From Clostridia bacterium (GTDB taxonomy: Bacteria > Bacillota > Clostridia > UMGS1883), in contig JAZNTQ010000074.1 in assembly GCA_045591865.1 (NCBI GenBank), positions 1 to 61,220 of the forward strand: a DNA stretch of 61,220 nt, in the 5' to 3' direction. Made by a program: the position numbers and the translations under genes. The notes under the pieces were generated by a model. The model was given only the letters and a program-made list of their open reading frames with translations. It was not told the origin of the DNA and made no database searches. Shown here piece by piece: positions 1 through 61,220 of this stretch. How positions within the stretch are numbered: position 1 is the first letter of the stretch; every line of letters begins with the position of its first letter.

Positions 1-333
1 AGCCTTGCACACAAGTTCGTATGTAAGACCGGCAAAGAAACCGCACGCCACACCTTTAAGCAGTACTGTCAGAACTGTTCCCGGAGCATTAACTACCAGA
101 AAAGCACCTGCATCACCGCTTGCCAAAACTACTGCACCGAACACAAGACCAAGCCATGCTCCAACCCCTTTTCCACAGGTTACTGCACCGATAACTATCG
201 GAATCAGTACCAAAGAGATTGAAAACATACCAAATCGAATGAATGCACCCATGAACTGTAGTATCACCACAAATGCAGTCATTAATGCGGCAATCACCAA
301 CATCTTCGTCGACATTTTCCTCTTGTTTTCCAT
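1..333 (-). CDS. ECF-transporter S-component-like membrane protein (N-terminal part; gene runs off left edge)
   Basis: Not in ORF track. Minus-strand ATG at 333-331 preceded by AAGGAGGA (complement of 341-348). My translation is MENKRKMSTKMLVIAALMTAFVVILQFMGAFIRFGMFSISLVLIPIVIGAV..., multi-TM and S-component-like. The + ORF 5..388 is its antisense shadow. Confidence 0.6.
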   Translation of the reverse strand, partial: MENKRKMSTKMLVIAALMTAFVVILQFMGAFIRFGMFSISLVLIPIVIGAVTCGKGVGAWLGLVFGAVVLASGDAGAFLVVNAPGTVLTVLLKGVACGFFAGLTYELVCKA

Positions 334-481
334 ATTAAATTCCTCCTTGTTATTATTCCTCAAACGAGGATACAATACGCCATTATAATAACACAGTTTT
401 TTATGCTTGTACAGTATTTTTTTCATTTTTAGATATTGAAAAATGAAAAGTACAGGTGTATAATAATTTCGGTGATGAAAT

Positions 482-976
482 ATGAAAAATAAAACTCGAA
501 AAATTGTACTTTCTTCTCTTCTTGCTGCACTCGTGTGCGTTGCGACGATGCTTATAAAAATTCCGTCTCCGCTTAAGGGTTATGTTAACCTTGGCGACTG
601 CGTTGTGCTTCTTTCGGGATGGATACTCTCTCCCCTTTACGCATTTTTGACCGCAGGCATAGGCAGTGCGCTTGCCGATATTTTTGCAGGGTATGTAATA
701 TACGCACCTGTTACATTTTTAATCAAGGGTGTTATGGCACTTATATGTTGTTACGGAGTAAAGGCAATTAAGAAGAAACCCCTGGTTTCAAAAGTTGTAA
801 GCGGCGCGATTGCAGAGATTATAATGGTTGGCGGTTACTACATCTTCGAAGGATTTATGTACGGATTTATTGCATCGGCAGTAAATATTCCTGCCAATGC
901 CATTCAGGGTATTGTGGGAATTGTTTTAGGTATTGTCCTTATAAAAGTATTTGAAAAAAGCGATATAGTTAAGTAA
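482..976 (+). CDS. ECF-transporter S-component-like / small polytopic membrane protein
   Basis: 164 aa, about 5 TM segments, with the pattern ...IKIPSPLKGYVNLGDCVVLLSGWILSP... typical of vitamin S components. TTGAAA-17-TATAAT promoter upstream. Confidence 0.55.
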   Translation: MKNKTRKIVLSSLLAALVCVATMLIKIPSPLKGYVNLGDCVVLLSGWILSPLYAFLTAGIGSALADIFAGYVIYAPVTFLIKGVMALICCYGVKAIKKKPLVSKVVSGAIAEIIMVGGYYIFEGFMYGFIASAVNIPANAIQGIVGIVLGIVLIKVFEKSDIVK

Positions 977-977
977 A

Positions 978-1020
978 CAAAAATGCTATGGAAAATTATT
1001 TCCATAGCATTTTTTATTTT
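978..1020. terminator. bidirectional intrinsic terminator
   Basis: 12-bp perfect stem ATGCTATGGAAA/TTTCCATAGCAT (983-994 / 999-1010) flanked by an A-run and a T-run, between convergent genes. Confidence 0.7.
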
Positions 1021-2691
1021 TTAGAATAATCCTGATATTTTTCCGTCTGCGTCAACATCAATTTTTTCTGCCGAAGGAACTTTGGGAAGTCCGGGCATTG
1101 TCATAATTTCGCCTGTAAGTGCTACGATAAAGCCTGCACCTGCGCTAACCTTGATGTTACGAATCGTAACAGTAAAATTCTCGGGTGCGCCGAGCTTTGT
1201 CATATCATCAGAGAAGCTGTACTGCGTTTTCGCCATACATACTGGCATATTTGAAAATCCGAGGTCTGCAAGAGTCTTAAGCTGCTTCTCGGCATTCTTT
1301 TCAAATACGACTCCGCTGCCACCGTAGATTTTCTTTACAATCGCTTCAATCTTTTCTTTGATTGAAAGCTCATCTTCATAGCAGAATGAGAAGTCGTTTT
1401 CTTCTTCGCAAAGACGAACTACTTCTTCTGCAAGCTCAATTCCGCCTTCGCCGCCCTTCGCCCATACATCCGAAAGGACAACATTTACGCCGAGCTTCTT
1501 GCACTCGTCGATAATCACCTGAACTTCGCGCTCTGTATCGGTGGGGAACTTATTGATAGCTACCACGGAGGGAAGCTTATACACATTTTTGATATTTGAA
1601 ACGTGGCGGAGAAGATTGGGAATGCCGCGAAGAAGTGCCTCGGTATTTTCTTCATTAAGCTCTGCTTTTGCCATTCCTCCATGCATCTTGAGTGCACGGA
1701 TTGTAGCAACGATAACGACTGCCGAGGGCTTAAGCCCTGCCATACGACACTTTATGTCGAGGAACTTTTCTGCACCGAGGTCGGCTCCGAAGCCAGCCTC
1801 TGTGATTGCGTAATCGCCAAGCTTCATAGCAAGCTTTGTAGCAGTAACGCTGTTACATCCGTGAGCAATATTTGCAAAAGGTCCGCCGTGTACAAATGCA
1901 GGAGTCCCCTCAAGCGTCTGCACGAGATTGGGCTTTATCGCATCTTTAAGAAGAGCTGTCATAGCGCCATGCGCCTTGAGGTCTGCCGCAGTAACGGGCT
2001 TTTCGTCGTAGGTATAGCCTACAATAATTCTGCCGAGTCTTTCCTTAAGGTCTATGATAGAATCTGCAAGGCAGAGGATTGCCATAATTTCAGATGCAAC
2101 TGTGATGTCGTAGCCGTCCTCACGGGGAACGCCATTGACTCTGCCGCCGAGACCGTCCGTTACAAAACGGAGCTGACGGTCGTTCATATCAACACAGCGC
2201 TTCCATACAATTCTTCTGGGGTCAATATTAAGGAAATTTCCCTGATAGATATGGTTGTCGAGCATAGCTGCAAGGAGATTGTTTGCCGCACCGATTGCGT
2301 GGAAGTCACCTGTAAAATGAAGGTTAATATCCTCCATGGGAACAACCTGCGCATAGCCGCCGCCTGCCGCGCCGCCCTTGACACCGAAAACGGGTCCGAG
2401 AGAAGGCTCTCGAAGTGCAACCAATACATTCTTGCCTATTTTACGCATACCGTCTGCAAGGCCGATTGTGGTCGTCGTCTTACCCTCCCCTGCAGGGGTG
2501 GGATTAATCGCAGTAACGAGAACGAGCTTTCCGTCCTTATATTCTTTATCTTCAAGAATTGAAAGGTCAATTTTTGCCTTATATTTTCCGTAGTATTCGA
2601 GATACTTTTCATCAACGCCCGCAGTTTTCGCAATCTCGGAGATTGGCTTCATTTCCACAGACTGCGCGATTTCAATGTCTGATTTATACAT
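1021..2691 (-). CDS. fhs: formate--tetrahydrofolate ligase
   Basis: [10 protein letters not shown]... and [16 protein letters not shown]-loop, about 556 aa. ATG at 2691 with GGAAAGGA RBS preferred over the track's TTG at 2700. Confidence 0.95.
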
Positions 2692-2696
2692 TAAAA

Positions 2697-4199
2697 TCAA
2701 TCCTTTCCAACGCTTGACTTAAGAGTAACGTCGTGGTATCCCCCCTCAACAATACTTGTTGCAGAAACGAGTGTTATCTTCGCATTCTTCTGAAGCTCGG
2801 GGATTGTGAGAACACCACAGTTACACATTGTGGAAGCAACCTTATAAAGGCTCTTTGCAACATTGTCCTGAAGTGAACCTGCATATACAACGTAAGAATC
2901 AACACCTTCCTCGAAGGAAAGCTTCGCCTTACCGCCAAGGTCATAACGCTGCCAGTTACGCGCACGGTTACTACCCTCACCCCAGTATTCCTTAACGTAA
3001 GTTCCGTTAATATTAAGCTTGGGAGTGGGGCTTTCATCAAAGCGTGCAAAGTATCTGCCGAGCATAAGGAAGTCTGCACCCATTGCAAGAGCGAGTGTCA
3101 TATGATAGTCGTGTACGATACCGCCATCCGAGCAAATCGGGATATAGATACCTGTCTTTTCAAAATATTCATCACGAGCTGCGGCAACTTCGATAACTGC
3201 TGTTGCCTGTCCGCGACCAATACCCTTTGTTTCACGGGTGATACAAATTGAGCCGCCGCCGATACCAACCTTGATAAAGTCAGCACCTGCTTCTGCAAGA
3301 AACATAAAGCCTTCACGGTCAACTACGTTACCTGCACCGACCTTTACATCGTCACCGTATTTTTCGCGGATGAATGCAATTGTCTTTGCCTGCCAAGCTG
3401 TGTAGCCCTCGGATGAGTCGATACAAAGAACATCGGCACCTGCTTCAACAAGTGCAGGAACGCGCTTTTCGTAGTCAAGAGTGTTGATACCTGCGCCTAC
3501 GAGATAACGCTTATGCTCATCAAGTACTTCATTGGGATTGCTCTTATGAGTAGAGTAGTCCTTTCTGAACACGAAATACTTAAGCTCATTTTTGGAATTG
3601 ATGATGGGAAGAGAATTAAGCTTGTGCTCCCAGATAATATCGTTTGCTTCCTTAAGAGTAGTGTTTTCGGGAGCGCAGATGAGCTTTTCAAAGGGAGTCA
3701 TAAAATCTTTTACTTTTACATCAGTTGACATCCTGCTTACGCGGTAGTCACGGCTTGTAACAACACCGAGAAGAACGCCTGTAGCACTTCCGTCCTCGGT
3801 AACTGCCATTGTGTTGTGTCCTGTCTTTTCAAAAAGAGCAAGAACGTCGGCAAGAGTATCATCGGGCTTAAGATTGCTGTCTGATACAACAAAGCCTGCC
3901 TTATAACCCTTTACACGCGCAACCATAGCTGCTTCATCCTCAATGGTCTGTGAACCGTAAATGAAGGAGATACCGCCTTCCTTTGCGAGCGCGATAGCCA
4001 TAGTATCATTGGATACTGACTGCATGATAGCCGATACCATAGGAATGTTAAGACTGTATTTTGGTGTTTCACCCTTCTTGAACTTTACAAGAGGTGTCTT
4101 AAGACTTACATTCGCGGGAATACAGTCGGGGCCTGTGTAGCCTGGAACGAGCAGATATTCGCTGAATGTACGTGAAGGTTCGTTAAAATAATATGCCAT
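2697..4199 (-). CDS. guaB: IMP dehydrogenase (about 500-aa clostridial type with CBS pair)
   Basis: [22 protein letters not shown]-terminus and catalytic-loop-like [18 protein letters not shown]-17-TATAAT promoter about 45 nt upstream. Confidence 0.85.
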
Positions 4200-4302
4200 G
4201 GTTATATCTCCCCCATAATAAATTTATAGTATTTTTGTTATTATACAACAAGTTCGGGCACTTTTCAAGATATAATATCATTTTTTGAAGAAAAAAATAA
4301 AT

Positions 4303-4332
4303 AAAAAACACTTGCATCTGCAAGTGTTTTTT
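4303..4332 (-). terminator. intrinsic terminator after the 77-aa gene
   Basis: ACACTTG...CAAGTGT hairpin with flanking A6/T6 runs. Confidence 0.6.
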
Positions 4333-4333
4333 A

Positions 4334-4567
4334 TTAAAAATCGTGGCGGCTCCCAAAATCAACATCATATTTTTCAAATATGCAAACTATTTTTTCTATA
4401 GCATCAAAATCGGAATATTTTTCATTCCTTATTATGCTTTGAATTTCTCCCAGCATATTTATTGCCACAGTATTTGTAATTTCGTTTTCATCAATTTCAA
4501 ATTCATCTAAATTATTTACTATAAAATCCGCAATACCACTTCTTAACAGTTCTTTTTTAATATTCAT
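4334..4567 (-). CDS. small acidic hypothetical protein (77 aa)
   Basis: ORF with GGAGGAAAG RBS and its own terminator. AT-rich. No family recognised. Confidence 0.5.
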   Translation of the reverse strand: MNIKKELLRSGIADFIVNNLDEFEIDENEITNTVAINMLGEIQSIIRNEKYSDFDAIEKIVCIFEKYDVDFGSRHDF

Positions 4568-4687
4568 AACTTTCCTCCATTATTTTACGATACCTGTTGA
4601 TATCATTTTATTATATATTGTAACACCCTATTTATATTATAGGTCAATTTAACCATAATTTCAATAGGGAAAATTGCCATAATATAA

Positions 4688-4942
4688 TTGGTGATGGTTA
4701 TGAATAAATTAAAGGAACTCCGACTTGAAAAAGGCTATACACAAATAAAAATGCAAATGCTGACAGGCATAGATCAAAGCGATTATTCAAAGCTTGAAAA
4801 TGGAAAAAGGTATTATACTTTTGAACAATGCAGAAAACTGGCAATTGCACTTGGAACAAGTATGGACTATCTGGCTGATTTAACTGATGAAAAGAATCCC
4901 TATCCACCAAGTGCATCAAAGAAGCAGACTAAAACACTTTGA
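4688..4942 (+). CDS. XRE-family helix-turn-helix transcriptional regulator
   Basis: NKLKELRLEKGYTQIKMQMLTGIDQSDYSKLENGKR is a classic HTH_3. Start uncertain (TTG 4688, ATG 4694 or 4700). Confidence 0.8.
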   Translation: MVMVMNKLKELRLEKGYTQIKMQMLTGIDQSDYSKLENGKRYYTFEQCRKLAIALGTSMDYLADLTDEKNPYPPSASKKQTKTL

Positions 4943-4972
4943 GCAAATGTGTGAAATCAAGAGGGGATTTTA

Positions 4973-5176
4973 ATGTATTTCAAAAGATTATATGACTTGA
5001 GAAACGACCACGATTTTACTCAACAACAAGTCGCTGACTATCTGATGTGTAATCGTCAGGTTTATGCAAGATACGAGCGAGGGTTGCGGGAAATTCCCGT
5101 TTCTATGCTGATAAAACTTGCAGATTTATATAAAACGTCGATTGACTATATTGTAGACAGAACAGATAATATTTAA
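4973..5176 (+). CDS. XRE-family helix-turn-helix transcriptional regulator
   Basis: FKRLYDLRNDHDFTQQQVADYLMCNRQVYARYERGLREIPVSMLIKLADLY is HTH_3, 67 aa. Confidence 0.8.
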   Translation: MYFKRLYDLRNDHDFTQQQVADYLMCNRQVYARYERGLREIPVSMLIKLADLYKTSIDYIVDRTDNI

Positions 5177-5183
5177 CAAAAGC

Positions 5184-5215
5184 AAAAGCGTACTGAAAAT
5201 TCAGTACGCTTTTTT
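5184..5215 (+). terminator. intrinsic terminator of the XRE pair
   Basis: AGCGTACTGAA/TTCAGTACGCT stem followed by T6. Abuts the 3' end of the tRNA. Confidence 0.7.
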
Positions 5216-5289
5216 GGCACCGCCTGCGGGAATCGAACCCACAACTAGCCCTTAGGAGGGGCTTATTAAATCCATTTAACTAAGGCGGC
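5215..5289 (-). tRNA. tRNA-Arg (anticodon CCT)
   Basis: Hand-folded cloverleaf. Acceptor GCCGCCT/AGGCGGT; D arm GTTA/TAAT with a GG loop. Anticodon stem AGCCC/GGGCT with loop CTCCTAA. T arm GTGGG-TTCGATT-CCCGC. Encoded GCCA 3' end. 75 nt. Confidence 0.9.
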
Positions 5290-5359
5290 ATCTTTTTTTG
5301 TTTCCACGGCAAATTAATTTACCGCCTCATAATTGAGGCGGTAAATTGTTCTTTTGTGA

Positions 5360-5542
5360 TTAGTTTTCAGCTTTCTTAACAACCTGAACGCCCTTGTAAT
5401 AACCACAGTGCTTACAAACGATATGTGCCTTAATAAGCTCACCGCAGTTAGCGCACTTGATCATGCCGGGTACTTCAAGTTTCCAATTAGCTCTTCTTTT
5501 ATCTCTTCTTGCCTTAGAAGTTCTTCTCTTTGGAACTGCCAT
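5360..5542 (-). CDS. rpmF: 50S ribosomal protein L32
   Basis: [22 protein letters not shown] plus CxxC...CxxC zinc ribbon. Confidence 0.95.
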
Positions 5543-5546
5543 TTTC

Positions 5547-6047
5547 TTACACCTCTTTACTTAAATTTCTAAAGATGGCGAATCTCGGGTCATAGACCTC
5601 TACTTCGCAATTGCATTCATTTTCATTAAGGTCTATGCCACAAACGGGGCAAAGTCCCTTACAGTCTTCCCTGCAAAGAAACTGCATAGGAATACTGCCG
5701 AATATTGACGCCTCAATACTACCTGAAATGTCAATCACATTTCCGCTTATTGACACACATTCTTCATCGATATCGGTAAATTCGCTGTCGATACTTTCAA
5801 AAAGCTCTGCGGCAAGGCTTTCTGTAACCTTTTTTCCGCAACGCGAACACTCTGTCTCATACTCTCCCGTTACCATCGCTGATATTTCGAGAGTATCTCC
5901 AATATTGATCACCTTTCCTTCTACGAGGAGAGGGGCTTTGAATGCGAGCGTGCTGCCCATATAATCAAACGTTCCAAGCTCCACATTTCCTGAAAACGCT
6001 TTTGAAGCACCGTCATTTCTGAGTACAGATGCAATATTTATCTTCAT
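5547..6047 (-). CDS. YceD/DUF177 family protein (large-subunit rRNA accumulation protein)
   Basis: C-terminal [23 protein letters not shown]. Conserved position upstream of rpmF. ATG 6047 with AGGTG RBS. Confidence 0.85.
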
Positions 6048-6111
6048 ATAAAAACACCTATCTTTCACAGTGCCTATCCATTATACTATCGATTTTTTGT
6101 CTTGTCAACAA

Positions 6112-7305
6112 TTATTTTGCCAATCTTTCTGTTTCGATAGCAATCATCATTTCCTCATCTGTGGGGATAACGAGAGTTCTTACGGTTGCTCCGTCAGCAG
6201 AAACGTCGATTGCCTGACCGCGAAGCTTATTCTTCTCATTATCAATCTTAACGCCGAGGAACTGGAGTCCTTCCACGATATTCTTACGTGTATCACAGTC
6301 GTTTTCACCAACGCCTGCAGTAAATACGATTGCATCAACGCCGCCCATAGCTGCTGCGTAGCTGCCGATATATTTCTTGATACCATAGCTGAACATCTTA
6401 AGGGCTGCTTCTGCACGCTTGTTGCCCTCGCCTGCCGCTGCGGAAAGGTCACGGAAGTCGCTTGAAACGCCGCTTACGCCCAGCACACCGCTTTCTTTAT
6501 TGAGGAGGTTGTTGATTTCCTTGATGCCAAGGTTTTCCTTTTCCATAAGGAAAGTAACGATAGCAGGGTCGATATCACCGCTTCTTGTACCCATAAGGAT
6601 ACCTGCAAGAGGAGTGAGACCCATTGTTGTATCAATAACCTTACCGCCCTTAACTGCCGCAACGGAAGAACCATTACCAAGATGACAGGTTACGATCTTA
6701 AGGTCCTTAATGTCCTTGCCGAGAAGCTCTGCTGCCTTGCCAGATACATAATTATGGCTTGTGCCATGGAAACCATAGCGGCGGATTTTGTATTTTTCAT
6801 AATATTCATAAGGAATTCCGTAGAGGAATGCTTCCTCGGGCATTGTCTGATGGAAAGCTGTATCAAATACACCTACCTGCTTAACACCGGGCATAACCTT
6901 TTCACAAGCTTCGATGCCGATAATATTTGCAGGGTTATGAAGAGGAGCAAGTTCTACACATTCCTCAAGTGCCTTTTTTACTTCATCGTCGATAACAACG
7001 CTGCCGCTGAAGCTTTCGCCGCCGTGTACTACACGGTGACCAACTGCACCGATTTCGCTCATGGATTCGATAACACCGTGATTTTTGTCAACAAGTGCGT
7101 CGATAACAAGCTTGATTGCTTCTGCATGAGTGGGCATGGGGCTTTCGATAACTACCTTTTCGCCGCCTGCAGGAGTGTGATTAAGCTTGCTTCCTTCGAG
7201 GGTGATTCTCTCGCAAAGTCCCTTTGCAAGGACCTTTTTCGCTTCCATATCGATAAGCTGATACTTAAGAGATGAGCTTCCTGCGTTGATAACAAGAATT
7301 TTCAT
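6112..7305 (-). CDS. ackA: acetate kinase
   Basis: [17 protein letters not shown] start (ATG 7305, AAGGAAG RBS). The track start at 7335 is an extension. Confidence 0.95.
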
Positions 7306-7327
7306 TTTCAAAAACTTCCTTTCATTC

Positions 7328-7603
7328 AAGCACACGGAAATCGAGCTCCGTATGCCTTAAATTTGTAAAATTTGCACACTTTTCATTTGTCGTCCTTGCA
7401 AGGCGACAGTCTTCCTTCTTCCTCCGCATAAAAATTGCACTAAATTTTATGCATTTAAGGTCGAAGAGTTTTAAGATAGGCAATTTTCGGTTAAGACAAG
7501 CAAAATCCCGCAGGGAATACTACTTGTATTTTCAAGGGATTTTACGCCGTATTAGCCCAAATTGTCATCTTAAAACCATGCTGAGTTCGGTTCCCGTGTG
7601 CTT
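7328..7603. repeat. structured 276-bp spacer element bounded by 27-bp imperfect inverted repeats (MITE-like or ncRNA)
   Basis: 7328-7354 AAGCACACGGAAATCGAGCTCCGTATG pairs with 7577-7603 CATGCTGAGTTCGGTTCCCGTGTGCTT, 22/27 Watson-Crick. Several internal hairpins (GTCGTC/GGCGAC, GCATAAAA/TTTTATGC, AAAATCCC/GGGATTTT). Confidence 0.5.
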
Positions 7604-7607
7604 CAAC

Positions 7608-8609
7608 TTATTTACTAGCCTGAGCCTGTACGCAAGTGATTGCAACAACGCCTACGATATCTTCGGCGCTGCATCCGCGTGAAAGGTCATTGATAGGCAT
7701 TGCGATACCCTGTGTAACGGGGCCATAAGCTTCTGCCTTTGCAAGACGCTGAACGAGCTTGTAGCCGATGTTACCTGCATCAAGGTCAGGATATACGAGT
7801 ACATTAGCCTTGCCTGCAACAGTTGAGCCTGGAGCCTTTGACTGACCTACTGAAGGAACGATTGCCGCATCAAGCTGAAGCTCACCGTCGACATTAAGAG
7901 TGGGGTTGTTTTCCTTACAAATGCGGGTAGCTTCTACTACCTTATCAACATCCGCATGAGCAGCGCTGCCCTTTGTAGAGTGAGAAAGCATAGCAACATA
8001 TGCCTCTTCTCCTACGAGAAGCTCAAAGCTTTCTGCAGAAGATGCTGCGATTGCTGCAAGCTCTTCGCTGTCGGGATTCTGCACAAGACCACTGTCGGCA
8101 AAGATGAATGTGCCATTAGCACCGTACTCACAGTTGGGAACAACCATAAGGAAGAAAGCTGATACAAGCTTTACACCGGGCTTTGTCTTGATAATCTGGA
8201 GAGAGGGACGAAGAGTGTTTGCAGTTGAGTGGCACGCACCTGATACAACACCATCTGCGTCGCCTGCCTTAACCATAAGACACGCATAGTACATATAGTC
8301 GCCGAGCACGATTTCCTTTGCCTGCTCGTATGTAACACCCTTGCTCTTTCGAAGTTCTACAAAAAGATTAAGGTATTCTTCAGTTTTTTCATAATTGAAG
8401 GGGTCGATGATTGTAGCCTTTGAAATATCAAGTCCCTTTGAGTTTTCACTTACTTCTTCGGGAGTACCAATGATGATAAGATTTGCAATATCTTCCTTGA
8501 GAATTGTTTCTGCCGCTTCAAAGGTACGTCTGTCCATAGATTCGGGAAGAACGATAGTTTTCTTATCGCTTCTTGCCCTGTTTTTGATAGAATCTAAAAA
8601 TTTACTCAT
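7608..8609 (-). CDS. pta: phosphate acetyltransferase
   Basis: 333 aa, MSKFLDSIKNRARSDKKTIVLPE..., PTA_PTB family, upstream of ackA. Confidence 0.95.
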   Translation of the reverse strand: MSKFLDSIKNRARSDKKTIVLPESMDRRTFEAAETILKEDIANLIIIGTPEEVSENSKGLDISKATIIDPFNYEKTEEYLNLFVELRKSKGVTYEQAKEIVLGDYMYYACLMVKAGDADGVVSGACHSTANTLRPSLQIIKTKPGVKLVSAFFLMVVPNCEYGANGTFIFADSGLVQNPDSEELAAIAASSAESFELLVGEEAYVAMLSHSTKGSAAHADVDKVVEATRICKENNPTLNVDGELQLDAAIVPSVGQSKAPGSTVAGKANVLVYPDLDAGNIGYKLVQRLAKAEAYGPVTQGIAMPINDLSRGCSAEDIVGVVAITCVQAQASK

Positions 8610-8703
8610 TTTTATTCCTCCAAAATCTTTATTTTTCCATTGTTATAGTATATAATAGAAATAACCAATTTTCAACATTTTTTTGCCAAAAGAGGGGATT
8701 TTT

Positions 8704-9834
8704 ATGAAAATAGGTGCTTTGGTGGCAGAATTTAACCCCATTCACAGAGGTCACAAACTGCTTATTGATAAAATTAGAGAGGAAAATGACGGCGTAATTG
8801 CAATTATGAGCGGCAACTTTGTGCAGAGGGGCGAATGCGCAATCTTTGAAAAAGGCGAGCGCGCCGAGGCGGCAGTAAAAAATGGCGTCGACCTCGTGCT
8901 TGAGCTTCCTGCAGTTTACTCTCTTTCTTCTGCCGAGGGCTTTGCACGAGGGGCAATAAGAACTCTTTCAGCGTGCAATATTATAGACGCGCTTTATTTC
9001 GGAAGCGAGTGCGGAGACATTAAGAAGCTTTCCCTTTGCGCTGAAATCTTAAACGGAGAAAGCGAGGCTTTCGGGAAAATCCTTGCAGAAAAGCTTTCAG
9101 AGGGGATGAACTTCCCTGCCGCAAGAGAAGAGGCTCTTTTATCGGTTTGTCCCGAGTGCAACGTACTTGATATGCCCAACAATATTCTGGGGGTTGAGTA
9201 TCTGCGCGAGCTTAAAAGTCTTAAAAGCAGTATTTCTGCTCACACGATAAAGAGAATCGGCGCAGGGTACAACGATACGAATACCGATGAAAAAATCCCG
9301 TCTGCATCGGCGATAAGAAAGCTTATTGAAAATAGGGAAAGCTCAAATGAATATATGCTTTTCGATTACAAGAGCGCACCTCATTTTATGAAGTATTTTG
9401 ATATTATAGTCGCATCGCGTCTTAAAGCTATTTTCAAAGAGGAGCTTTGCGCTCTTCCCGACTGTAATGAGGAGATTGCTTCTCGTCTCAAAAGCGCATC
9501 AGTTTTCAACACATTTGCGGATATTCTTGAAAACGCCTCGTGCAGAAGATACACGCAAAGCAGAATAAGAAGAGTGCTTTGCAATATGATAGTGGGTAAT
9601 AATTTCAAATCTCTTCCCTCCCCCACATATATTCGTCCTCTTGCTTTCAACGACAGAGGAAGCCAAATTCTGCGCAAAATGAAAAGCACCGCCTCACTGC
9701 CTGTGGCTGCAAGGGGTGCTGTGCTTAAAAGCGACGATATATTTAATCTTGAATGCCGCTGCACCGATATATATAACCTCGCAAGCGGCATCCTCGGCGG
9801 CAGGGAATACGATTATGTGGTCAGGACTTTTTAG
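8704..9834 (+). CDS. tmcAL: tRNA(Met) cytidine acetate ligase (YlbM/UPF0348 nucleotidyltransferase)
   Basis: MKIGALVAEFNPIHRGHKLLIDKI HIGH-type motif, about 376 aa. ATG 8704 with AGAGGGGA RBS. Confidence 0.8.
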   Translation: MKIGALVAEFNPIHRGHKLLIDKIREENDGVIAIMSGNFVQRGECAIFEKGERAEAAVKNGVDLVLELPAVYSLSSAEGFARGAIRTLSACNIIDALYFGSECGDIKKLSLCAEILNGESEAFGKILAEKLSEGMNFPAAREEALLSVCPECNVLDMPNNILGVEYLRELKSLKSSISAHTIKRIGAGYNDTNTDEKIPSASAIRKLIENRESSNEYMLFDYKSAPHFMKYFDIIVASRLKAIFKEELCALPDCNEEIASRLKSASVFNTFADILENASCRRYTQSRIRRVLCNMIVGNNFKSLPSPTYIRPLAFNDRGSQILRKMKSTASLPVAARGAVLKSDDIFNLECRCTDIYNLASGILGGREYDYVVRTF

Positions 9835-10489
9835 TAGCCTTGTTATAAATACCTGTGCATACTTTCACTGTTGCGCTTATTGAAAGGAACATCGCAACTA
9901 CTATCACAAGCGGTATAAGAAGCTGGAACATCTGAAGCTTTGCCTTAAAGCACCAGAGGGCACAAAACACTGCCGCTATAACTGCTACGATAAAACATCT
10001 GTTCACGACTCTCATATAGGTCGTGAATATAAATACAGTCTGCGAATCTGCCTCGGACGTGCGAAGCGCTTCGAGGCTTTCTTTTGTGTAATTCGCCATT
10101 TTCGCGGCAATGGAATAAGGCTTTACTTTCTTTTCGAGCTGGTCAAGAGCCTGATTTCTCATCCGCTCCTCATTTTCCTTGAAATACTCGTGGAAAAGGA
10201 TGCGGTACTTCTTTTTATCTTCAGAAAGGACAATTCTTATTTTATCGCCCTTTATCCACATCTTTGCTTCAGTCGGTTTTAATTTCGCGGCATATTTTCT
10301 TCCGTTTTCATCTATAGCACGGATGGTCACCGCTTTTTCGGCAGTATTATTTGAATTTACTATGGTGGCTAAAAGCGCTTCGCCCTCTGCATCTATACAT
10401 CTGCCTCTTTTCGGGATAAAGCCTGCTATACTCGTTGCAATTACGTAAATTACGAGGCCTATTCCCAAAAGCACTAAAATTATCGTCAT
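9821..10489 (-). CDS. hypothetical membrane protein (N-terminal TM, 2 C-terminal TMs)
   Basis: ORF only; no family recognised. Confidence 0.5.
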   Translation of the reverse strand: MTIILVLLGIGLVIYVIATSIAGFIPKRGRCIDAEGEALLATIVNSNNTAEKAVTIRAIDENGRKYAAKLKPTEAKMWIKGDKIRIVLSEDKKKYRILFHEYFKENEERMRNQALDQLEKKVKPYSIAAKMANYTKESLEALRTSEADSQTVFIFTTYMRVVNRCFIVAVIAAVFCALWCFKAKLQMFQLLIPLVIVVAMFLSISATVKVCTGIYNKATKKS

Positions 10490-10546
10490 ACAATCAACTC
10501 CCAGTAAGCCGATTATATACTATAAACCTCCATTTTGCAAGAAAAT

Positions 10547-11287
10547 TCAAATTATATTTACATATCTTGAATCAACATAGCCTACAAGCCCGTTATAATT
10601 TACTACATACCATCCCTGCCACTGTCCTACTACGCTGAGGGGTGCTCCGTTTGGAATAGATGCTATAATGCGCGATGTGCGTGACGGTTTTTCACGCAGA
10701 TTAAGAGTGCCGCTTGAAACTCTCACGACTCCTCGTCTTACCCCCATAGGCTCTATAAATGGAATACCGAAATATTCTGTGAGAGAAAGCACCAGATTGG
10801 CGGCAATTCTTTCTATGTTTCCTGTTACCCAGTTTGCATCACCCACGTTATCGTGGTAGCCAAGTTCAAGGAAAACTGCAGGGGCACGCGTCTGCGTGAC
10901 CTCACCGATTGTGGTGGTGGTAAGCGCTCTCACCTTTGATGGATTTGGGTAGATGCTTTTAAGATTGCGCACGAAAATCTGTGCGGCGCGTCTGCCACGG
11001 GGACTTATAGGCGAATAGTAGACATCTATCCCCGTGTATGTCCCATACTGTCCCTCGGGTGCGGCATTTGAATGAAGCGCAACGTGAAGGTCGTAGTTCC
11101 CGCGATTTGACTGTCTTATAGCATCTGCAGCGGTCATATCGGGAGAATTCCTTGTATATTGTATTCCGCTTGAACGAAGGTAAGGCTCCATCGCATCAGC
11201 AACAAGATTCATATAATATTCCTCACTGCCACCTGTAACGTACATATTTCCCTCCTGTGTGGAAGGGCTTAAATATATTCTGGGCAT
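10547..11287 (-). CDS. N-acetylmuramoyl-L-alanine amidase (Amidase_3) with C-terminal SH3 domain
   Basis: MPRIYLSPSTQEGN...HVALHSNAAP; C-terminal RVSSGTLNLREKPS...GWYVVNYNGLVGYVDSRYV SH3_3. ATG 11287 with GAAGGAG RBS. Confidence 0.8.
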   Translation of the reverse strand: MPRIYLSPSTQEGNMYVTGGSEEYYMNLVADAMEPYLRSSGIQYTRNSPDMTAADAIRQSNRGNYDLHVALHSNAAPEGQYGTYTGIDVYYSPISPRGRRAAQIFVRNLKSIYPNPSKVRALTTTTIGEVTQTRAPAVFLELGYHDNVGDANWVTGNIERIAANLVLSLTEYFGIPFIEPMGVRRGVVRVSSGTLNLREKPSRTSRIIASIPNGAPLSVVGQWQGWYVVNYNGLVGYVDSRYVNII

Positions 11288-11391
11288 AATAATCACTCCT
11301 TCTTTACATTCTATGTCAAGCTCTCCCAATTTGACAAAATGCTCATTTTCCTGTATAATTACTTTTTGGTACTTCAAAAAGAGGTGATTAA

Positions 11392-12798
11392 ATGAAGAAA
11401 ATTAAGATACTGATTTCAATAATTCTTGTTCTTATAATTTCACAGCTTGGCGTGCTTGCTGCACCGAGAATTCCTGTGTATAAGGTGGGAAATGTTTTAT
11501 ATTTTCTCGACAAGTCTTCAGGTACTATTACAGGATTTGCAGGCGAGCCGAAGGATGTTGTAATCCCCACTACGCTTGGCGGATACAACGTGGTTTCTAT
11601 CGGATACCGCGCTTTTGCAGGCTCTCCCACACTAAACACGCTTTCAATCCCCGAGGGTATTACTACAATTTCGGCAGAGGCTTTTGCCGCTTGTCCTAAT
11701 CTTACAAGCGTTGAGATAGGCAGCAGCGTTTCCTATATAGGCTCGCTTGCTTTTGCAAACTGTACTTCGCTTTCAAATGTGATTTTTAAGGGTTTGCTTG
11801 AAAATATTGAGGGAGATGCGTTTGATAATACTGCATGGATAAGCACTTCTTCATCTGAATTTGTAATACTTGGGGGAACTACTCTTCTTAAATATAATGG
11901 TTCTTCAGAGAGCGTTACTGTTCCCTATGGCGTTAAGACCATCGCATCAAACGCTTTCCTTTATAATGCTAATGTCAAAGAGATTATACTTCCCGACACA
12001 GTACAGAAAATTGGCGACAACGCGTTTTTACATTGTTACAGTCTTGAGAAAATAGAAATTCCGTCCTCCGTTTCGCATATCGGCGCAGGCGCTTTTGACG
12101 ACACGATATGGATGTATAATAAGTCGGGCGATTTTGTGACTGTCAACGGAATTCTTATTTCATACAAGGGCGAGGAAAAACACGTGGAGCTTCCCAGCGG
12201 CATAACTGCAATCGGAAGCGGTGCATTTATGGCAAACGAAAATCTCCTTTCCGTGCATCTGCCAGACAGCGTTATCTACATCGACTCAATGGCGTTTGGC
12301 GGTTGCTCCGAGCTTCGTCTTCTTAATATTCCAGACAGCGTGGAATGGATTGACGAATATGCTTTTGCAGGATGCACAAAGCTCACCTTGCACGGAAGGA
12401 TGGATTCTTACAGTCAGAGCTATGCAGAGTATATGGAAATCCCATTCAGCACAGAGGTATATGTAAGCTATAACGGACAAAAAGTATATTTTGACACCGT
12501 AGTGCCTATCATATATTATGAAAGAACTTATCTCCCCCTCCGCGCACTTATGGAAATGATGGAATTTACTGTAACGTGGGACGCACAGACAGGAAATGTC
12601 ACCTGTTTAAAGGATTCGCGCACAGTTGTAATCGCACCAAGCGGGGAAATAACTGTAAACGGAGCTCTTTCCCCGACCATTGCTCCGCCGATAAATATAA
12701 ACGGGTCAAATCTGGTTTCAGCACGTGTTATCGCCGAAGCAGTCGATGCACAGGTGATGTGGAATGACTCTACAAGAACAGTCGAAATAACTAACTAA
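11392..12798 (+). CDS. secreted BspA-type leucine-rich-repeat protein with C-terminal copper-amine-oxidase-N-like domain
   Basis: Signal peptide. Repeated IP.SV..IG..AF..C..L units. C-terminal YLPLRALMEMMEFTVTWDAQTGNV. Confidence 0.75.
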   Translation: MKKIKILISIILVLIISQLGVLAAPRIPVYKVGNVLYFLDKSSGTITGFAGEPKDVVIPTTLGGYNVVSIGYRAFAGSPTLNTLSIPEGITTISAEAFAACPNLTSVEIGSSVSYIGSLAFANCTSLSNVIFKGLLENIEGDAFDNTAWISTSSSEFVILGGTTLLKYNGSSESVTVPYGVKTIASNAFLYNANVKEIILPDTVQKIGDNAFLHCYSLEKIEIPSSVSHIGAGAFDDTIWMYNKSGDFVTVNGILISYKGEEKHVELPSGITAIGSGAFMANENLLSVHLPDSVIYIDSMAFGGCSELRLLNIPDSVEWIDEYAFAGCTKLTLHGRMDSYSQSYAEYMEIPFSTEVYVSYNGQKVYFDTVVPIIYYERTYLPLRALMEMMEFTVTWDAQTGNVTCLKDSRTVVIAPSGEITVNGALSPTIAPPININGSNLVSARVIAEAVDAQVMWNDSTRTVEITN

Positions 12799-12802
12799 AA
12801 TC

Positions 12803-12830
12803 ACACGGGAGCGATGCTCCCGTGTATTTA
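12803..12830 (+). terminator. intrinsic terminator
   Basis: ACACGGGAGC-GAT-GCTCCCGTGT hairpin after the LRR gene. Confidence 0.6.
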
Positions 12831-12849
12831 ATACGGAGGCGTATTTTCT

Positions 12850-14385
12850 ATGCGAAAGCTCCTTAAACTGATGTTCAGTCAGGTGACTATCGTAAGTATT
12901 CTTTTACTATTGCAATTACTGGCACTGGCAGGCTCGCTTTTGCGGATAAGTGAATATTTCGTGTATCTTAATATCATTTTGAAGCTTATCAGCGTAGTTA
13001 CGGTTGTTATCATCATAAACCGCCACTCAAACCCTTCTTATAAGCTTGCGTGGGTTGTGCCGATACTTCTTTTCCCTCTTTTCGGCGGACTTTTCTATCT
13101 TTTTATAACAGGTCAGATGCACACAAAGTATTACTTTCACAAGCTTACCGCATCTGAAAAGGAGATAAACGGAAAGTATAAGCAGGATGAAGCGGTGCTT
13201 TCTGAAATAGAAGAGAATTTTCCCGAAAGGAAAACTACCGTAAAGTTTATAAATAACGTTTCAGGCATGAATGTCTACCATGGTGGCGGTGTAGAGTATT
13301 TTTCAGTCGGAGAAGAAATGAAGGAGAGTATCCTTTCAGAGCTTGAGAAGGCGCAGAAGTATATATTCCTCGAATTCTTTATTATCAAGGAGGGCATTTT
13401 CTGGGATTCGATACTGGAAATTCTCAAGAAAAAGGCGGCAGAAGGAATCGATGTGCGTGTGATGTACGACGGGATGGGAAGCCTTGTTCCCCTTTCCCTA
13501 AAGTATCCTAAAGTACTCGAAAGCTATGGAATAAAATGCCGAGTTTTCTCGCCATTCACACCATTTCTTTCTGCGCTTCAGAATAACCGCGACCATAGAA
13601 AAATCCTTGTGATTGACGGGAAAGTTGCCTATACCGGCGGTGTAAATCTTTCCGACGAATATATAAATGTGAACTATCCCCACGGACATTGGAAGGATAT
13701 GGGGGTTTTGGTAAAAGGAGAGGCGGCATTTTCCTTTACCAAAATGTTTCTCCATCTGTGGTGGCATAACTCAAGGACGAAAGAGGATATTAAAGACTTT
13801 GAGCCTCTCTTTGCCGAAGACGAGCTTTGTGCACAGGACGGCTATGTGATGCCATTTGCCGATATGCCGCAGGACAAGTATCAGACGGGAGAATTTATAT
13901 ACCTTGACATAATCAACAAGGCTCAGAATTATATCTATATCACCACTCCTTACCTGATACTCGACCATGAAATGACAGTAGCTCTTAAAAATGCGGCGTA
14001 CAGTGGTATTGACATTAAGATAATCTGCCCGAGAATTGCAGACCACTGGTATGCACGCGCAGTTGCCTACAGCTACTATAAGGAGCTTACTGACGCGGGG
14101 ATTGAGCTTTATGAATATACCCCCGGCTTTATTCACGGAAAAACATTCTGCAGTGATGATAATATAGCAGTTGTGGGAAGTATAAATCTTGATTACAGAA
14201 GTCTTTATCTGCACTTTGAATGTGCGGCGTGGTTCCTCGGTGATAAGGTTTGCGCCGATGTGAAAGAAGATTTCAAAAGGACTCTTCCCAAATGCGAAAG
14301 AATTACCATCGAGCACTGCAACAAAATACATCCGCTTCGTAAAATATTAAATGCTCTTTTAAGACTTTTTGCTCCGCTTATGTAA
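12850..14385 (+). CDS. cls: cardiolipin synthase
   Basis: Two HKD motifs (DHRKILVIDGKVAYTGGVNLSDEY and IHGKTFCSDDNIAVVGSINLDYRS) and N-terminal TMs. Confidence 0.9.
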   Translation: MRKLLKLMFSQVTIVSILLLLQLLALAGSLLRISEYFVYLNIILKLISVVTVVIIINRHSNPSYKLAWVVPILLFPLFGGLFYLFITGQMHTKYYFHKLTASEKEINGKYKQDEAVLSEIEENFPERKTTVKFINNVSGMNVYHGGGVEYFSVGEEMKESILSELEKAQKYIFLEFFIIKEGIFWDSILEILKKKAAEGIDVRVMYDGMGSLVPLSLKYPKVLESYGIKCRVFSPFTPFLSALQNNRDHRKILVIDGKVAYTGGVNLSDEYINVNYPHGHWKDMGVLVKGEAAFSFTKMFLHLWWHNSRTKEDIKDFEPLFAEDELCAQDGYVMPFADMPQDKYQTGEFIYLDIINKAQNYIYITTPYLILDHEMTVALKNAAYSGIDIKIICPRIADHWYARAVAYSYYKELTDAGIELYEYTPGFIHGKTFCSDDNIAVVGSINLDYRSLYLHFECAAWFLGDKVCADVKEDFKRTLPKCERITIEHCNKIHPLRKILNALLRLFAPLM

Positions 14386-14392
14386 AATTACA

Positions 14393-14420
14393 CTGCCCGA
14401 GAAATTCGGGCAGTTTTTTT
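14393..14420 (+). terminator. intrinsic terminator
   Basis: CTGCCCGA-GAAA-TTCGGGCAG followed by T7. Confidence 0.8.
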
Positions 14421-14553
14421 GATATAAAAGGAATTTTTCTGTCGTAATTAAATTTCTTATATCTTGTTAATATTTGAAGAAAATCATTGATTTTTCATCA
14501 TATATAGTATATAATGAAAATTGGTATTTTGCACATTAACAAAAGAGGTGTGT

Positions 14554-15816
14554 ATGTTGGAAAAACTGAAAATTACAGGTTCTAATCAGCTTTTCGGCGA
14601 AATTGCAGTTTGCGGCGCAAAAAATGCGGCAGTTGCAATTATCCCTGCGGCGCTTCTTGTCGACGGTATCTGCCGAATTGAAAATATTCCCGACATTAAA
14701 GACGTAAGATTGATTATAGATATGCTTGTGCAGCTCGGCGCAAGCGTTACATATGTAAATGATACTACAATCGAGGTTAATTCATCCAATCTTAAAACCC
14801 ACGTTGCACCACGTGACCTTGCAAGCCGTATGCGCGCAAGTTACTACCTTTTGGGCGCTCTCCTGGGCAGGATGAATAAGGCGGAGGTTTCCCTCCCGGG
14901 TGGTTGTAATTTCGGCACGCGCCCGATAGATTTGCACGAAAAAGGTTTCCGTGCAATGGGTGCAGAGGTTAAAATTGAAGAAGGTATCGTTTTTGCCGAG
15001 GCGCAGAAGCTTACAGGCAGCACTATTTATCTTGATACTGTAAGCGTTGGTGCTACGATAAATATTATGCTTGCGGCAGTTCTTGCCAAGGGTAAAACAG
15101 TAATTGAAAACGCGGCAAAAGAGCCGCACATAGTTGACGTTGCAAACTTTCTTAACGCTATGGGTGCAAATGTGCGCGGTGCAGGTACGGATGTTATCCG
15201 AATCACTGGTGTGAGCCAGATGCGCGGCGGAAGCTATAGCATCATCCCCGATCAGATTGAAGCAGGTACTTTTATGCTTTTAGCAGCGGCAGCAGGTGGC
15301 GAGGTGCTTGTGCGAAACATTATTCCCAGGCATATGAACTGCCTCACCTCAAAGCTTGAAGAAATGGGTGTGCGCGTGACAGAATACGACGATTCAATCA
15401 GAATTGAGCGCGATGGTGCTCTTCGCGGAACATCGGTTGCGACTATGCCCTACCCCGGGTTCCCGACTGATTTACAGCCACAGATGGTAGCTCTCCTTTC
15501 AACTGTGGCAGGAGATAGTCTTGTTCAGGAAAACGTATGGGATAACAGATTCCAGTATGTGGACGAGCTTCTTAAAATGGGAGCTGACATAAAGATTGAC
15601 GGAAGAAAAGCCAAGATTACAGGTGCGGCGCTTCGCGGTGCCGAGGTTACTGCGACAGACCTTCGTGCAGGTGCAGCGCTTATCATAGCAGGTGCGGCGG
15701 CAGATGGGGTGACAGAGATTGCATCCCCTCATTATATCGACCGTGGTTATTCAGATATAGAACGCAGGCTCCGTTCTATAGGCGTTAAGATAGAGCGTAT
15801 TTTTGAGGCGGATTAA
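14554..15816 (+). CDS. murA: UDP-N-acetylglucosamine 1-carboxyvinyltransferase
   Basis: MLEKLKITGSNQLFGEIAVCGAKNAAVAIIPAALL...; ATG 14554 with AGAGGTG RBS. TTGATT-17-TATAAT promoter upstream. Confidence 0.95.
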   Translation: MLEKLKITGSNQLFGEIAVCGAKNAAVAIIPAALLVDGICRIENIPDIKDVRLIIDMLVQLGASVTYVNDTTIEVNSSNLKTHVAPRDLASRMRASYYLLGALLGRMNKAEVSLPGGCNFGTRPIDLHEKGFRAMGAEVKIEEGIVFAEAQKLTGSTIYLDTVSVGATINIMLAAVLAKGKTVIENAAKEPHIVDVANFLNAMGANVRGAGTDVIRITGVSQMRGGSYSIIPDQIEAGTFMLLAAAAGGEVLVRNIIPRHMNCLTSKLEEMGVRVTEYDDSIRIERDGALRGTSVATMPYPGFPTDLQPQMVALLSTVAGDSLVQENVWDNRFQYVDELLKMGADIKIDGRKAKITGAALRGAEVTATDLRAGAALIIAGAAADGVTEIASPHYIDRGYSDIERRLRSIGVKIERIFEAD

Positions 15817-15820
15817 GAAT

Positions 15821-16618
15821 ATGAATATTTCTATATGTCCCCTTTCTTCTGGCAGTAGTGGTAACGCCGTTCTTTTAAGAAGTGAAAATTGCGCTGTGCT
15901 CGTTGACTGCGGAATCACAGGCAAAGCAGCAGAGGGCGAGCTAGCCAGAGCAGGAATATCTCCACAAAATATTGACGCTATTATCGTGACTCATGAGCAC
16001 ATTGACCATATAAGTGGCGTGGGAGTGATGTGCAGGCGCTACAAGATACCTGTATATGCCACCCTCGGAACATGGAAAGCTATGATTAACTCCATAGGGA
16101 AGATTGACCCCTCTCTTATCCGCTATATTGCGGCGGAGGTGCCATTTGAAATTTGCGGTACCAAATTTCATCCGTTTGCGACTTCGCACGATGCAGCAGA
16201 AAGCATTGGGCTTGTCTTTTCAAGAGGCGATAAGCATGGCGCAGTTGCTACGGATTTAGGTACTGTGTCACGCCACATATTTGACCTTTTAATGCCCTGC
16301 TCAATTGCAATGATTGAAGCAAATCATGACGAGAATATGCTTGTCGCAGGACCTTATCCCGAGCATCTGAAAAAAAGGATACTCTCTGACCACGGGCACC
16401 TTTCAAACAGGGTATGTGGCGCTCTTTGTGCAAAACTTGTGCGCGAAGGGAATTTAAGGCAGATTATGCTCGGTCATTTAAGCAGTGATAACAATACTCC
16501 CCGCAAGGCATACGAGTCGGTAGCAGGCAGTATCGAGAGCGTCGGCTTCATGGTTGGTGAGGATGTGTCGCTCTATGTTGCCCAGAGATACTCTTTAAGT
16601 GAGGAGCTTATAGGCTGA
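15821..16618 (+). CDS. MBL-fold metallo-hydrolase (YycJ/WalJ-like)
   Basis: VTHEHIDHISG motif. Sits next to rlmH, as in Bacillus. Confidence 0.8.
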   Translation: MNISICPLSSGSSGNAVLLRSENCAVLVDCGITGKAAEGELARAGISPQNIDAIIVTHEHIDHISGVGVMCRRYKIPVYATLGTWKAMINSIGKIDPSLIRYIAAEVPFEICGTKFHPFATSHDAAESIGLVFSRGDKHGAVATDLGTVSRHIFDLLMPCSIAMIEANHDENMLVAGPYPEHLKKRILSDHGHLSNRVCGALCAKLVREGNLRQIMLGHLSSDNNTPRKAYESVAGSIESVGFMVGEDVSLYVAQRYSLSEELIG

Positions 16619-17094
16619 TGACGATAAATATTATTTGCGTAGGAAAAATCAAAGAAGATTACTTTGTGAAAGCAACGGCTGAATTCGAAAAACGACTCAG
16701 CCGTTTTTGCAATTTCAATGTAATTTGTCTTGATGATAAAAGCATTCCCGACAATCCCTCCCCTGCCGAGTGTAACGCTGTGCTCCAGAAAGAGGGAGAA
16801 CAGATAATGAAGAAAATCGGGAAAGGCGATATTGTCGTGGCGATGTGCATTGAGGGGAAAACGCTTTCAAGTGAGCAGCTTGCTGAAAAGCTGGCGAATT
16901 TTCAGATGAGAAGCAGCACGATTGATTTTATAATCGGAGGCTCTCTCGGTCTTTCGGATGAGGTGAAAAAACGCGCTGACCTCAAGCTTTCTATGAGCGC
17001 GATGACCTTCCCCCACCGAATCGCAAGACTGATGCTTGAAGAACAAATATATCGTGCATTCAAGATTAATGCCAACGAAACATATCACAAATAG
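16618..17094 (+). CDS. rlmH: 23S rRNA (pseudouridine1915-N3)-methyltransferase
   Basis: 158 aa SPOUT protein; ...IIGGSLGLSDEVKKRADLKLSMSAMTFPH. Confidence 0.9.
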   Translation: MTINIICVGKIKEDYFVKATAEFEKRLSRFCNFNVICLDDKSIPDNPSPAECNAVLQKEGEQIMKKIGKGDIVVAMCIEGKTLSSEQLAEKLANFQMRSSTIDFIIGGSLGLSDEVKKRADLKLSMSAMTFPHRIARLMLEEQIYRAFKINANETYHK

Positions 17095-17230
17095 CACAGA
17101 TTGGGGACGGGGCACTTTTCGTTATATTTTACGTAAACAAAAGCAGCAGGTATTTTACCTGCTGCTTTTTTAATTATGCGCTGCACAAAAAGTGCCCCGT
17201 CCCCAATCTGTGCAGTCCCCAATCTGTGCA
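17094..17230. repeat. perfect 26-bp inverted repeat plus tandem 16-mer (GGGGACGGGGCAC repeat family)
   Basis: 17094-17119 GCACAGATTGGGGACGGGGCACTTTT is the exact reverse complement of 17188-17213. GTCCCCAATCTGTGCA occurs twice in tandem (17199-17214, 17215-17230). Confidence 0.8.
17139..17172 (+). terminator. intrinsic terminator of rlmH (inside the inverted repeat)
   Basis: 12-bp stem AAGCAGCAGGTA/TACCTGCTGCTT followed by a T-run. Confidence 0.8.
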
Positions 17231-17233
17231 ATG

Positions 17234-17260
17234 AAAAAGAGTCCGCTTATGCGGACTCTT
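17234..17260 (-). terminator. intrinsic terminator of the PEP carboxykinase gene
   Basis: AAGAGTCCGC-TTAT-GCGGACTCTT with an A-run on + (a T-run on the minus strand). Confidence 0.75.
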
Positions 17261-17269
17261 TAGTGTTAT

Positions 17270-19039
17270 TTAGGAAAGTTTCTTTTCGAGATTATCAACT
17301 TCGTCCTTGATTTCCTTGGGAAGCTTATCGCCGAACTGTGCGAAGAATTCTCTCTGATCCTTCACTTCTTCCTTCCAAACTTCCTTATCGATTGAAAGAA
17401 GCTCTGTAAGAGCAGCATCAGTGATATCAAGTCCTTCAAGCTGAAGGTCTTCCTTGTTGGGAACATAACCGATTGCAGTTTCTTTCGCATCTACCTTACC
17501 GTCGCAACGGTCGATAATCCAGTTAAGAACGCGCATATTGTCGCCGAAACCGGGCCACATAAAGTGTCCTTCATCATCAAGACGGAACCAGTTTACATTG
17601 AAAATCTGGGGAGGATTGGAAATCTTCTTACCCATATCAATCCAGTGCTGGAAGTAGACGGCCATGTTGTAACCAACGAAGGGACGCATAGCCATGGGAT
17701 CACGTCTTACAACGCCTACTGCACCTGCTGCTGCAGCAGTTGTTTCAGATGCCATTGTAGCACCCACGAATACACCGTGATTCCAGTCGCGAGCCTGATA
17801 TACAAGCGGTGCAGTCTTTGCACGACGGCCACCGAATACGATAGCGCTGATCGGCACACCCTGGGGATTCTCAAATTCCTTGGAGATGCAGGGACAGTTT
17901 ACTGCAGGAGCAGTAAATCTTGAGTTGGGATGAGCGAGCTTGTTTCCTTCTGCAGTATATTCCTTACCGTTAACCTTTGCGCCCTTCCACTCGATTGCGT
18001 TTTCAGGAGGATTCTTGTCAAGGCCTTCCCACCAAACTGTCATATCGTCTTCATTTATTGCAACGTTTGTGAAGATTGTGTTCTTCTTTGTAGCAGCAAG
18101 TGCGTTGAAGTTTGTCTTTTCGCTTGTACCGGGGGCAACGCCAAAGAAGCCTGCTTCAGGGTTGATAGCGTAAAGTCTTCCGTCTTCGCCGACACGGAGC
18201 CAAGCGATATCGTCACCTACTGTCCAAACCTTGTAGCCCTTTTCCTTAAGAAATTCCGGAGGAATAAGCATAGCGAGGTTTGTCTTACCGCAAGCAGAGG
18301 GGAATGTAGCACAGATGTACTTAACCTCTCCCTGGGGATTTTCAAGACCGAGAATAAGCATATGCTCTGCCATCCAGCCTTCCTTCATACCCTGATAAGA
18401 AGCGATACGAAGAGCGAAACACTTCTTACCAAGAAGTACGTTACCGCCGTAAGCGGAGTTAACAGACATAATTGTGTTATCCTGGGGGAAGTGAACGATG
18501 TATCTCTCATCGGGATTTACGTCCTTCTTTGCGTGGAGACACTTAACGAAATCGCCATCTTCACCGAGGGCATCGATAACTGCCTTACCCACTCTTGTCA
18601 TAATATCCATATTAAGAACAACGTAGATGCTGTCTGTAAGCTCGATACCAATCTTTGAGAAAGGTGAGCCAACAGGACCCATAGAATAAGGAATAACATA
18701 CATTGTTCTTCCTGCCATGCTTCCGTCGTAAAGAGCATTGAGCTTTGCATACATTTCCTTGGGAGCCATCCAGTTGTTGATGGGGCCTGCTTCTTCCTCT
18801 GTTTCAGTACAGATAAATGTTCTGTCCTCAACACGGGCTACGTCGTTTTCTGCTGTTCTGTGGTAGTAGCATCCGGGGAGCTTCTCCTGATTAAGCTTAA
18901 TCATCTCTCCTGTTGCGACTGCTTCAGCGCGGAGTGCTTCAAGCTGCTCCTCGCTACCGTCGATCCATACTACTTTTTCAGGCTTACAAAGAGCTTTCAT
19001 TTCTTCAAGCCAAGTAAGTACTTTTTTATTGTTTGTCAT
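17270..19039 (-). CDS. pck: phosphoenolpyruvate carboxykinase (GTP)
   Basis: 589 aa. Reads as a GTP-type PEPCK throughout, e.g. ...FPSACGKTNLAML... kinase-1a motif. Confidence 0.9.
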   Translation of the reverse strand: MTNNKKVLTWLEEMKALCKPEKVVWIDGSEEQLEALRAEAVATGEMIKLNQEKLPGCYYHRTAENDVARVEDRTFICTETEEEAGPINNWMAPKEMYAKLNALYDGSMAGRTMYVIPYSMGPVGSPFSKIGIELTDSIYVVLNMDIMTRVGKAVIDALGEDGDFVKCLHAKKDVNPDERYIVHFPQDNTIMSVNSAYGGNVLLGKKCFALRIASYQGMKEGWMAEHMLILGLENPQGEVKYICATFPSACGKTNLAMLIPPEFLKEKGYKVWTVGDDIAWLRVGEDGRLYAINPEAGFFGVAPGTSEKTNFNALAATKKNTIFTNVAINEDDMTVWWEGLDKNPPENAIEWKGAKVNGKEYTAEGNKLAHPNSRFTAPAVNCPCISKEFENPQGVPISAIVFGGRRAKTAPLVYQARDWNHGVFVGATMASETTAAAAGAVGVVRRDPMAMRPFVGYNMAVYFQHWIDMGKKISNPPQIFNVNWFRLDDEGHFMWPGFGDNMRVLNWIIDRCDGKVDAKETAIGYVPNKEDLQLEGLDITDAALTELLSIDKEVWKEEVKDQREFFAQFGDKLPKEIKDEVDNLEKKLS

Positions 19040-19175
19040 TTTTTATTCTCCTTTCAAAATATCAAATTTCCCTGACTAACATTATATAGTATAAATCGAT
19101 ATTTGTCTACTGTTTTTTGATATGTTTTACAAAAAAATTAAGCGGGCAACCTCTCTTCCGGTCACCCGCTTTTTA

Positions 19176-20030
19176 TTACTTTGTAAAGTAGTCGGAAAGC
19201 GCACAAAACTCTTCAATTGAAAGCGCCTCTCCCCTCACTGACGGAGAGAGATTCAAGGTTTCTATAGCTTTTGCAATTTCTTCCTTGGAGCCAAATGCTC
19301 CGCTGCCCGAAAGTGCATTTACAAGGGTTTTTCTGCGCTGTGAAAACGCCGCTTTTATAAGCTTAAAGAAAAGCTTTTCGTCCTTTGGGGAAACCGAGGG
19401 AGTCTCAAGTATTTCCATACTTACAACGCTGCTGTCAACCTTGGGTGCAGGGATAAATGCCCCTGCAGGAACGTGCTTTATAATTTGGGGCTTTGAAAAA
19501 TACTGTGTGGTGATACTTATTGCGCCGTAGTCCTTGCCGGCTGGTTTTGCGCACAGTCTCTCGGCAACCTCTTTCTGAATCATCACAACAACCTTTTTGA
19601 AAGGAAGTCTGCTTTCAAGGAGATTCATTATAATAGGCGTGGTTATATAATAAGGAAGATTCGCCGCAACACTCACATCCATACCGCCAAATTCTTTTTC
19701 CATAAGCTCTTTAAGATTTACCTTGAGGCAGTCCTCCCAGATAAACGAAATATTGGAAAAGCCTGCAAGGGTTTCCGAGAGAACTTTCTGGAGACGCTTG
19801 TCAAGTTCTATGGAAACAACCTTCTCTGCCATAGTCGCAAGAGGGGCGGTAAGTGTACCAAAGCCTGGACCTATTTCTATAACACCCTGCGATTTTTCAG
19901 TTGCCTCCTGTGCCATAGTCATGGGCACGGATAAGTCCGTGATAAAATTCTGCCCCATACTTTTTGCGAAGGTGAATCCGTACTTTGAGCAAAGATATTT
20001 AATTATTTTTGGGTCGGTGAGGTCGTACAT
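19176..20030 (-). CDS. rsmA: 16S rRNA (adenine1518/1519-N6)-dimethyltransferase
   Basis: KSMGQNFITD... and VIEIGPGFGTLT SAM motif. Confidence 0.9.
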   Translation of the reverse strand: MYDLTDPKIIKYLCSKYGFTFAKSMGQNFITDLSVPMTMAQEATEKSQGVIEIGPGFGTLTAPLATMAEKVVSIELDKRLQKVLSETLAGFSNISFIWEDCLKVNLKELMEKEFGGMDVSVAANLPYYITTPIIMNLLESRLPFKKVVVMIQKEVAERLCAKPAGKDYGAISITTQYFSKPQIIKHVPAGAFIPAPKVDSSVVSMEILETPSVSPKDEKLFFKLIKAAFSQRRKTLVNALSGSGAFGSKEEIAKAIETLNLSPSVRGEALSIEEFCALSDYFTK

Positions 20031-20050
20031 TGCATCTTTCCTCCGCTGGT

Positions 20051-21493
20051 TTATTTGGAGTATTTTTCAAGAAGAGAATGCTTTACATTCCATAATTCAG
20101 GGGATAAATCAACATAATAGGTGTGCGGATTTTCAAAGCGCTTTACTTCTTCCCAGATTGTTTCAACCTGTTCTTTGCAGTACTGACGGATCTCTGAAAG
20201 TTCGGGGAGCTTTGCAATCTGCTTTCCATTTTCCAAAATTTTCACAAGAAGCTTTTTCGCGGTGAAATTAGCCACCGTCTTTTTCTTCCATGTGTGAATC
20301 GGGTCGAAAATCTCATAGGGTCTGCTATCGTCAATCTCTTCGTCATGAAGAGTCATCACGTCGGCAATAGCTTTACCCGTTTCGTTATCATAAAGTCTGT
20401 AAACCTGCTTAAAATCGGGTGTTGTGATTTTTGCAGTATTTTCACTGATTTTGATTTTGGGAACAACCTTTCCGTCTTCCTCAACGCCGACAAGCTTATA
20501 AACGCCGCCGAAAACAGGCCAGCTTCTTGCGGTGATAAGCCTCTCACCTACGCCGAAGGAATCAATCTGCGCGCCGTGAGAAAGAGTGTCGCGGATAATA
20601 TATTCGTCAAGAGAATTTGATACAACGATTGCACAATCGCTGAAGCCTTCTTTATCAAGTTCCTTGCGGATTTTTTTGGTGAGGTATGTGATATCTCCAC
20701 TGTCTATACGCACGCCCTTGGGTCTGAAGCCCTTTTTAACGACAACCTCCTTGAATACTCGGATTGCATTGGGAAGACCGCTTTTAAGAACGTTGTATGT
20801 ATCTATAAGGAGCGTGCAGCTTGAAGGATATGCTTCGGCATACGCACGGAATGCCTCGTATTCTGTGGGGAACATCTGTACCCAGCTATGAGCCATAGTG
20901 CCGAGTGCAGGGATACCATAAAGCTCGTCACTTAAGGTGTTTGCAGTACCTACGCAGCCTGCGATATATGCCGCTCTTGCACCAAGTATTGCACTGCTTG
21001 CCCCGTGCGCACGGCGTGAACCAAATTCCATTACCGCTCTCCCGTCTGCAGCGCGGACAATTCTATTTGTTTTGGTGGCAATAAGCGTCTGATGATTTAC
21101 AAGGAGAAGAAGCATCGTTTCAACAAGCTGTGCCTGAATAGCAGGACCGCGCACAATTACAAGCGGCTCATTGGGGAACACGGGAGTTCCCTCGGGCATC
21201 GCCCACACGTCGCAGCAGAATTTGAAGTTTTTAAGATAGTCTAAAAACTTCTCGTCGAAAAGCTTTTTACTGCGAAGATACTCTATATCCTCATCATCAA
21301 ATTTAAGGTTGTTCAGATAATCTACAACCTGCTGTGTACCAGCCATAATTGCAAATCCGCCGTCATCGGGGACAGAGCGGAAATAGAGGTCAAAATAACA
21401 AATCTTGTCCCCTGTGTTATTCAAAAAATATCCGTTTGCCATTGTAAACTCGTAAAAGTCTGCAAGCATTGTATAGTTTTGCTCTTTTAACAC
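20051..21493 (-). CDS. pncB: nicotinate phosphoribosyltransferase
   Basis: (V)LKEQNYTMLADFYEFTMANGYF N-terminus. GTG 21493 lies 8 nt after GAAGGAG. The track start 21589 is an unsupported extension into a structured leader. Confidence 0.9.
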   Translation of the reverse strand: MLKEQNYTMLADFYEFTMANGYFLNNTGDKICYFDLYFRSVPDDGGFAIMAGTQQVVDYLNNLKFDDEDIEYLRSKKLFDEKFLDYLKNFKFCCDVWAMPEGTPVFPNEPLVIVRGPAIQAQLVETMLLLLVNHQTLIATKTNRIVRAADGRAVMEFGSRRAHGASSAILGARAAYIAGCVGTANTLSDELYGIPALGTMAHSWVQMFPTEYEAFRAYAEAYPSSCTLLIDTYNVLKSGLPNAIRVFKEVVVKKGFRPKGVRIDSGDITYLTKKIRKELDKEGFSDCAIVVSNSLDEYIIRDTLSHGAQIDSFGVGERLITARSWPVFGGVYKLVGVEEDGKVVPKIKISENTAKITTPDFKQVYRLYDNETGKAIADVMTLHDEEIDDSRPYEIFDPIHTWKKKTVANFTAKKLLVKILENGKQIAKLPELSEIRQYCKEQVETIWEEVKRFENPHTYYVDLSPELWNVKHSLLEKYSK

Positions 21494-21690
21494 CAAAAAC
21501 ACTCCTTCTGCAAAGGGAATTATTAATAAGGGGCATCCCCTTAATGCTAAAATAGCCAAAATCGGGGGCGTGTACCTCGATTTTGGCACCTTGTAAGGGC
21601 TGGCACGGTGAGTGCCGCGCGAGCGAAAGCCCTTTACTCGCGGCGAATGCTTTTATGAAATAAAACTTTCGGCGCGAAAGATTGTCTCGG
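21494..21690 (-). promoter_or_regulatory. structured leader with alternative helices and a terminator-like hairpin upstream of pncB
   Basis: Read on the minus strand. CTTTCG-CGC-CGAAAG plus U-run is the terminator of the upstream gene. Competing helices follow: GCCGCGAG/CTCGCGCGGC, GGGCT/AGCCC, GGCAC/GTGCC. Then a 10-bp stem GCCAAAATCG/CGATTTTGGC followed by TATTTT. Confidence 0.35.
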
Positions 21691-21698
21691 GCAGCCGC

Positions 21699-21983
21699 TT
21701 AACCATTCTCTATAGCGTCCTGAAGCCAGAATTCTGCTATGTCGATTGCTTCAAAAAGGCTCTCTCTTGTTGCTTTCTTTATAACCTTTTCCTTGCCTAC
21801 GCCACGGTTTGTGCACAAATCAATTGTTACACTGTCGGCAACCTCAAGGTCTCCCACCTTTTTCTTTGACTTGATTGTGAAAATGATGATATATTTCTCC
21901 TTCATATCGCCATAGTAGATAGTATCTCCGCGGCGAACCATGGGTTTTCCCTTGTAGGTAAAAATCTTCTGCTCTGTGCTCAT
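21699..21983 (-). CDS. hypothetical protein (94 aa)
   Basis: MSTEQKIFTYKGKPMVRRGDTIYYGD...; ATG 21983 with AAGGAG RBS. No family recognised. Confidence 0.55.
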   Translation of the reverse strand: MSTEQKIFTYKGKPMVRRGDTIYYGDMKEKYIIIFTIKSKKKVGDLEVADSVTIDLCTNRGVGKEKVIKKATRESLFEAIDIAEFWLQDAIENG

Positions 21984-22085
21984 GGTAACACTCCTTAATA
22001 TATTAATTAGCAGCAATTTACACTTTTGTTTATGCTATTGTACCACAAAAAACTCCGTTAGTAAAGTTTTTTTATTTAAAAACTA

Positions 22086-22114
22086 TTGATAAATTTCGCT
22101 CTTTATGTTATACT
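22086..22114 (+). promoter_or_regulatory. sigma-A promoter of the SRP RNA
   Basis: TTGATA (22086-22091), 17-nt spacer, TATACT (22109-22114). Confidence 0.6.
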
Positions 22115-22118
22115 AATG

Positions 22119-22390
22119 GGGCTGTACCGGCCGGGGAGGTAGCGGTGCCCTGTATCCGCAATCCGCTATAGCGGAGGTTATGTCCCCGATTGAGGCATTT
22201 TTTTGTATGGCTGGAGCATTTAAGTGGTGTTGACGATCGGGTCTCGCGCAATGGCGGCCCGTGAACCTTGTCAGGCGGGGAACCGAGCAGCAATAAGCGG
22301 TTTCCGTCATGTGCCGCGAGGGTGCCTGGTCCGAGCTAACTGAATGATTTCCGCATATAAGAGGATGTCGATTTCGGGGTGTACGGCAAA
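22119..22390 (+). ncRNA. ffs: signal recognition particle RNA, long (Bacillus/Clostridium) form with Alu domain
   Basis: Domain IV motif GTCAGGCGGGGAACCGAGCAGC (GGAA tetraloop). 5' GCTGTAC (22121-27) pairs with 3' GTACGGC (22381-87). Conserved position upstream of dnaX-ybaB-recR. End coordinates are good to about +/-5 nt. Confidence 0.85.
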
Positions 22391-22441
22391 AATAAGGCTG
22401 TCTTTATTAAGACAGCTATTCTTACATAAGGAGGAATTTGC

Positions 22442-24019
22442 ATGGAGCATCAGACTCTTTACAGAAAGTGGAGACCTAAAACTTTTGATGATGTTGTCGG
22501 TCAGGAGCACGTTACCCAGACTATTAAAAACGAAATAAAGAACAACGTATGCGGCCATGCTTTCTTATTCTGCGGAACGCGCGGAACTGGAAAAACCTCC
22601 ACCGCAAGAATACTCAGCAAAGCCATAAACTGCGAGAGTCCTATAGATGGCAACCCCTGTAATAAGTGTGCCACCTGTCAGGGAATTGAAAACGGCAGTA
22701 TTATGGATATTATAGAAATTGACGCGGCAAGCAACAGCGGTGTTGACAACATCCGTTCCCTTCGCGAAGAAGCAAGCTATACTGCCGCAGTTACAAAATA
22801 TAAGGTTTACATTATTGACGAAGTGCACGCTCTCAGCCGAGATGCTTTTAACGCTCTTCTGAAGCTTCTGGAGGAGCCTCCGTCACACGTCAAATTCGTT
22901 CTCGCCACAACAGAGGCAAACAAGGTTTTAGGCACGATTTCTTCCCGTTGTCAATGCTTTGATTTCAAAAGAATTACCCCCGACGATATTTATGGCAGAC
23001 TCGAATATATCTGTAATGCCGAGGGCATTATGGCGGAGGAAAAAGCTCTTCGTATGATTGCTTCCCACGCTGACGGGTCGCTCCGTGATGCACTTTCTGC
23101 GCTTGAGCCTTGTATCGCATCGGGCAGAGAGATTGATACCCAGTTTGTTTCCGATTTCCTCGGCAGAGCTGAAAATGATACTGTGATTGAGCTGTGCGCT
23201 CATATTGCCGATTATAACGTTACAGGAGTTATCGGCTCAATTGACGATGTGTGTTCAAGGGGCAAAAATCTCTCTCCCTTTATAGAAACTCTTATCCGCG
23301 CATTGCGTGATATGCTTATCGTATCCGTTTCAGGAAAATCCAAGAGCGATTTTGATGAGGACGAATATGAAAAGCTTGAGGATATTTCAAAGGGATTTTC
23401 AACAGAAAGACTTCTTTATGCGATAAAGACTCTTTCCGAAGCAATTTCCGTTGCGAGATTTATGACAAGTCCCAGAACTGTTTTTGAAAGTGCGCTTATA
23501 AAGCTTTGCACCAAGAATAATGACATAAGCGTTGAGGCTCTTTTATCAAGAATTGCAGAGCTTGAAAGAAAGATGGAAAGCGGTGCTGTTGCGGCAGCTT
23601 CGCCTGCAAGCGCTGCACCCAAAAAAAAGACGGAGGAAAAGAAAAAAGAAGAAGCTCCAAAGCCTCTTCCTAAAAAGGAGATTCCCCCAAGCGAATTTTT
23701 AAGTAAAATCAAAGGCGCGTGGCCTGAAATCTTAAATGACCTCGCAGGAAGCATATTGCTCTTTACTGCGCTTGGCAACGTAGAGCTTCGGGAAGAAAAA
23801 GGCAGACTCGCTCTCACCTTCCCCGATGAAAGCGGCAGAGCCCTCGGCGACATGGTGCAGGATGGCATACCGCAGATAAATGAGGCGGTAAAGGCTCATA
23901 CGGGACTTGATGCAAATGCTCTTGTCCGTCTTGACAGCGATTTTGGTTTTGGTGGTCAGGAAAAAGAGCATGACCCACTTGATGATATAATGAATCTTCC
24001 AATCACTAATATGGAATAA
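22442..24019 (+). CDS. dnaX: DNA polymerase III subunit gamma/tau
   Basis: YRKWRPKTFDDVVGQEHV...FCGTRGTGKTS...IIDEVHALS. Confidence 0.95.
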   Translation: MEHQTLYRKWRPKTFDDVVGQEHVTQTIKNEIKNNVCGHAFLFCGTRGTGKTSTARILSKAINCESPIDGNPCNKCATCQGIENGSIMDIIEIDAASNSGVDNIRSLREEASYTAAVTKYKVYIIDEVHALSRDAFNALLKLLEEPPSHVKFVLATTEANKVLGTISSRCQCFDFKRITPDDIYGRLEYICNAEGIMAEEKALRMIASHADGSLRDALSALEPCIASGREIDTQFVSDFLGRAENDTVIELCAHIADYNVTGVIGSIDDVCSRGKNLSPFIETLIRALRDMLIVSVSGKSKSDFDEDEYEKLEDISKGFSTERLLYAIKTLSEAISVARFMTSPRTVFESALIKLCTKNNDISVEALLSRIAELERKMESGAVAAASPASAAPKKKTEEKKKEEAPKPLPKKEIPPSEFLSKIKGAWPEILNDLAGSILLFTALGNVELREEKGRLALTFPDESGRALGDMVQDGIPQINEAVKAHTGLDANALVRLDSDFGFGGQEKEHDPLDDIMNLPITNME

Positions 24020-24046
24020 ATAAATTTTCAGAGAGGATGTTTTAAT

Positions 24047-24400
24047 ATGGCAAAGGGCGGTTTTCCCCGTAATATGGGAATGGGCGGCATGGGAAATATG
24101 AACAATATGATTAAGCAGGCCCAGAAAATGCAGGAGGAAATGATGAAGGCACAGGAGGCACTTCAGGCACAGGAATTTGAAGCAAGTGTCGGCGGTGGTG
24201 CAGTAAGTGTAAAGGCAAGCGGCAGTAAGGAAATTCTTGAAATCAAGATTTCTCCCGAAACTCTCGACCCCGATGATGTGGAAATGCTTGAAGATATGAT
24301 TGTTTCTGCAGTTAACGAAGTTTTAAGAAAGACAGACGAAGCGCAGGCAAACAACCTTAAAGGGCTCACAGGCGGTCTCAACATCCCCGGATTATTCTAA
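24047..24400 (+). CDS. ybaB: YbaB/EbfC family nucleoid-associated protein
   Basis: [23 protein letters not shown]...; synteny between dnaX and recR. Confidence 0.9.
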
Positions 24401-24416
24401 AAAGCTGGTGAATTAA

Positions 24417-25010
24417 ATGTATCCCGTTTCATTACAGGAACTTATAGACGAATTTAATAAGCTCCCGGGCATCGGTCACAAAAGTGCGGTGAGACTTGCT
24501 TTTCATATGATGAATATGCCCTCCGAAAAGGCAGAAAAATTTATCAGCGCGATAAACAAGGCTAAAAGCAGTGTTCATCTGTGCCGCGAGTGTCAGAATC
24601 TTACCGACAAGGATTTGTGCGATATATGTTCTTCGCCAAGACGCGAGAGAAATGTTATCTGCGTGATGGAAAGCCCCAAGGATGTAACTGCTCTTGAGAA
24701 AACTAGAGAGTATAACGGGCTTTACCACGTTTTGCATGGTGCTATTTCCCCAATGGATAATATCGGTCCTGATGATATTAAGATAAAGGAGCTTCTTCCA
24801 AGACTCACAAGTGAGGTTACGGAGGTTATTATGGCGACCAACCCCACTATTGAGGGTGAGGCTACTGCAACATACATAGCAAGGCTTCTCAAACCGATGG
24901 GAATAACAGTTACAAGAATCGCGCATGGTATCCCCGTGGACGGAAATATTGAATATGCCGACGAGGTAACGCTTTCACGAGCTATCGAGGGCAGACGCGA
25001 AATGAAATAA
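24417..25010 (+). CDS. recR: recombination protein RecR
   Basis: [22 protein letters not shown], a C4 zinc finger [16 protein letters not shown], and a Toprim domain. Confidence 0.95.
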
Positions 25011-25014
25011 ATTT

Positions 25015-25043
25015 CAGGGTGGCAGAAGCTACCCTGTTTTTTT
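25015..25043 (+). terminator. intrinsic terminator of dnaX-ybaB-recR
   Basis: CAGGGTGGC-AGAA-GCTACCCTG followed by T7. Overlaps the 3' end of the convergent permease gene. Confidence 0.7.
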
Positions 25044-26294
25044 ATAGAAAAGTGTGCCGAAAAGCATTATTCCTAAAAGAACCATAGCGTAGCTTATTAT
25101 CTCCTCCGCGTGTGCGAAAATGCCGCATAAAAGAGCAAAGGCAGATGCGCATATTCCTCCCGTGTACAGAATTACGGACTTTATATTCTTCTCTCTTTTT
25201 GCAAAATTAAAAAAAATCGGAATATAGAGCGCGTATATTGTCACGACGGGAAGCTCGGTACTGTCAAATCTAAATCTTCCTAAAACTTCCCCTTGCTCCC
25301 CAAAAAGATAAAAAAGCCACAGAAGACTTGTTATTAAACCGACCCAAAAGGAGTAGCGAGGTGTTTTTGAAAAAAATTCATCTGATAGTCTCTCGCATCC
25401 CATCACAAGTGCGTTTAATGCACCCAGACAGGAGATAGCAACAAAGGCGGTGAGAAGTCTTCCCCATTTCCCTAAAATGTTTGAAAAAGCTATCTTTATT
25501 CCGTCTGTACCATAGTTAGCGAGGGTAGCACTGCTTACTGCTCCCATAATCCCCAGGTAATATAAAATATAAACTGCGGAGATGATAAGCCCTCCTATAA
25601 TAAGAGCGAGCGGAAGATTTCTTCGGCTGTTTTTAAGCTCCTTTCCCACACTTATTGCACTTATCCACCCCTCGTATGCAAAAAGAGTTGCCGTTGTGGC
25701 AGAAAAAAGTGATTTAAGGGGAGAAGCACTGCTCTTATAAGCAATATTTTCAAAAAGAAGCTCTGTCTGTATTCCTTTTGATATACCAAGCACTATCATA
25801 AGAACAAGAGGTATAAGCTTAAGCACTGTTGAAACTATCTGTACTCTTCCCGAAAATCTGGGGTAAAGTGAATTCTGCAAAAAGGTGACTGTAAGATAAA
25901 TGAGTGAAAGAAGCAGACAGAAAAAAGCTTTATTCTCTGCTCCTATAGTTATCAGCGTATATCTTGCAGAAAGATACGAAAGCACACTTACAATCGAGGG
26001 ATAATACGCCGCTGCCATAAACCACCCGACGTAGTAGGCGCATCTTTCTCCAAGCGCTGCTTTTGTTATGGCAAATATCCCTTCTGCACTCTCTTTTCTT
26101 GTAATTAAAACAAAGGACAAAAGGCACAAAATCATAACTATTGCACCTATACTCCACGCACCTACGGCGGTAAAAACGCTTCCTCCCGTGATAATATTTA
26201 TGTCCTCCGCTTTAAAAAACACACCGCTTCCTATGACAGAGCCTACAACTATTGACACCGCGGTTAAAAGACCGTATTTACATCTGGAATTCAT
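25029..26294 (-). CDS. APC-family amino acid permease
   Basis: 421 aa, about 12 TMs, N-terminal GLLTAVSIVVGSVIGSGVFFK signature. Confidence 0.8.
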   Translation of the reverse strand: MNSRCKYGLLTAVSIVVGSVIGSGVFFKAEDINIITGGSVFTAVGAWSIGAIVMILCLLSFVLITRKESAEGIFAITKAALGERCAYYVGWFMAAAYYPSIVSVLSYLSARYTLITIGAENKAFFCLLLSLIYLTVTFLQNSLYPRFSGRVQIVSTVLKLIPLVLMIVLGISKGIQTELLFENIAYKSSASPLKSLFSATTATLFAYEGWISAISVGKELKNSRRNLPLALIIGGLIISAVYILYYLGIMGAVSSATLANYGTDGIKIAFSNILGKWGRLLTAFVAISCLGALNALVMGCERLSDEFFSKTPRYSFWVGLITSLLWLFYLFGEQGEVLGRFRFDSTELPVVTIYALYIPIFFNFAKREKNIKSVILYTGGICASAFALLCGIFAHAEEIISYAMVLLGIMLFGTLFYKKTG

Positions 26295-26433
26295 AATTTT
26301 TTCTCCCCTTTTTTTCTAAATATGAACAGATTTGAAATTTTACATTTGCCTCTTGTAAAAAAGAAAAATATGGTATATAATAACAATATTAGTGCATTTG
26401 CATGTATTATTTGATATATACGGAGAGTATGAA

Positions 26434-27024
26434 ATGAGAAGATTTTTTGGTTTTTACAAATGGCATCTTTTCTTTCTGGTGCTTATAATAATCTGCGTAG
26501 GATTTGTTCTTTCAAATGTTACTCACAAAAAAGAGCCTGACCTTACAATAGGCTACGTAGGGAAAAATTATATCAATGTACAGACCTTCAATGATAATAA
26601 AAAAACAATTGAGCTTCTTTTGCATGATGCAAATGGCGACTCCGAAAAAAGTTCGTCCATCGGTGCATACGCAGTAGACCTTGAGAGTGACCTTCACGAA
26701 GTTTTTGAAAAGCTTATAGACAAAGACATTTTTGACATCTTTATTGCAGAGAAGACTGCTTTCACCAAATACGCAGACAAGTCTGTTTTTGCTACAGCAA
26801 CAGAGTACGTAAATCTTGTCGAAAAGCCCGCTGATACATTAAAGGATGATAAAGGCAGAGTTTATGCGGTATCTCTCGAAGGCATTGACTTCTTAAAAAG
26901 AATGGGTATTGTTGATTCAACAGACCTTTACATCGCTGCGACGAATCCTAAAGACGGCGGGGAGCTTACCACAAGCCGTAAAAACGGAAGAAATATTGCA
27001 GGCTACATTTTAACTCAAGAATAA
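26434..27024 (+). CDS. hypothetical membrane-anchored protein
   Basis: MRRFFGFYKWHLFFLVLIIICVGFVL anchor. ATG 26434 with GGAGAG RBS. No family recognised. Confidence 0.5.
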   Translation: MRRFFGFYKWHLFFLVLIIICVGFVLSNVTHKKEPDLTIGYVGKNYINVQTFNDNKKTIELLLHDANGDSEKSSSIGAYAVDLESDLHEVFEKLIDKDIFDIFIAEKTAFTKYADKSVFATATEYVNLVEKPADTLKDDKGRVYAVSLEGIDFLKRMGIVDSTDLYIAATNPKDGGELTTSRKNGRNIAGYILTQE

Positions 27025-27060
27025 TTTTATTAAATTTATATAAGAAAGGATGACCTAAAA

Positions 27061-27330
27061 ATGGCAGTATTGGTATTTGAACTCGTTTTCATCTTCGCTA
27101 TTTTCTACTTTATGATTATCCGTCCCCAGAAAAATCAGAGACAGGCTATGCAGAATATGCTTGCCGGATTGCAGATGAACGACAAAGTCGTTACAATTGG
27201 CGGAATCATTGGAAAAATCGTTAAGATTAAAGAAGATGAGGTTGTTATCGAAACAGGCTCCGGCGCTGAAAAATCACAGATTAAGTTCCAGAAGAGCGCT
27301 ATAAGCCGCGTTCTTACAATCCACGAATAA
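27061..27330 (+). CDS. yajC: preprotein translocase subunit YajC
   Basis: Single TM, then IIRPQKNQRQ...GLQMNDKVVTIGGIIGKIVKIKEDEVVIE. Confidence 0.85.
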   Translation: MAVLVFELVFIFAIFYFMIIRPQKNQRQAMQNMLAGLQMNDKVVTIGGIIGKIVKIKEDEVVIETGSGAEKSQIKFQKSAISRVLTIHE

Positions 27331-27372
27331 TTAAAAACACCTTCGAATATTATATTTCGGAGGTGTTTTTTT

Positions 27373-27747
27373 ATGAATTTTATTTCAAATCTGCCGATAA
27401 AAAAGTATATTGTATCCTTTGCGTTAGCCTTTCTTATTACGCTTTTAATTTTATCTGTTGCAAGCATTGTTTTCTCATTCCTTCCGCCGCCCGACTGGGT
27501 TTTTGCTATTTTCGACCACTGCTATCTCCTTTCGGGCTTTATGGCAGCATTTTTCTGTGCGAAATACTCTGCAAAAAGAGGGTTCGTAACGGGGCTTTTT
27601 TCCTCCCTTTTATACATAGCTGTTCTTATTATGCTTGGGGGAATAATATTCAAAAGCGATATTTCTGCTATTCCTCTGGCAAGAGTTTTCGGTCTGTCAG
27701 CTTTGTGCGGCGGCGTGGGCGGAATATTGGGAATAAACTGCAGATAA
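27373..27747 (+). CDS. TIGR04086-type small membrane protein (YrzE-like)
   Basis: 4-TM protein ending GGVGGILG, between yajC and secD. Chosen over the overlapping frame 27363..27764. Confidence 0.6.
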   Translation: MNFISNLPIKKYIVSFALAFLITLLILSVASIVFSFLPPPDWVFAIFDHCYLLSGFMAAFFCAKYSAKRGFVTGLFSSLLYIAVLIMLGGIIFKSDISAIPLARVFGLSALCGGVGGILGINCR

Positions 27748-27825
27748 TTATGAAATTCTATTGACTAATTGACCTTTTTTTACTATAATAGTAATGTTAT
27801 TTACAATAACAAAGGAGGAACAATA

Positions 27826-29139
27826 ATGAAAGCAAAAAATGTTATTGCATTCTTGCTGGTTGTAGCAATCATTGTTGCATGTGCTTACGTTGCGGCATTT
27901 GACGTTAAAATCGGCAACTTCCGAGTTCCCAGTACCTTTGATAAAGACTTGGGTATCAGACAGGGACTTGATCTTGTAGGCGGTTCAATTATCGTTTTTG
28001 AGCCTGATGTAGAAGACCTTTCAAAAGTGACTGCAGAGGATATGGATTCAGCCGAAGCTATTATCCGCGCACGTCTTGACGCAAAGAACTACGCAGAAGC
28101 TACTATCTCCCGTCAGGGTAAGACAGGCATCCGCGTTGAAATTCCTGAAATCGACGATCCTCAGGAAGCTGTTGAGATGATTGGCGCTACTGCAAAGCTT
28201 GAATTCCTTGATGCTGAAGGCAAGGCTATTATGGACGGTTCAAAGGAAAATATAAAGGGTGCAAGTGCACTTTACGGACCTATCAGCGAAACAAGCGGCA
28301 ATGTACACTACGTTCAGCTTTCTTTCACAAAGAAGGGTCAGAAGAAGTTTGCAGAAGCAACACAGGTTGCAGTAAATGCAGGCGAGGGTAAAAACATCAT
28401 CGCTATCGCTCTTGACGGTGCAGTTCAGATGGCTCCTTCAGTAAGCGAAGTTATTAACTCTGACAGCTGTGTTATCACAGGCGGTTACGACAGTGAAAGC
28501 GCAGAGGCGGTTGCAACTCTTATCAACTCCGGTCAGCTTCCCTTTGCACTTAAGGATGCAGAGCTTCGCAGCGTTGGACCTACACTTGGTTCAACAGCCC
28601 TTGAAACATCTCTCAAGGCAGCTCTTATCGGTATTCTTCTCGTAATGCTCTTTATGATTATCGTTTACAGACTTCCCGGTATTGTTGCAAGCGTATCTCT
28701 TGTGGCTTACGTTTCACTTGTAACTCTCATTATGGCAGGCTTCTTTATCCCCTCATGGAGAGTTGTTACACTTACACTTCCCGGTATTGCCGGCGTTATC
28801 CTTTCCATCGGTATGGCAGTTGACGCAAACGTTGTTATTTTCGAAAGAATCAAGGATGAGTTTCGTGCAGGTAAGAGTGTAGGCGCTGCAGTAAACGGCG
28901 GTTTCAAGCGTGCACTTGTTGCAATCATCGACTCTAACGTTACTACCATTATCGCATCCGTTGTACTTTACCTCTTCGGTACAGGTACAGTTAAGGGCTT
29001 TGCAATCACACTGTTTATCGGTATCGTTGTAAGTATGCTTACAGCAGTTACCCTTACAAAGTTCTTGCTTAAGCAAATCGTAGGGTTTGGTATTAAAAAC
29101 CCCGCTCTCTACGGTTTATCTAAAAGGAGGGATGCATAA
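27826..29139 (+). CDS. secD: protein translocase subunit SecD
   Basis: MKAKNVIAFLLVV... start (ATG 27826, AAAGGAGGA RBS); GLDLVGGS motif; C-terminal 6 TMs. Confidence 0.9.
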   Translation: MKAKNVIAFLLVVAIIVACAYVAAFDVKIGNFRVPSTFDKDLGIRQGLDLVGGSIIVFEPDVEDLSKVTAEDMDSAEAIIRARLDAKNYAEATISRQGKTGIRVEIPEIDDPQEAVEMIGATAKLEFLDAEGKAIMDGSKENIKGASALYGPISETSGNVHYVQLSFTKKGQKKFAEATQVAVNAGEGKNIIAIALDGAVQMAPSVSEVINSDSCVITGGYDSESAEAVATLINSGQLPFALKDAELRSVGPTLGSTALETSLKAALIGILLVMLFMIIVYRLPGIVASVSLVAYVSLVTLIMAGFFIPSWRVVTLTLPGIAGVILSIGMAVDANVVIFERIKDEFRAGKSVGAAVNGGFKRALVAIIDSNVTTIIASVVLYLFGTGTVKGFAITLFIGIVVSMLTAVTLTKFLLKQIVGFGIKNPALYGLSKRRDA

Positions 29140-30017
29140 TGATTAAGTCACCCACATCTAAAAGCAAAATCTTTTTCACTATTTCAATAGTTCTTATCGT
29201 TATCAGCATCGTTTCTCTCTGCGTAAGAGGACTTAACTTCGGTATTGATTTTACGGGCGGTACAACAATTCAGTTCGACCTTGACAAGACAAAGTTTTCT
29301 GCTGATGTTGAGGCAAAGCTTCGTGACATAGTGAAGACTACTGTTAAGAAAAACGATATCACAGTCCAGCAGACTGGTGAAACAGGCGTTTCAATAAAGA
29401 CTGTTGAGCTTACTAATGAAGAGAGCGACAAGCTTATCGAAGCAGTTAAGAAAGAGTTCAAGCTTGAGCAGAAGCACGTCCTTGCGAACGACAAGGTTTC
29501 AGGTAGCGTAAGCGGACGCCTTATTGCAGACTCTCTTAAGGCTATCGCTCTTGCAATCGCTCTTATGCTTCTTTATATCACATGGCGCTTCAACTTCCGT
29601 TCAGGTACAAGCGCAGTGCTTGCTCTTGCACACGACGTTATCATCATGCTCGGTTTCTATTCAGTATTCCAGTTCACTGTAAGCACAAGCTTTATTGCAG
29701 CTGTTCTTACAATCGTAGGTTACTCAATCAATGCGACAATTATCGTATTTGACCGTGTTCGTGAAAATGCCCGCTTTGCAAAGAAAAATACCACTCCCTT
29801 CCAGATTGCAGACGATGCTATCACAAGCTCTTACTACAGAGCGCTTAACTCCTCTATTACAACACTTCTTACAATCGGTGTTCTCTATGTGATGGGAGTT
29901 GACTCAATCCGTGAATTTGCTCTTCCCATCATCGTGGGTATCGTAGCAGGAACTTATTCTTCACTTTTCATTGCAGCACCCTTCTGGGCTTGGTGGAAAA
30001 ATACTGAAAAGAAGTAA
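29139..30017 (+). CDS. secF: protein translocase subunit SecF
   Basis: GLNFGIDFTGGT motif. ATGA start/stop overlap with secD. Confidence 0.9.
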   Translation: MIKSPTSKSKIFFTISIVLIVISIVSLCVRGLNFGIDFTGGTTIQFDLDKTKFSADVEAKLRDIVKTTVKKNDITVQQTGETGVSIKTVELTNEESDKLIEAVKKEFKLEQKHVLANDKVSGSVSGRLIADSLKAIALAIALMLLYITWRFNFRSGTSAVLALAHDVIIMLGFYSVFQFTVSTSFIAAVLTIVGYSINATIIVFDRVRENARFAKKNTTPFQIADDAITSSYYRALNSSITTLLTIGVLYVMGVDSIREFALPIIVGIVAGTYSSLFIAAPFWAWWKNTEKK

Positions 30018-30040
30018 TAGGCACATAAATATGTGAATAA

Positions 30041-30076
30041 AATAACACTGTGAAAATTCACAGTGTTATTTTTTTA
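30041..30076 (+). terminator. intrinsic terminator of secDF
   Basis: AATAACACTGTGAA/TTCACAGTGTTATT stem followed by a T-run. Confidence 0.8.
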
Positions 30077-30092
30077 TTTCAGAGGTTTTTTT

Positions 30093-30872
30093 ATGAAAAA
30101 ATTATGCTTTTTCTTATGTGTGATTTTATTTTTGTCGGGGTGTAGCTCCTCTCTCCCAACAGAGAGCAACAATACAGTTTTTTATGAAAAGCTTTCAAAC
30201 AAAAAGCAGGGTTGGGGCTTTCGCAGAACTGAAAACGGCCCTGAATTCAGTTCCGACCAGATAAGGCTGATGAATGAATACGATTGCATGTACAAAGAAG
30301 ACGGAGAGAAGAAAAATATCTATCTCACATTTGATGAGGGCTACGAAAAGGGCTATACCTCTCAAATTCTTGATACACTCCGTGAAAAGGACGTCAAGGC
30401 GGCATTTTTCGTTACGGGGCAATATGTGAAAGAAAACCCCGAGCTTGTAAAAAGGATGGTAAATGAAGGACATATCGTGGGAAACCATTCATTAAATCAC
30501 CCATCTCTCCCCGAAATTTCAATTGAAAAATTAAAAGAAGAGCTTTTTGAGCTTGACAGGCTCGTTTATGGATTATGCGGAGAGCACACGTCGTTTTTAA
30601 GAGCGCCGCGCGGTGAATACAGCGAGCGTACACTTGCCGTAACACGCGATTTAGGATATACAAATGTTTTCTGGTCACAAGCATATGTTGACTGGAACGA
30701 TGATGTGTCAGAGGATGAGGCTTTTTCCAAAATAACAAGCAGTCTGCACAGTGGATGCGTGCTGCTTCTTCACGCGGTCTCAAAGGGGAATGCCCTTTCA
30801 TTAGGACGCGTGATTGACTTTGCGCGAAAGGAAGGATATTCCTTTAAGAATTTAACTGAATATAAGAAGTAA
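30093..30872 (+). CDS. pdaA: polysaccharide deacetylase, delta-lactam-biosynthetic de-N-acetylase type (lipoprotein signal)
   Basis: MKKLCFFLCVILFLSGC lipobox; LTFDEGYEKGYT...GHIVGNHSLNHPSLP NodB motifs. Confidence 0.7.
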   Translation: MKKLCFFLCVILFLSGCSSSLPTESNNTVFYEKLSNKKQGWGFRRTENGPEFSSDQIRLMNEYDCMYKEDGEKKNIYLTFDEGYEKGYTSQILDTLREKDVKAAFFVTGQYVKENPELVKRMVNEGHIVGNHSLNHPSLPEISIEKLKEELFELDRLVYGLCGEHTSFLRAPRGEYSERTLAVTRDLGYTNVFWSQAYVDWNDDVSEDEAFSKITSSLHSGCVLLLHAVSKGNALSLGRVIDFARKEGYSFKNLTEYKK

Positions 30873-30948
30873 TTTCCTAACATAAATTAAAAGGCAATAA
30901 GGAAATATAAGCATATAGACTGATGCTTGTCACAGGAGTGTGTGAAAT

Positions 30949-32145
30949 ATGAAAATTTTCAGAAAAATTCTTTGTTGCCTTTTTTCTTTTTTAATTTCGG
31001 GAGGCATCCTTTACACAGATATATTATACTCTTTTCCGTCCGATATAACCATGTATCAGAACGAAACACACAGTGCTCTGCTTGGAGCAGGAGTCAGCAT
31101 AGGAAATATTCCCGATGAGATTTGTGCTTCATCTGGAAGCGACAAGGTATTGCCTCTTAAAGTGGGTACTTATCAAGCTAAATTAACGGTGGGAAACATC
31201 CCCGTAAGAACGGTCAGGCTTAATGTTACGAGACCCGAAAGCGTCTGTGCTTCAGGAGAACTTATAGGTCTTCGCATACACAACAGAGGCCTTATTGTGA
31301 CAAATCTTGCTCCCGTTTTTTCAGGTGGCAAAGAGGTTTCTCCTGCACAGAGTGCCGGGCTTTTACCCGGGGATGTGATAGTAGAAATAAACGGAAATGT
31401 TCCTAAGGAAAGCGGACAGGTTCCCTCTCTTTTGACGAATAACTCCACTCTTACGGTGAGGCGCAACAATTCAATAAAAAAAGTTATGGTATCTCCCGTC
31501 ACCGATGACAGTGACGGAAAACTGAAGCTTGGCTTATGGGTGCGCGACAGTAGTGCAGGCGTGGGAACAATGACATACTTAAATAAAAATACGCTTACCT
31601 ACGGTGCCCTGGGACACGGGATAAGTGACAGCGATACGGGCGTAATGTTTGACGTTGCTCACGGAACAATTGAAAAGAGCAGTGTTGTATCAATTGAAAA
31701 AGGCAAACGAGGTACGCCGGGGCAAATATGCGGAAGTTTTTCAGGTGCCGATGAAATAGCAGGAACCGTCACAAAGAACTGCGAGGCAGGAATTTTTGGT
31801 GATGCTTTTCCGAGCAGTGCTCTTGATTTTAAGGAGTATCCCGTTGGTGTAATGAGTCAGGTCAAATGCGGTGATGCAACTATTCTTTCCGCAGTCGACG
31901 GTGAAATAAAAGAATATAGCATTTCCATACTGCGCTCAATGCCCTACGGAAGCGCTACAAAAGGGCTTGCTATAGAAATTACAGATCCCCGTCTTCTTGA
32001 TAAAACAGGCGGCATTGTTCAGGGGATGAGCGGCAGCCCCATAATTCAGAATGGCAAAATAATAGGGGCGGTGACACACGTACTTGTAAACGACCCGACA
32101 AAGGGATATGGAATATTTATCGAAAATATGCTGAAAGAAGATTAA
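30949..32145 (+). CDS. spoIVB: SpoIVB peptidase (S55) with PDZ domain
   Basis: GVGTMTYLNKNTLTYGALGHGISD and GMSGSPIIQNGKIIGAVTHVLVNDPTKGYGIFIENML. Located upstream of spo0A. Confidence 0.9.
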   Translation: MKIFRKILCCLFSFLISGGILYTDILYSFPSDITMYQNETHSALLGAGVSIGNIPDEICASSGSDKVLPLKVGTYQAKLTVGNIPVRTVRLNVTRPESVCASGELIGLRIHNRGLIVTNLAPVFSGGKEVSPAQSAGLLPGDVIVEINGNVPKESGQVPSLLTNNSTLTVRRNNSIKKVMVSPVTDDSDGKLKLGLWVRDSSAGVGTMTYLNKNTLTYGALGHGISDSDTGVMFDVAHGTIEKSSVVSIEKGKRGTPGQICGSFSGADEIAGTVTKNCEAGIFGDAFPSSALDFKEYPVGVMSQVKCGDATILSAVDGEIKEYSISILRSMPYGSATKGLAIEITDPRLLDKTGGIVQGMSGSPIIQNGKIIGAVTHVLVNDPTKGYGIFIENMLKED

Positions 32146-32237
32146 ACAGTCCCGTCCCCAAACTGTAGTCCCCAAACTGTAAAGAAACAGGCTGAAAAGA
32201 AGATTGAACAAAAAGTGCCCCGTCCCCAGAATGTGCA
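32146..32237. repeat. second locus of the GTCCCCAAnCTGT / AAAAGTGCCCCGTCCCCA repeat family
   Basis: GTCCCCAAACTGTA twice in tandem (32154-32167, 32168-32181) and AAAAGTGCCCCGTCCCCAGAATGTGCA (32211-32237). Compare 17187-17230. Confidence 0.7.
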
Positions 32238-32284
32238 ACAGGTTCGGAGGTCTCTGCCTGCGGAATTACTTTAATATAATAAAG

Positions 32285-32336
32285 AACACAAAAAAACATA
32301 TGAGGCGAATTTTCGCCCCATATGTTTTTTTGTGTT
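32285..32336 (+). terminator. long-stem intrinsic terminator after spoIVB
   Basis: AACACAAAAAAACATATGAGGCGAA / TTCGCCCCATATGTTTTTTTGTGTT, about 24-bp stem with one bulge. Confidence 0.75.
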
Positions 32337-32459
32337 GCGCCAAATATCCTTTTTAGTCGCATTATAGGAAATTTCCATAAAATGGAAAAAAGTTCTTGCA
32401 TTGATTTCCAAAATATGGTAATATTCTAACTACAATAAAAAATATTTGGAGGAAACAGT

Positions 32460-33260
32460 ATGAAAACCAAGATAAAACTGCTTATTGCAGACAGTAATCC
32501 CGAGCTTCTTTCCCAGATGAAATCATTTTTCGACTCCAGAGAGGATATTGACCTTATTGCAACTGCCGATGACGGCGTTGATGCCGCAGAGAAAATCCGC
32601 CGTTATACACCCGATGCAGTACTGATGGATATAGTTCTACCGCAGCTTGACGGAATAGGTCTTTTGAAGGCAATCAACTCGCTTCCCCGTGCTCACCGCC
32701 CTGTAGTTATCGTGATGAGCGGAGCAAAGCGCGAACATCTTACCAATATATGTATGCAGCTTGGTGCGGACTATTTTATGATCAAGCCTTGCGACAACGA
32801 AACTGTGTATGAGCGCATAAAGCTTTTGTGTATGCCTCGCCTTTCGCAAGTCGCTTTAGATATGTCTTTTAACAATAAAGATACCTCTAGCGATACTCCC
32901 AGCGACCGCGCGATTGAAATATCTGTAACAAAGACAATTCATTCGGTGGGTGTGCCTGCAAATATAAAGGGATATCAGTATCTTCGCGACGCTATTATTA
33001 TGAGCATAAAGGATACTGAGCTTATAAATGCAGTTACAAAGCAGCTCTATCCCAAGGTTGCAACAAGGCACAACACTTCTCCCAGCCGTGTTGAACGCGC
33101 AATCCGTCACGCAATTGAAGTTGCCTGCATACGAGGTAACGAAGAAGAGCTTTATAACCTTTTTGGTTACACCGTAAGCAACAACAAAGGAAAGCCTACC
33201 AACAGCGAATTTATCGCAATGATTGCAGATAAATTACGTCTTGAAATGCTTGTATCCTAA
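32460..33260 (+). CDS. spo0A: sporulation transcription factor Spo0A
   Basis: REC domain [10 protein letters not shown]...[14 protein letters not shown] plus the Spo0A_C signature [18 protein letters not shown]...[14 protein letters not shown]. Confidence 0.95.
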
Positions 33261-33613
33261 TGAATAAGAAATCACTTTTATGGGGTATTCCCATAGGGTT
33301 TATTAATGGTTTTTTTGCATCGGGCGGCGGAATTATAGCAGTACTCGTCCTGCAAAAATTCTTTTCACTTGACGAAAAAAGAGCACACGCGACCTCCATT
33401 ATGATAATACTTCCCCTCACCATAGTCGGCACTGTGGTTTACACTATGGCTAACCTTGTAAAACTCCCCATTATAATAGAGGGTTCTATTGCCGCTGCAC
33501 TGGGTGCTTTTCTCGGCGCAAAGCTTCTCTCCCGACTTTCGGGCAGATTTATCCGCATAGGCTTTGGCGCGGTGATGATACTTGCATCGTGGAAATTACT
33601 GATGGGAGGATAA
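33260..33613 (+). CDS. half-size TauE/SafE (TSUP) family membrane protein, first of a pair
   Basis: 117 aa, 4 TMs, GFINGFFASGGGIIAV motif. Confidence 0.7.
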   Translation: MNKKSLLWGIPIGFINGFFASGGGIIAVLVLQKFFSLDEKRAHATSIMIILPLTIVGTVVYTMANLVKLPIIIEGSIAAALGAFLGAKLLSRLSGRFIRIGFGAVMILASWKLLMGG

Positions 33614-33617
33614 ATCT

Positions 33618-33980
33618 ATGCTTGCGATACTGATAGGATTTTTTTCGGGAACTCTGGGAGGAATGGGAGTGGGAGGAGGAATGCTCCTTATCCCTGCCGC
33701 AAGAATTTTTATGGGACTTTCTCAACAGGCGGCGCAGGCACTTAATCTTTACTGCTTTATCCCGGCATCTGCCTGTGCAATATTTATCCACTTAAAAAAC
33801 AAATGCATTGCAGTAAAAAAGGCACTTCCCATAATTCTTACAGGCGTGCCCTTCTCACTCCTGGGAGCGTATATTTCAACGCATATATCTTCTCTTCTTC
33901 TTTCGCGTCTGTTCGGCGGTTTTATACTTATTTTCGGCGTGAGAGAAATTATTTATGGCATTAAAGCTCCAAAAAGATAA
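33618..33980 (+). CDS. half-size TauE/SafE (TSUP) family membrane protein, second of a pair
   Basis: 120 aa, 4 TMs, GFFSGTLGGMGVGGGMLLIP motif. Confidence 0.7.
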   Translation: MLAILIGFFSGTLGGMGVGGGMLLIPAARIFMGLSQQAAQALNLYCFIPASACAIFIHLKNKCIAVKKALPIILTGVPFSLLGAYISTHISSLLLSRLFGGFILIFGVREIIYGIKAPKR

Positions 33981-34029
33981 TTTTTACGAAATTTTCTGCA
34001 TATTTTGATAAAAAAATTAACTAAATAAT

Positions 34030-34058
34030 TTGACACCTCCTGAAATAAAGAGTATAAT
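34030..34058 (+). promoter_or_regulatory. consensus sigma-A promoter of serC-serA
   Basis: TTGACA (34030-35), 17-nt spacer, TATAAT (34053-58). Confidence 0.6.
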
Positions 34059-34095
34059 GTATAGTAATCTTTTATTTTTTCAGGAGGCGTTTTTT

Positions 34096-35175
34096 ATGTC
34101 CAGAGTATATAATTTTTCAGCAGGTCCGAGTATGCTTCCCCTTGAAGTGCTTGAAACTGCACAGAAGGAGCTTATTGAATATCAGGGCAGTGGTATGAGC
34201 GTTATGGAAATGAGCCATCGTTCACCTGTTTACGATGCAATAATCAAAGAGACTGAATCAAACTTCAGAAAGCTTATGAATATTCCCGATAACTATAAGG
34301 TTCTTTTCCTTCAGGGCGGTGCTTCAACACAGTTTGCGGCAATTCCTCTTAACCTTATGAAAACAGGAAAGGCTGACTATGTTGTTTCAGGTCAGTTTTC
34401 AGGAAAAGCTTTTAAGGAAGCTAAGAAATACGGCGATGCAAAATGTATTGCTACTTCCGAAGATAAAACCTTCAGCTATATTCCCGAAATCACACCCGAT
34501 ATGGTGCGTGAAGATGCTGATTACGTTCACGTATGCTACAACAATACAATTTTCGGAACAAAGTTCCCCAAAGTTCCCAATGTAGGTGACAAGGTGCTGG
34601 TTGCAGATATGTCATCCTGCATTACAAGTGAGCCTGTAGATGTTACAAAGTTCGGCGTTATATATGCAGGTGCGCAGAAGAATATGGCTCCTGCCGGTCT
34701 TACAGTTGTTATTATCCGTGAGGATTTGATGGGAAATGCCCGCGAGGATATCCCCACAATGCTCGATTACAAAACAATGGCTGATAACGACTCAATGTAT
34801 AACACCCCTCCCTGCTACGCAATTTATATTGCAGGCCTTGTTTACAAATGGGCGCTCCAGAACGGCGGTCTTGAAGCTATGAAGGAAAGAAACGAAAAGA
34901 AAGCAAATATTCTTTATGATTTCCTTGATAACTCAACTCTTTTCAAAGCAACAGCGGATAAAAAGTGCCGTTCTATGATGAATGTATGCTTTGTTACAGG
35001 CGATGCTGACCTTGATAAGAAGTTCTGTAAGGAAGCCGAAGCAGCAGGCTTTGTTAACCTTAAGGGTCACAGAAGCGTTGGCGGTATGAGAGCAAGCATC
35101 TACAATGCTATGCCCGTTGAAGGCGTTCAGGCACTTGTTGACTTTATGGCAGAATTTGAAAAAAATAATAAGTAA
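34096..35175 (+). CDS. serC: phosphoserine aminotransferase
   Basis: MSRVYNFSAGPSMLPLEVLE... start (ATG 34096, AGGAGG RBS). Confidence 0.9.
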   Translation: MSRVYNFSAGPSMLPLEVLETAQKELIEYQGSGMSVMEMSHRSPVYDAIIKETESNFRKLMNIPDNYKVLFLQGGASTQFAAIPLNLMKTGKADYVVSGQFSGKAFKEAKKYGDAKCIATSEDKTFSYIPEITPDMVREDADYVHVCYNNTIFGTKFPKVPNVGDKVLVADMSSCITSEPVDVTKFGVIYAGAQKNMAPAGLTVVIIREDLMGNAREDIPTMLDYKTMADNDSMYNTPPCYAIYIAGLVYKWALQNGGLEAMKERNEKKANILYDFLDNSTLFKATADKKCRSMMNVCFVTGDADLDKKFCKEAEAAGFVNLKGHRSVGGMRASIYNAMPVEGVQALVDFMAEFEKNNK

Positions 35176-35193
35176 TAAAAGAAGGTTTAGAGA

Positions 35194-36360
35194 ATGTATA
35201 ATCTACTCACACTCAACAAGATTGCATCTTGCGGTCTTGACAATTTTGACAAAGAAAAATACACTATCACAGATAACTGCGAAAACCCCGACTGCATAAT
35301 CCTCCGCAGCTTTAATATGCACGATATGCTTCTTCCTGAATCACTCTGCGCAGTTGCACGTGCAGGTGCAGGCGTTAACAACATTCCGCTTGACAAGTGT
35401 GCAGAAAAAGGTATCGTAGTATTTAATACTCCCGGTGCTAATGCAAACGCAGTTTGTGAGCTTACTCTTGCAGGACTTTTCCTTTCATCACGCGATATCG
35501 TAGGCGGTGTTGAATGGGCAAAGACACTTAAGGGCAACGGTGCCGAAGTAGGCAAAATGGTTGAAAAGGGCAAGGGCAATTTCGCAGGCTGCGAAATCAA
35601 GGGCAAGAAGCTTGCAGTAATCGGTCTTGGCGCTATCGGCGTACTCGTTGCAAACGCAGCAACTGCTCTCGGAATGAAGGTAATCGGTTATGACCCTTAT
35701 ATGTCAGTTAAGGCAGCCCTTATGCTTGACAGCCATACTGTAATCAAGGCTGACCTTAAAGAAGCCGTTGCAGAGGCTGATTATATCACACTTCATCTTC
35801 CTCTTCTTGATTCTACACGAGGTATGGTAAATAGTGATCTCTTCTCTGCAATGAAGAGAGGTGCAAAGCTTCTTAACTTCTCAAGAGGTGAGCTTGTTGA
35901 TACAGATGCTCTTAAGAAAGCTCTTGAAGATGATACTCTTTCTTCCTACGTTGTTGACTTCCCCTCTGATGAGGTTATCGGCCTTCCCAATGTAGTTGCA
36001 ATTCCTCACCTTGGAGCATCTAGCGCAGAAAGCGAAGACAACTGTGCTATTATGGCTGCTAAAGAGCTTATCGAATATATGGAGCACGGTAATATCGTAA
36101 ATTCCGTAAACTATCCCTCTTGCGAGCTTCCCAGAACAATGGGCACAGTGAGAATCACCGTTCTTCACAAGAACATTCCCAATATGATTGCAAACATCTC
36201 TGCGGCATTCTCAAGCAAGAATATAAATATTGAGAATATGGTTAACAAGAGCCGCGGCGATTACGCTTGCACAATCCTTGATGTTGAAGGCATTGATGAT
36301 GGTGCTATTGAGGAGTTCAAGGCAGTAGAAGGCATCATAAAGGTAAGAGTTATTAAATAA
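35194..36360 (+). CDS. serA: D-3-phosphoglycerate dehydrogenase with C-terminal ACT domain
   Basis: 2-hydroxyacid dehydrogenase fold, GKKLAVIGLGAIG NAD motif. Downstream of serC. Confidence 0.85.
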   Translation: MYNLLTLNKIASCGLDNFDKEKYTITDNCENPDCIILRSFNMHDMLLPESLCAVARAGAGVNNIPLDKCAEKGIVVFNTPGANANAVCELTLAGLFLSSRDIVGGVEWAKTLKGNGAEVGKMVEKGKGNFAGCEIKGKKLAVIGLGAIGVLVANAATALGMKVIGYDPYMSVKAALMLDSHTVIKADLKEAVAEADYITLHLPLLDSTRGMVNSDLFSAMKRGAKLLNFSRGELVDTDALKKALEDDTLSSYVVDFPSDEVIGLPNVVAIPHLGASSAESEDNCAIMAAKELIEYMEHGNIVNSVNYPSCELPRTMGTVRITVLHKNIPNMIANISAAFSSKNINIENMVNKSRGDYACTILDVEGIDDGAIEEFKAVEGIIKVRVIK

Positions 36361-36372
36361 ATACCTGCAATC

Positions 36373-36405
36373 AAAAAGGGCTGAACAAATTGTTCAGCCC
36401 CTTTT
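36373..36405. terminator. bidirectional intrinsic terminator (serA / mecA)
   Basis: GGGCTGAACA-AAT-TGTTCAGCCC with flanking A5 and T4. Confidence 0.75.
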
Positions 36406-36406
36406 A

Positions 36407-36991
36407 TTATTCAAATTTATTTCTTATAAATATGAAAGCACTGTTTTTCACAATTGCTTTTCCGTGCTCTTCCACTATTGTGCGATATTCTTTTGAACAC
36501 ACCGTTCCGAATTCTGAAGCCTTGGGTATGTAGGTCGGGCGCATCGTCATATAGTACTTATCATTATATGAATAGAGCGTTCCCCATGAGCACTCGCGCA
36601 TACATGAGCACATATTTATTACATCTTCGAAATCCAAAAGCTCTATCATATTGCCCTCGGGAAGATGTAGCTCCCTCTTTTTTTCTTTTCTTTTTTCAGG
36701 AATAATCTCTGAAAGAGAGTCAAAAAGCTTTTCCTCCTCGCTGGAGTTAACCTTGGTTACGAAAAGCGTCATCTCGCCTTTTTCTGCCTGAATTGCCGCC
36801 TCCACCACAAGACGGGAATTGTTGCAGTCAAACCCTGTTTCTTTTTCTGCACGGCGCAAAAGCTCAAAAAACACCTCTCTTGACTCGGGCGAGTTTTTCG
36901 CCATCGCTTCAAAAGATATTCCAAGCTCCTTAAGGTCCTTTGAATTCATTGTAACCTTCATTTTATTTCTTTTGAGCATTTCAAATTTCAC
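36407..36991 (-). CDS. mecA: adaptor protein MecA
   Basis: (V)KFEMLKRNKMKVTMNSKDLKELGIS aligns with the MecA N-terminus. GTG 36991 after GAGGTGA. Confidence 0.75.
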   Translation of the reverse strand: MKFEMLKRNKMKVTMNSKDLKELGISFEAMAKNSPESREVFFELLRRAEKETGFDCNNSRLVVEAAIQAEKGEMTLFVTKVNSSEEEKLFDSLSEIIPEKRKEKKRELHLPEGNMIELLDFEDVINMCSCMRECSWGTLYSYNDKYYMTMRPTYIPKASEFGTVCSKEYRTIVEEHGKAIVKNSAFIFIRNKFE

Positions 36992-37033
36992 TTTTCTCAC
37001 CTCTTCTTTATTTTAACATAGTGTGAACAGTTT

Positions 37034-37645
37034 TTAAAGGAACAATTTATTCCTTTTCCATACTGCGGGCGTTGTGCCCATTTCTCTCTTGAATGCACGG
37101 ATATATGCTTCAACAGATGAAAAGCCGCTCTTCTGTGCTGAAAGGGATACACTCTTATTTTCCAGGAGATATGAAAGGCTTTTCTCTACTCGCAGAAAGC
37201 TTATATATTCGCCTGCTGTTTTGCCTTCATTTTCTTTAAAAAGCCTGATAAGCAGTCTCTCTGTTATTCCTGAATATCGGGCAGTTTCTCTAACAGTTAA
37301 CTGCTCACTTAAAAGATTTCTTTTTATGTAAGCCTTTGCTTTTTCATAGGCTGTCTTCTCGTCCTCTATCGAGGCATCACGAAGAATATCTCGCATACTG
37401 TCAAAAACAGTTTTGCGCGTCGGAGGGTTGTCCGAAAAGAGAGCCTCCTTTAACTTTTCACAATCAATATAAAAGCCCCTGACAGAGTCGTTAAGGGCTT
37501 TTGCAGTTTCAATAAGCAATATTTTTTCGAGTGCCACACTATATCCGCGGCACTCGTTCTCATTGTAGATACTATCTAAAAGGGCATCCGCCTTGAGCCT
37601 CTCCCCTTTTTTGATAAACTGTGTTAATAATTCTAGTTTTTTCAT
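37034..37645 (-). CDS. AraC-family transcriptional regulator
   Basis: C-terminal HTH_18: LTVRETARYSGITERLLIRLFKE...SGFSSVEAYIRAFKREMGTTP. Confidence 0.75.
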   Translation of the reverse strand: MKKLELLTQFIKKGERLKADALLDSIYNENECRGYSVALEKILLIETAKALNDSVRGFYIDCEKLKEALFSDNPPTRKTVFDSMRDILRDASIEDEKTAYEKAKAYIKRNLLSEQLTVRETARYSGITERLLIRLFKENEGKTAGEYISFLRVEKSLSYLLENKSVSLSAQKSGFSSVEAYIRAFKREMGTTPAVWKRNKLFL

Positions 37646-37652
37646 ATCGTTA

Positions 37653-39101
37653 TCAAAAATATTTTATTGCGGCTTCCATCTGTCTGTCAACGGGGATTTC
37701 AAGTTCCTCATAGTTATAATCATTGAGGAAAATATATTCATATATGCCTGCTTCACCCGTAACATCGTAGCCCAAAACTGCCTGGAAACGCGCTACTGCA
37801 TCCTTTGTCTCTGCGTCATATACGGTATCTGCCTCTTTGAGATAACCAAGAACCTTAAGACGCTCTTCAAGCGCGAGGATATTGTTTTCACTACGCGGAT
37901 TTTCGAGCACCGCATCAATGTCAATGGGAGCAAACTGCGACTGGTCAACAGTGGTATATTCATTCTCCACAATAAAATCAGGAGTTACTCCCACTGTATG
38001 GATACGCTTTCCGTCAAATGAGTAAAACTCGCCTACGGTGTACTTGAAGCCTGCACCCCCAACGGCGTTATTTAGTATCTGCATACTGCCCTTTCCGTAG
38101 CTCTGCACGCCGAGCACCTTGCCTGCGCCTCTTGACTGAATTGCAGTTGCAAGAAATTCGCTTGCAGAAGCACTGTGTTCATTTACAAGTACGAGCATTT
38201 TGAATCGGGGAGCGTTGTAATTCTTACTCATTATGACGGTGTTTTGAGTTTCATTTTTATAGCGAAGCTCACCTATTGCACCTGCACTTACAAATATATT
38301 TGCAATATCAATTGCTGCATTGAGGTCTCCGCCGGGATTATCACGAAGGTCTAAAATGACGTTCCTTACTTTCTTATCCTGAAGCTCCTTTACGAGAGCT
38401 TCCATTTCCAAAGGAGCGTTTGACGTGAACTGAAGGAGCTTAATATATGCAGTTTTATCGTTAATAATCTCTGTTTCAATCTGCGAAACCTCGACTGTAT
38501 CACGCACGCAGGTAAGCTCAATTTCCTTTTCTCCGCGAAGAACAGTTACCTTAACCTCTGTCCCCTTTTCGCCTACGATAAGCTCTCTTACCTCGGCACT
38601 TGACTTTCCGCGCATATCTGTCCCGTTAACGCCCACTATATAGTCATATGCCATCATCCCTGCCTTATACGCAGGGCCGTTCTCAAAAACTGAAAGTACG
38701 ATAACGCCATCACTGTTTTCACTTATCGTAACGCCTATGCCTGAAAATTCGCCTGCGATATCCTCTGTCATCGCCTTATATTCCTCGGGGGAATAAAACT
38801 CGGCATAGTCATCACCTAGGGTTTCTACCATCGCACGGATGGCACTATTGAGGTCGAGCTTTCCTTCTTCGATGATATTACAAATAACGGAATACAAAAG
38901 CTCTTCATCCTCAATTCCATAGTAGTAGTTCGCTGCAAGCGTTTTAGCATACAATTTTATGATTTGCTTCTGCATATCAGCACTGTATAAGCTGACAGCA
39001 TCTTCCTGTGCAGAGGCATTTTCATCAGCTGCCATAGCATGAGGTGTCATAAGCATACAAAGGATTAAAAGTATTGAAAGTATTTTATTTTTCAAGGTCA
39101 A
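37653..39101 (-). CDS. S41 C-terminal processing peptidase with PDZ and C-terminal peptidoglycan-binding domain
   Basis: Signal peptide; PDZ GIGVTISE...; LVNEHSASASEFLA; C-terminal LKVLGYL...DAVARFQAVLGYDVTGEAG. Confidence 0.85.
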   Translation of the reverse strand: MTLKNKILSILLILCMLMTPHAMAADENASAQEDAVSLYSADMQKQIIKLYAKTLAANYYYGIEDEELLYSVICNIIEEGKLDLNSAIRAMVETLGDDYAEFYSPEEYKAMTEDIAGEFSGIGVTISENSDGVIVLSVFENGPAYKAGMMAYDYIVGVNGTDMRGKSSAEVRELIVGEKGTEVKVTVLRGEKEIELTCVRDTVEVSQIETEIINDKTAYIKLLQFTSNAPLEMEALVKELQDKKVRNVILDLRDNPGGDLNAAIDIANIFVSAGAIGELRYKNETQNTVIMSKNYNAPRFKMLVLVNEHSASASEFLATAIQSRGAGKVLGVQSYGKGSMQILNNAVGGAGFKYTVGEFYSFDGKRIHTVGVTPDFIVENEYTTVDQSQFAPIDIDAVLENPRSENNILALEERLKVLGYLKEADTVYDAETKDAVARFQAVLGYDVTGEAGIYEYIFLNDYNYEELEIPVDRQMEAAIKYF

Positions 39102-39134
39102 TGCCTCCTTTTTTTAGTATTTTAATCGAAGTGC

Positions 39135-40814
39135 TTACATTTTTTCGGGAGCGCTTACGCCCAGGATATCAAGCACATTTTTAATAACCACTCTTGTACA
39201 TTCTATAAGCTTAAGACGTGCACACATAAGCTTTTCTTCTTCATCACGAACGCGGCAAGCGTTGTAGAAGGAATGGAAATGCGATGCAACATCAATAAGG
39301 TAATGTGTGAGATTGCTAGGGTCAAAGCTTACTGCACTTGCCTTTATTTCTTCGGGGAGGCGCGCAAGTGTGTGAAGAAGCTCTATCTCCTCATCTTTCT
39401 TAAGAAGCGACGCATCAATTTCGGAATATGAGGGCACTTTTACGCCACTTTCTTCAAGTATTCTGATAATTGAGCATATTCTCGCGTGTGCATACTGAAC
39501 GTAGAACACGGGGTTTTCATTTGTCTGGCTTACTGCAAGGTCAAGGTCAAAGTCCATATGACTACCTGCCGCACGCATATTGAAGAAGAAACGCGCTGCA
39601 TCTACGCCGATTTCGTCGATAAGGTCAGAGAGAGTAATCATCTTGCCCGTACGCTTACTCATACGCGCAATCTCGCCATTTCTCATAAGGCGCACAAGCT
39701 GAATTACAAGTACATCAAGCTTGTCACCGCTGATGCCTACCGCTTCCATAGCGCCTTTCATACGGGCGATATGTCCGTGGTGGTCTGCACCCCAGATATT
39801 TATTGCAAGGTCGAACTCTCTTTCCTCGAGCTTATTGCGGTGGTACGCAATATCGGCGGCAAAGTAGGTAGGAATACCATTTGCACGAACTAAAACATCG
39901 TCCTTTTCGCTTCCAAACTCGGTGGATTTAATCCAGAGAGCGCCATCTTTTTCATAAGTGATATTGCTCTTTTTAAGCTTTTCAAGAGTTTCTGTGACAC
40001 TTCCGCCATTATGGAGAGTGCTTTCATAGAACCACACATCGTAGTCGATTCTGTACTTTGCAAGAGTTTCCTGAAGAGCTTTGATATTAAGCGGAAGCGC
40101 ATATGCTACGAGCGCATCCTTTCTCTCCTGCTCATCTTTCTCAAGAAGAATATCGCCGAACTTGTTAATATAGTTCTGCGCGTGCTCACGAATATCGTCA
40201 CCCTGATAGCCGTCCTCGGGGAACTCTATTGCATCTTCTCCGCGAAGAATCTGGATATAGCGCGCAGAGAGGCTTCTGCCGAATTTATCAATCTGTGCAC
40301 CTGCATCGTTGATATAGAACTCTTTTGTTACATCCCAGCCTGCGCGGGAAAGAACGTTGCTCAAGGTATCGCCGAGGGCACCGCCACGGGCATTACCCAT
40401 ATGCATAGGTCCTGTGGGGTTGGCGCTTACGAATTCAACAACTACCTTCTTGCCCCCGCCTACATTCACATTACCGTAGCACTCCTGCTCTGCTTCGATT
40501 TCGGAAATTGTGTTATAAAGATAGCTTTTATCAAGATAGAAATTGATAAAGCCGGGGCCTGCAATTTCAATCTTTGTTGCTCCAAGCTCCTGCGCATCAA
40601 GATTTGCCACAATATTTTCTGCAATTGCACGTGGAGCACTCTTTGCTGCACGGGCAAGCATCATAGCGATATTTATTGCATAATCGCCATTTGCCTTATC
40701 CTTGGGTACCTCGATAACAAACTCGGGGATTTCTATCTCCCCGTATGCCTTTACTGCCGCATTTTTTGCCGCATTATATATCTGTGATTTCTTCATAGAA
40801 AACGTATTTGCCAT
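39135..40814 (-). CDS. argS: arginine--tRNA ligase
   Basis: SANPTGPMHMGNARG HIGH region, MSKRTG KMSKS variant. ATG 40814 with AAAGGAAG RBS. Confidence 0.95.
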   Translation of the reverse strand: MANTFSMKKSQIYNAAKNAAVKAYGEIEIPEFVIEVPKDKANGDYAINIAMMLARAAKSAPRAIAENIVANLDAQELGATKIEIAGPGFINFYLDKSYLYNTISEIEAEQECYGNVNVGGGKKVVVEFVSANPTGPMHMGNARGGALGDTLSNVLSRAGWDVTKEFYINDAGAQIDKFGRSLSARYIQILRGEDAIEFPEDGYQGDDIREHAQNYINKFGDILLEKDEQERKDALVAYALPLNIKALQETLAKYRIDYDVWFYESTLHNGGSVTETLEKLKKSNITYEKDGALWIKSTEFGSEKDDVLVRANGIPTYFAADIAYHRNKLEEREFDLAINIWGADHHGHIARMKGAMEAVGISGDKLDVLVIQLVRLMRNGEIARMSKRTGKMITLSDLIDEIGVDAARFFFNMRAAGSHMDFDLDLAVSQTNENPVFYVQYAHARICSIIRILEESGVKVPSYSEIDASLLKKDEEIELLHTLARLPEEIKASAVSFDPSNLTHYLIDVASHFHSFYNACRVRDEEEKLMCARLKLIECTRVVIKNVLDILGVSAPEKM

Positions 40815-40850
40815 GAAAATCTTCCTTTCATAAGTCTGTGACACAGACTT

Positions 40851-41270
40851 TTATGCTCTTACTGTAAGTGATATTCCGTTTCTCGAACGGGCAACATTAT
40901 TTATGTCCATTATATAATCAATATCAATATTTCCGCCGTTTTCATCAAGCGAAACTGAAATATCATTTGCAGTGACGCTGATTGTAAAATCTCCGTAGGG
41001 CGTTTCATAATGCCCGATATGGCACTTGCCTTTTTCAAAAATCATATGAGTATTTGTCTGTCCGTGGCGCATCATCGTCACAATTCCGTCGGGAGAGATT
41101 TTAAGGGTGGTGTGGCATTTGTCCATGCCTGAAAGGTCTCCCTCGGCATAGCTTAAATAGAACTTTCCATCCTTGTCATAGAACTTTCCTGCGGTGGTAA
41201 GCTCCATAGCGTCCTTATCAGTCCCGTAGTCCTGCGAGCCTTTTATTGATATGTAAACATCTTTTTTCAT
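40851..41270 (-). CDS. DUF1934 domain protein (YwiB-like)
   Basis: 139-aa beta-barrel-type sequence in the conserved position upstream of argS in Firmicutes. Confidence 0.8.
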   Translation of the reverse strand: MKKDVYISIKGSQDYGTDKDAMELTTAGKFYDKDGKFYLSYAEGDLSGMDKCHTTLKISPDGIVTMMRHGQTNTHMIFEKGKCHIGHYETPYGDFTISVTANDISVSLDENGGNIDIDYIMDINNVARSRNGISLTVRA

Positions 41271-42073
41271 TATCCTTTTGCCTCCGCCTTGTGTACCTTT
41301 GACTCAATCGGCTTGCCGAGGAATACCCCTCCCAGCTCAATGAAGCTTTCTACAGAGTCTGATACATAAAACTCGCTTTTACCCTCTTTCCTGTCTGAAA
41401 GAAGATTATTCTCCTCAAGATACTTTTTTGCGTCCTCCGCTGCGAGTGCACCCGGGCTTAAAAGCGCTACTCCCTCTCCCATTATATCGGATATGACCTT
41501 TTCGAGCAAGGGGTAATGTGTGCATCCCAAGATAAGAGTATCCACATTTTCATTTTTAAGGGGGATAAGGTAATCTTTTGCAATAAGGCGTGCCGCTTCG
41601 CTTTCGGCATAGCCGTTTTCCACAAGCGGAACAAACATCGGGCACGCATTTGCAAAAACCTTGATGTCGGGATTTATGGAATTTATAATCTCGGTATATT
41701 TTCCGCTTTTTATCGTCCCCGACGTGCCTATAACACCTATTCGACCCGTTTTGGTGACACTTACAGCCTTGTTGCAGGCGCTTTCAAGCACACCCATTAT
41801 TTTTACATCGTAGCTGTCCTTCACAAGAGGAAGGGCAACAGAGCTTGCAGTGCCGCAGGCTGCAATAATGAGCTTTATATCGTGTTTGAGCAAAAACTCT
41901 ATATCGTCTTTTGTATAGCGGATAATGGTCTCGGCACCCTTGTTGCCATAAGGGACACGCCCGGTGTCACCAAAATAGATGATATCCTCACCGGGCATAA
42001 TCCTCTGGATTTCTCTTACTGCGGTAAGTCCGCCAAGTCCACTATCAAAAACTCCGATAGGGTTGTTTTTCAT
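41270..42073 (-). CDS. murI: glutamate racemase
   Basis: IGVFDSGLGGLTA...IIACGTAS...LILGCTHYP. Confidence 0.9.
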   Translation of the reverse strand: MKNNPIGVFDSGLGGLTAVREIQRIMPGEDIIYFGDTGRVPYGNKGAETIIRYTKDDIEFLLKHDIKLIIAACGTASSVALPLVKDSYDVKIMGVLESACNKAVSVTKTGRIGVIGTSGTIKSGKYTEIINSINPDIKVFANACPMFVPLVENGYAESEAARLIAKDYLIPLKNENVDTLILGCTHYPLLEKVISDIMGEGVALLSPGALAAEDAKKYLEENNLLSDRKEGKSEFYVSDSVESFIELGGVFLGKPIESKVHKAEAKG

Positions 42074-42098
42074 AAAATCCGTCCTTCAAAAAATTATT

Positions 42099-43622
42099 TC
42101 AACCGATTAAGAGAGACTCGCCTGACATCTCGGCAGGCTTTTCTATTCCCATAATATCAAGAAGTGTGGGAGCTATATCCGCAAGGCGTCCGCCTCCGCG
42201 AAGCTCACATTCCTTACCTGCTACGATAAAGGGAACGGGGTTTGTAGTGTGCGCGGTAAATACGTCCTTTGTTTCTGGGTCAACCATCTGGTCGGCATTA
42301 CCATGGTCGGCAGTAACGCAAACTACGCCGCCCTTTGCACAAACTGCATCAATTACCTTGCCTACACACTGGTCAACTGTTTCAACTGCTTTTACTGCAC
42401 ATTCAAACACACCTGTGTGTCCTACCATATCGCAGTTGGCAAAGTTCAAGATAATAACATCGTATTTATCGCTCTCTATTCTTGCGAGTACTTCCTCTGT
42501 AACCTCGGGCGCGCTCATCTCGGGCTGAAGGTCGTAGGTTGCAACCTTGGGAGATGCAATAAGCGCACGGTCTTCGTTCTTGTAGGGAGCTTCAACGCCG
42601 CCGTTAAAGAAGAAGGTTACGTGAGCATACTTTTCTGTCTCGGCAATACGAAGCTGGCTATAGCCCTTTTCTGCAATATATTCGCCGAATGTATTTGTAA
42701 GTGACTCGGGCTTAAATGCCACATCAACATTGGGCATTTTAGCATCGTACTGGGTCATACATACGTAGTAAAGAGGGAAAAATCCTCTCTTTCTTTCAAA
42801 GCCTTCAAAATCAGCATCCACGAATGTGCGGGTTATTTCTCTTGCACGGTCAGGACGGAAATTGAAGCAGATTACGCTGTCGTTTTCACCAATTGTCGCA
42901 CCCTCGGTAACAACTGTGGGAACAACAAATTCGTCTGTGATACCATTGTCGTAGGACTTCTGCATAGCATCTACTGCATCAGAATTCTTTTCACCCTCGC
43001 CGTAAACGAGTGCGGCATATGCCTTTTCTACCCTTTCCCAACGGTTGTCGCGGTCCATAGCATAGTATCTGCCTGAAAGGACGCCGATTTTACCTACGCC
43101 GATTTCCTCCATTTTCTCTGTAAGTGCCTTTACAAATTCAATACCGCTTGTGGGAGAAACGTCGCGTCCGTCCATAAAGCCGTGAACGTAAACCTTTGTG
43201 AGATTATTTCTCTTTGCCATTTCAAGAGCTGCATAAAGATGAGTGATATGGCTGTGAACACCGCCATCAGACAAAAGTCCGAAAAGGTGAAGAGCACTGT
43301 CATTCTTCTTGCAGTTTTCAATAGCTTTTACGAAAGCGTCCTTTGTGAAAAAGTCGCCGTCGGAAATAGATTTTGTGATTCTTGTAAGCTCCTGATACAC
43401 GATTCTGCCTGCGCCTATATTTGTATGGCCTACTTCACTGTTACCCATCTGACCTTCGGGAAGACCTACGTCCATACCGCTGGCATTTATGAGTGTATTG
43501 GGGCATTCCTTAAGAAGCTTATCCATAACGGGGGTTTTTGCAGCGAAAACTGCGTTACCCTCGGTATTTTCGTTATAACCATAACCGTCGAGTATCATAA
43601 GCATTGTAAGTTTTTTAGTCAT
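42099..43622 (-). CDS. gpmI: 2,3-bisphosphoglycerate-independent phosphoglycerate mutase
   Basis: LMILDGYGY...GNSEVGHTNIGAGR..., 507 aa. Confidence 0.95.
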   Translation of the reverse strand: MTKKLTMLMILDGYGYNENTEGNAVFAAKTPVMDKLLKECPNTLINASGMDVGLPEGQMGNSEVGHTNIGAGRIVYQELTRITKSISDGDFFTKDAFVKAIENCKKNDSALHLFGLLSDGGVHSHITHLYAALEMAKRNNLTKVYVHGFMDGRDVSPTSGIEFVKALTEKMEEIGVGKIGVLSGRYYAMDRDNRWERVEKAYAALVYGEGEKNSDAVDAMQKSYDNGITDEFVVPTVVTEGATIGENDSVICFNFRPDRAREITRTFVDADFEGFERKRGFFPLYYVCMTQYDAKMPNVDVAFKPESLTNTFGEYIAEKGYSQLRIAETEKYAHVTFFFNGGVEAPYKNEDRALIASPKVATYDLQPEMSAPEVTEEVLARIESDKYDVIILNFANCDMVGHTGVFECAVKAVETVDQCVGKVIDAVCAKGGVVCVTADHGNADQMVDPETKDVFTAHTTNPVPFIVAGKECELRGGGRLADIAPTLLDIMGIEKPAEMSGESLLIG

Positions 43623-43687
43623 TTTGTTCTTCCTTTCCGTAAGCCAAGGGGAGCACAGGGATTCCCCCTGTGCTCCTCGGCTAGTTT

Positions 43688-44434
43688 TTACGCGTTGCAG
43701 ATGATTGAGAAGTCATCACACTTGAGACTTGCTCCGCCTACAAGGCCGCCGTCGATATCGCTCATAGCGAAAAGCTCCGCTGCACAGTCCTTGTTAACGC
43801 TGCCGCCGTAAAGGATACGGATGCTGTCTGCAGTTTCCTGATCGTAGATACCTGCAAGGCAAGCTCTGATATCTGCGCAAACTTCATTAGCCTGCTCGCT
43901 TGTAGCAACCTTGCCTGTACCGATTGCCCAGATTGGCTCGTAAGCAACAACAACCTTTACTGCGTCTTCCTTGGAAATTCCGCGGAAAGCAATCTTAATC
44001 TGGCTGCGGATGAAGTCAAATGTTACTGTATCTTCACGCTGCTTGAGAGACTCCCCGCAGCAAAGCACGGGAGTAAGCTCATACTTGAGCGCCTGAATAA
44101 CCTTTGCATTTACTGTGTCATCAGTTTCAGCAAAGTATTCTCTTCTTTCGCTGTGACCGATGATTACATATTCAACGCCGATTTCCTTAAGCATCTGTGC
44201 GCTGATTTCACCTGTGAATGCACCCTTGTCTTCAAAGTGAAGATTCTGTGCGCCGATTTTTATATTGCTGCCCTCTGCAGCCTTAACCGCTGCGGGGAGG
44301 CAAACAAAGGGAGTGCAGATAAGAACATCATTCTTTGCATCTGCTACCTTGCCGCGAAGCTCGGTAATCATAGCCTCTGTCTGCGAGGGAGTATTATTCA
44401 TTTTCCAGTTTCCTGCTGCGAGAATTTTTCTCAT
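43688..44434 (-). CDS. tpiA: triose-phosphate isomerase
   Basis: [13 protein letters not shown] start (ATG 44434). The track's 40-aa extension overlaps pgk and is not credible. Confidence 0.95.
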
Positions 44435-44498
44435 AATATATTCAATTCCTTTCATAAAACCTGTCTTTTGCGCTCTGGGTTTTTTAACACCCTGTGGA

Positions 44499-45680
44499 TT
44501 ATTTATCCTGAAGTGCAACAATACCGGGGAGTTCTTTTCCTTCGAGGAACTCAAGGCTTGCGCCGCCGCCTGTTGAGATATGGCTCATCTTGTCGCCAAG
44601 ACCTGCCTGGTTAACAGCTGCAACGCTGTCGCCGCCACCGATAACTGTTGTAGCATCGATCTCGGCAAGAACCTGTGCAATTGCATTTGTACCCTTTGCA
44701 AAGTTTTCCATTTCAAATACGCCCATAGGTCCGTTCCATACAACTGTCTTTGCACTCTTAACTGCGTTCCCGAAAAGCTCAATTGTCTTGGGTCCGATAT
44801 CAAGACCCTGCCAGCCTGCTTCGATTGAACCTTCTTCTACAACCTTGCTTTCAGCATCGTTATCAAATGCTGTTGCAACAACTGTGTCGATGGGAAGGAG
44901 AAGCTTATCTCCTGCCTTTGCCATCATTTCTTTTGCGTATTCGATATAGTCCTTTTCAAGAAGGCTGTCGCCTACCTCATAGCCCTTTGCAGCCATAAAT
45001 GTATAAGCCATACCGCCGCCGATGATGAGCTTGTCAACCTTGTCGAGAAGGTTTTCAATAACGCTGATTTTACTTGAAACCTTGCTTCCGCCAAGGATCG
45101 CAACGAGAGGACGAACGGGGTTATTTACTGCATTGCCGAGGAATTCGATTTCTTTCTGGATGAGGTAGCCGCAAACTGCAGGAAGATATTCTGTAACGCC
45201 TACTGTTGAGCAATGTGCTCTGTGAGCTGTACCAAATGCATCGTTAACAAAGATTTCTGCAAGAGAAGCAAGCTCCTTGCTGAAGGTTTCAACGTTCTTT
45301 GTTTCTTCTGCTCTGTAGCGTGTGTTCTGGAGAAGAACTACGTCGCCATCGTTCATTTCAGAAACTGCCTTCTTTGCATTTTCGCCAACAACGTTATCAT
45401 CGGCTGCGAAAACTACTTCCTTGCCAAGCTTCTCTGAAAGGCGCTTTGCTACGGGAGCAAGTGAGAACTCGGGTTTGGGCTCACCCTTGGGCTTACCCAT
45501 ATGTGAGCAAAGAATAACCTTTGCGCCGTTATCTGCAAGATATTTGATTGTGGGCATAGCGCCTACAATTCTGTTCTCGTCTGTGATATTGCCTTCCTTG
45601 TCAAGCGGAACGTTAAAGTCACATCTTACAAGGACCTTTTTGCCTTTTACCTGGATGTCTTCAATAGTCTTTTTGTTCAT
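44499..45680 (-). CDS. pgk: phosphoglycerate kinase
   Basis: [25 protein letters not shown] start (ATG 45680, GAGGTGA RBS). Confidence 0.95.
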
Positions 45681-45832
45681 AAAAATCACCTCATAAAATA
45701 TATAAAAAATTATTACCATTTTACTGCATAGTATATTATATCATTATTTGGCTCAAATGCAAGTGTTTTTAGCTTAAAACCGCTTTTTTTTATGGTTTTT
45801 TCCTATTCTTCCCAAAAGGGAAAAATATACAC

Positions 45833-45863
45833 AAAAAATGCTCCCCGTTCGGAGAGCATTTTA
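45833..45863 (-). terminator. intrinsic terminator of the PepSY gene
   Basis: AATGCTCCCCG-TTC-GGAGAGCATT with an A-run on + (a T-run on the minus strand). Confidence 0.7.
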
Positions 45864-45871
45864 TTAAATTT

Positions 45872-46189
45872 TTAGTCGTAGATTGATTCCTTATCCATTT
45901 TTGTGATTTCACCGTTTTGGGTATCGATTTCAAACTCGTACTCCATATTGTCGTATATGATTTTTACATCGTATTCCCAACGCCCGTCGTCGCGCTCTTT
46001 CTTAAACTTCCTTATGTCCTTTTCGGTAGCACCCGGAACTTTTTCAAGTGCAATCTTTTTCGCCTGCTGCTCGCTTATTTCAGTAACTGCGGTCTGCTGA
46101 CCGTTGATGTTTTCGTCATTTGGCATCTGCCTTGCGCAAGAGCAGAAAAGAAGAACTGCAAGCGTAAGTGATAAAAATATTTTTTTCAT
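45872..46189 (-). CDS. PepSY-domain lipoprotein
   Basis: Lipobox LLFCSC; ISEQQAKKIALEKVPGA...WEYDVKI...YEFEIDTQNGEI. Confidence 0.7.
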   Translation of the reverse strand: MKKIFLSLTLAVLLFCSCARQMPNDENINGQQTAVTEISEQQAKKIALEKVPGATEKDIRKFKKERDDGRWEYDVKIIYDNMEYEFEIDTQNGEITKMDKESIYD

Positions 46190-46356
46190 AAACCTTTCTC
46201 CTTTCAGGATAAATTATAAGCATTTTAAGGAAAAATATTCAAAAAGAGGCAGAGTTCGTGCGGACTCCACCTTTATATTATTTTTATAAAACAAGCACGT
46301 AATATGAAAAATTCTGTGTATAATATAATCGACGAAAAAGCAGTATAAAAAGCTTT

Positions 46357-46692
46357 TCAAAGAAGTGCCATAACATTATAAAAATTCAAATCTTTTACCT
46401 TTTTTGCTATAGTAAACCAGTCTATAATGGTTAAAACACCACATAATCCGCCTGTCAAAAGCTTCAGTATACCCACACCTTTATCACCAATCAAAAATCT
46501 GTCTATTCCTAAAGCGCCTAAAAATATGGAAACTAAAAGTATTACCTTGGGGGATTTTAATTCTACGGTTGATAGCATCACAAACTTTTCTTCGTCCAAT
46601 GTTCTGAGCTTGTCCTTTAAGTACATAATCCTTTCTGCAGGGAAGTACTTCTGATTTGCCATAATGAACATATCGATTTTCTGCTGCTCCAT
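46357..46692 (-). CDS. TM2-domain membrane protein
   Basis: LLVSIFLGALGIDRFLIGDKGVGILKLLT is the TM2 signature. Confidence 0.75.
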   Translation of the reverse strand: MEQQKIDMFIMANQKYFPAERIMYLKDKLRTLDEEKFVMLSTVELKSPKVILLVSIFLGALGIDRFLIGDKGVGILKLLTGGLCGVLTIIDWFTIAKKVKDLNFYNVMALL

Positions 46693-46715
46693 TATACATC
46701 GCCTCGCATATTTTT

Positions 46716-46734
46716 TGACATTCAGTGAATGTCA
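46716..46734. promoter_or_regulatory. 19-bp perfect palindrome, candidate operator in a divergent promoter region
   Basis: TGACATTCA-G-TGAATGTCA overlapping a TTGACA -35-like hexamer. A second inverted repeat AGTCTA-N6-TAGACT lies 12 nt downstream. Confidence 0.4.
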
Positions 46735-46797
46735 TTTTGGTTAGTCTACCATGATAGACTTAATTTGTCAAGCACTAAATGTCAAAAGGTGATTTAA

Positions 46798-47043
46798 TTG
46801 TTTAAAAATAAATCAAAATCGGGTAAAAATAATATTTGCGGCGAGAAGATTTGTTTTTTAAGGAAAAATCAAATCCCTAAAATGTCGCAGCGTATTCTGG
46901 CCGAGAAGCTTCAACTATGCGGTATTGACGTTGATAAAAACGCAATTCAGCGAATTGAAAGCGGAGAGCGGTTTGTCACTGATATTGAGATAAAAGTGAT
47001 GGCAGAAATTTTTGGTATATCAGTTGACGAACTTCTCGGGTAA
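46798..47043 (+). CDS. XRE-family helix-turn-helix transcriptional regulator
   Basis: MSQRILAEKLQLCGIDVDKNAIQRIESGERFVTDIE. TTG start 5 nt after AAGGTGA. Confidence 0.75.
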   Translation: MFKNKSKSGKNNICGEKICFLRKNQIPKMSQRILAEKLQLCGIDVDKNAIQRIESGERFVTDIEIKVMAEIFGISVDELLG

Positions 47044-47063
47044 AAATACCAAATCCTTATAAG

Positions 47064-47105
47064 AAAAGCCTGAAGCAACCACGGTTGCTTCAGGCTTTGT
47101 TTTTT
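47064..47105. terminator. bidirectional intrinsic terminator
   Basis: AAAGCCTGAAGCAACC-ACG-GTTGCTTCAGGCTTT followed by a T-run, between convergent genes. Confidence 0.8.
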
Positions 47106-47108
47106 ATA

Positions 47109-49139
47109 TTATGCTTTTGAACTTTCGATAACCTTCTGTGCGATAGCTTCGGGAACTTCCTCGTATCTTTCAAAGGTAAATGTAAACTTACCTCTCGCAC
47201 GTGTCATACTGCGAAGGTCTGTCGCATATTTACACATTTCAGCTTCGGGAACTTCTGCTACTACTTCGCCAAGTCCGTCACCGATAGGATTCATACCGAG
47301 TATTCTGCCGCGGCGCTTATTGATATCGCCAATGATGTCTCCCATCAAATCCTCTGGCATAACAACCTCTAGATGGCCGATAGGTTCAAGAAGAACGGGG
47401 CTTGCCTGTGTGAGGCCATCCTTATATGCAATACCTGCGGCAACCTTGAATGCCATTTCAGAGGAGTCTACGGGGTGATAAGAACCATCCACAAGAACTG
47501 CTTTGAGTCCTACTACGGGGTATCCTGCAAGAACACCTTTTGTGATAGATTCCTGAAGTCCCTTTTCAACTGCGGGGAAGTAGTTCTTGGGAACTGCACC
47601 GCCGACAATCTTTTCTTCAAAGATAAGCTCTGTGCCGTCGTGACGTGAAAATTCAATCCAGACATCACCAAACTGACCGTGACCGCCTGACTGCTTCTTG
47701 TGTCTTCCCTGAACTTTAACACTCTTGCGGATAGTCTCACGGTATGCAATCTTGGGAGCCTTAAGCTCTACGCCTACGCCGAACTTTGTCTTTAACTTGC
47801 TTGTGATAACGTCAAGATGAAGCTCGCCTGTACCGGAGATTGTAAGCTCCTTTGTTTCTTTATTGTTTTTAACCTTGAATGTGGGGTCTTCCTCGCGAAG
47901 CTTTGAAAGACCTGCACTGATTTTTTCTTCATCGCCCTTCGCCTGGGGAATGATTGCCATTGTGATAGCAGGAGCAGGGAACTGAATTCCTTCAAGTTCT
48001 TCTGCGCCCTGTTTTGCAAGGGTGTCGCCTGTAAGTGTTACACCAAGCTTTGTAGCCGCACCGATGTCGCCTGCGCGAAGCTCGGGAACTTCAATCTGCT
48101 TTTTACCGCGGAGAACATAGAGCTTGCCGATTCTTTCACTTTCGCCCTTATTAACATTATAAACTGTTGAATCAGCCTTGAGCGTTCCGCCGTAAACACG
48201 GATAAGAGAAATCTTGCCGTAAGAGTCTGCAAGGGTTTTGAATACAACTGCGCTTAAGGGTGCCGCTGAATCTGCTTTTTCTGCCTCGACCGGAGAGGGA
48301 AGGTACTTAAGCATAGCGTCCATAAGAGAGCGTACTGCAAAGGTCTTTCCTGTGCAGTAGCCGCCGTAAACGGGAACTACCTGACCCTGCTTAACACTGC
48401 CCTTAAGAACTGCGCGCATTTCTTCGTCGGTAATAACATCGCCTGCGAAATATCTTTCAAGAAGCTCGTCGCTTGTAAGAGCAACTGCCTCAATAAGTGC
48501 ATCGTGATACTTATCGAAGGATGCTTTCATATTTTCGGGAATCGGGATTTCAGTTTCAACATCATTTTCAACCTTATACGCCTTACCGCTTACGATGTTG
48601 ACATAACCTGTCATTTCCTTGCCTTCCTTAATCGGAATTCTGAAAACAGCGGCGCTTGCACCGAATTTTTCGTGAATTTGTGCTACTACCTTGTCAAAAT
48701 CTGCACTTTCATCATCCATACAGTTGATGAACATCATACGAGCCATGCCGCGCTCGGTAGCATATTTCCATGCGTTCTCGGTACCTACCTTAACGCCGCT
48801 TTTCGCATTGATAACAATAAGTGCGCTTTCTGCAGCGCGGATACCTCCCATAGCCTCGCCAACAAAGTCAAAGTAACCGGGAGTATCAATGAGGTTAAGC
48901 TTTGAATCCGGTATTTTGGGAGTGTGCCAGATACAGGGCGCCATTGAAAGATTAACTGAAATTTTTCTTTTTACTTCCTCTGCGTCGTAGTCACTTACTG
49001 TAGTTCCGTCTGCAATTTTTCCGAATCTGTCGGATGCGCCGGCTTTATGTAATATCGCTTCAACAAGCGATGTCTTTCCTGCTCCGCCGTGTCCTAATAC
49101 TACTACATTTCTGATGTTTTCTCCACTAAATACATTCAT
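47109..49139 (-). CDS. elongation factor G family GTPase (stand-alone EF-G paralogue)
   Basis: IRNVVVLGHGGAGKTSLVEAIL G1, DTPGYFDF G3, EF-G domains II-V, 676 aa. Not in a str operon context. Confidence 0.85.
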   Translation of the reverse strand: MNVFSGENIRNVVVLGHGGAGKTSLVEAILHKAGASDRFGKIADGTTVSDYDAEEVKRKISVNLSMAPCIWHTPKIPDSKLNLIDTPGYFDFVGEAMGGIRAAESALIVINAKSGVKVGTENAWKYATERGMARMMFINCMDDESADFDKVVAQIHEKFGASAAVFRIPIKEGKEMTGYVNIVSGKAYKVENDVETEIPIPENMKASFDKYHDALIEAVALTSDELLERYFAGDVITDEEMRAVLKGSVKQGQVVPVYGGYCTGKTFAVRSLMDAMLKYLPSPVEAEKADSAAPLSAVVFKTLADSYGKISLIRVYGGTLKADSTVYNVNKGESERIGKLYVLRGKKQIEVPELRAGDIGAATKLGVTLTGDTLAKQGAEELEGIQFPAPAITMAIIPQAKGDEEKISAGLSKLREEDPTFKVKNNKETKELTISGTGELHLDVITSKLKTKFGVGVELKAPKIAYRETIRKSVKVQGRHKKQSGGHGQFGDVWIEFSRHDGTELIFEEKIVGGAVPKNYFPAVEKGLQESITKGVLAGYPVVGLKAVLVDGSYHPVDSSEMAFKVAAGIAYKDGLTQASPVLLEPIGHLEVVMPEDLMGDIIGDINKRRGRILGMNPIGDGLGEVVAEVPEAEMCKYATDLRSMTRARGKFTFTFERYEEVPEAIAQKVIESSKA

Positions 49140-49331
49140 TGCTTTAACCGCCTTTCTACGAAGCAGTAAAACCGCTTCGTTTCTCTATTAATCCGAAGTT
49201 AACTTCGTATATATAATTTTACTATAAATCTGTATTTATATATATCCGTATAATTCACAATATTTCATTTTTACTTTCGTCATTTTGCACAAAGGATTGC
49301 TGTTTTATTTCATATTTTTTGTTGTTTTGTC

Positions 49332-49371
49332 ACATAAAACAGCGTCGGAGAAGGTTCCCCGACGCCGTTTT
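49332..49371 (-). terminator. intrinsic terminator after the endolysin gene (prophage left edge)
   Basis: Read on the minus strand: GGCGTCGGGGAACCTTCTCCGACGCTG hairpin followed by TTTTAT. Confidence 0.7.
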
Positions 49372-50109
49372 TTACAGTGTGCCTCTTATGTAGTTTGCCA
49401 TCTTTTTGCAAAGGTAGTAGACATTTTTATCGCTCTGGCATTTCTCAATCCAGAGTTTTCCATCCGTCACTATGCCTTTGTTCATAAGCTCCCATATAAT
49501 GTCATTTATTTTGTCGATACTTTTAAGAGTCTCCTTCTCTTCACCTATAAGCGGAAGAAGATTTTTCTCAAATGCTTCTCTCGTGTTCCCCCCGAAAAAG
49601 TCCGTCCCGGGGCAGGTTTTACACGATTTTGCAGGAACATAATCGCAAAGTTCTTTACCTCCGCTTGTCCACCAGGAATGGTATGTTACAGCGTTTTTTG
49701 CATCAAGGCCAAACTTTTTTATAAGACACTTTGTTGCACGGATAATTGCTTCTCTCTGCGCACTTGTCATACTATCTGCCCCAGCATCAAAATTACCAAG
49801 ACACTCTATTGATATCGCTCCCGTATTCGCACCCTTTATTCCTGCAGGCACCATTTCAATACTGCGCCCCGACACGATAACTCCATCGGGGAAAATTGTA
49901 AAATGCTGGGCAATATCACTCCATCCGTTAGTTTTTATGTGATAGCCTCGCATGGCACTCTGAAGCGCAATATGATTCTCCCCCGTAAACTGCTTATAAC
50001 TGGGAGAATACGTGTGGTGAAGCTGAATACGTTTTATCATTCGCAGAACGCTCAATGAGTTTATGTATTTCTCAAATTGCTGTATGCTGAAAGTTCTAAA
50101 ATCACTCAT
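49372..50109 (-). CDS. phage endolysin, N-acetylmuramoyl-L-alanine amidase (Amidase_2/PGRP type)
   Basis: IQLHHTYSPSY...GWSDIAQHFTIFPDG...GANTGAISIECLGNFD. ATG 50109 with GGAGGGA RBS. Confidence 0.85.
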   Translation of the reverse strand: MSDFRTFSIQQFEKYINSLSVLRMIKRIQLHHTYSPSYKQFTGENHIALQSAMRGYHIKTNGWSDIAQHFTIFPDGVIVSGRSIEMVPAGIKGANTGAISIECLGNFDAGADSMTSAQREAIIRATKCLIKKFGLDAKNAVTYHSWWTSGGKELCDYVPAKSCKTCPGTDFFGGNTREAFEKNLLPLIGEEKETLKSIDKINDIIWELMNKGIVTDGKLWIEKCQSDKNVYYLCKKMANYIRGTL

Positions 50110-50151
50110 ATTAAATCCCTCCGTTATTATCTTATTCACGCCTTTTTTGGG

Positions 50152-50592
50152 TTATTCCCTGCCGCTTTCATTTTCGGGAATTTCCTTACCGAGTGCTTCA
50201 AGCGCCTTTTTAAGAAAATCTGGGTATTTTATTCCCATAAGGGCAAGATTTTCGATAATGCTGAGTCCCTCATTTCCCAAAAAGAAGAATATTGTGGCGT
50301 TTCTTATGTAATGAGTGCCGCTTATCTCGTCCACCCTTACCGCAAGCGCCACCAGAAGAAGCACACACACTTTTTTTACTATTCCCTTGTAGCCTACCTG
50401 ACTGGATGCGCCGCCGTTTTTTGTTTTCTGCGACTTGTGAAAGACGAGCGCCACTGTCATTCCCGTTATGTAGTCAACCGCCATAAACATAACCAGCGCC
50501 TTAAGAAAAGAGTCCCAGCCTCCGAATGTTTCTGTCAGAACGCTCCCCAACCCTGCAAGTGCTATTAAAATCACGTTTTTGATGTTTGCCAT
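50152..50592 (-). CDS. phage holin (phi LC3 / TcdE-like holin family)
   Basis: MANIKNVILIALAGLG...MFMAVDYITGM...GNEGLSIIENLALMG. ATG 50592 with AAAGGAGGTG RBS. Confidence 0.8.
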   Translation of the reverse strand: MANIKNVILIALAGLGSVLTETFGGWDSFLKALVMFMAVDYITGMTVALVFHKSQKTKNGGASSQVGYKGIVKKVCVLLLVALAVRVDEISGTHYIRNATIFFFLGNEGLSIIENLALMGIKYPDFLKKALEALGKEIPENESGRE

Positions 50593-50773
50593 ATTTACAC
50601 CTCCTTTGCTTGGAGACAGGTCGTTTTTGTTACGCCTGCGGCTTACAAAATCTCTCACTACGGCTCGGTCACGACTCGGCTCTGACAGTCCACAGGACTG
50701 TCATTCACTACCTCGTCGCCGCTCCGCTACCCCGTCCCCTATTTTCTTGTCATTCTGAGTAAAGCGAAGAACC
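50593..50773. repeat. GC-rich repeat-like non-coding spacer inside the prophage
   Basis: 21-nt perfect palindrome TGACAGTCC-ACA-GGACTGTCA (50683-50703). CCCCGTCCCC core (50730-50739). GTCATTCTGAGTAAAGCGAAGAACC (50749-50773). Confidence 0.45.
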
Positions 50774-52081
50774 TCACTCCACCCTCTTATATTCACCGCC
50801 TATTTTTGCGGTAATCTCTGTGTTAATCTCATAAATCGTTGTCCCTCTGAATGTGGGAAGAGAGGGAAGATCTATTTCTTCCTCCCTTACAGAGTCTTCG
50901 TAAACTGCAGTAAGGGGTGTGCCCTCATCATTCCACGCTTTAAGCTGTGCTTCCCACTCCTCTATTTCTGGAACTGTCTGTGCAGGGGTTACACAGAAAT
51001 AGCTTCCGGCCTGTAAAGCGGCACCTATAATTCTCTCTCCCTCGGCGCGCCTTATGTTGGCTGCTATATTCTCCCATGTATAGGAGACATAGCGGTTATT
51101 CAGCAGGTGGCATACATTTGAATCAAGACCTTTAACGCTCCCGCACGAGCAGTACAATCTGTAATCCTGCCTGTACCAGATTTCATCGCCTGTAAATACT
51201 TTGAAATTGACATTTCTTATGATTCTTCCGTTTTCAAAGTCGATAAAATCCTCTTTATCCCCAATTCTGCGAAGGGGCTCTTCAAGATAAATGTCAATGC
51301 TTTGAGGCTCTTTGTATTCCTCATATTCCGTATCTGTATCTCCATACTCAATTTGAATATTTTCTATTTTTACAGTGTTGGAATTAAGGGCGAACGCGGG
51401 GTAATAAATCTTCGGTGCTTCAATGTCGGGAATGGTAAATTTACACGAAATACGTTTTGTTTCATTCAGTTTTACCGTTACGGCTTTTAAAGTATATTTA
51501 GCGTTGCCGCCGTCCCTCGAATAGAGCAGTATGCTCGGGACATAGTTGTCATCCTGCCTTAATTCAAGCAGGGTTACATCTGCTGATACAGTAACAATAT
51601 CTCCGCTCTTCAATTCAGGGCAAATTCCGCTTGCGGCAGTATATCCCGGGCGAAACCATCCTCTGGCATACGCCCCTGTAAGCGCATTCTCCGCTATATT
51701 TCCCTGCACGATTGCTCCGTTTTTAAAGACATCAATGGTATTGCCGTTGGCGATTGCTGAATCTATAAACTTAAAAAGATTTTTTCCTCTTGCAGTTACA
51801 CCGATTTTGTACTTTCCGCTGTGCTCTTCTTCTGTTACAAGGCCTCCCACACTTTTAACCTCTATCGGGCTTTCGGGAGAGGGTGCGCCATCTTGTACAC
51901 TATTGCCTGTTATCTGTGCGCTATGAAGCTTATCGTTATAGCAATTTTCAAGCGTTATCCCGCCTTCGCCTTCAAATGCCTCTTTGGTATATCCTGCAAT
52001 TCTCGTACTTCCCTTGTAAAGCTCGGAAGGGTGGAAATCGCCTTTTACAATCTGCGCTCTGTTTTCATTTACATAAATCAT
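50774..52081 (-). CDS. putative phage tail fibre / receptor-binding protein
   Basis: 435 aa. Position between the fibre and holin genes. ITGNSVQDGAPSPESPIEVKSVG motif as I recall from Firmicute phage fibre proteins. No firm family call. Confidence 0.5.
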   Translation of the reverse strand: MIYVNENRAQIVKGDFHPSELYKGSTRIAGYTKEAFEGEGGITLENCYNDKLHSAQITGNSVQDGAPSPESPIEVKSVGGLVTEEEHSGKYKIGVTARGKNLFKFIDSAIANGNTIDVFKNGAIVQGNIAENALTGAYARGWFRPGYTAASGICPELKSGDIVTVSADVTLLELRQDDNYVPSILLYSRDGGNAKYTLKAVTVKLNETKRISCKFTIPDIEAPKIYYPAFALNSNTVKIENIQIEYGDTDTEYEEYKEPQSIDIYLEEPLRRIGDKEDFIDFENGRIIRNVNFKVFTGDEIWYRQDYRLYCSCGSVKGLDSNVCHLLNNRYVSYTWENIAANIRRAEGERIIGAALQAGSYFCVTPAQTVPEIEEWEAQLKAWNDEGTPLTAVYEDSVREEEIDLPSLPTFRGTTIYEINTEITAKIGGEYKRVE

Positions 52082-52093
52082 ATTTCCACCGCC

Positions 52094-53611
<1,518 letters not shown>

Positions 53612-53628
53612 ATTTCTCCTCCATTTTC

Positions 53629-53667
53629 TAAAAAAACAACCCCCCAGTATAGAATACCAGGGGGTTT
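53629..53667 (-). terminator. intrinsic terminator of the nfnAB cassette
   Basis: Read on the minus strand: AACCCCCTGGTATTCTATACTGGGGGGTT hairpin followed by GTTTTTTT, ending about 10 nt before the RBS of the next phage gene. Confidence 0.75.
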
Positions 53668-53697
53668 GCCGAAAGTCGTTACACTTTTGTGCTTTTT

Positions 53698-55092
53698 TTA
53701 ATTTTTTTTGTTTTTGATATATTCATCAATAGCCGCTGCCGCTTTTTTGCCTGCTCCCATAGCGAGAATTACGGTAGCCGCGCCCGTTACGGCGTCGCCT
53801 CCTGCAAAGACACCCTCGCGAGAGGTTCTTCCGTCCTCACCGTCAGTCACGATACAGCCGTGCCTGTTGGTTTCAAGGCCTTTGGTTGTCTTATGAATAA
53901 GCGGATTTGGACTTGTGCCGATTGACATAATGACAGTATCAAGCTCTATTACAAACTCACTGTCTTCCACGGTGACAGGTCTTCTTCTGCCGCTTTCATC
54001 AGGCTCGCCAAGCTCCATTTTTACGCACTTTATTCCCGTGACATTTCCTTTTTCGTCGCCAAGAATTTCGACGGGATTGGTGAGAGTCTTAAAGATAATA
54101 CCCTCTTCCTCTGCATGCTCTATTTCTTCTTTTCGTGCAGGAAGCTCTTCCATACCTCTGCGATAGACTATGTAAACCTCGTCTGCACCGAGTCTCATAG
54201 CGCTTCTTGCCGCGTCCATAGCAACATTTCCACCGCCGACAACTGCTACTCGGTTGCTCTTTTTGATAGGAGTTTTACTGTCGTTTTGATATGCTTTCAT
54301 AAGATTTATACGGGTAAGGTACTCATTGGCACTGTAAACACCATTGAGCGCTTCTCCCTTGATATTCATAAACCTCGGAAGTCCTGCACCTCCTGCAATA
54401 TAGACCGCCTCATAACCTTCCTCAAAAAGCTCGTCTACAGTAATGGTCTTTCCGATAACTATATTAGTCTTTATCAAAACTCCCATATCCTCGAGCTTTT
54501 TAATTTCGTCACGCACGATATCTTTGGGAAGACGGAATTCGGGAATTCCGTAAACAAGCACTCCGCCTGCGGTGTGAAGAGCCTCAAAAACTGTTACCTC
54601 ATAGCCCATTTTTGCAAGGTCGCCTGCGGCGGTAAGTCCTGAAGGACCTGCACCGACAACTGCTACCTTAAGACCATTTGACACGCACTTTTCCGCCTTT
54701 TTTGCATAATGCTCTCTGTAATAGTCGGCAACAAATCGCTCAAGTCTGCCGATGGCAACACTCTCGCCCTTGATAGCGCGAACACAGACGCTTTCACACT
54801 GGCTTTCCTGCGGGCACACTCTTCCGCATACCGCAGGAAGCGCACTTTCTCTTGAGATAATCTCGTATGCTCCCTTAATATCTTCGTTTGCAAGCCTTTC
54901 GATGAAGGCAGGAATGTCGATTGCTACGGGGCATTTGCTCTGGCAGGGCTTCGTCTTGCAGTTAAGGCAACGCTTTGCCTCGTTTATTGCCATTTCGTAG
55001 GTGTAGCCCGTCGCAACCTCCTTAAAGTTTCTGCTTCTCACTTTGGGGTCCTGCGAAGGCATGGGACACTTTTTAATATCCATATTAGGCAT
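53698..55092 (-). CDS. nfnB: NADPH-dependent glutamate-synthase-small-chain-like Fe-S flavoprotein (NfnB / SudA / homotetrameric GltA type)
   Basis: N-terminal cysteine clusters CLNCKTKPCQSKCP and CGRVCPQESQCESVC; two dinucleotide folds VAVVGAGPSG and VAVVGGGNVAMD; 464 aa. Confidence 0.85.
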   Translation of the reverse strand: MPNMDIKKCPMPSQDPKVRSRNFKEVATGYTYEMAINEAKRCLNCKTKPCQSKCPVAIDIPAFIERLANEDIKGAYEIISRESALPAVCGRVCPQESQCESVCVRAIKGESVAIGRLERFVADYYREHYAKKAEKCVSNGLKVAVVGAGPSGLTAAGDLAKMGYEVTVFEALHTAGGVLVYGIPEFRLPKDIVRDEIKKLEDMGVLIKTNIVIGKTITVDELFEEGYEAVYIAGGAGLPRFMNIKGEALNGVYSANEYLTRINLMKAYQNDSKTPIKKSNRVAVVGGGNVAMDAARSAMRLGADEVYIVYRRGMEELPARKEEIEHAEEEGIIFKTLTNPVEILGDEKGNVTGIKCVKMELGEPDESGRRRPVTVEDSEFVIELDTVIMSIGTSPNPLIHKTTKGLETNRHGCIVTDGEDGRTSREGVFAGGDAVTGAATVILAMGAGKKAAAAIDEYIKNKKN

Positions 55093-55093
55093 A

Positions 55094-55936
55094 TCAAAGC
55101 ACCTCCTTATTTAAGAGGTTGCAATTATCCTCGCGTCTTTTCTGCTCGAAGTCTTTGTAAATTCCGCTTCTGGAAATCGCCTCGTCAAAATCAACCTGGT
55201 GTCCGTCAAAATCAGGACCGTCAACACAGGCAAACTTTGTTTCTCCGCCTACGGTGAGTCGGCATCCGCCGCACATTCCCGTACCATCTACCATAATGGG
55301 ATTCATTGAAACGGTGGTCTTAATGCCATACTTTTTTGTAAGAAGGCTCACAAACTTCATCATAACAAGAGGTCCTATTGCGATAACCTCGTCGTACTCA
55401 TTTCCGTCTTTGATAAGCTTTTCAAGAGCCTCTGTTACTAGTCCCTTCTCGCCATAGCTTCCGTCATCGGTCATTATTTTAAGAGTCTGGCTTACCTCTT
55501 TAAATTCGTCCTCTAAAATAACGAGGTCCTTATTTCTGAAACCTGTAACGCTATGCACAACAGCCCCGTTTTGATGGAGTTTCTTCGCGACGGGATATGC
55601 TATCGCGCAACCCACGCCGCCTCCCACAACGCAAACCTTTTTAAGATTGTCAAGGTCACTGGGAGTGCCGAGAGGTCCTACAAAATCGCAGATATAATCA
55701 CCCTTTGAAAGAGAATTAAGCTCCATAGTAGCTTCTCCTACAATCTGGAAAATGATTGTAACTGTTCCCTTTTCGCGGTCGTAGTCTGCAATTGTGAGCG
55801 GAACGCGCTCGCTGTCTTCTTTTGTTCTGAAAATTATAAACTGCCCTGCCTCTGCCTTTCTGGCAACGAGGGGTGCTTCTATTACCATCTTTGTGACAGT
55901 GGGGTTCAGCACTGTTTTTTCAGTAATTCTGTACAT
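55094..55936 (-). CDS. nfnA: ferredoxin-NADP+ reductase-type FAD/[2Fe-2S] subunit (NfnA / SudB)
   Basis: MYRITEKTVLNP...; C-terminal MVDGTGMCGGCR...CVDGP cluster motif. ATG 55936 after AGGGTG preferred over the track's GTG at 55945. Confidence 0.85.
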   Translation of the reverse strand: MYRITEKTVLNPTVTKMVIEAPLVARKAEAGQFIIFRTKEDSERVPLTIADYDREKGTVTIIFQIVGEATMELNSLSKGDYICDFVGPLGTPSDLDNLKKVCVVGGGVGCAIAYPVAKKLHQNGAVVHSVTGFRNKDLVILEDEFKEVSQTLKIMTDDGSYGEKGLVTEALEKLIKDGNEYDEVIAIGPLVMMKFVSLLTKKYGIKTTVSMNPIMVDGTGMCGGCRLTVGGETKFACVDGPDFDGHQVDFDEAISRSGIYKDFEQKRREDNCNLLNKEVL

Positions 55937-55967
55937 TTTTTTCACCCTTTAACTTGAATTAAAGTTT

Positions 55968-55996
55968 ATTATACTCTCCTTTTTTGGCTTTTGCAA
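55968..55996 (-). promoter_or_regulatory. consensus sigma-A promoter of the nfnAB cassette
   Basis: Read on the minus strand: TTGCAA (55996-55991), 17-nt spacer, TATAAT (55973-55968), about 30 nt upstream of the nfnA ATG. Confidence 0.65.
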
Positions 55997-56039
55997 GTTT
56001 TTTGGGGTAATATAGGGGTTGTTTTTTGTAAATTATTAG

Positions 56040-57101
56040 TTATTTGTTGTACATTTTATACTGTTGTGCCTTTTTGTAGTCGTAGTCAATGGTATGAGTG
56101 CCTGCGGGGAGCCCGAGTATCTTTGCACTTTCCTCGTCAAGATAACCCAGCTTTTCCCACTTTCGGAGTGCAGTTTCTATTTTTTCCTGCTCGTTTTCAT
56201 ACTTTTGCTGCTCCCATTTGTTGCTGTTTTCAAGAGCCTCGTTTTCAAGCTTCTTCATAAGGTACTCGTATTCAAGCTCGCTTTCCCTATCGGTCTTCTC
56301 GTAATCTCTCTCATCAGTGAATTTTTTATATTCAAATTCCCTGTCCTTATTGTACTGGTTAAGACTGTCGAGATAACGCGCATACTCATTTTCTTCCAGA
56401 TCGGCAAGAATTTTTACGTTATCCTCTAAAAGACCGATTTCGTCTAAATACCTTTCGTAGGCATCCTGATAAAGCTCGGGAATTTTATCGGTGAGCTTCT
56501 CATTATAGTAATTTCTGCTCTGCGCTGCCGCACCTGCGGCGTAGCTTGAGATAACGCCTCCTGTATTAGCCGCAAGCTCTCCCAAAAGGTCCTCCATGGC
56601 ACGGTTTCCCTCACGGATATACTGCTTTCGGTAGTATTCGTAGAGGTCATCCTCATAGGGATTATAGCTGAATTTTTTTACATTCTCGAGCTTTTCGAGC
56701 AATCTCTCAAGCTGCGAGCTGTAATTTCCCACATATTCAGGAGCATCCTTTTTATAGGAGAAGTTTCCGCTCCCCATGATATATTTTATTGCCTCTTCAT
56801 ACACGTCATCTGCGGCGTATTTTGTAAGCCCTATTGTGCCCTTTGCCTTGTTGACACGCTTTTGAAGTGTACCCGCTACAGCGCTTTTTGAGGCACCGCT
56901 CTCCATCTGACTACGCAAAACATCAGAATAGTCCGTCTTGTCGAGCCATCCGCTGTAGTGATTTGTTTTTTTGTAGTTTAAGTTTTCACCGTCTATCTTT
57001 TCGTTTCGGCTTTTTTCGTAAAGCGCAGCGTTTTCATAGTCGCCCCTCTTTACAGCCTCATCTATTTTTTCCTGATAGTCGATTTCCTTGTTATAGCTCA
57101 T
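56040..57101 (-). CDS. phage hypothetical protein, charged/coiled-coil rich (353 aa)
   Basis: MSYNKEIDYQEKIDEAVKRGDYEN...; ATG 57101 with GGGGAGG RBS. The track start 57218 is an extension. Confidence 0.5.
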   Translation of the reverse strand: MSYNKEIDYQEKIDEAVKRGDYENAALYEKSRNEKIDGENLNYKKTNHYSGWLDKTDYSDVLRSQMESGASKSAVAGTLQKRVNKAKGTIGLTKYAADDVYEEAIKYIMGSGNFSYKKDAPEYVGNYSSQLERLLEKLENVKKFSYNPYEDDLYEYYRKQYIREGNRAMEDLLGELAANTGGVISSYAAGAAAQSRNYYNEKLTDKIPELYQDAYERYLDEIGLLEDNVKILADLEENEYARYLDSLNQYNKDREFEYKKFTDERDYEKTDRESELEYEYLMKKLENEALENSNKWEQQKYENEQEKIETALRKWEKLGYLDEESAKILGLPAGTHTIDYDYKKAQQYKMYNK

Positions 57102-57279
57102 TGTCCTCCCCCTTGTAAAATTTTGTTTTTGTGATGTCCAGCTCGATAACATTACTGCTGTCAAGATGCGACAGTATGTATTCAAGCTCATCGTGACTTG
57201 TACGCAGATAGTTTTCAATCATTCTTATCTGCTCATCAGCGCTTTTACCTGCAAGGTCTCCAAGCTTCGTAAGAATCAC
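57091..57279 (-). CDS. small phage hypothetical protein (62 aa)
   Basis: GTG start 5 nt after GAGGTGG. 11-nt overlap with the downstream gene. Confidence 0.45.
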   Translation of the reverse strand: MILTKLGDLAGKSADEQIRMIENYLRTSHDELEYILSHLDSSNVIELDITKTKFYKGEDNEL

Positions 57280-57289
57280 TTATACCACC

Positions 57290-59068
57290 TCAATTTACGG
57301 AAAATTCTCTGACAATCGAGTTTATTACGCTCTTGCCTTTACCCGAAAGTCTTATCTGCGCCTCGTGGCATCCTTTTAATGAGCAAGGGATATTTATGTA
57401 CTTCTTTTCGTCTCCATAGGAAGTATTTATGCATCTGAAAATGCCATCGTCTCCCTTTATTTCCGTGCGGATATACGCACCCCTCCAAAGCTCGGCACAG
57501 ATATGGATGCGGCTATAGTTTTTCGTCTTGTAATAGCCTTCGTCAAACGGACGAAGCGTCATACTCCACTCTACGTCCTCATCGGTTTCCCTTCTTATTA
57601 TGCTTATACCCTGCTCGTTTAAGCGGTACACGTCCTCGCCGAAACACAGATAATCAATTGTGTTTTCTATGCCCGTTTTACTCCACAGATTTTTCTCGCT
57701 GTCCCAGATAAATTCCTCACGGGAAGTTTCTGTATCTGCCGTGAGGTAATAGTTTCTTCCGTCGCTTGTACCGACTGCTTTTTTGAGGGAAATATCACCG
57801 AGCTTGTCGGAAATTCTCTGTGGCGAGCCTCCATAATAAATATAGACGCCCCCGTTTCCCTTGTAGACAAGCTTTCCGCCTACATTCGCGATGCTTTTCT
57901 CATCGTCCTTCAAAATTCCGCCCTTAAAACTTTCCGAAAGCTGAAAATTCGACGGACGCGTGCCAAAAAGTCTGTAGCAGACATCTTCTTTAAAAAAGAG
58001 GCACCCGTTTCCGTAGACGGTGCAGGCAGTGAAATCTCCTGCTGAGTTGCTTTCTACGGTAAAACTGTCGGTTGAGAGATTCTGATACTTGAAAAAGTTT
58101 GTTGCATCTCCGAGTGCGGACGCGTATATGGTATTTTTTTCGCATCCCCAAAGCCTGTTTTCATAGGTGCACACGCAGGTAAAATCAGGAATTTTTCTCT
58201 GGATTGTAATATTCCCGTTGTCATTTCCTGCGGTAAATGTTCCCTCGGCAAAGGTGAGCGAGGTGTCGGTTTTAGATATAATAGTGGCACTTTTATTGTT
58301 ATCCTTTATATCAGTACAACCCTCTATCTCGACAACATCTCCCTCTCGAAAGCCCCCAAAAATATTTTCCATAAGGTTTTCCACGGTTACCTTTTCACTT
58401 GTGACGCTGTACTCTTCAGTATCTTCCAAATACAAGGCACTCTGAATAATTAAGTACTCGTTTTTATTGCATCCTTCGTTGTAGATATCTCCCTCCGAAA
58501 GCTCTGAAGGATTTTTGAGTGAGGCTTTTCCAAGCACAACCTTACCCTCTGACACCGTGGCAGCGTCAAAGATTACAAGCTTCATATCCCTTGGAAAGCT
58601 CTGCTTATCAATTCTTCGGCTTTCCTTTATATGCACCGCGGGGACGCTGATTGTATCGCTCGTAAAGGTTGTAGTTACACCCTGCGTGCAGGCAAGGGCA
58701 CGAAGGTCTCCAACCTCTCCCGCCTGTGTGTCATAATACACTTTATCGGGAAAGACAAGGATTTTCTTCCCGAGAACTGCAAGCTGCTTTTCGCCAGAGG
58801 TGAGAGTGGCGACCTTTTTGCGGTCATAGTAGAGTGCATCATTTGTGGCGACGCACTCCTTGTCGGCAAAAACTGCCGCTGATGGAGACTGGCACTCAAA
58901 GACCGTCTCACTCTTAAAGCGCTGCGTGATTGCAGGAAACATTCTGTGAGAAATTGCATAAGCATCCTCAAGCTCGCCCTCCTGAAAATCCTTCGTGAGA
59001 TTTATTCCTCCAAAGGTCACTATGCTTCTTTTGTAGCGGTTTTCTTTTTTTATGACTGGAAGATGCAT
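57290..59068 (-). CDS. large phage structural protein (tail/nozzle-like; family not recognised with confidence)
   Basis: 592 aa from MHLPVIKKENRYKRSIVTFGGINLT. Repeated beta-strand-rich segments. Position is in the tail module. Confidence 0.45.
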   Translation of the reverse strand: MHLPVIKKENRYKRSIVTFGGINLTKDFQEGELEDAYAISHRMFPAITQRFKSETVFECQSPSAAVFADKECVATNDALYYDRKKVATLTSGEKQLAVLGKKILVFPDKVYYDTQAGEVGDLRALACTQGVTTTFTSDTISVPAVHIKESRRIDKQSFPRDMKLVIFDAATVSEGKVVLGKASLKNPSELSEGDIYNEGCNKNEYLIIQSALYLEDTEEYSVTSEKVTVENLMENIFGGFREGDVVEIEGCTDIKDNNKSATIISKTDTSLTFAEGTFTAGNDNGNITIQRKIPDFTCVCTYENRLWGCEKNTIYASALGDATNFFKYQNLSTDSFTVESNSAGDFTACTVYGNGCLFFKEDVCYRLFGTRPSNFQLSESFKGGILKDDEKSIANVGGKLVYKGNGGVYIYYGGSPQRISDKLGDISLKKAVGTSDGRNYYLTADTETSREEFIWDSEKNLWSKTGIENTIDYLCFGEDVYRLNEQGISIIRRETDEDVEWSMTLRPFDEGYYKTKNYSRIHICAELWRGAYIRTEIKGDDGIFRCINTSYGDEKKYINIPCSLKGCHEAQIRLSGKGKSVINSIVREFSVN

Positions 59069-59072
59069 CCTC

Positions 59073-59450
59073 TCACCCCGCAATCGTGTAATCTGCCGTG
59101 GGCGGCATATTGTTTCTTATATAGTTTTTGCGAAACTCACTGTAGGCCTCTTCAAAAAGAATTGCGCTTGCGCTGTAGTTTGCCATTTCACCGCTGAAAA
59201 AATCACTCATAGCGATAATATAAAGTGTGTAAATATTATCGTAGGGCGCTTTTACCACAAGCTCCTTTTCCCCGTCTTCGGGAAGCTTATAGGGAGTGAA
59301 ACCTTCTTTGTGCATCGTTTCACGCATTATCTTCCCGTCAAGCTCACCAAGCCATCTTACCTTGATTGAGTCGGGGATTGTGTCGGGATGGAGCTTTAGC
59401 GCTTCTTCTATAACAAAGTTTATCGTCACAGCGATGCACACTCCTTCCAC
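59073..59450 (-). CDS. phage hypothetical protein (about 118-125 aa)
   Basis: ORF translationally coupled to its neighbours. Alternative GTG at 59429 overlaps the upstream TGA (GTGA). Confidence 0.45.
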   Translation of the reverse strand: MEGVCIAVTINFVIEEALKLHPDTIPDSIKVRWLGELDGKIMRETMHKEGFTPYKLPEDGEKELVVKAPYDNIYTLYIIAMSDFFSGEMANYSASAILFEEAYSEFRKNYIRNNMPPTADYTIAG

Positions 59451-60538
59451 TCTCCGTCCAAAAATACATATACGCCTCTTTTTACGCTTGCCATTTTTAC
59501 TGCCGCAACATCGCTTTTAACGGCGTTCTCCACCTCAAGCGAAGAGGGCAGAACGATTGCGGGACGGTACTTTTTATAAGTTTGCGGGGAAACAAGTGCG
59601 AAGCCTCCCACAGAGGTTACAATATACACCTTGTCACTTGTGGTGCTTCTTGTGAAATAGTCCTCATTATTTGTGATATATCTTGCTATACGGTTCTCGA
59701 TAGTTTTGAAATACTCAATATCTTCAAATTCTTCTTTTGAAAGCAAAAAGCAGTGTCTTGAGTCAATAGCATTAAGAGATATGCAGACAAGATTATTTTT
59801 TACTTCCTTTGAAAATTTTCCCCTGAAACCGACCTCAAGGATAAAATCAATATCGCTCCGTGAATAGGTTTCTCTTCCGAAATAATCAAAACATACTCCC
59901 AGCGAGCAGAGGTTTTTTCTCACAAGAGTGACGGTGTTTTTAGAATGATAATCTTTTGCGGCAATGATATACTCAGCTGCGTTTCCATGTTCCTCTATAA
60001 GCATTGTGCTTCCTACTTCGCAGTCGCCGAGTTTTTTTGAATTTGGATCACTGGTGATAATACATATATCTCCCTCTGTAGCCTCTTCGGGAAGAGATGT
60101 GCGGATACTGATATTTCGCATCACCGCTTCTTTGCCATCTGCCTCACTTGCTCTTAAAGCACCTGTGAGAGCTCCTCCCTCTTTTTTAAGGCATGAGGAG
60201 AAAAGAGTATCGGCATATTTATAAATATCCTCTTTCTTTCCCTCGGTATCGTAGATGACAGAGAGCATATCGCCGAGCGCGTCGCGTCCGTCACGTCCGC
60301 GCGGTATGTAAAAAGAAAGCACGGGGTTCTGGGCATCAGTATTATCAAGCTCAACGTGTGCCTCTTCGCTCGGAGAAAGAGTCTGCGTTTCTCCTATGGA
60401 GAGGACGGGAGTAATTCCGTCTTTACCTCTTTCTCCCGTATCCCCCTTTTCGCCCTTTGCACCTGTATCGCCCTTTGCACCTGTGTCGCCTTTATCACCT
60501 TTGTCGCCTTTTATGCGGCCAAGATTAAAGCTTGCCAT
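59426..60538 (-). CDS. phage collagen-repeat fibre-like protein
   Basis: N-terminal MASFNLGRIKGDKGDKGDTGAKGDTGAKGEKGDTGERGKDG (10 G-X-Y triplets), then a globular C-terminal region. Confidence 0.65.
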   Translation of the reverse strand: MASFNLGRIKGDKGDKGDTGAKGDTGAKGEKGDTGERGKDGITPVLSIGETQTLSPSEEAHVELDNTDAQNPVLSFYIPRGRDGRDALGDMLSVIYDTEGKKEDIYKYADTLFSSCLKKEGGALTGALRASEADGKEAVMRNISIRTSLPEEATEGDICIITSDPNSKKLGDCEVGSTMLIEEHGNAAEYIIAAKDYHSKNTVTLVRKNLCSLGVCFDYFGRETYSRSDIDFILEVGFRGKFSKEVKNNLVCISLNAIDSRHCFLLSKEEFEDIEYFKTIENRIARYITNNEDYFTRSTTSDKVYIVTSVGGFALVSPQTYKKYRPAIVLPSSLEVENAVKSDVAAVKMASVKRGVYVFLDGEWKECASL

Positions 60539-60553
60539 ATAGTAGCCCCCTTT

Positions 60554-60838
60554 TTATATATTTCTCTGGGCAGCTTCGGCAAAAAACTCGTCGGACTTAT
60601 TATCCATTAGTCTTGCAGTACGGATATCCTGACGCATAGACTGCATAATCACGTCGGCAAACTTCTTCTTGATTTTAACCTTTCTGCCTCGCGCAATCAC
60701 ACAGCTTTCACCGTTGACCGCCACAAAAACGTTGTCCTTGTAATCCTTGTTGTCGCGGAAAAGCTCGATTTCCACAAGGGTATTTTCATCAAAGTTCTTC
60801 GTCACGGGTTTTTCATTAGTTTTCTTTGTAGTTGCCAT
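60554..60838 (-). CDS. small phage protein following the capsid gene (94 aa)
   Basis: MATTKKTNEKPVTKNFDENT...; ATG 60838 with AAAGGAGGA RBS. Confidence 0.45.
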   Translation of the reverse strand: MATTKKTNEKPVTKNFDENTLVEIELFRDNKDYKDNVFVAVNGESCVIARGRKVKIKKKFADVIMQSMRQDIRTARLMDNKSDEFFAEAAQRNI

Positions 60839-60862
60839 AGAATTTTCCTCCTTTATATTACC

Positions 60863-60891
60863 CCTCTCAGTCAGTTTTGCTGACTGAGAGG
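60863..60891 (-). other. 12-bp perfect stem-loop immediately downstream of the capsid gene
   Basis: CCTCTCAGTCAG-loop-CTGACTGAGAGG. No U-run on the coding (minus) strand, so more likely an mRNA-stability or attenuating hairpin than a full terminator. Confidence 0.5.
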
Positions 60892-60933
60892 TTTTCATTG
60901 TGCATTATGAATTGTGCATTTTGCATTGTGTTA

Positions 60934-61220
60934 TTACATTCCAAAGGTACAAGCTGTTTCGATTCTTACCATATAAGGCTCAACGAGTCTTACTGCTGCC
61001 TTTGTTGCCTTCCAGCCTGCGCTTGCACGCTGATTGAGAGGGTCAGAGGTTCCTGCAGAACCGAGCTGCTTGATGATATGAGTAAGACCGCCGCCTGCAA
61101 TTTCCGTTGTACCATAGGCGTTGTCGCCGATGATAAGAGTTGCGTAAACGTCGCAGCCTTCAAGACCTGCTTCACCCGGGAAAATAACATCTCCGTCTGA
61201 AACTGCGTTTGCAAGAGCGT
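60934..61220 (-). CDS. major capsid protein, N4-gp56/HK97-like family (C-terminal 94 aa; gene continues off the right edge)
   Basis: Not in ORF track. My translation is ...GDNAYGTTEIAGGGLTHIIKQLGSAGTSDPLNQRASAGWKATKAAVRLVEPYMVRIETACTFGM*. The GS.G..DPLNQR...GWK ending matches my recollection of that family. The listed ORF 60990..61214 is another frame and looks spurious. Confidence 0.65.
   Translation of the reverse strand, partial: ALANAVSDGDVIFPGEAGLEGCDVYATLIIGDNAYGTTEIAGGGLTHIIKQLGSAGTSDPLNQRASAGWKATKAAVRLVEPYMVRIETACTFGM

Follow-up and report, generated by a model that had tools for sequence, protein, structure and literature searches.

A probable host nfnAB operon at a junction within a gene-transfer-agent-like, phage-derived cluster of gut Clostridia

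The window, that is, the whole stretch of DNA analysed here, is one complete metagenome-assembled (MAG) contig of 61,220 bp, and the capsid gene at its end is therefore cut. In the ORF list, all genes from this capsid fragment down to an amidase gene lie on the minus strand (Table 1). Most of this stretch falls into two blocks of phage type, a head and packaging operon (operon I) and a fibre and lysis block (operon II). Between them stand nfnA and nfnB, two adjacent genes separated by 1 nt, with a promoter and a terminator of their own.

Table 1. Features of the window, from the capsid fragment to the first host gene
Feature	Position	Strand	Remarks
Capsid fragment, C-terminal; major capsid protein, N4-gp56 type	60934..61220	-	Cut by contig end; stop codon read
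Stem-loop, perfect 13-bp, in spacer between capsid gene and next gene	60863..60891		T-run on + strand only
p93/p114 (94/114-aa genes), small conserved protein, phrog_15239	60554..60838	-	ORF list, PHROG match
Collagen-repeat fibre, 370 aa	59426..60538	-	DUF6273 in its orthologues
p125, conserved virion-module protein, phrog_12105	59073..59450	-	
p592, large conserved virion protein, 592 aa, phrog_511 "internal virion protein"	57290..59068	-	
p62, small protein, 62 aa	57091..57279	-	
p353, Tyr/Glu/Lys-rich, 353 aa	56040..57101	-	Closes operon I
Orphan arm AAAAAACAACCCC (minus-strand reading)	56015..56027		Complementary to 3' arm and T-run of nfnB terminator
nfnAB promoter, TTGCAA-17-TATAAT	55968..55996	-	Sequence scan
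nfnA, FNR-like FAD/[2Fe-2S] small subunit, 280 aa	55094..55936	-	ATG start
nfnB, GltD-like FAD / 2x[4Fe-4S] large subunit, 464 aa	53698..55092	-	
21-nt block GTGTAACGACTTTCGGCAAAC	53664..53684	-	Between nfnB stop and terminator
nfnAB intrinsic terminator, 13-bp stem, 3-nt loop, T-run	53629..53666	-	Scan (hairpin and T-run at 53666-53638) and folding
fib1, 505-aa fibre with collagen repeat	52094..53611	-	Opens operon II
fib2, 435-aa hypervariable distal fibre	50774..52081	-	Likely receptor-binding protein
Holin (Phage_holin_4_1)	50152..50595	-	ORF list gives 50152-50658
Endolysin, N-acetylmuramoyl-L-alanine amidase, Amidase_2	49372..50139	-	Last cluster gene
Hairpin and T-run 3' of endolysin gene	49335..49368	-	Marks cluster end; read directly
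EF-G paralogue, first host gene beyond cluster	47109-49139		Flank common to L038, L125

The proteins around the cassette can mostly be placed by their matches. The capsid fragment is 92% identical to the C-terminus of the capsid in one relative (L038), and a full-length orthologue in another (L120) matches TIGR04387 with 305 bits, as well as phrog_1357. The small protein p93/p114 keeps 72-87% identity across 12 related clusters. A search of p592 against PDB sequences gave no match. On the other side of the cassette, fib1 is 47-88% identical across lineages and matches a collagen repeat, the tail fibre family phrog_5073 and, weakly, a profile of the upper fibre of phage 80alpha (6V8I). It had been labelled BppU-like in the initial annotation, for which a Pfam search gave no match. 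Family searches with fib2 found nothing. It is only 37% identical in a comparison of relatives that share 89-99% identity in their other genes, and this divergence suggests a working receptor-binding protein.

NfnA and NfnB form a two-subunit enzyme in Thermotoga maritima (4YLF) and Pyrococcus furiosus (NfnI, 5JCA), and both subunits from the window align with these over their full length. NfnB scores 600 bits with TIGR01316 (gltA), with further matches to Fer4_20 and Pyr_redox_2. Among structure chains it scores 544 bits with T. maritima NfnB (4YLF_B) and 517 bits with 5JCA_L, compared with 287 bits for GltD. NfnA scores 411 bits with PRK06222, with a further match to DHODB_Fe-S_bind, and reaches 311 bits with the small subunit of P. 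furiosus NfnI (5JCA_S) and 267 bits with 4YLF_A, compared with only 93 bits for PyrK. Read from the alignments, the [2Fe-2S] motif of NfnA (DGTGMCGGCR...FACVDGP) and both cysteine clusters of NfnB (CLNC...C..KCP and CGRVCPQESQCESVC, its [4Fe-4S] motifs) coincide with the T. maritima and P. furiosus residues. Judged by sequence, the two proteins are bona fide NfnA and NfnB homologues, as first proposed. The reading that explains most is that the two genes form a working nfnAB operon for an NADH-dependent reduced-ferredoxin:NADP+ oxidoreductase, for which bifurcating activity is predicted. As proteins they are unremarkable beside the two known enzymes; only their unusual genomic location sets the copy in the window apart.

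The two genes, the promoter, the terminator and a 13-nt inverted repeat were all recovered by the ORF list and scans where the initial annotation had placed them. Taken alone, the promoter is not above background, as 26 sites match at 10 of 12 positions where 18.4 +/- 4.8 are expected. The real evidence is therefore conservation: a TTGnnn-17-TATAAT promoter and a terminator of hairpin and T-run occupy the same two positions in 14 of 14 orthologous loci, the sequence of the terminator stem varying by lineage. Both signals are strong, and the promoter is of the sigma-A type. The terminator region of the window folds with -25.6 kcal/mol (z = -3.6), and it ends about 10 nt ahead of the fib1 ribosome-binding site. 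No promoter is recognisable for the fibre and lysis block, nor is there room for one between the nfnAB terminator and this site. Transcription of the block must thus either pass the nfnAB terminator, by read-through or antitermination, or start from an unrecognised promoter that overlaps this terminator. The 21-nt block GTGTAACGACTTTCGGCAAAC is identical in five lineages with differing terminator stems and absent in the remaining lineages. A similar sequence forms the spacer of the main promoter in the L120 cluster.

The inverted repeat consists of the orphan arm and positions 53631-53643. A repeat as long between the two spacers appeared in 0 of 3000 shuffles. It is perfect in the window lineage only, falling to 8 nt in the next relative and 6-10 nt in the others. 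The suggestion that the insertion of the cassette split an ancestral hairpin is possible and tentative: in L200, a relative that lacks nfnAB, the corresponding spacer does contain a hairpin, whereas the orphan arm is significant in the window lineage alone.

This arrangement is also found in 12 GTDB species representatives, several metagenome contigs (ENA/Logan) and a JGI contig (L203). The whole element was pieced together from two pairs of contigs, L120 with L038 (99.6% identity in the overlap) and L121 with L046 (100%). It measures about 18.5 kb from repressor to amidase. At the head of the cluster stands a divergent gene for an S24 repressor of LexA/CI type, and operator palindromes overlie a promoter of the form TTGACA-17-TATACT. 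Next come three small ORFs, and then genes for TerL, a protein like TerS, a portal of P22/SU10 type, (Prp), a scaffold and the N4-type capsid. After the capsid come a fibre, p125, p592, p62, p353, nfnAB, two fibres, holin and amidase. In neither composite did the whole element contain integrase, excisionase, replication or recombination genes, or direct or att repeats of at least 11 nt at its ends.

Housekeeping genes directly adjoin both ends of the cluster. On the left these are GH2/gltX or rimP-nusA-infB, and on the right EF-G-pgk-tpi, ABC transporter genes or rpsT-coaE-polA. The host context thus differs between lineages, and one relative with an 88% identical EF-G has no cluster upstream of this gene; some mobility or rearrangement must therefore have occurred. 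Two relatives (L046 and L058) share the same right flank despite flank proteins that are only 50-64% identical. GC content is 0.44-0.46 throughout, and the composition is fully host-like.

Relatives show three states of the junction. In one, nfnAB lies between p353 and the fibre gene. In L200, p353, a hairpin and the fibre gene are contiguous, the hairpin lying within a 58-nt spacer. In a further relative (L202/L127), the host genes pepD-rpsB-tsf-secDF follow p353, the fibre and lysis block is elsewhere, and none is found within 8 kb.

The true phages of the same family, namely the Bacillus megaterium podophages Page and Pony and uncultured gut phages from IMG/VR, have homologous capsid, portal, TerL and p592/p353 modules. 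Capsid identity is 35% to Page and Pony and up to 74-78% to the IMG/VR phages. They differ in being full-size (36-45 kb in IMG/VR) and in lacking nfnAB, which was absent from all of about 110 relatives examined. A gene for a protein of 2700-2900 aa follows their p353 homologue, where the clusters have nfnAB. Their genes for fibres and lysis are placed upstream of p118, between it and the capsid gene, rather than after p353, so the block that follows nfnAB in the clusters is not in the ancestral phage position.

At least 14 lineages have kept the cluster with its genes intact, and each of these genes has a dN/dS within 0.01-0.24, which indicates purifying selection. TerL is 80-98% identical among its 120 best database matches. 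In the group of L040, L042 and L044, the dS of cluster genes (0.20-0.71) overlaps that of nfnAB (0.28-0.61), and between L040 and L042 it also overlaps that of the host flank (0.38-0.47). Between the window and L038, the dS of cluster and nfnAB is 1.1-1.9, about twice that of the EF-G/pgk flank (0.60-0.66). The whole unit may have undergone allelic exchange or been acquired anew, or the excess could come from codon bias in highly expressed flank genes.

Phylogeny ties the parts together. The upstream block, nfnAB and the downstream block have the same branching order and the same identity ranking across lineages. The NfnAB proteins encoded within the clusters form one clade nested in ordinary host-type (Oscillospirales-type) NfnAB, and wherever a genome was found to have an NfnB of this clade, its gene lay inside the cluster; none carries it without phage genes on both sides. 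No second nfnB locus was found for 12 cluster genomes among the best 80 of 386 loci, in MAGs that are incomplete. Neighbour-joining trees of p592 place L200 within the nfnAB-bearing clade, which, if correct, requires a later loss or recombination.

These observations are best explained, with a probability of roughly 0.65, by a host housekeeping operon that sits at the junction of operons I and II in a domesticated, gene-transfer-agent-like cluster derived from a phage. The cassette is most probably the host's own copy rather than phage cargo, because the element lacks integrase and replication genes as well as att sites, is under selection, has flank-like dS in the L040 group and has phage relatives without nfnAB, and because its NfnAB is nested among host proteins. 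The sequences are best read as a cluster inherited with the chromosome in an uncultured clade of gut Clostridia (Oscillospirales).

The initial annotation had instead proposed a prophage with an unusual auxiliary metabolic gene. In this model, a temperate phage packages and spreads nfnAB as a moron, boosting the NADPH and ferredoxin balance of the lysogen. The autonomous promoter and terminator within a late operon are indeed those of a moron, and this part of the proposal stands. The CI/LexA-like repressor with operators, the hypervariable fibre, the chromosomal place that varies by lineage and the greater divergence of cluster and nfnAB than of the flanks in one pair (window and L038) would also fit. 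However, the carrier is 18.5 kb of DNA between housekeeping genes without mobility genes or att repeats, and the cassette is present without the patchiness of a moron. True phages lack it, its NfnB clade is confined to the cluster, its composition is that of the host, and divergence in the L040 group is like that of the host flank. A moron should also be found beside a host copy, whereas no second nfnAB appeared in the loci compared above. A prophage of this kind is unlikely.

A rather unlikely alternative, though not a negligible one, is that the cassette is functionally integrated in the element as a selectable anchor or a transcriptional gate, and is not a passenger. As an anchor, the sole nfnAB of the cell would make deletion of the cluster costly. 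As a gate, it would tie expression of the promoterless fibre, holin and lysin genes to read-through from the redox operon. The same junction is kept in all 14 lineages with promoter and terminator, there is no space for a promoter ahead of the fibre gene, a second nfnAB was not found among the loci compared, and the invariant 21-nt block of five lineages resembles the spacer of the main promoter. Yet this block is missing from other lineages, and selection on nfnAB itself explains the conservation equally well. Relatives also function, or at least persist, without the cassette, either contiguous as in L200 or split as in L202 and FpGTA, the gene-transfer-agent-like element of Faecalibacterium. 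It is very unlikely that two unrelated prophage remnants, a head block and a fibre and lysis block, flank a chromosomal nfnAB by chance. The different gene order in true phages would agree with this, and nfnAB does lie near rimP-nusA-infB in distant Clostridia (L100, L103) as well as in the cluster-bearing L121. Against it, both blocks are under purifying selection and share one tree and one identity ranking with nfnAB, and fib1 directly follows p353 in L200. Homologues of the fib1 N-terminus, holin and lysin occur within the same phage family, and together the blocks make one complete set of particle and lysis genes, as in FpGTA. Finally, assembly or binning might be suspected of having joined phage and host DNA into a chimera, since the window is a metagenome contig cut off within the capsid gene and one relative has its cluster divided between two contigs, with the break at the fibre. 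More than 15 assemblies, made independently in different studies and with different assemblers, reproduce the same junctions with co-varying sequence, and with them the self-contained unit first described, by which an artefact is effectively ruled out.

The preferred reading, a host operon within a domesticated cluster, can be compared with several known systems. By analogy, the cluster most resembles a factory for gene-transfer-agent-like particles, rather than an ordinary prophage with a metabolic gene, and its best counterpart appears to be FpGTA, with PBSX as a counterpart in concept. FpGTA is a podovirus-like element of Faecalibacterium prausnitzii (Nat Commun 2026, PMC12946183). Its operon I codes for TerL, portal, Prp, N4-gp56 capsid, nozzle and a "TolA" protein, and its operon II for a BppU-like fibre, an upper fibre, a receptor-binding protein and holin (RCH50844-50852 and RCH48794-48800; PMC12946183). 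The two operons lie 125 kb apart, and the particles have 40-nm heads and about 8.5 kb of DNA (PMC12946183).

The likeness to FpGTA is one of parts list, gene order and capsid family (TIGR04387), and is known by these rather than by protein-by-protein homology. The parts in common are TerL, portal, Prp, scaffold, capsid, a protein in the nozzle position (p592, in the place of the "tail nozzle"), a "TolA"-like protein, fibres, receptor-binding protein, holin and lysin; p353 is the positional equivalent of the abundant "TolA"-annotated particle protein. Host order, gut habitat and conservation at genus level are also alike, and neither element has replication or integration genes. The boundary between operons I and II of FpGTA corresponds to the junction occupied by nfnAB, where only this 2.4-kb unit separates blocks that are 125 kb apart in FpGTA. 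Other differences are the extra TerS-like gene between TerL and portal and the divergent S24 repressor with operators, none being reported for FpGTA. FpGTA particles were seen, whereas the clade described here is known from genes alone.

PBSX-type defective prophages of Bacillus are likewise chromosomally fixed, repressor-controlled clusters of phage origin that are conserved within a lineage. They have terminase, head, tail or fibre and holin-lysin genes, and lack functions for replication or integration. PBSX is of myovirus type; it is not known to be related to the cluster in sequence, nor to have a housekeeping operon inside its late operon. Gene transfer agents of the RcGTA type in Alphaproteobacteria, too, are inherited vertically, have structural genes under purifying selection, do not replicate themselves and can have their genes scattered among several loci. 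They differ in being siphovirus-like, in belonging to another phylum, in their unrelated sequence and in being controlled by host two-component and quorum systems instead of an S24 repressor. Phage morons and auxiliary metabolic genes, too, form autonomous units of promoter, gene and terminator between late genes and have metabolic functions. Unlike these, the cassette has a carrier that is not a replication-competent phage, occurs in all 14 cluster lineages and in no true phage, is host-like in composition and is apparently the only copy of its host (best 80 of 386 loci, incomplete MAGs).

Gene content and the analogy with FpGTA suggest how such a cluster may work. In the uninduced cell, nfnAB would be transcribed constitutively, and its terminator would halt transcription about 10 nt before the fibre, holin and endolysin genes, insulating a lethal lysis module. 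Loss of the repressor would lead to expression of the long upstream operon. Induced cells should then build small tailed heads, package DNA and lyse. The history of the locus may go back to a single ancient insertion of nfnAB at a junction that would be a modular breakpoint of this family of elements.

The element around nfnAB is best classed as a cluster of the GTA-like or defective-prophage kind, in which a housekeeping operon for electron bifurcation is nested at the inter-operon junction. The 280-aa protein encoded by this operon is of the NfnA type (NCBIfam PRK06222, 411 bits) and the 464-aa protein is of the NfnB type (TIGR01316, 600 bits). Full-length alignments connect NfnB to 4YLF_B from T. 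maritima (544 bits) and NfnA to 5JCA_S, the NfnI small subunit from P. furiosus (311 bits), and the Fe-S ligand motifs line up in both proteins. Motif scan, folding and family matches confirm the genes, promoter, terminator and 13-nt inverted repeat that the initial annotation had described.

The nesting of nfnAB in the cluster is neither an artefact nor unique. A protein search returned NfnB relatives 96% and 89% identical, on contigs ordered p592-p62-p353-nfnA-nfnB-fibre-fibre-holin-amidase (cluster proteins are named by length). A scan with NfnB covered one genome per GTDB species, and the best 80 of 386 loci were used. In twelve of these 80 loci (NfnB 78-88% identical), tblastn shows the layout portal-scaffold-capsid-p93-fibre-p125-p592-p62-p353-nfnA-nfnB-fib1-(fib2)-holin-amidase, in full where the locus is long and up to the end of the DNA where it is short. 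The remaining 68 of the best 80 (NfnB 69-79% identical) carry nfnAB without adjoining cluster genes; a weak holin match lies 6.7 kb upstream in one of them, L047. No genome had two nfnB loci among the best 80 of 386. A JGI metagenome contig, L203, is a further case of nfnAB inside the cluster.

The window is a complete MAG contig of 61,220 bp, the end of which cuts the capsid gene. In its ORF list, all genes from 49,372 to the contig end are on the minus strand. The left part of the cluster was reached with a TerL query from an IMG/VR relative, which led to long contigs. Two of these, L120 and L121, overlap the loci L038 (99.6% identical) and L046 (100%), respectively, and yield two complete cluster copies, measuring 18.5 kb from repressor to amidase with nfnAB included.

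Features of the cluster in transcription order, with the adjoining host genes; positions are those of the window unless another contig is named
Feature	Position	Strand	Remarks
Divergent repressor			HTH_3 + Peptidase_S24, phrog_4, weak LexA match; heads the cluster
Main promoter	L120 9160-9290; L121 9190-9320		TTGACA/TTGACT-17-TATACT
Three small ORFs
TerL
165-184-aa protein			weak TerS match
Portal			P22/SU10 type
Prp-like protease			some lineages
Scaffold
Capsid	60934-61220 (C-terminus)	-	N4-gp56 family (TIGR04387, 305 bits for the full-length protein of L120); first in the window
Stem-loop	60863-60891		perfect 13-bp stem
94-aa protein
370-aa collagen fibre
p125
p592			phrog_511
p62
p353
nfnAB promoter	55996-55968	-	found by motif scan
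nfnA	55094-55936	-	280 aa; central position
nfnB	53698-55092	-	464 aa; central position
21-nt block	53664-53684		between nfnB stop and terminator
nfnAB terminator	53666-53638	-	13-bp stem; found by motif scan
fib1			505-aa collagen fibre
fib2	50774-52081		435-aa fibre
Holin			Phage_holin_4_1
Endolysin			Amidase_2
EF-G paralogue	47109-49139		first host gene past the cluster
Helix-turn-helix ORF	46798-47043	+	81 aa, XRE type

Around the main promoter lie three or four copies of ACTTACG(C/T)A, which include a palindrome, CTTACG-N5-CGTAAG, just past its -10 element. The copies are likely to be operators of the divergent S24 repressor. Integrase, excisionase, replication and recombination genes are all absent from the whole cluster copies, and a search for att sites at both cluster ends found no direct repeat of at least 11 nt. 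The GC content of 0.44-0.46 is alike in host, cluster and cassette. Housekeeping genes border the cluster at both ends: to the left, gltX/PGA_cap/GH2 or rimP-nusA-infB-rbfA-truB-ribF; to the right, EF-G-pgk-tpi-gpmI, an ABC transporter or rpsT-coaE-polA.

Exact-sequence look-ups of p592 and NfnB from the window gave no match, though NfnB is present in the protein collection. Likewise, no match was obtained by megablast of the 12-kb region against 50,697 GenBank phages, for the p592 profile among PDB sequences, for p353, p62, fib2 and the three small ORFs in PHROG, Pfam or NCBIfam, or in Rfam over window positions 49-61 kb. A single-sequence AlphaFold model of p592 was unusable (pLDDT 34). The stem-loop between the capsid stop (60934) and the next start (60838) has a T-run on the plus strand only. 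Read on the coding strand, this hairpin past the capsid gene could stabilise or process the mRNA; read on the opposite strand, it could terminate antisense transcripts. The helix-turn-helix ORF just past the EF-G paralogue lies in an AT-rich stretch (GC 0.35, 46-47 kb).

Profile scans of IMG/VR found hundreds of relatives of 36-45 kb, referred to here as true phages. Their gene order is TerL-portal-Prp-scaffold-capsid-p93-fib1-like-...-holin-lysin-p118-p592-(p62)-p353, and an ORF of 2700-2900 aa directly follows the p353 homologue (L005 13685-21809, L031 6446-15271 and many IMG/VR loci). This giant ORF had no PHROG match in the copy scanned, that of L031. Among cultured phages, Page and Pony, two podophages of Bacillus megaterium, are closest, with a capsid 35% identical. 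In contrast to the true phages, the cluster is without the giant gene and every early gene, all of which it has lost, and its fibre/lysis block comes after p353, with nfnAB at that junction. The initial annotation had taken the pair for a moron borne by a phage, an interpretation that is supported in part. A cassette with its own promoter and terminator is indeed present, but the element around it has no integrase, replication or att features, and nfnAB was found in none of the true-phage relatives examined. A naive reading would call nfnAB a phage auxiliary metabolic gene, and it should not be reported as one here.

Four close IMG/VR entries, L001, L002, L126 and L127, hold only the block upstream of nfnAB. 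Of these, L001, L126 and L127 start at the small ORFs after the repressor and terminate precisely at the p353 stop, which indicates provirus trimming where the caller met "host" genes (nfnAB). This cutting of the cluster at nfnAB by provirus callers is a database artefact that hides the cassette and the fibre/lysis half.

Of the known systems, the closest to the cluster is FpGTA of Faecalibacterium prausnitzii, described in 2026 (PMC12946183). Its particles are about 40 nm in size, tail-less or short-tailed, and carry approximately 8.5 kb of random host DNA (PMC12946183). Its genes fall into two operons 125 kb apart: operon I, with TerS, TerL, portal, Prp, N4-gp56 capsid, "tail nozzle" and a TolA-annotated protein that is abundant, and operon II, with a BppU-like fibre, upper fibre, RBP, RBP anchor, holin and endolysin (PMC12946183). 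GTA-like packaging was also described in other Oscillospiraceae and in Christensenellaceae, where the genes were not found (PMC12946183). In the cluster, the parts, their order and the capsid family (TIGR04387) are the same, and nfnAB occupies the exact place at which FpGTA is split. The fib1 profile weakly matches the 80alpha upper fibre 6V8I (E = 3e-4). Judged by parts, order and capsid family, homology of the cluster to FpGTA is a strong lead.

TerL is 80-98% identical across the best 120 matches. In a tree of concatenated NfnA and NfnB, the 14 embedded copies group as a single clade that branches from within ordinary Oscillospirales-type sequences. Portal, capsid, p592 and fib1 identities all rank the lineages in the same way, and the p592 tree agrees. 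In the related loci L040, L042 and L044, dN/dS is 0.01-0.24 for each cluster gene. Cluster genes there have dS values of 0.20-0.71, nfnAB has 0.28-0.61, and three host genes from the flanks of L040 and L042 have 0.38-0.47. Two further loci, L046 and L058, have the same right flank, although the flank proteins are only 50-64% identical. These are signatures of a chromosomally inherited, selected element, rather than of a remnant in decay or a phage that moves freely. The fibre gene fib2 is only 37% identical between L040 (12996-13739) and L042 (12994-13791), whereas the other cluster genes and the host flanks are 89-99% identical; fib2 of the window is 45-58% identical to its closest relatives. 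This hypervariability suggests that a receptor-binding protein is being swapped as a cassette, in a cluster that is otherwise inherited vertically.

Three observations speak against a chromosomally inherited element. Between the window and L038, dS is 1.1-1.2 for nfnA and nfnB and 1.1-1.9 for cluster genes, as against 0.60-0.66 for EF-G and pgk. Either codon bias lowers the dS of the flank genes, or related species have exchanged the whole unit of cluster and nfnAB at one and the same locus. A genome with an 88% identical EF-G has no cluster upstream of that gene, and the neighbours of the cluster differ between lineages. Given the dS gap, the varying neighbours and the clusterless EF-G locus, the unit has been rearranged, or replaced as a whole through recombination. 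In each such case nfnAB moves together with the cluster.

Three states of the junction were found in a p353-profile scan of metagenome contigs. In L203, nfnAB comes after p353. In L200, a 58-nt spacer with a hairpin leads from p353 directly to fib1. In the L202/L127 lineage (GC 0.49), p353 is followed by pepD, rpsB, tsf and secDF, and fibre and lysis genes are absent from the 8 kb after p353. The p353/fibre junction is a modular breakpoint. NJ trees place L202 near the base and L200 inside the nfnAB-bearing clade; the lack of nfnAB in L200 is either the ancestral state or a secondary loss. Two loci of distant Clostridia, L100 (9157-20800) and L103 (3497-14900), have nfnAB upstream of the operon rimP-nusA-infB-rbfA-truB-ribF. 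The gene directly after nfnB is truB in one genome of a sister clade (L081 4283-6510), and in the cluster-bearing L121 (1-8400) the same operon adjoins the repressor end of the cluster. These recurring neighbours may be a trace of the original neighbourhood of nfnAB. Since the sister-clade contexts are otherwise unrelated, no simple inversion or translocation path can be derived.

The inverted repeat had been proposed to derive from an ancestral hairpin split by the insertion. In the window contig the arm after p353, which is complementary to the terminator, is real and non-random: none of 3000 shuffled copies of the two spacers gave a repeat of 13 nt. The complementarity is 8 nt in the closest relative and at chance level in other lineages. 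Being significant in the window's lineage only, the split hairpin was rejected as a general insertion scar. NfnB identity reaches down to 78% within the embedded clade; the insertion is therefore old, which makes it unlikely that a scar would have stayed perfect. The five lineages of the window's group have an A-run/C-run motif in common, and the uninterrupted junction of L200 has its own hairpin. A split terminator is a possible but unproven origin of the repeat.

A TTGnnn-17-TATAAT promoter ahead of nfnA and a hairpin with T-run after nfnB are present in all 14 orthologous loci, with stem sequences wholly different between lineages. In the window, the terminator region has a folding energy of -25.6 kcal/mol (z = -3.6). 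Because both signals are kept in 14/14 loci with lineage-specific stems, the constitutive-type promoter and the strong terminator are both under selection and conserved by function. The fibre gene RBS lies within approximately 10-25 nt of the terminator in these loci, and no promoter fits between the two. Five lineages (window, L036, L038, L045 and L092) share the 21-nt block GTGTAACGACTTTCGGCAAAC without change, despite differing terminator stems and NfnB sequences; the block is absent from the remaining lineages. It resembles the spacer of the repressor-controlled main promoter in L120 (TTGACATTCGGCAAAC). A promoter for the fibre gene within the nfnB terminator was considered, in view of this block and of TATACT/TATGAT in the terminator loop; however, the -35 element is poor, the promoter scan made no call there, and the block is lineage-specific.

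The sequences show that the NfnAB operon is intact, that one long operon is headed by a repressor-operator-promoter unit, and that a complete packaging, head, fibre and lysis gene set is under purifying selection and has no self-replication or integration genes. In the proposed mechanism, nfnAB would be expressed constitutively, as the enzyme balancing NADPH, ferredoxin and NADH in the cell, and its terminator would shield the cell from expression of holin and amidase. Derepression, probably via RecA-stimulated autocleavage of the S24 repressor, would drive particle production and lysis, and the particles would act in a GTA-like manner.

A further proposal, which we consider improbable, is that nfnAB is not passive. 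It would act as a metabolic "hostage", making the cluster costly to lose, and/or as a gate that ties lysis and fibre expression to read-through or antitermination of the redox transcript. This assumes a sole nfnAB copy, constitutive transcription, and a conserved strong terminator adjoining promoter-less fibre, holin and endolysin genes. If true, the series from L200 (contiguous) through nfnAB-interrupted clusters to L202 and FpGTA (split) would record a GTA genome interleaving with, and coming under the control of, host operons.

The GTA-like reading of the cluster poses a regulatory puzzle, as fibre and lysis genes would be expressed from behind the strong terminator of a constitutive housekeeping operon. 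If this reading is right, the podovirus-like GTA of Faecalibacterium would be extended to another uncultured gut clade, and a simple SOS-type repressor circuit would be added to GTA-like elements. Likewise, the natural series of junctions would allow direct comparison of how a GTA "genome" breaks up into operons embedded in the host.
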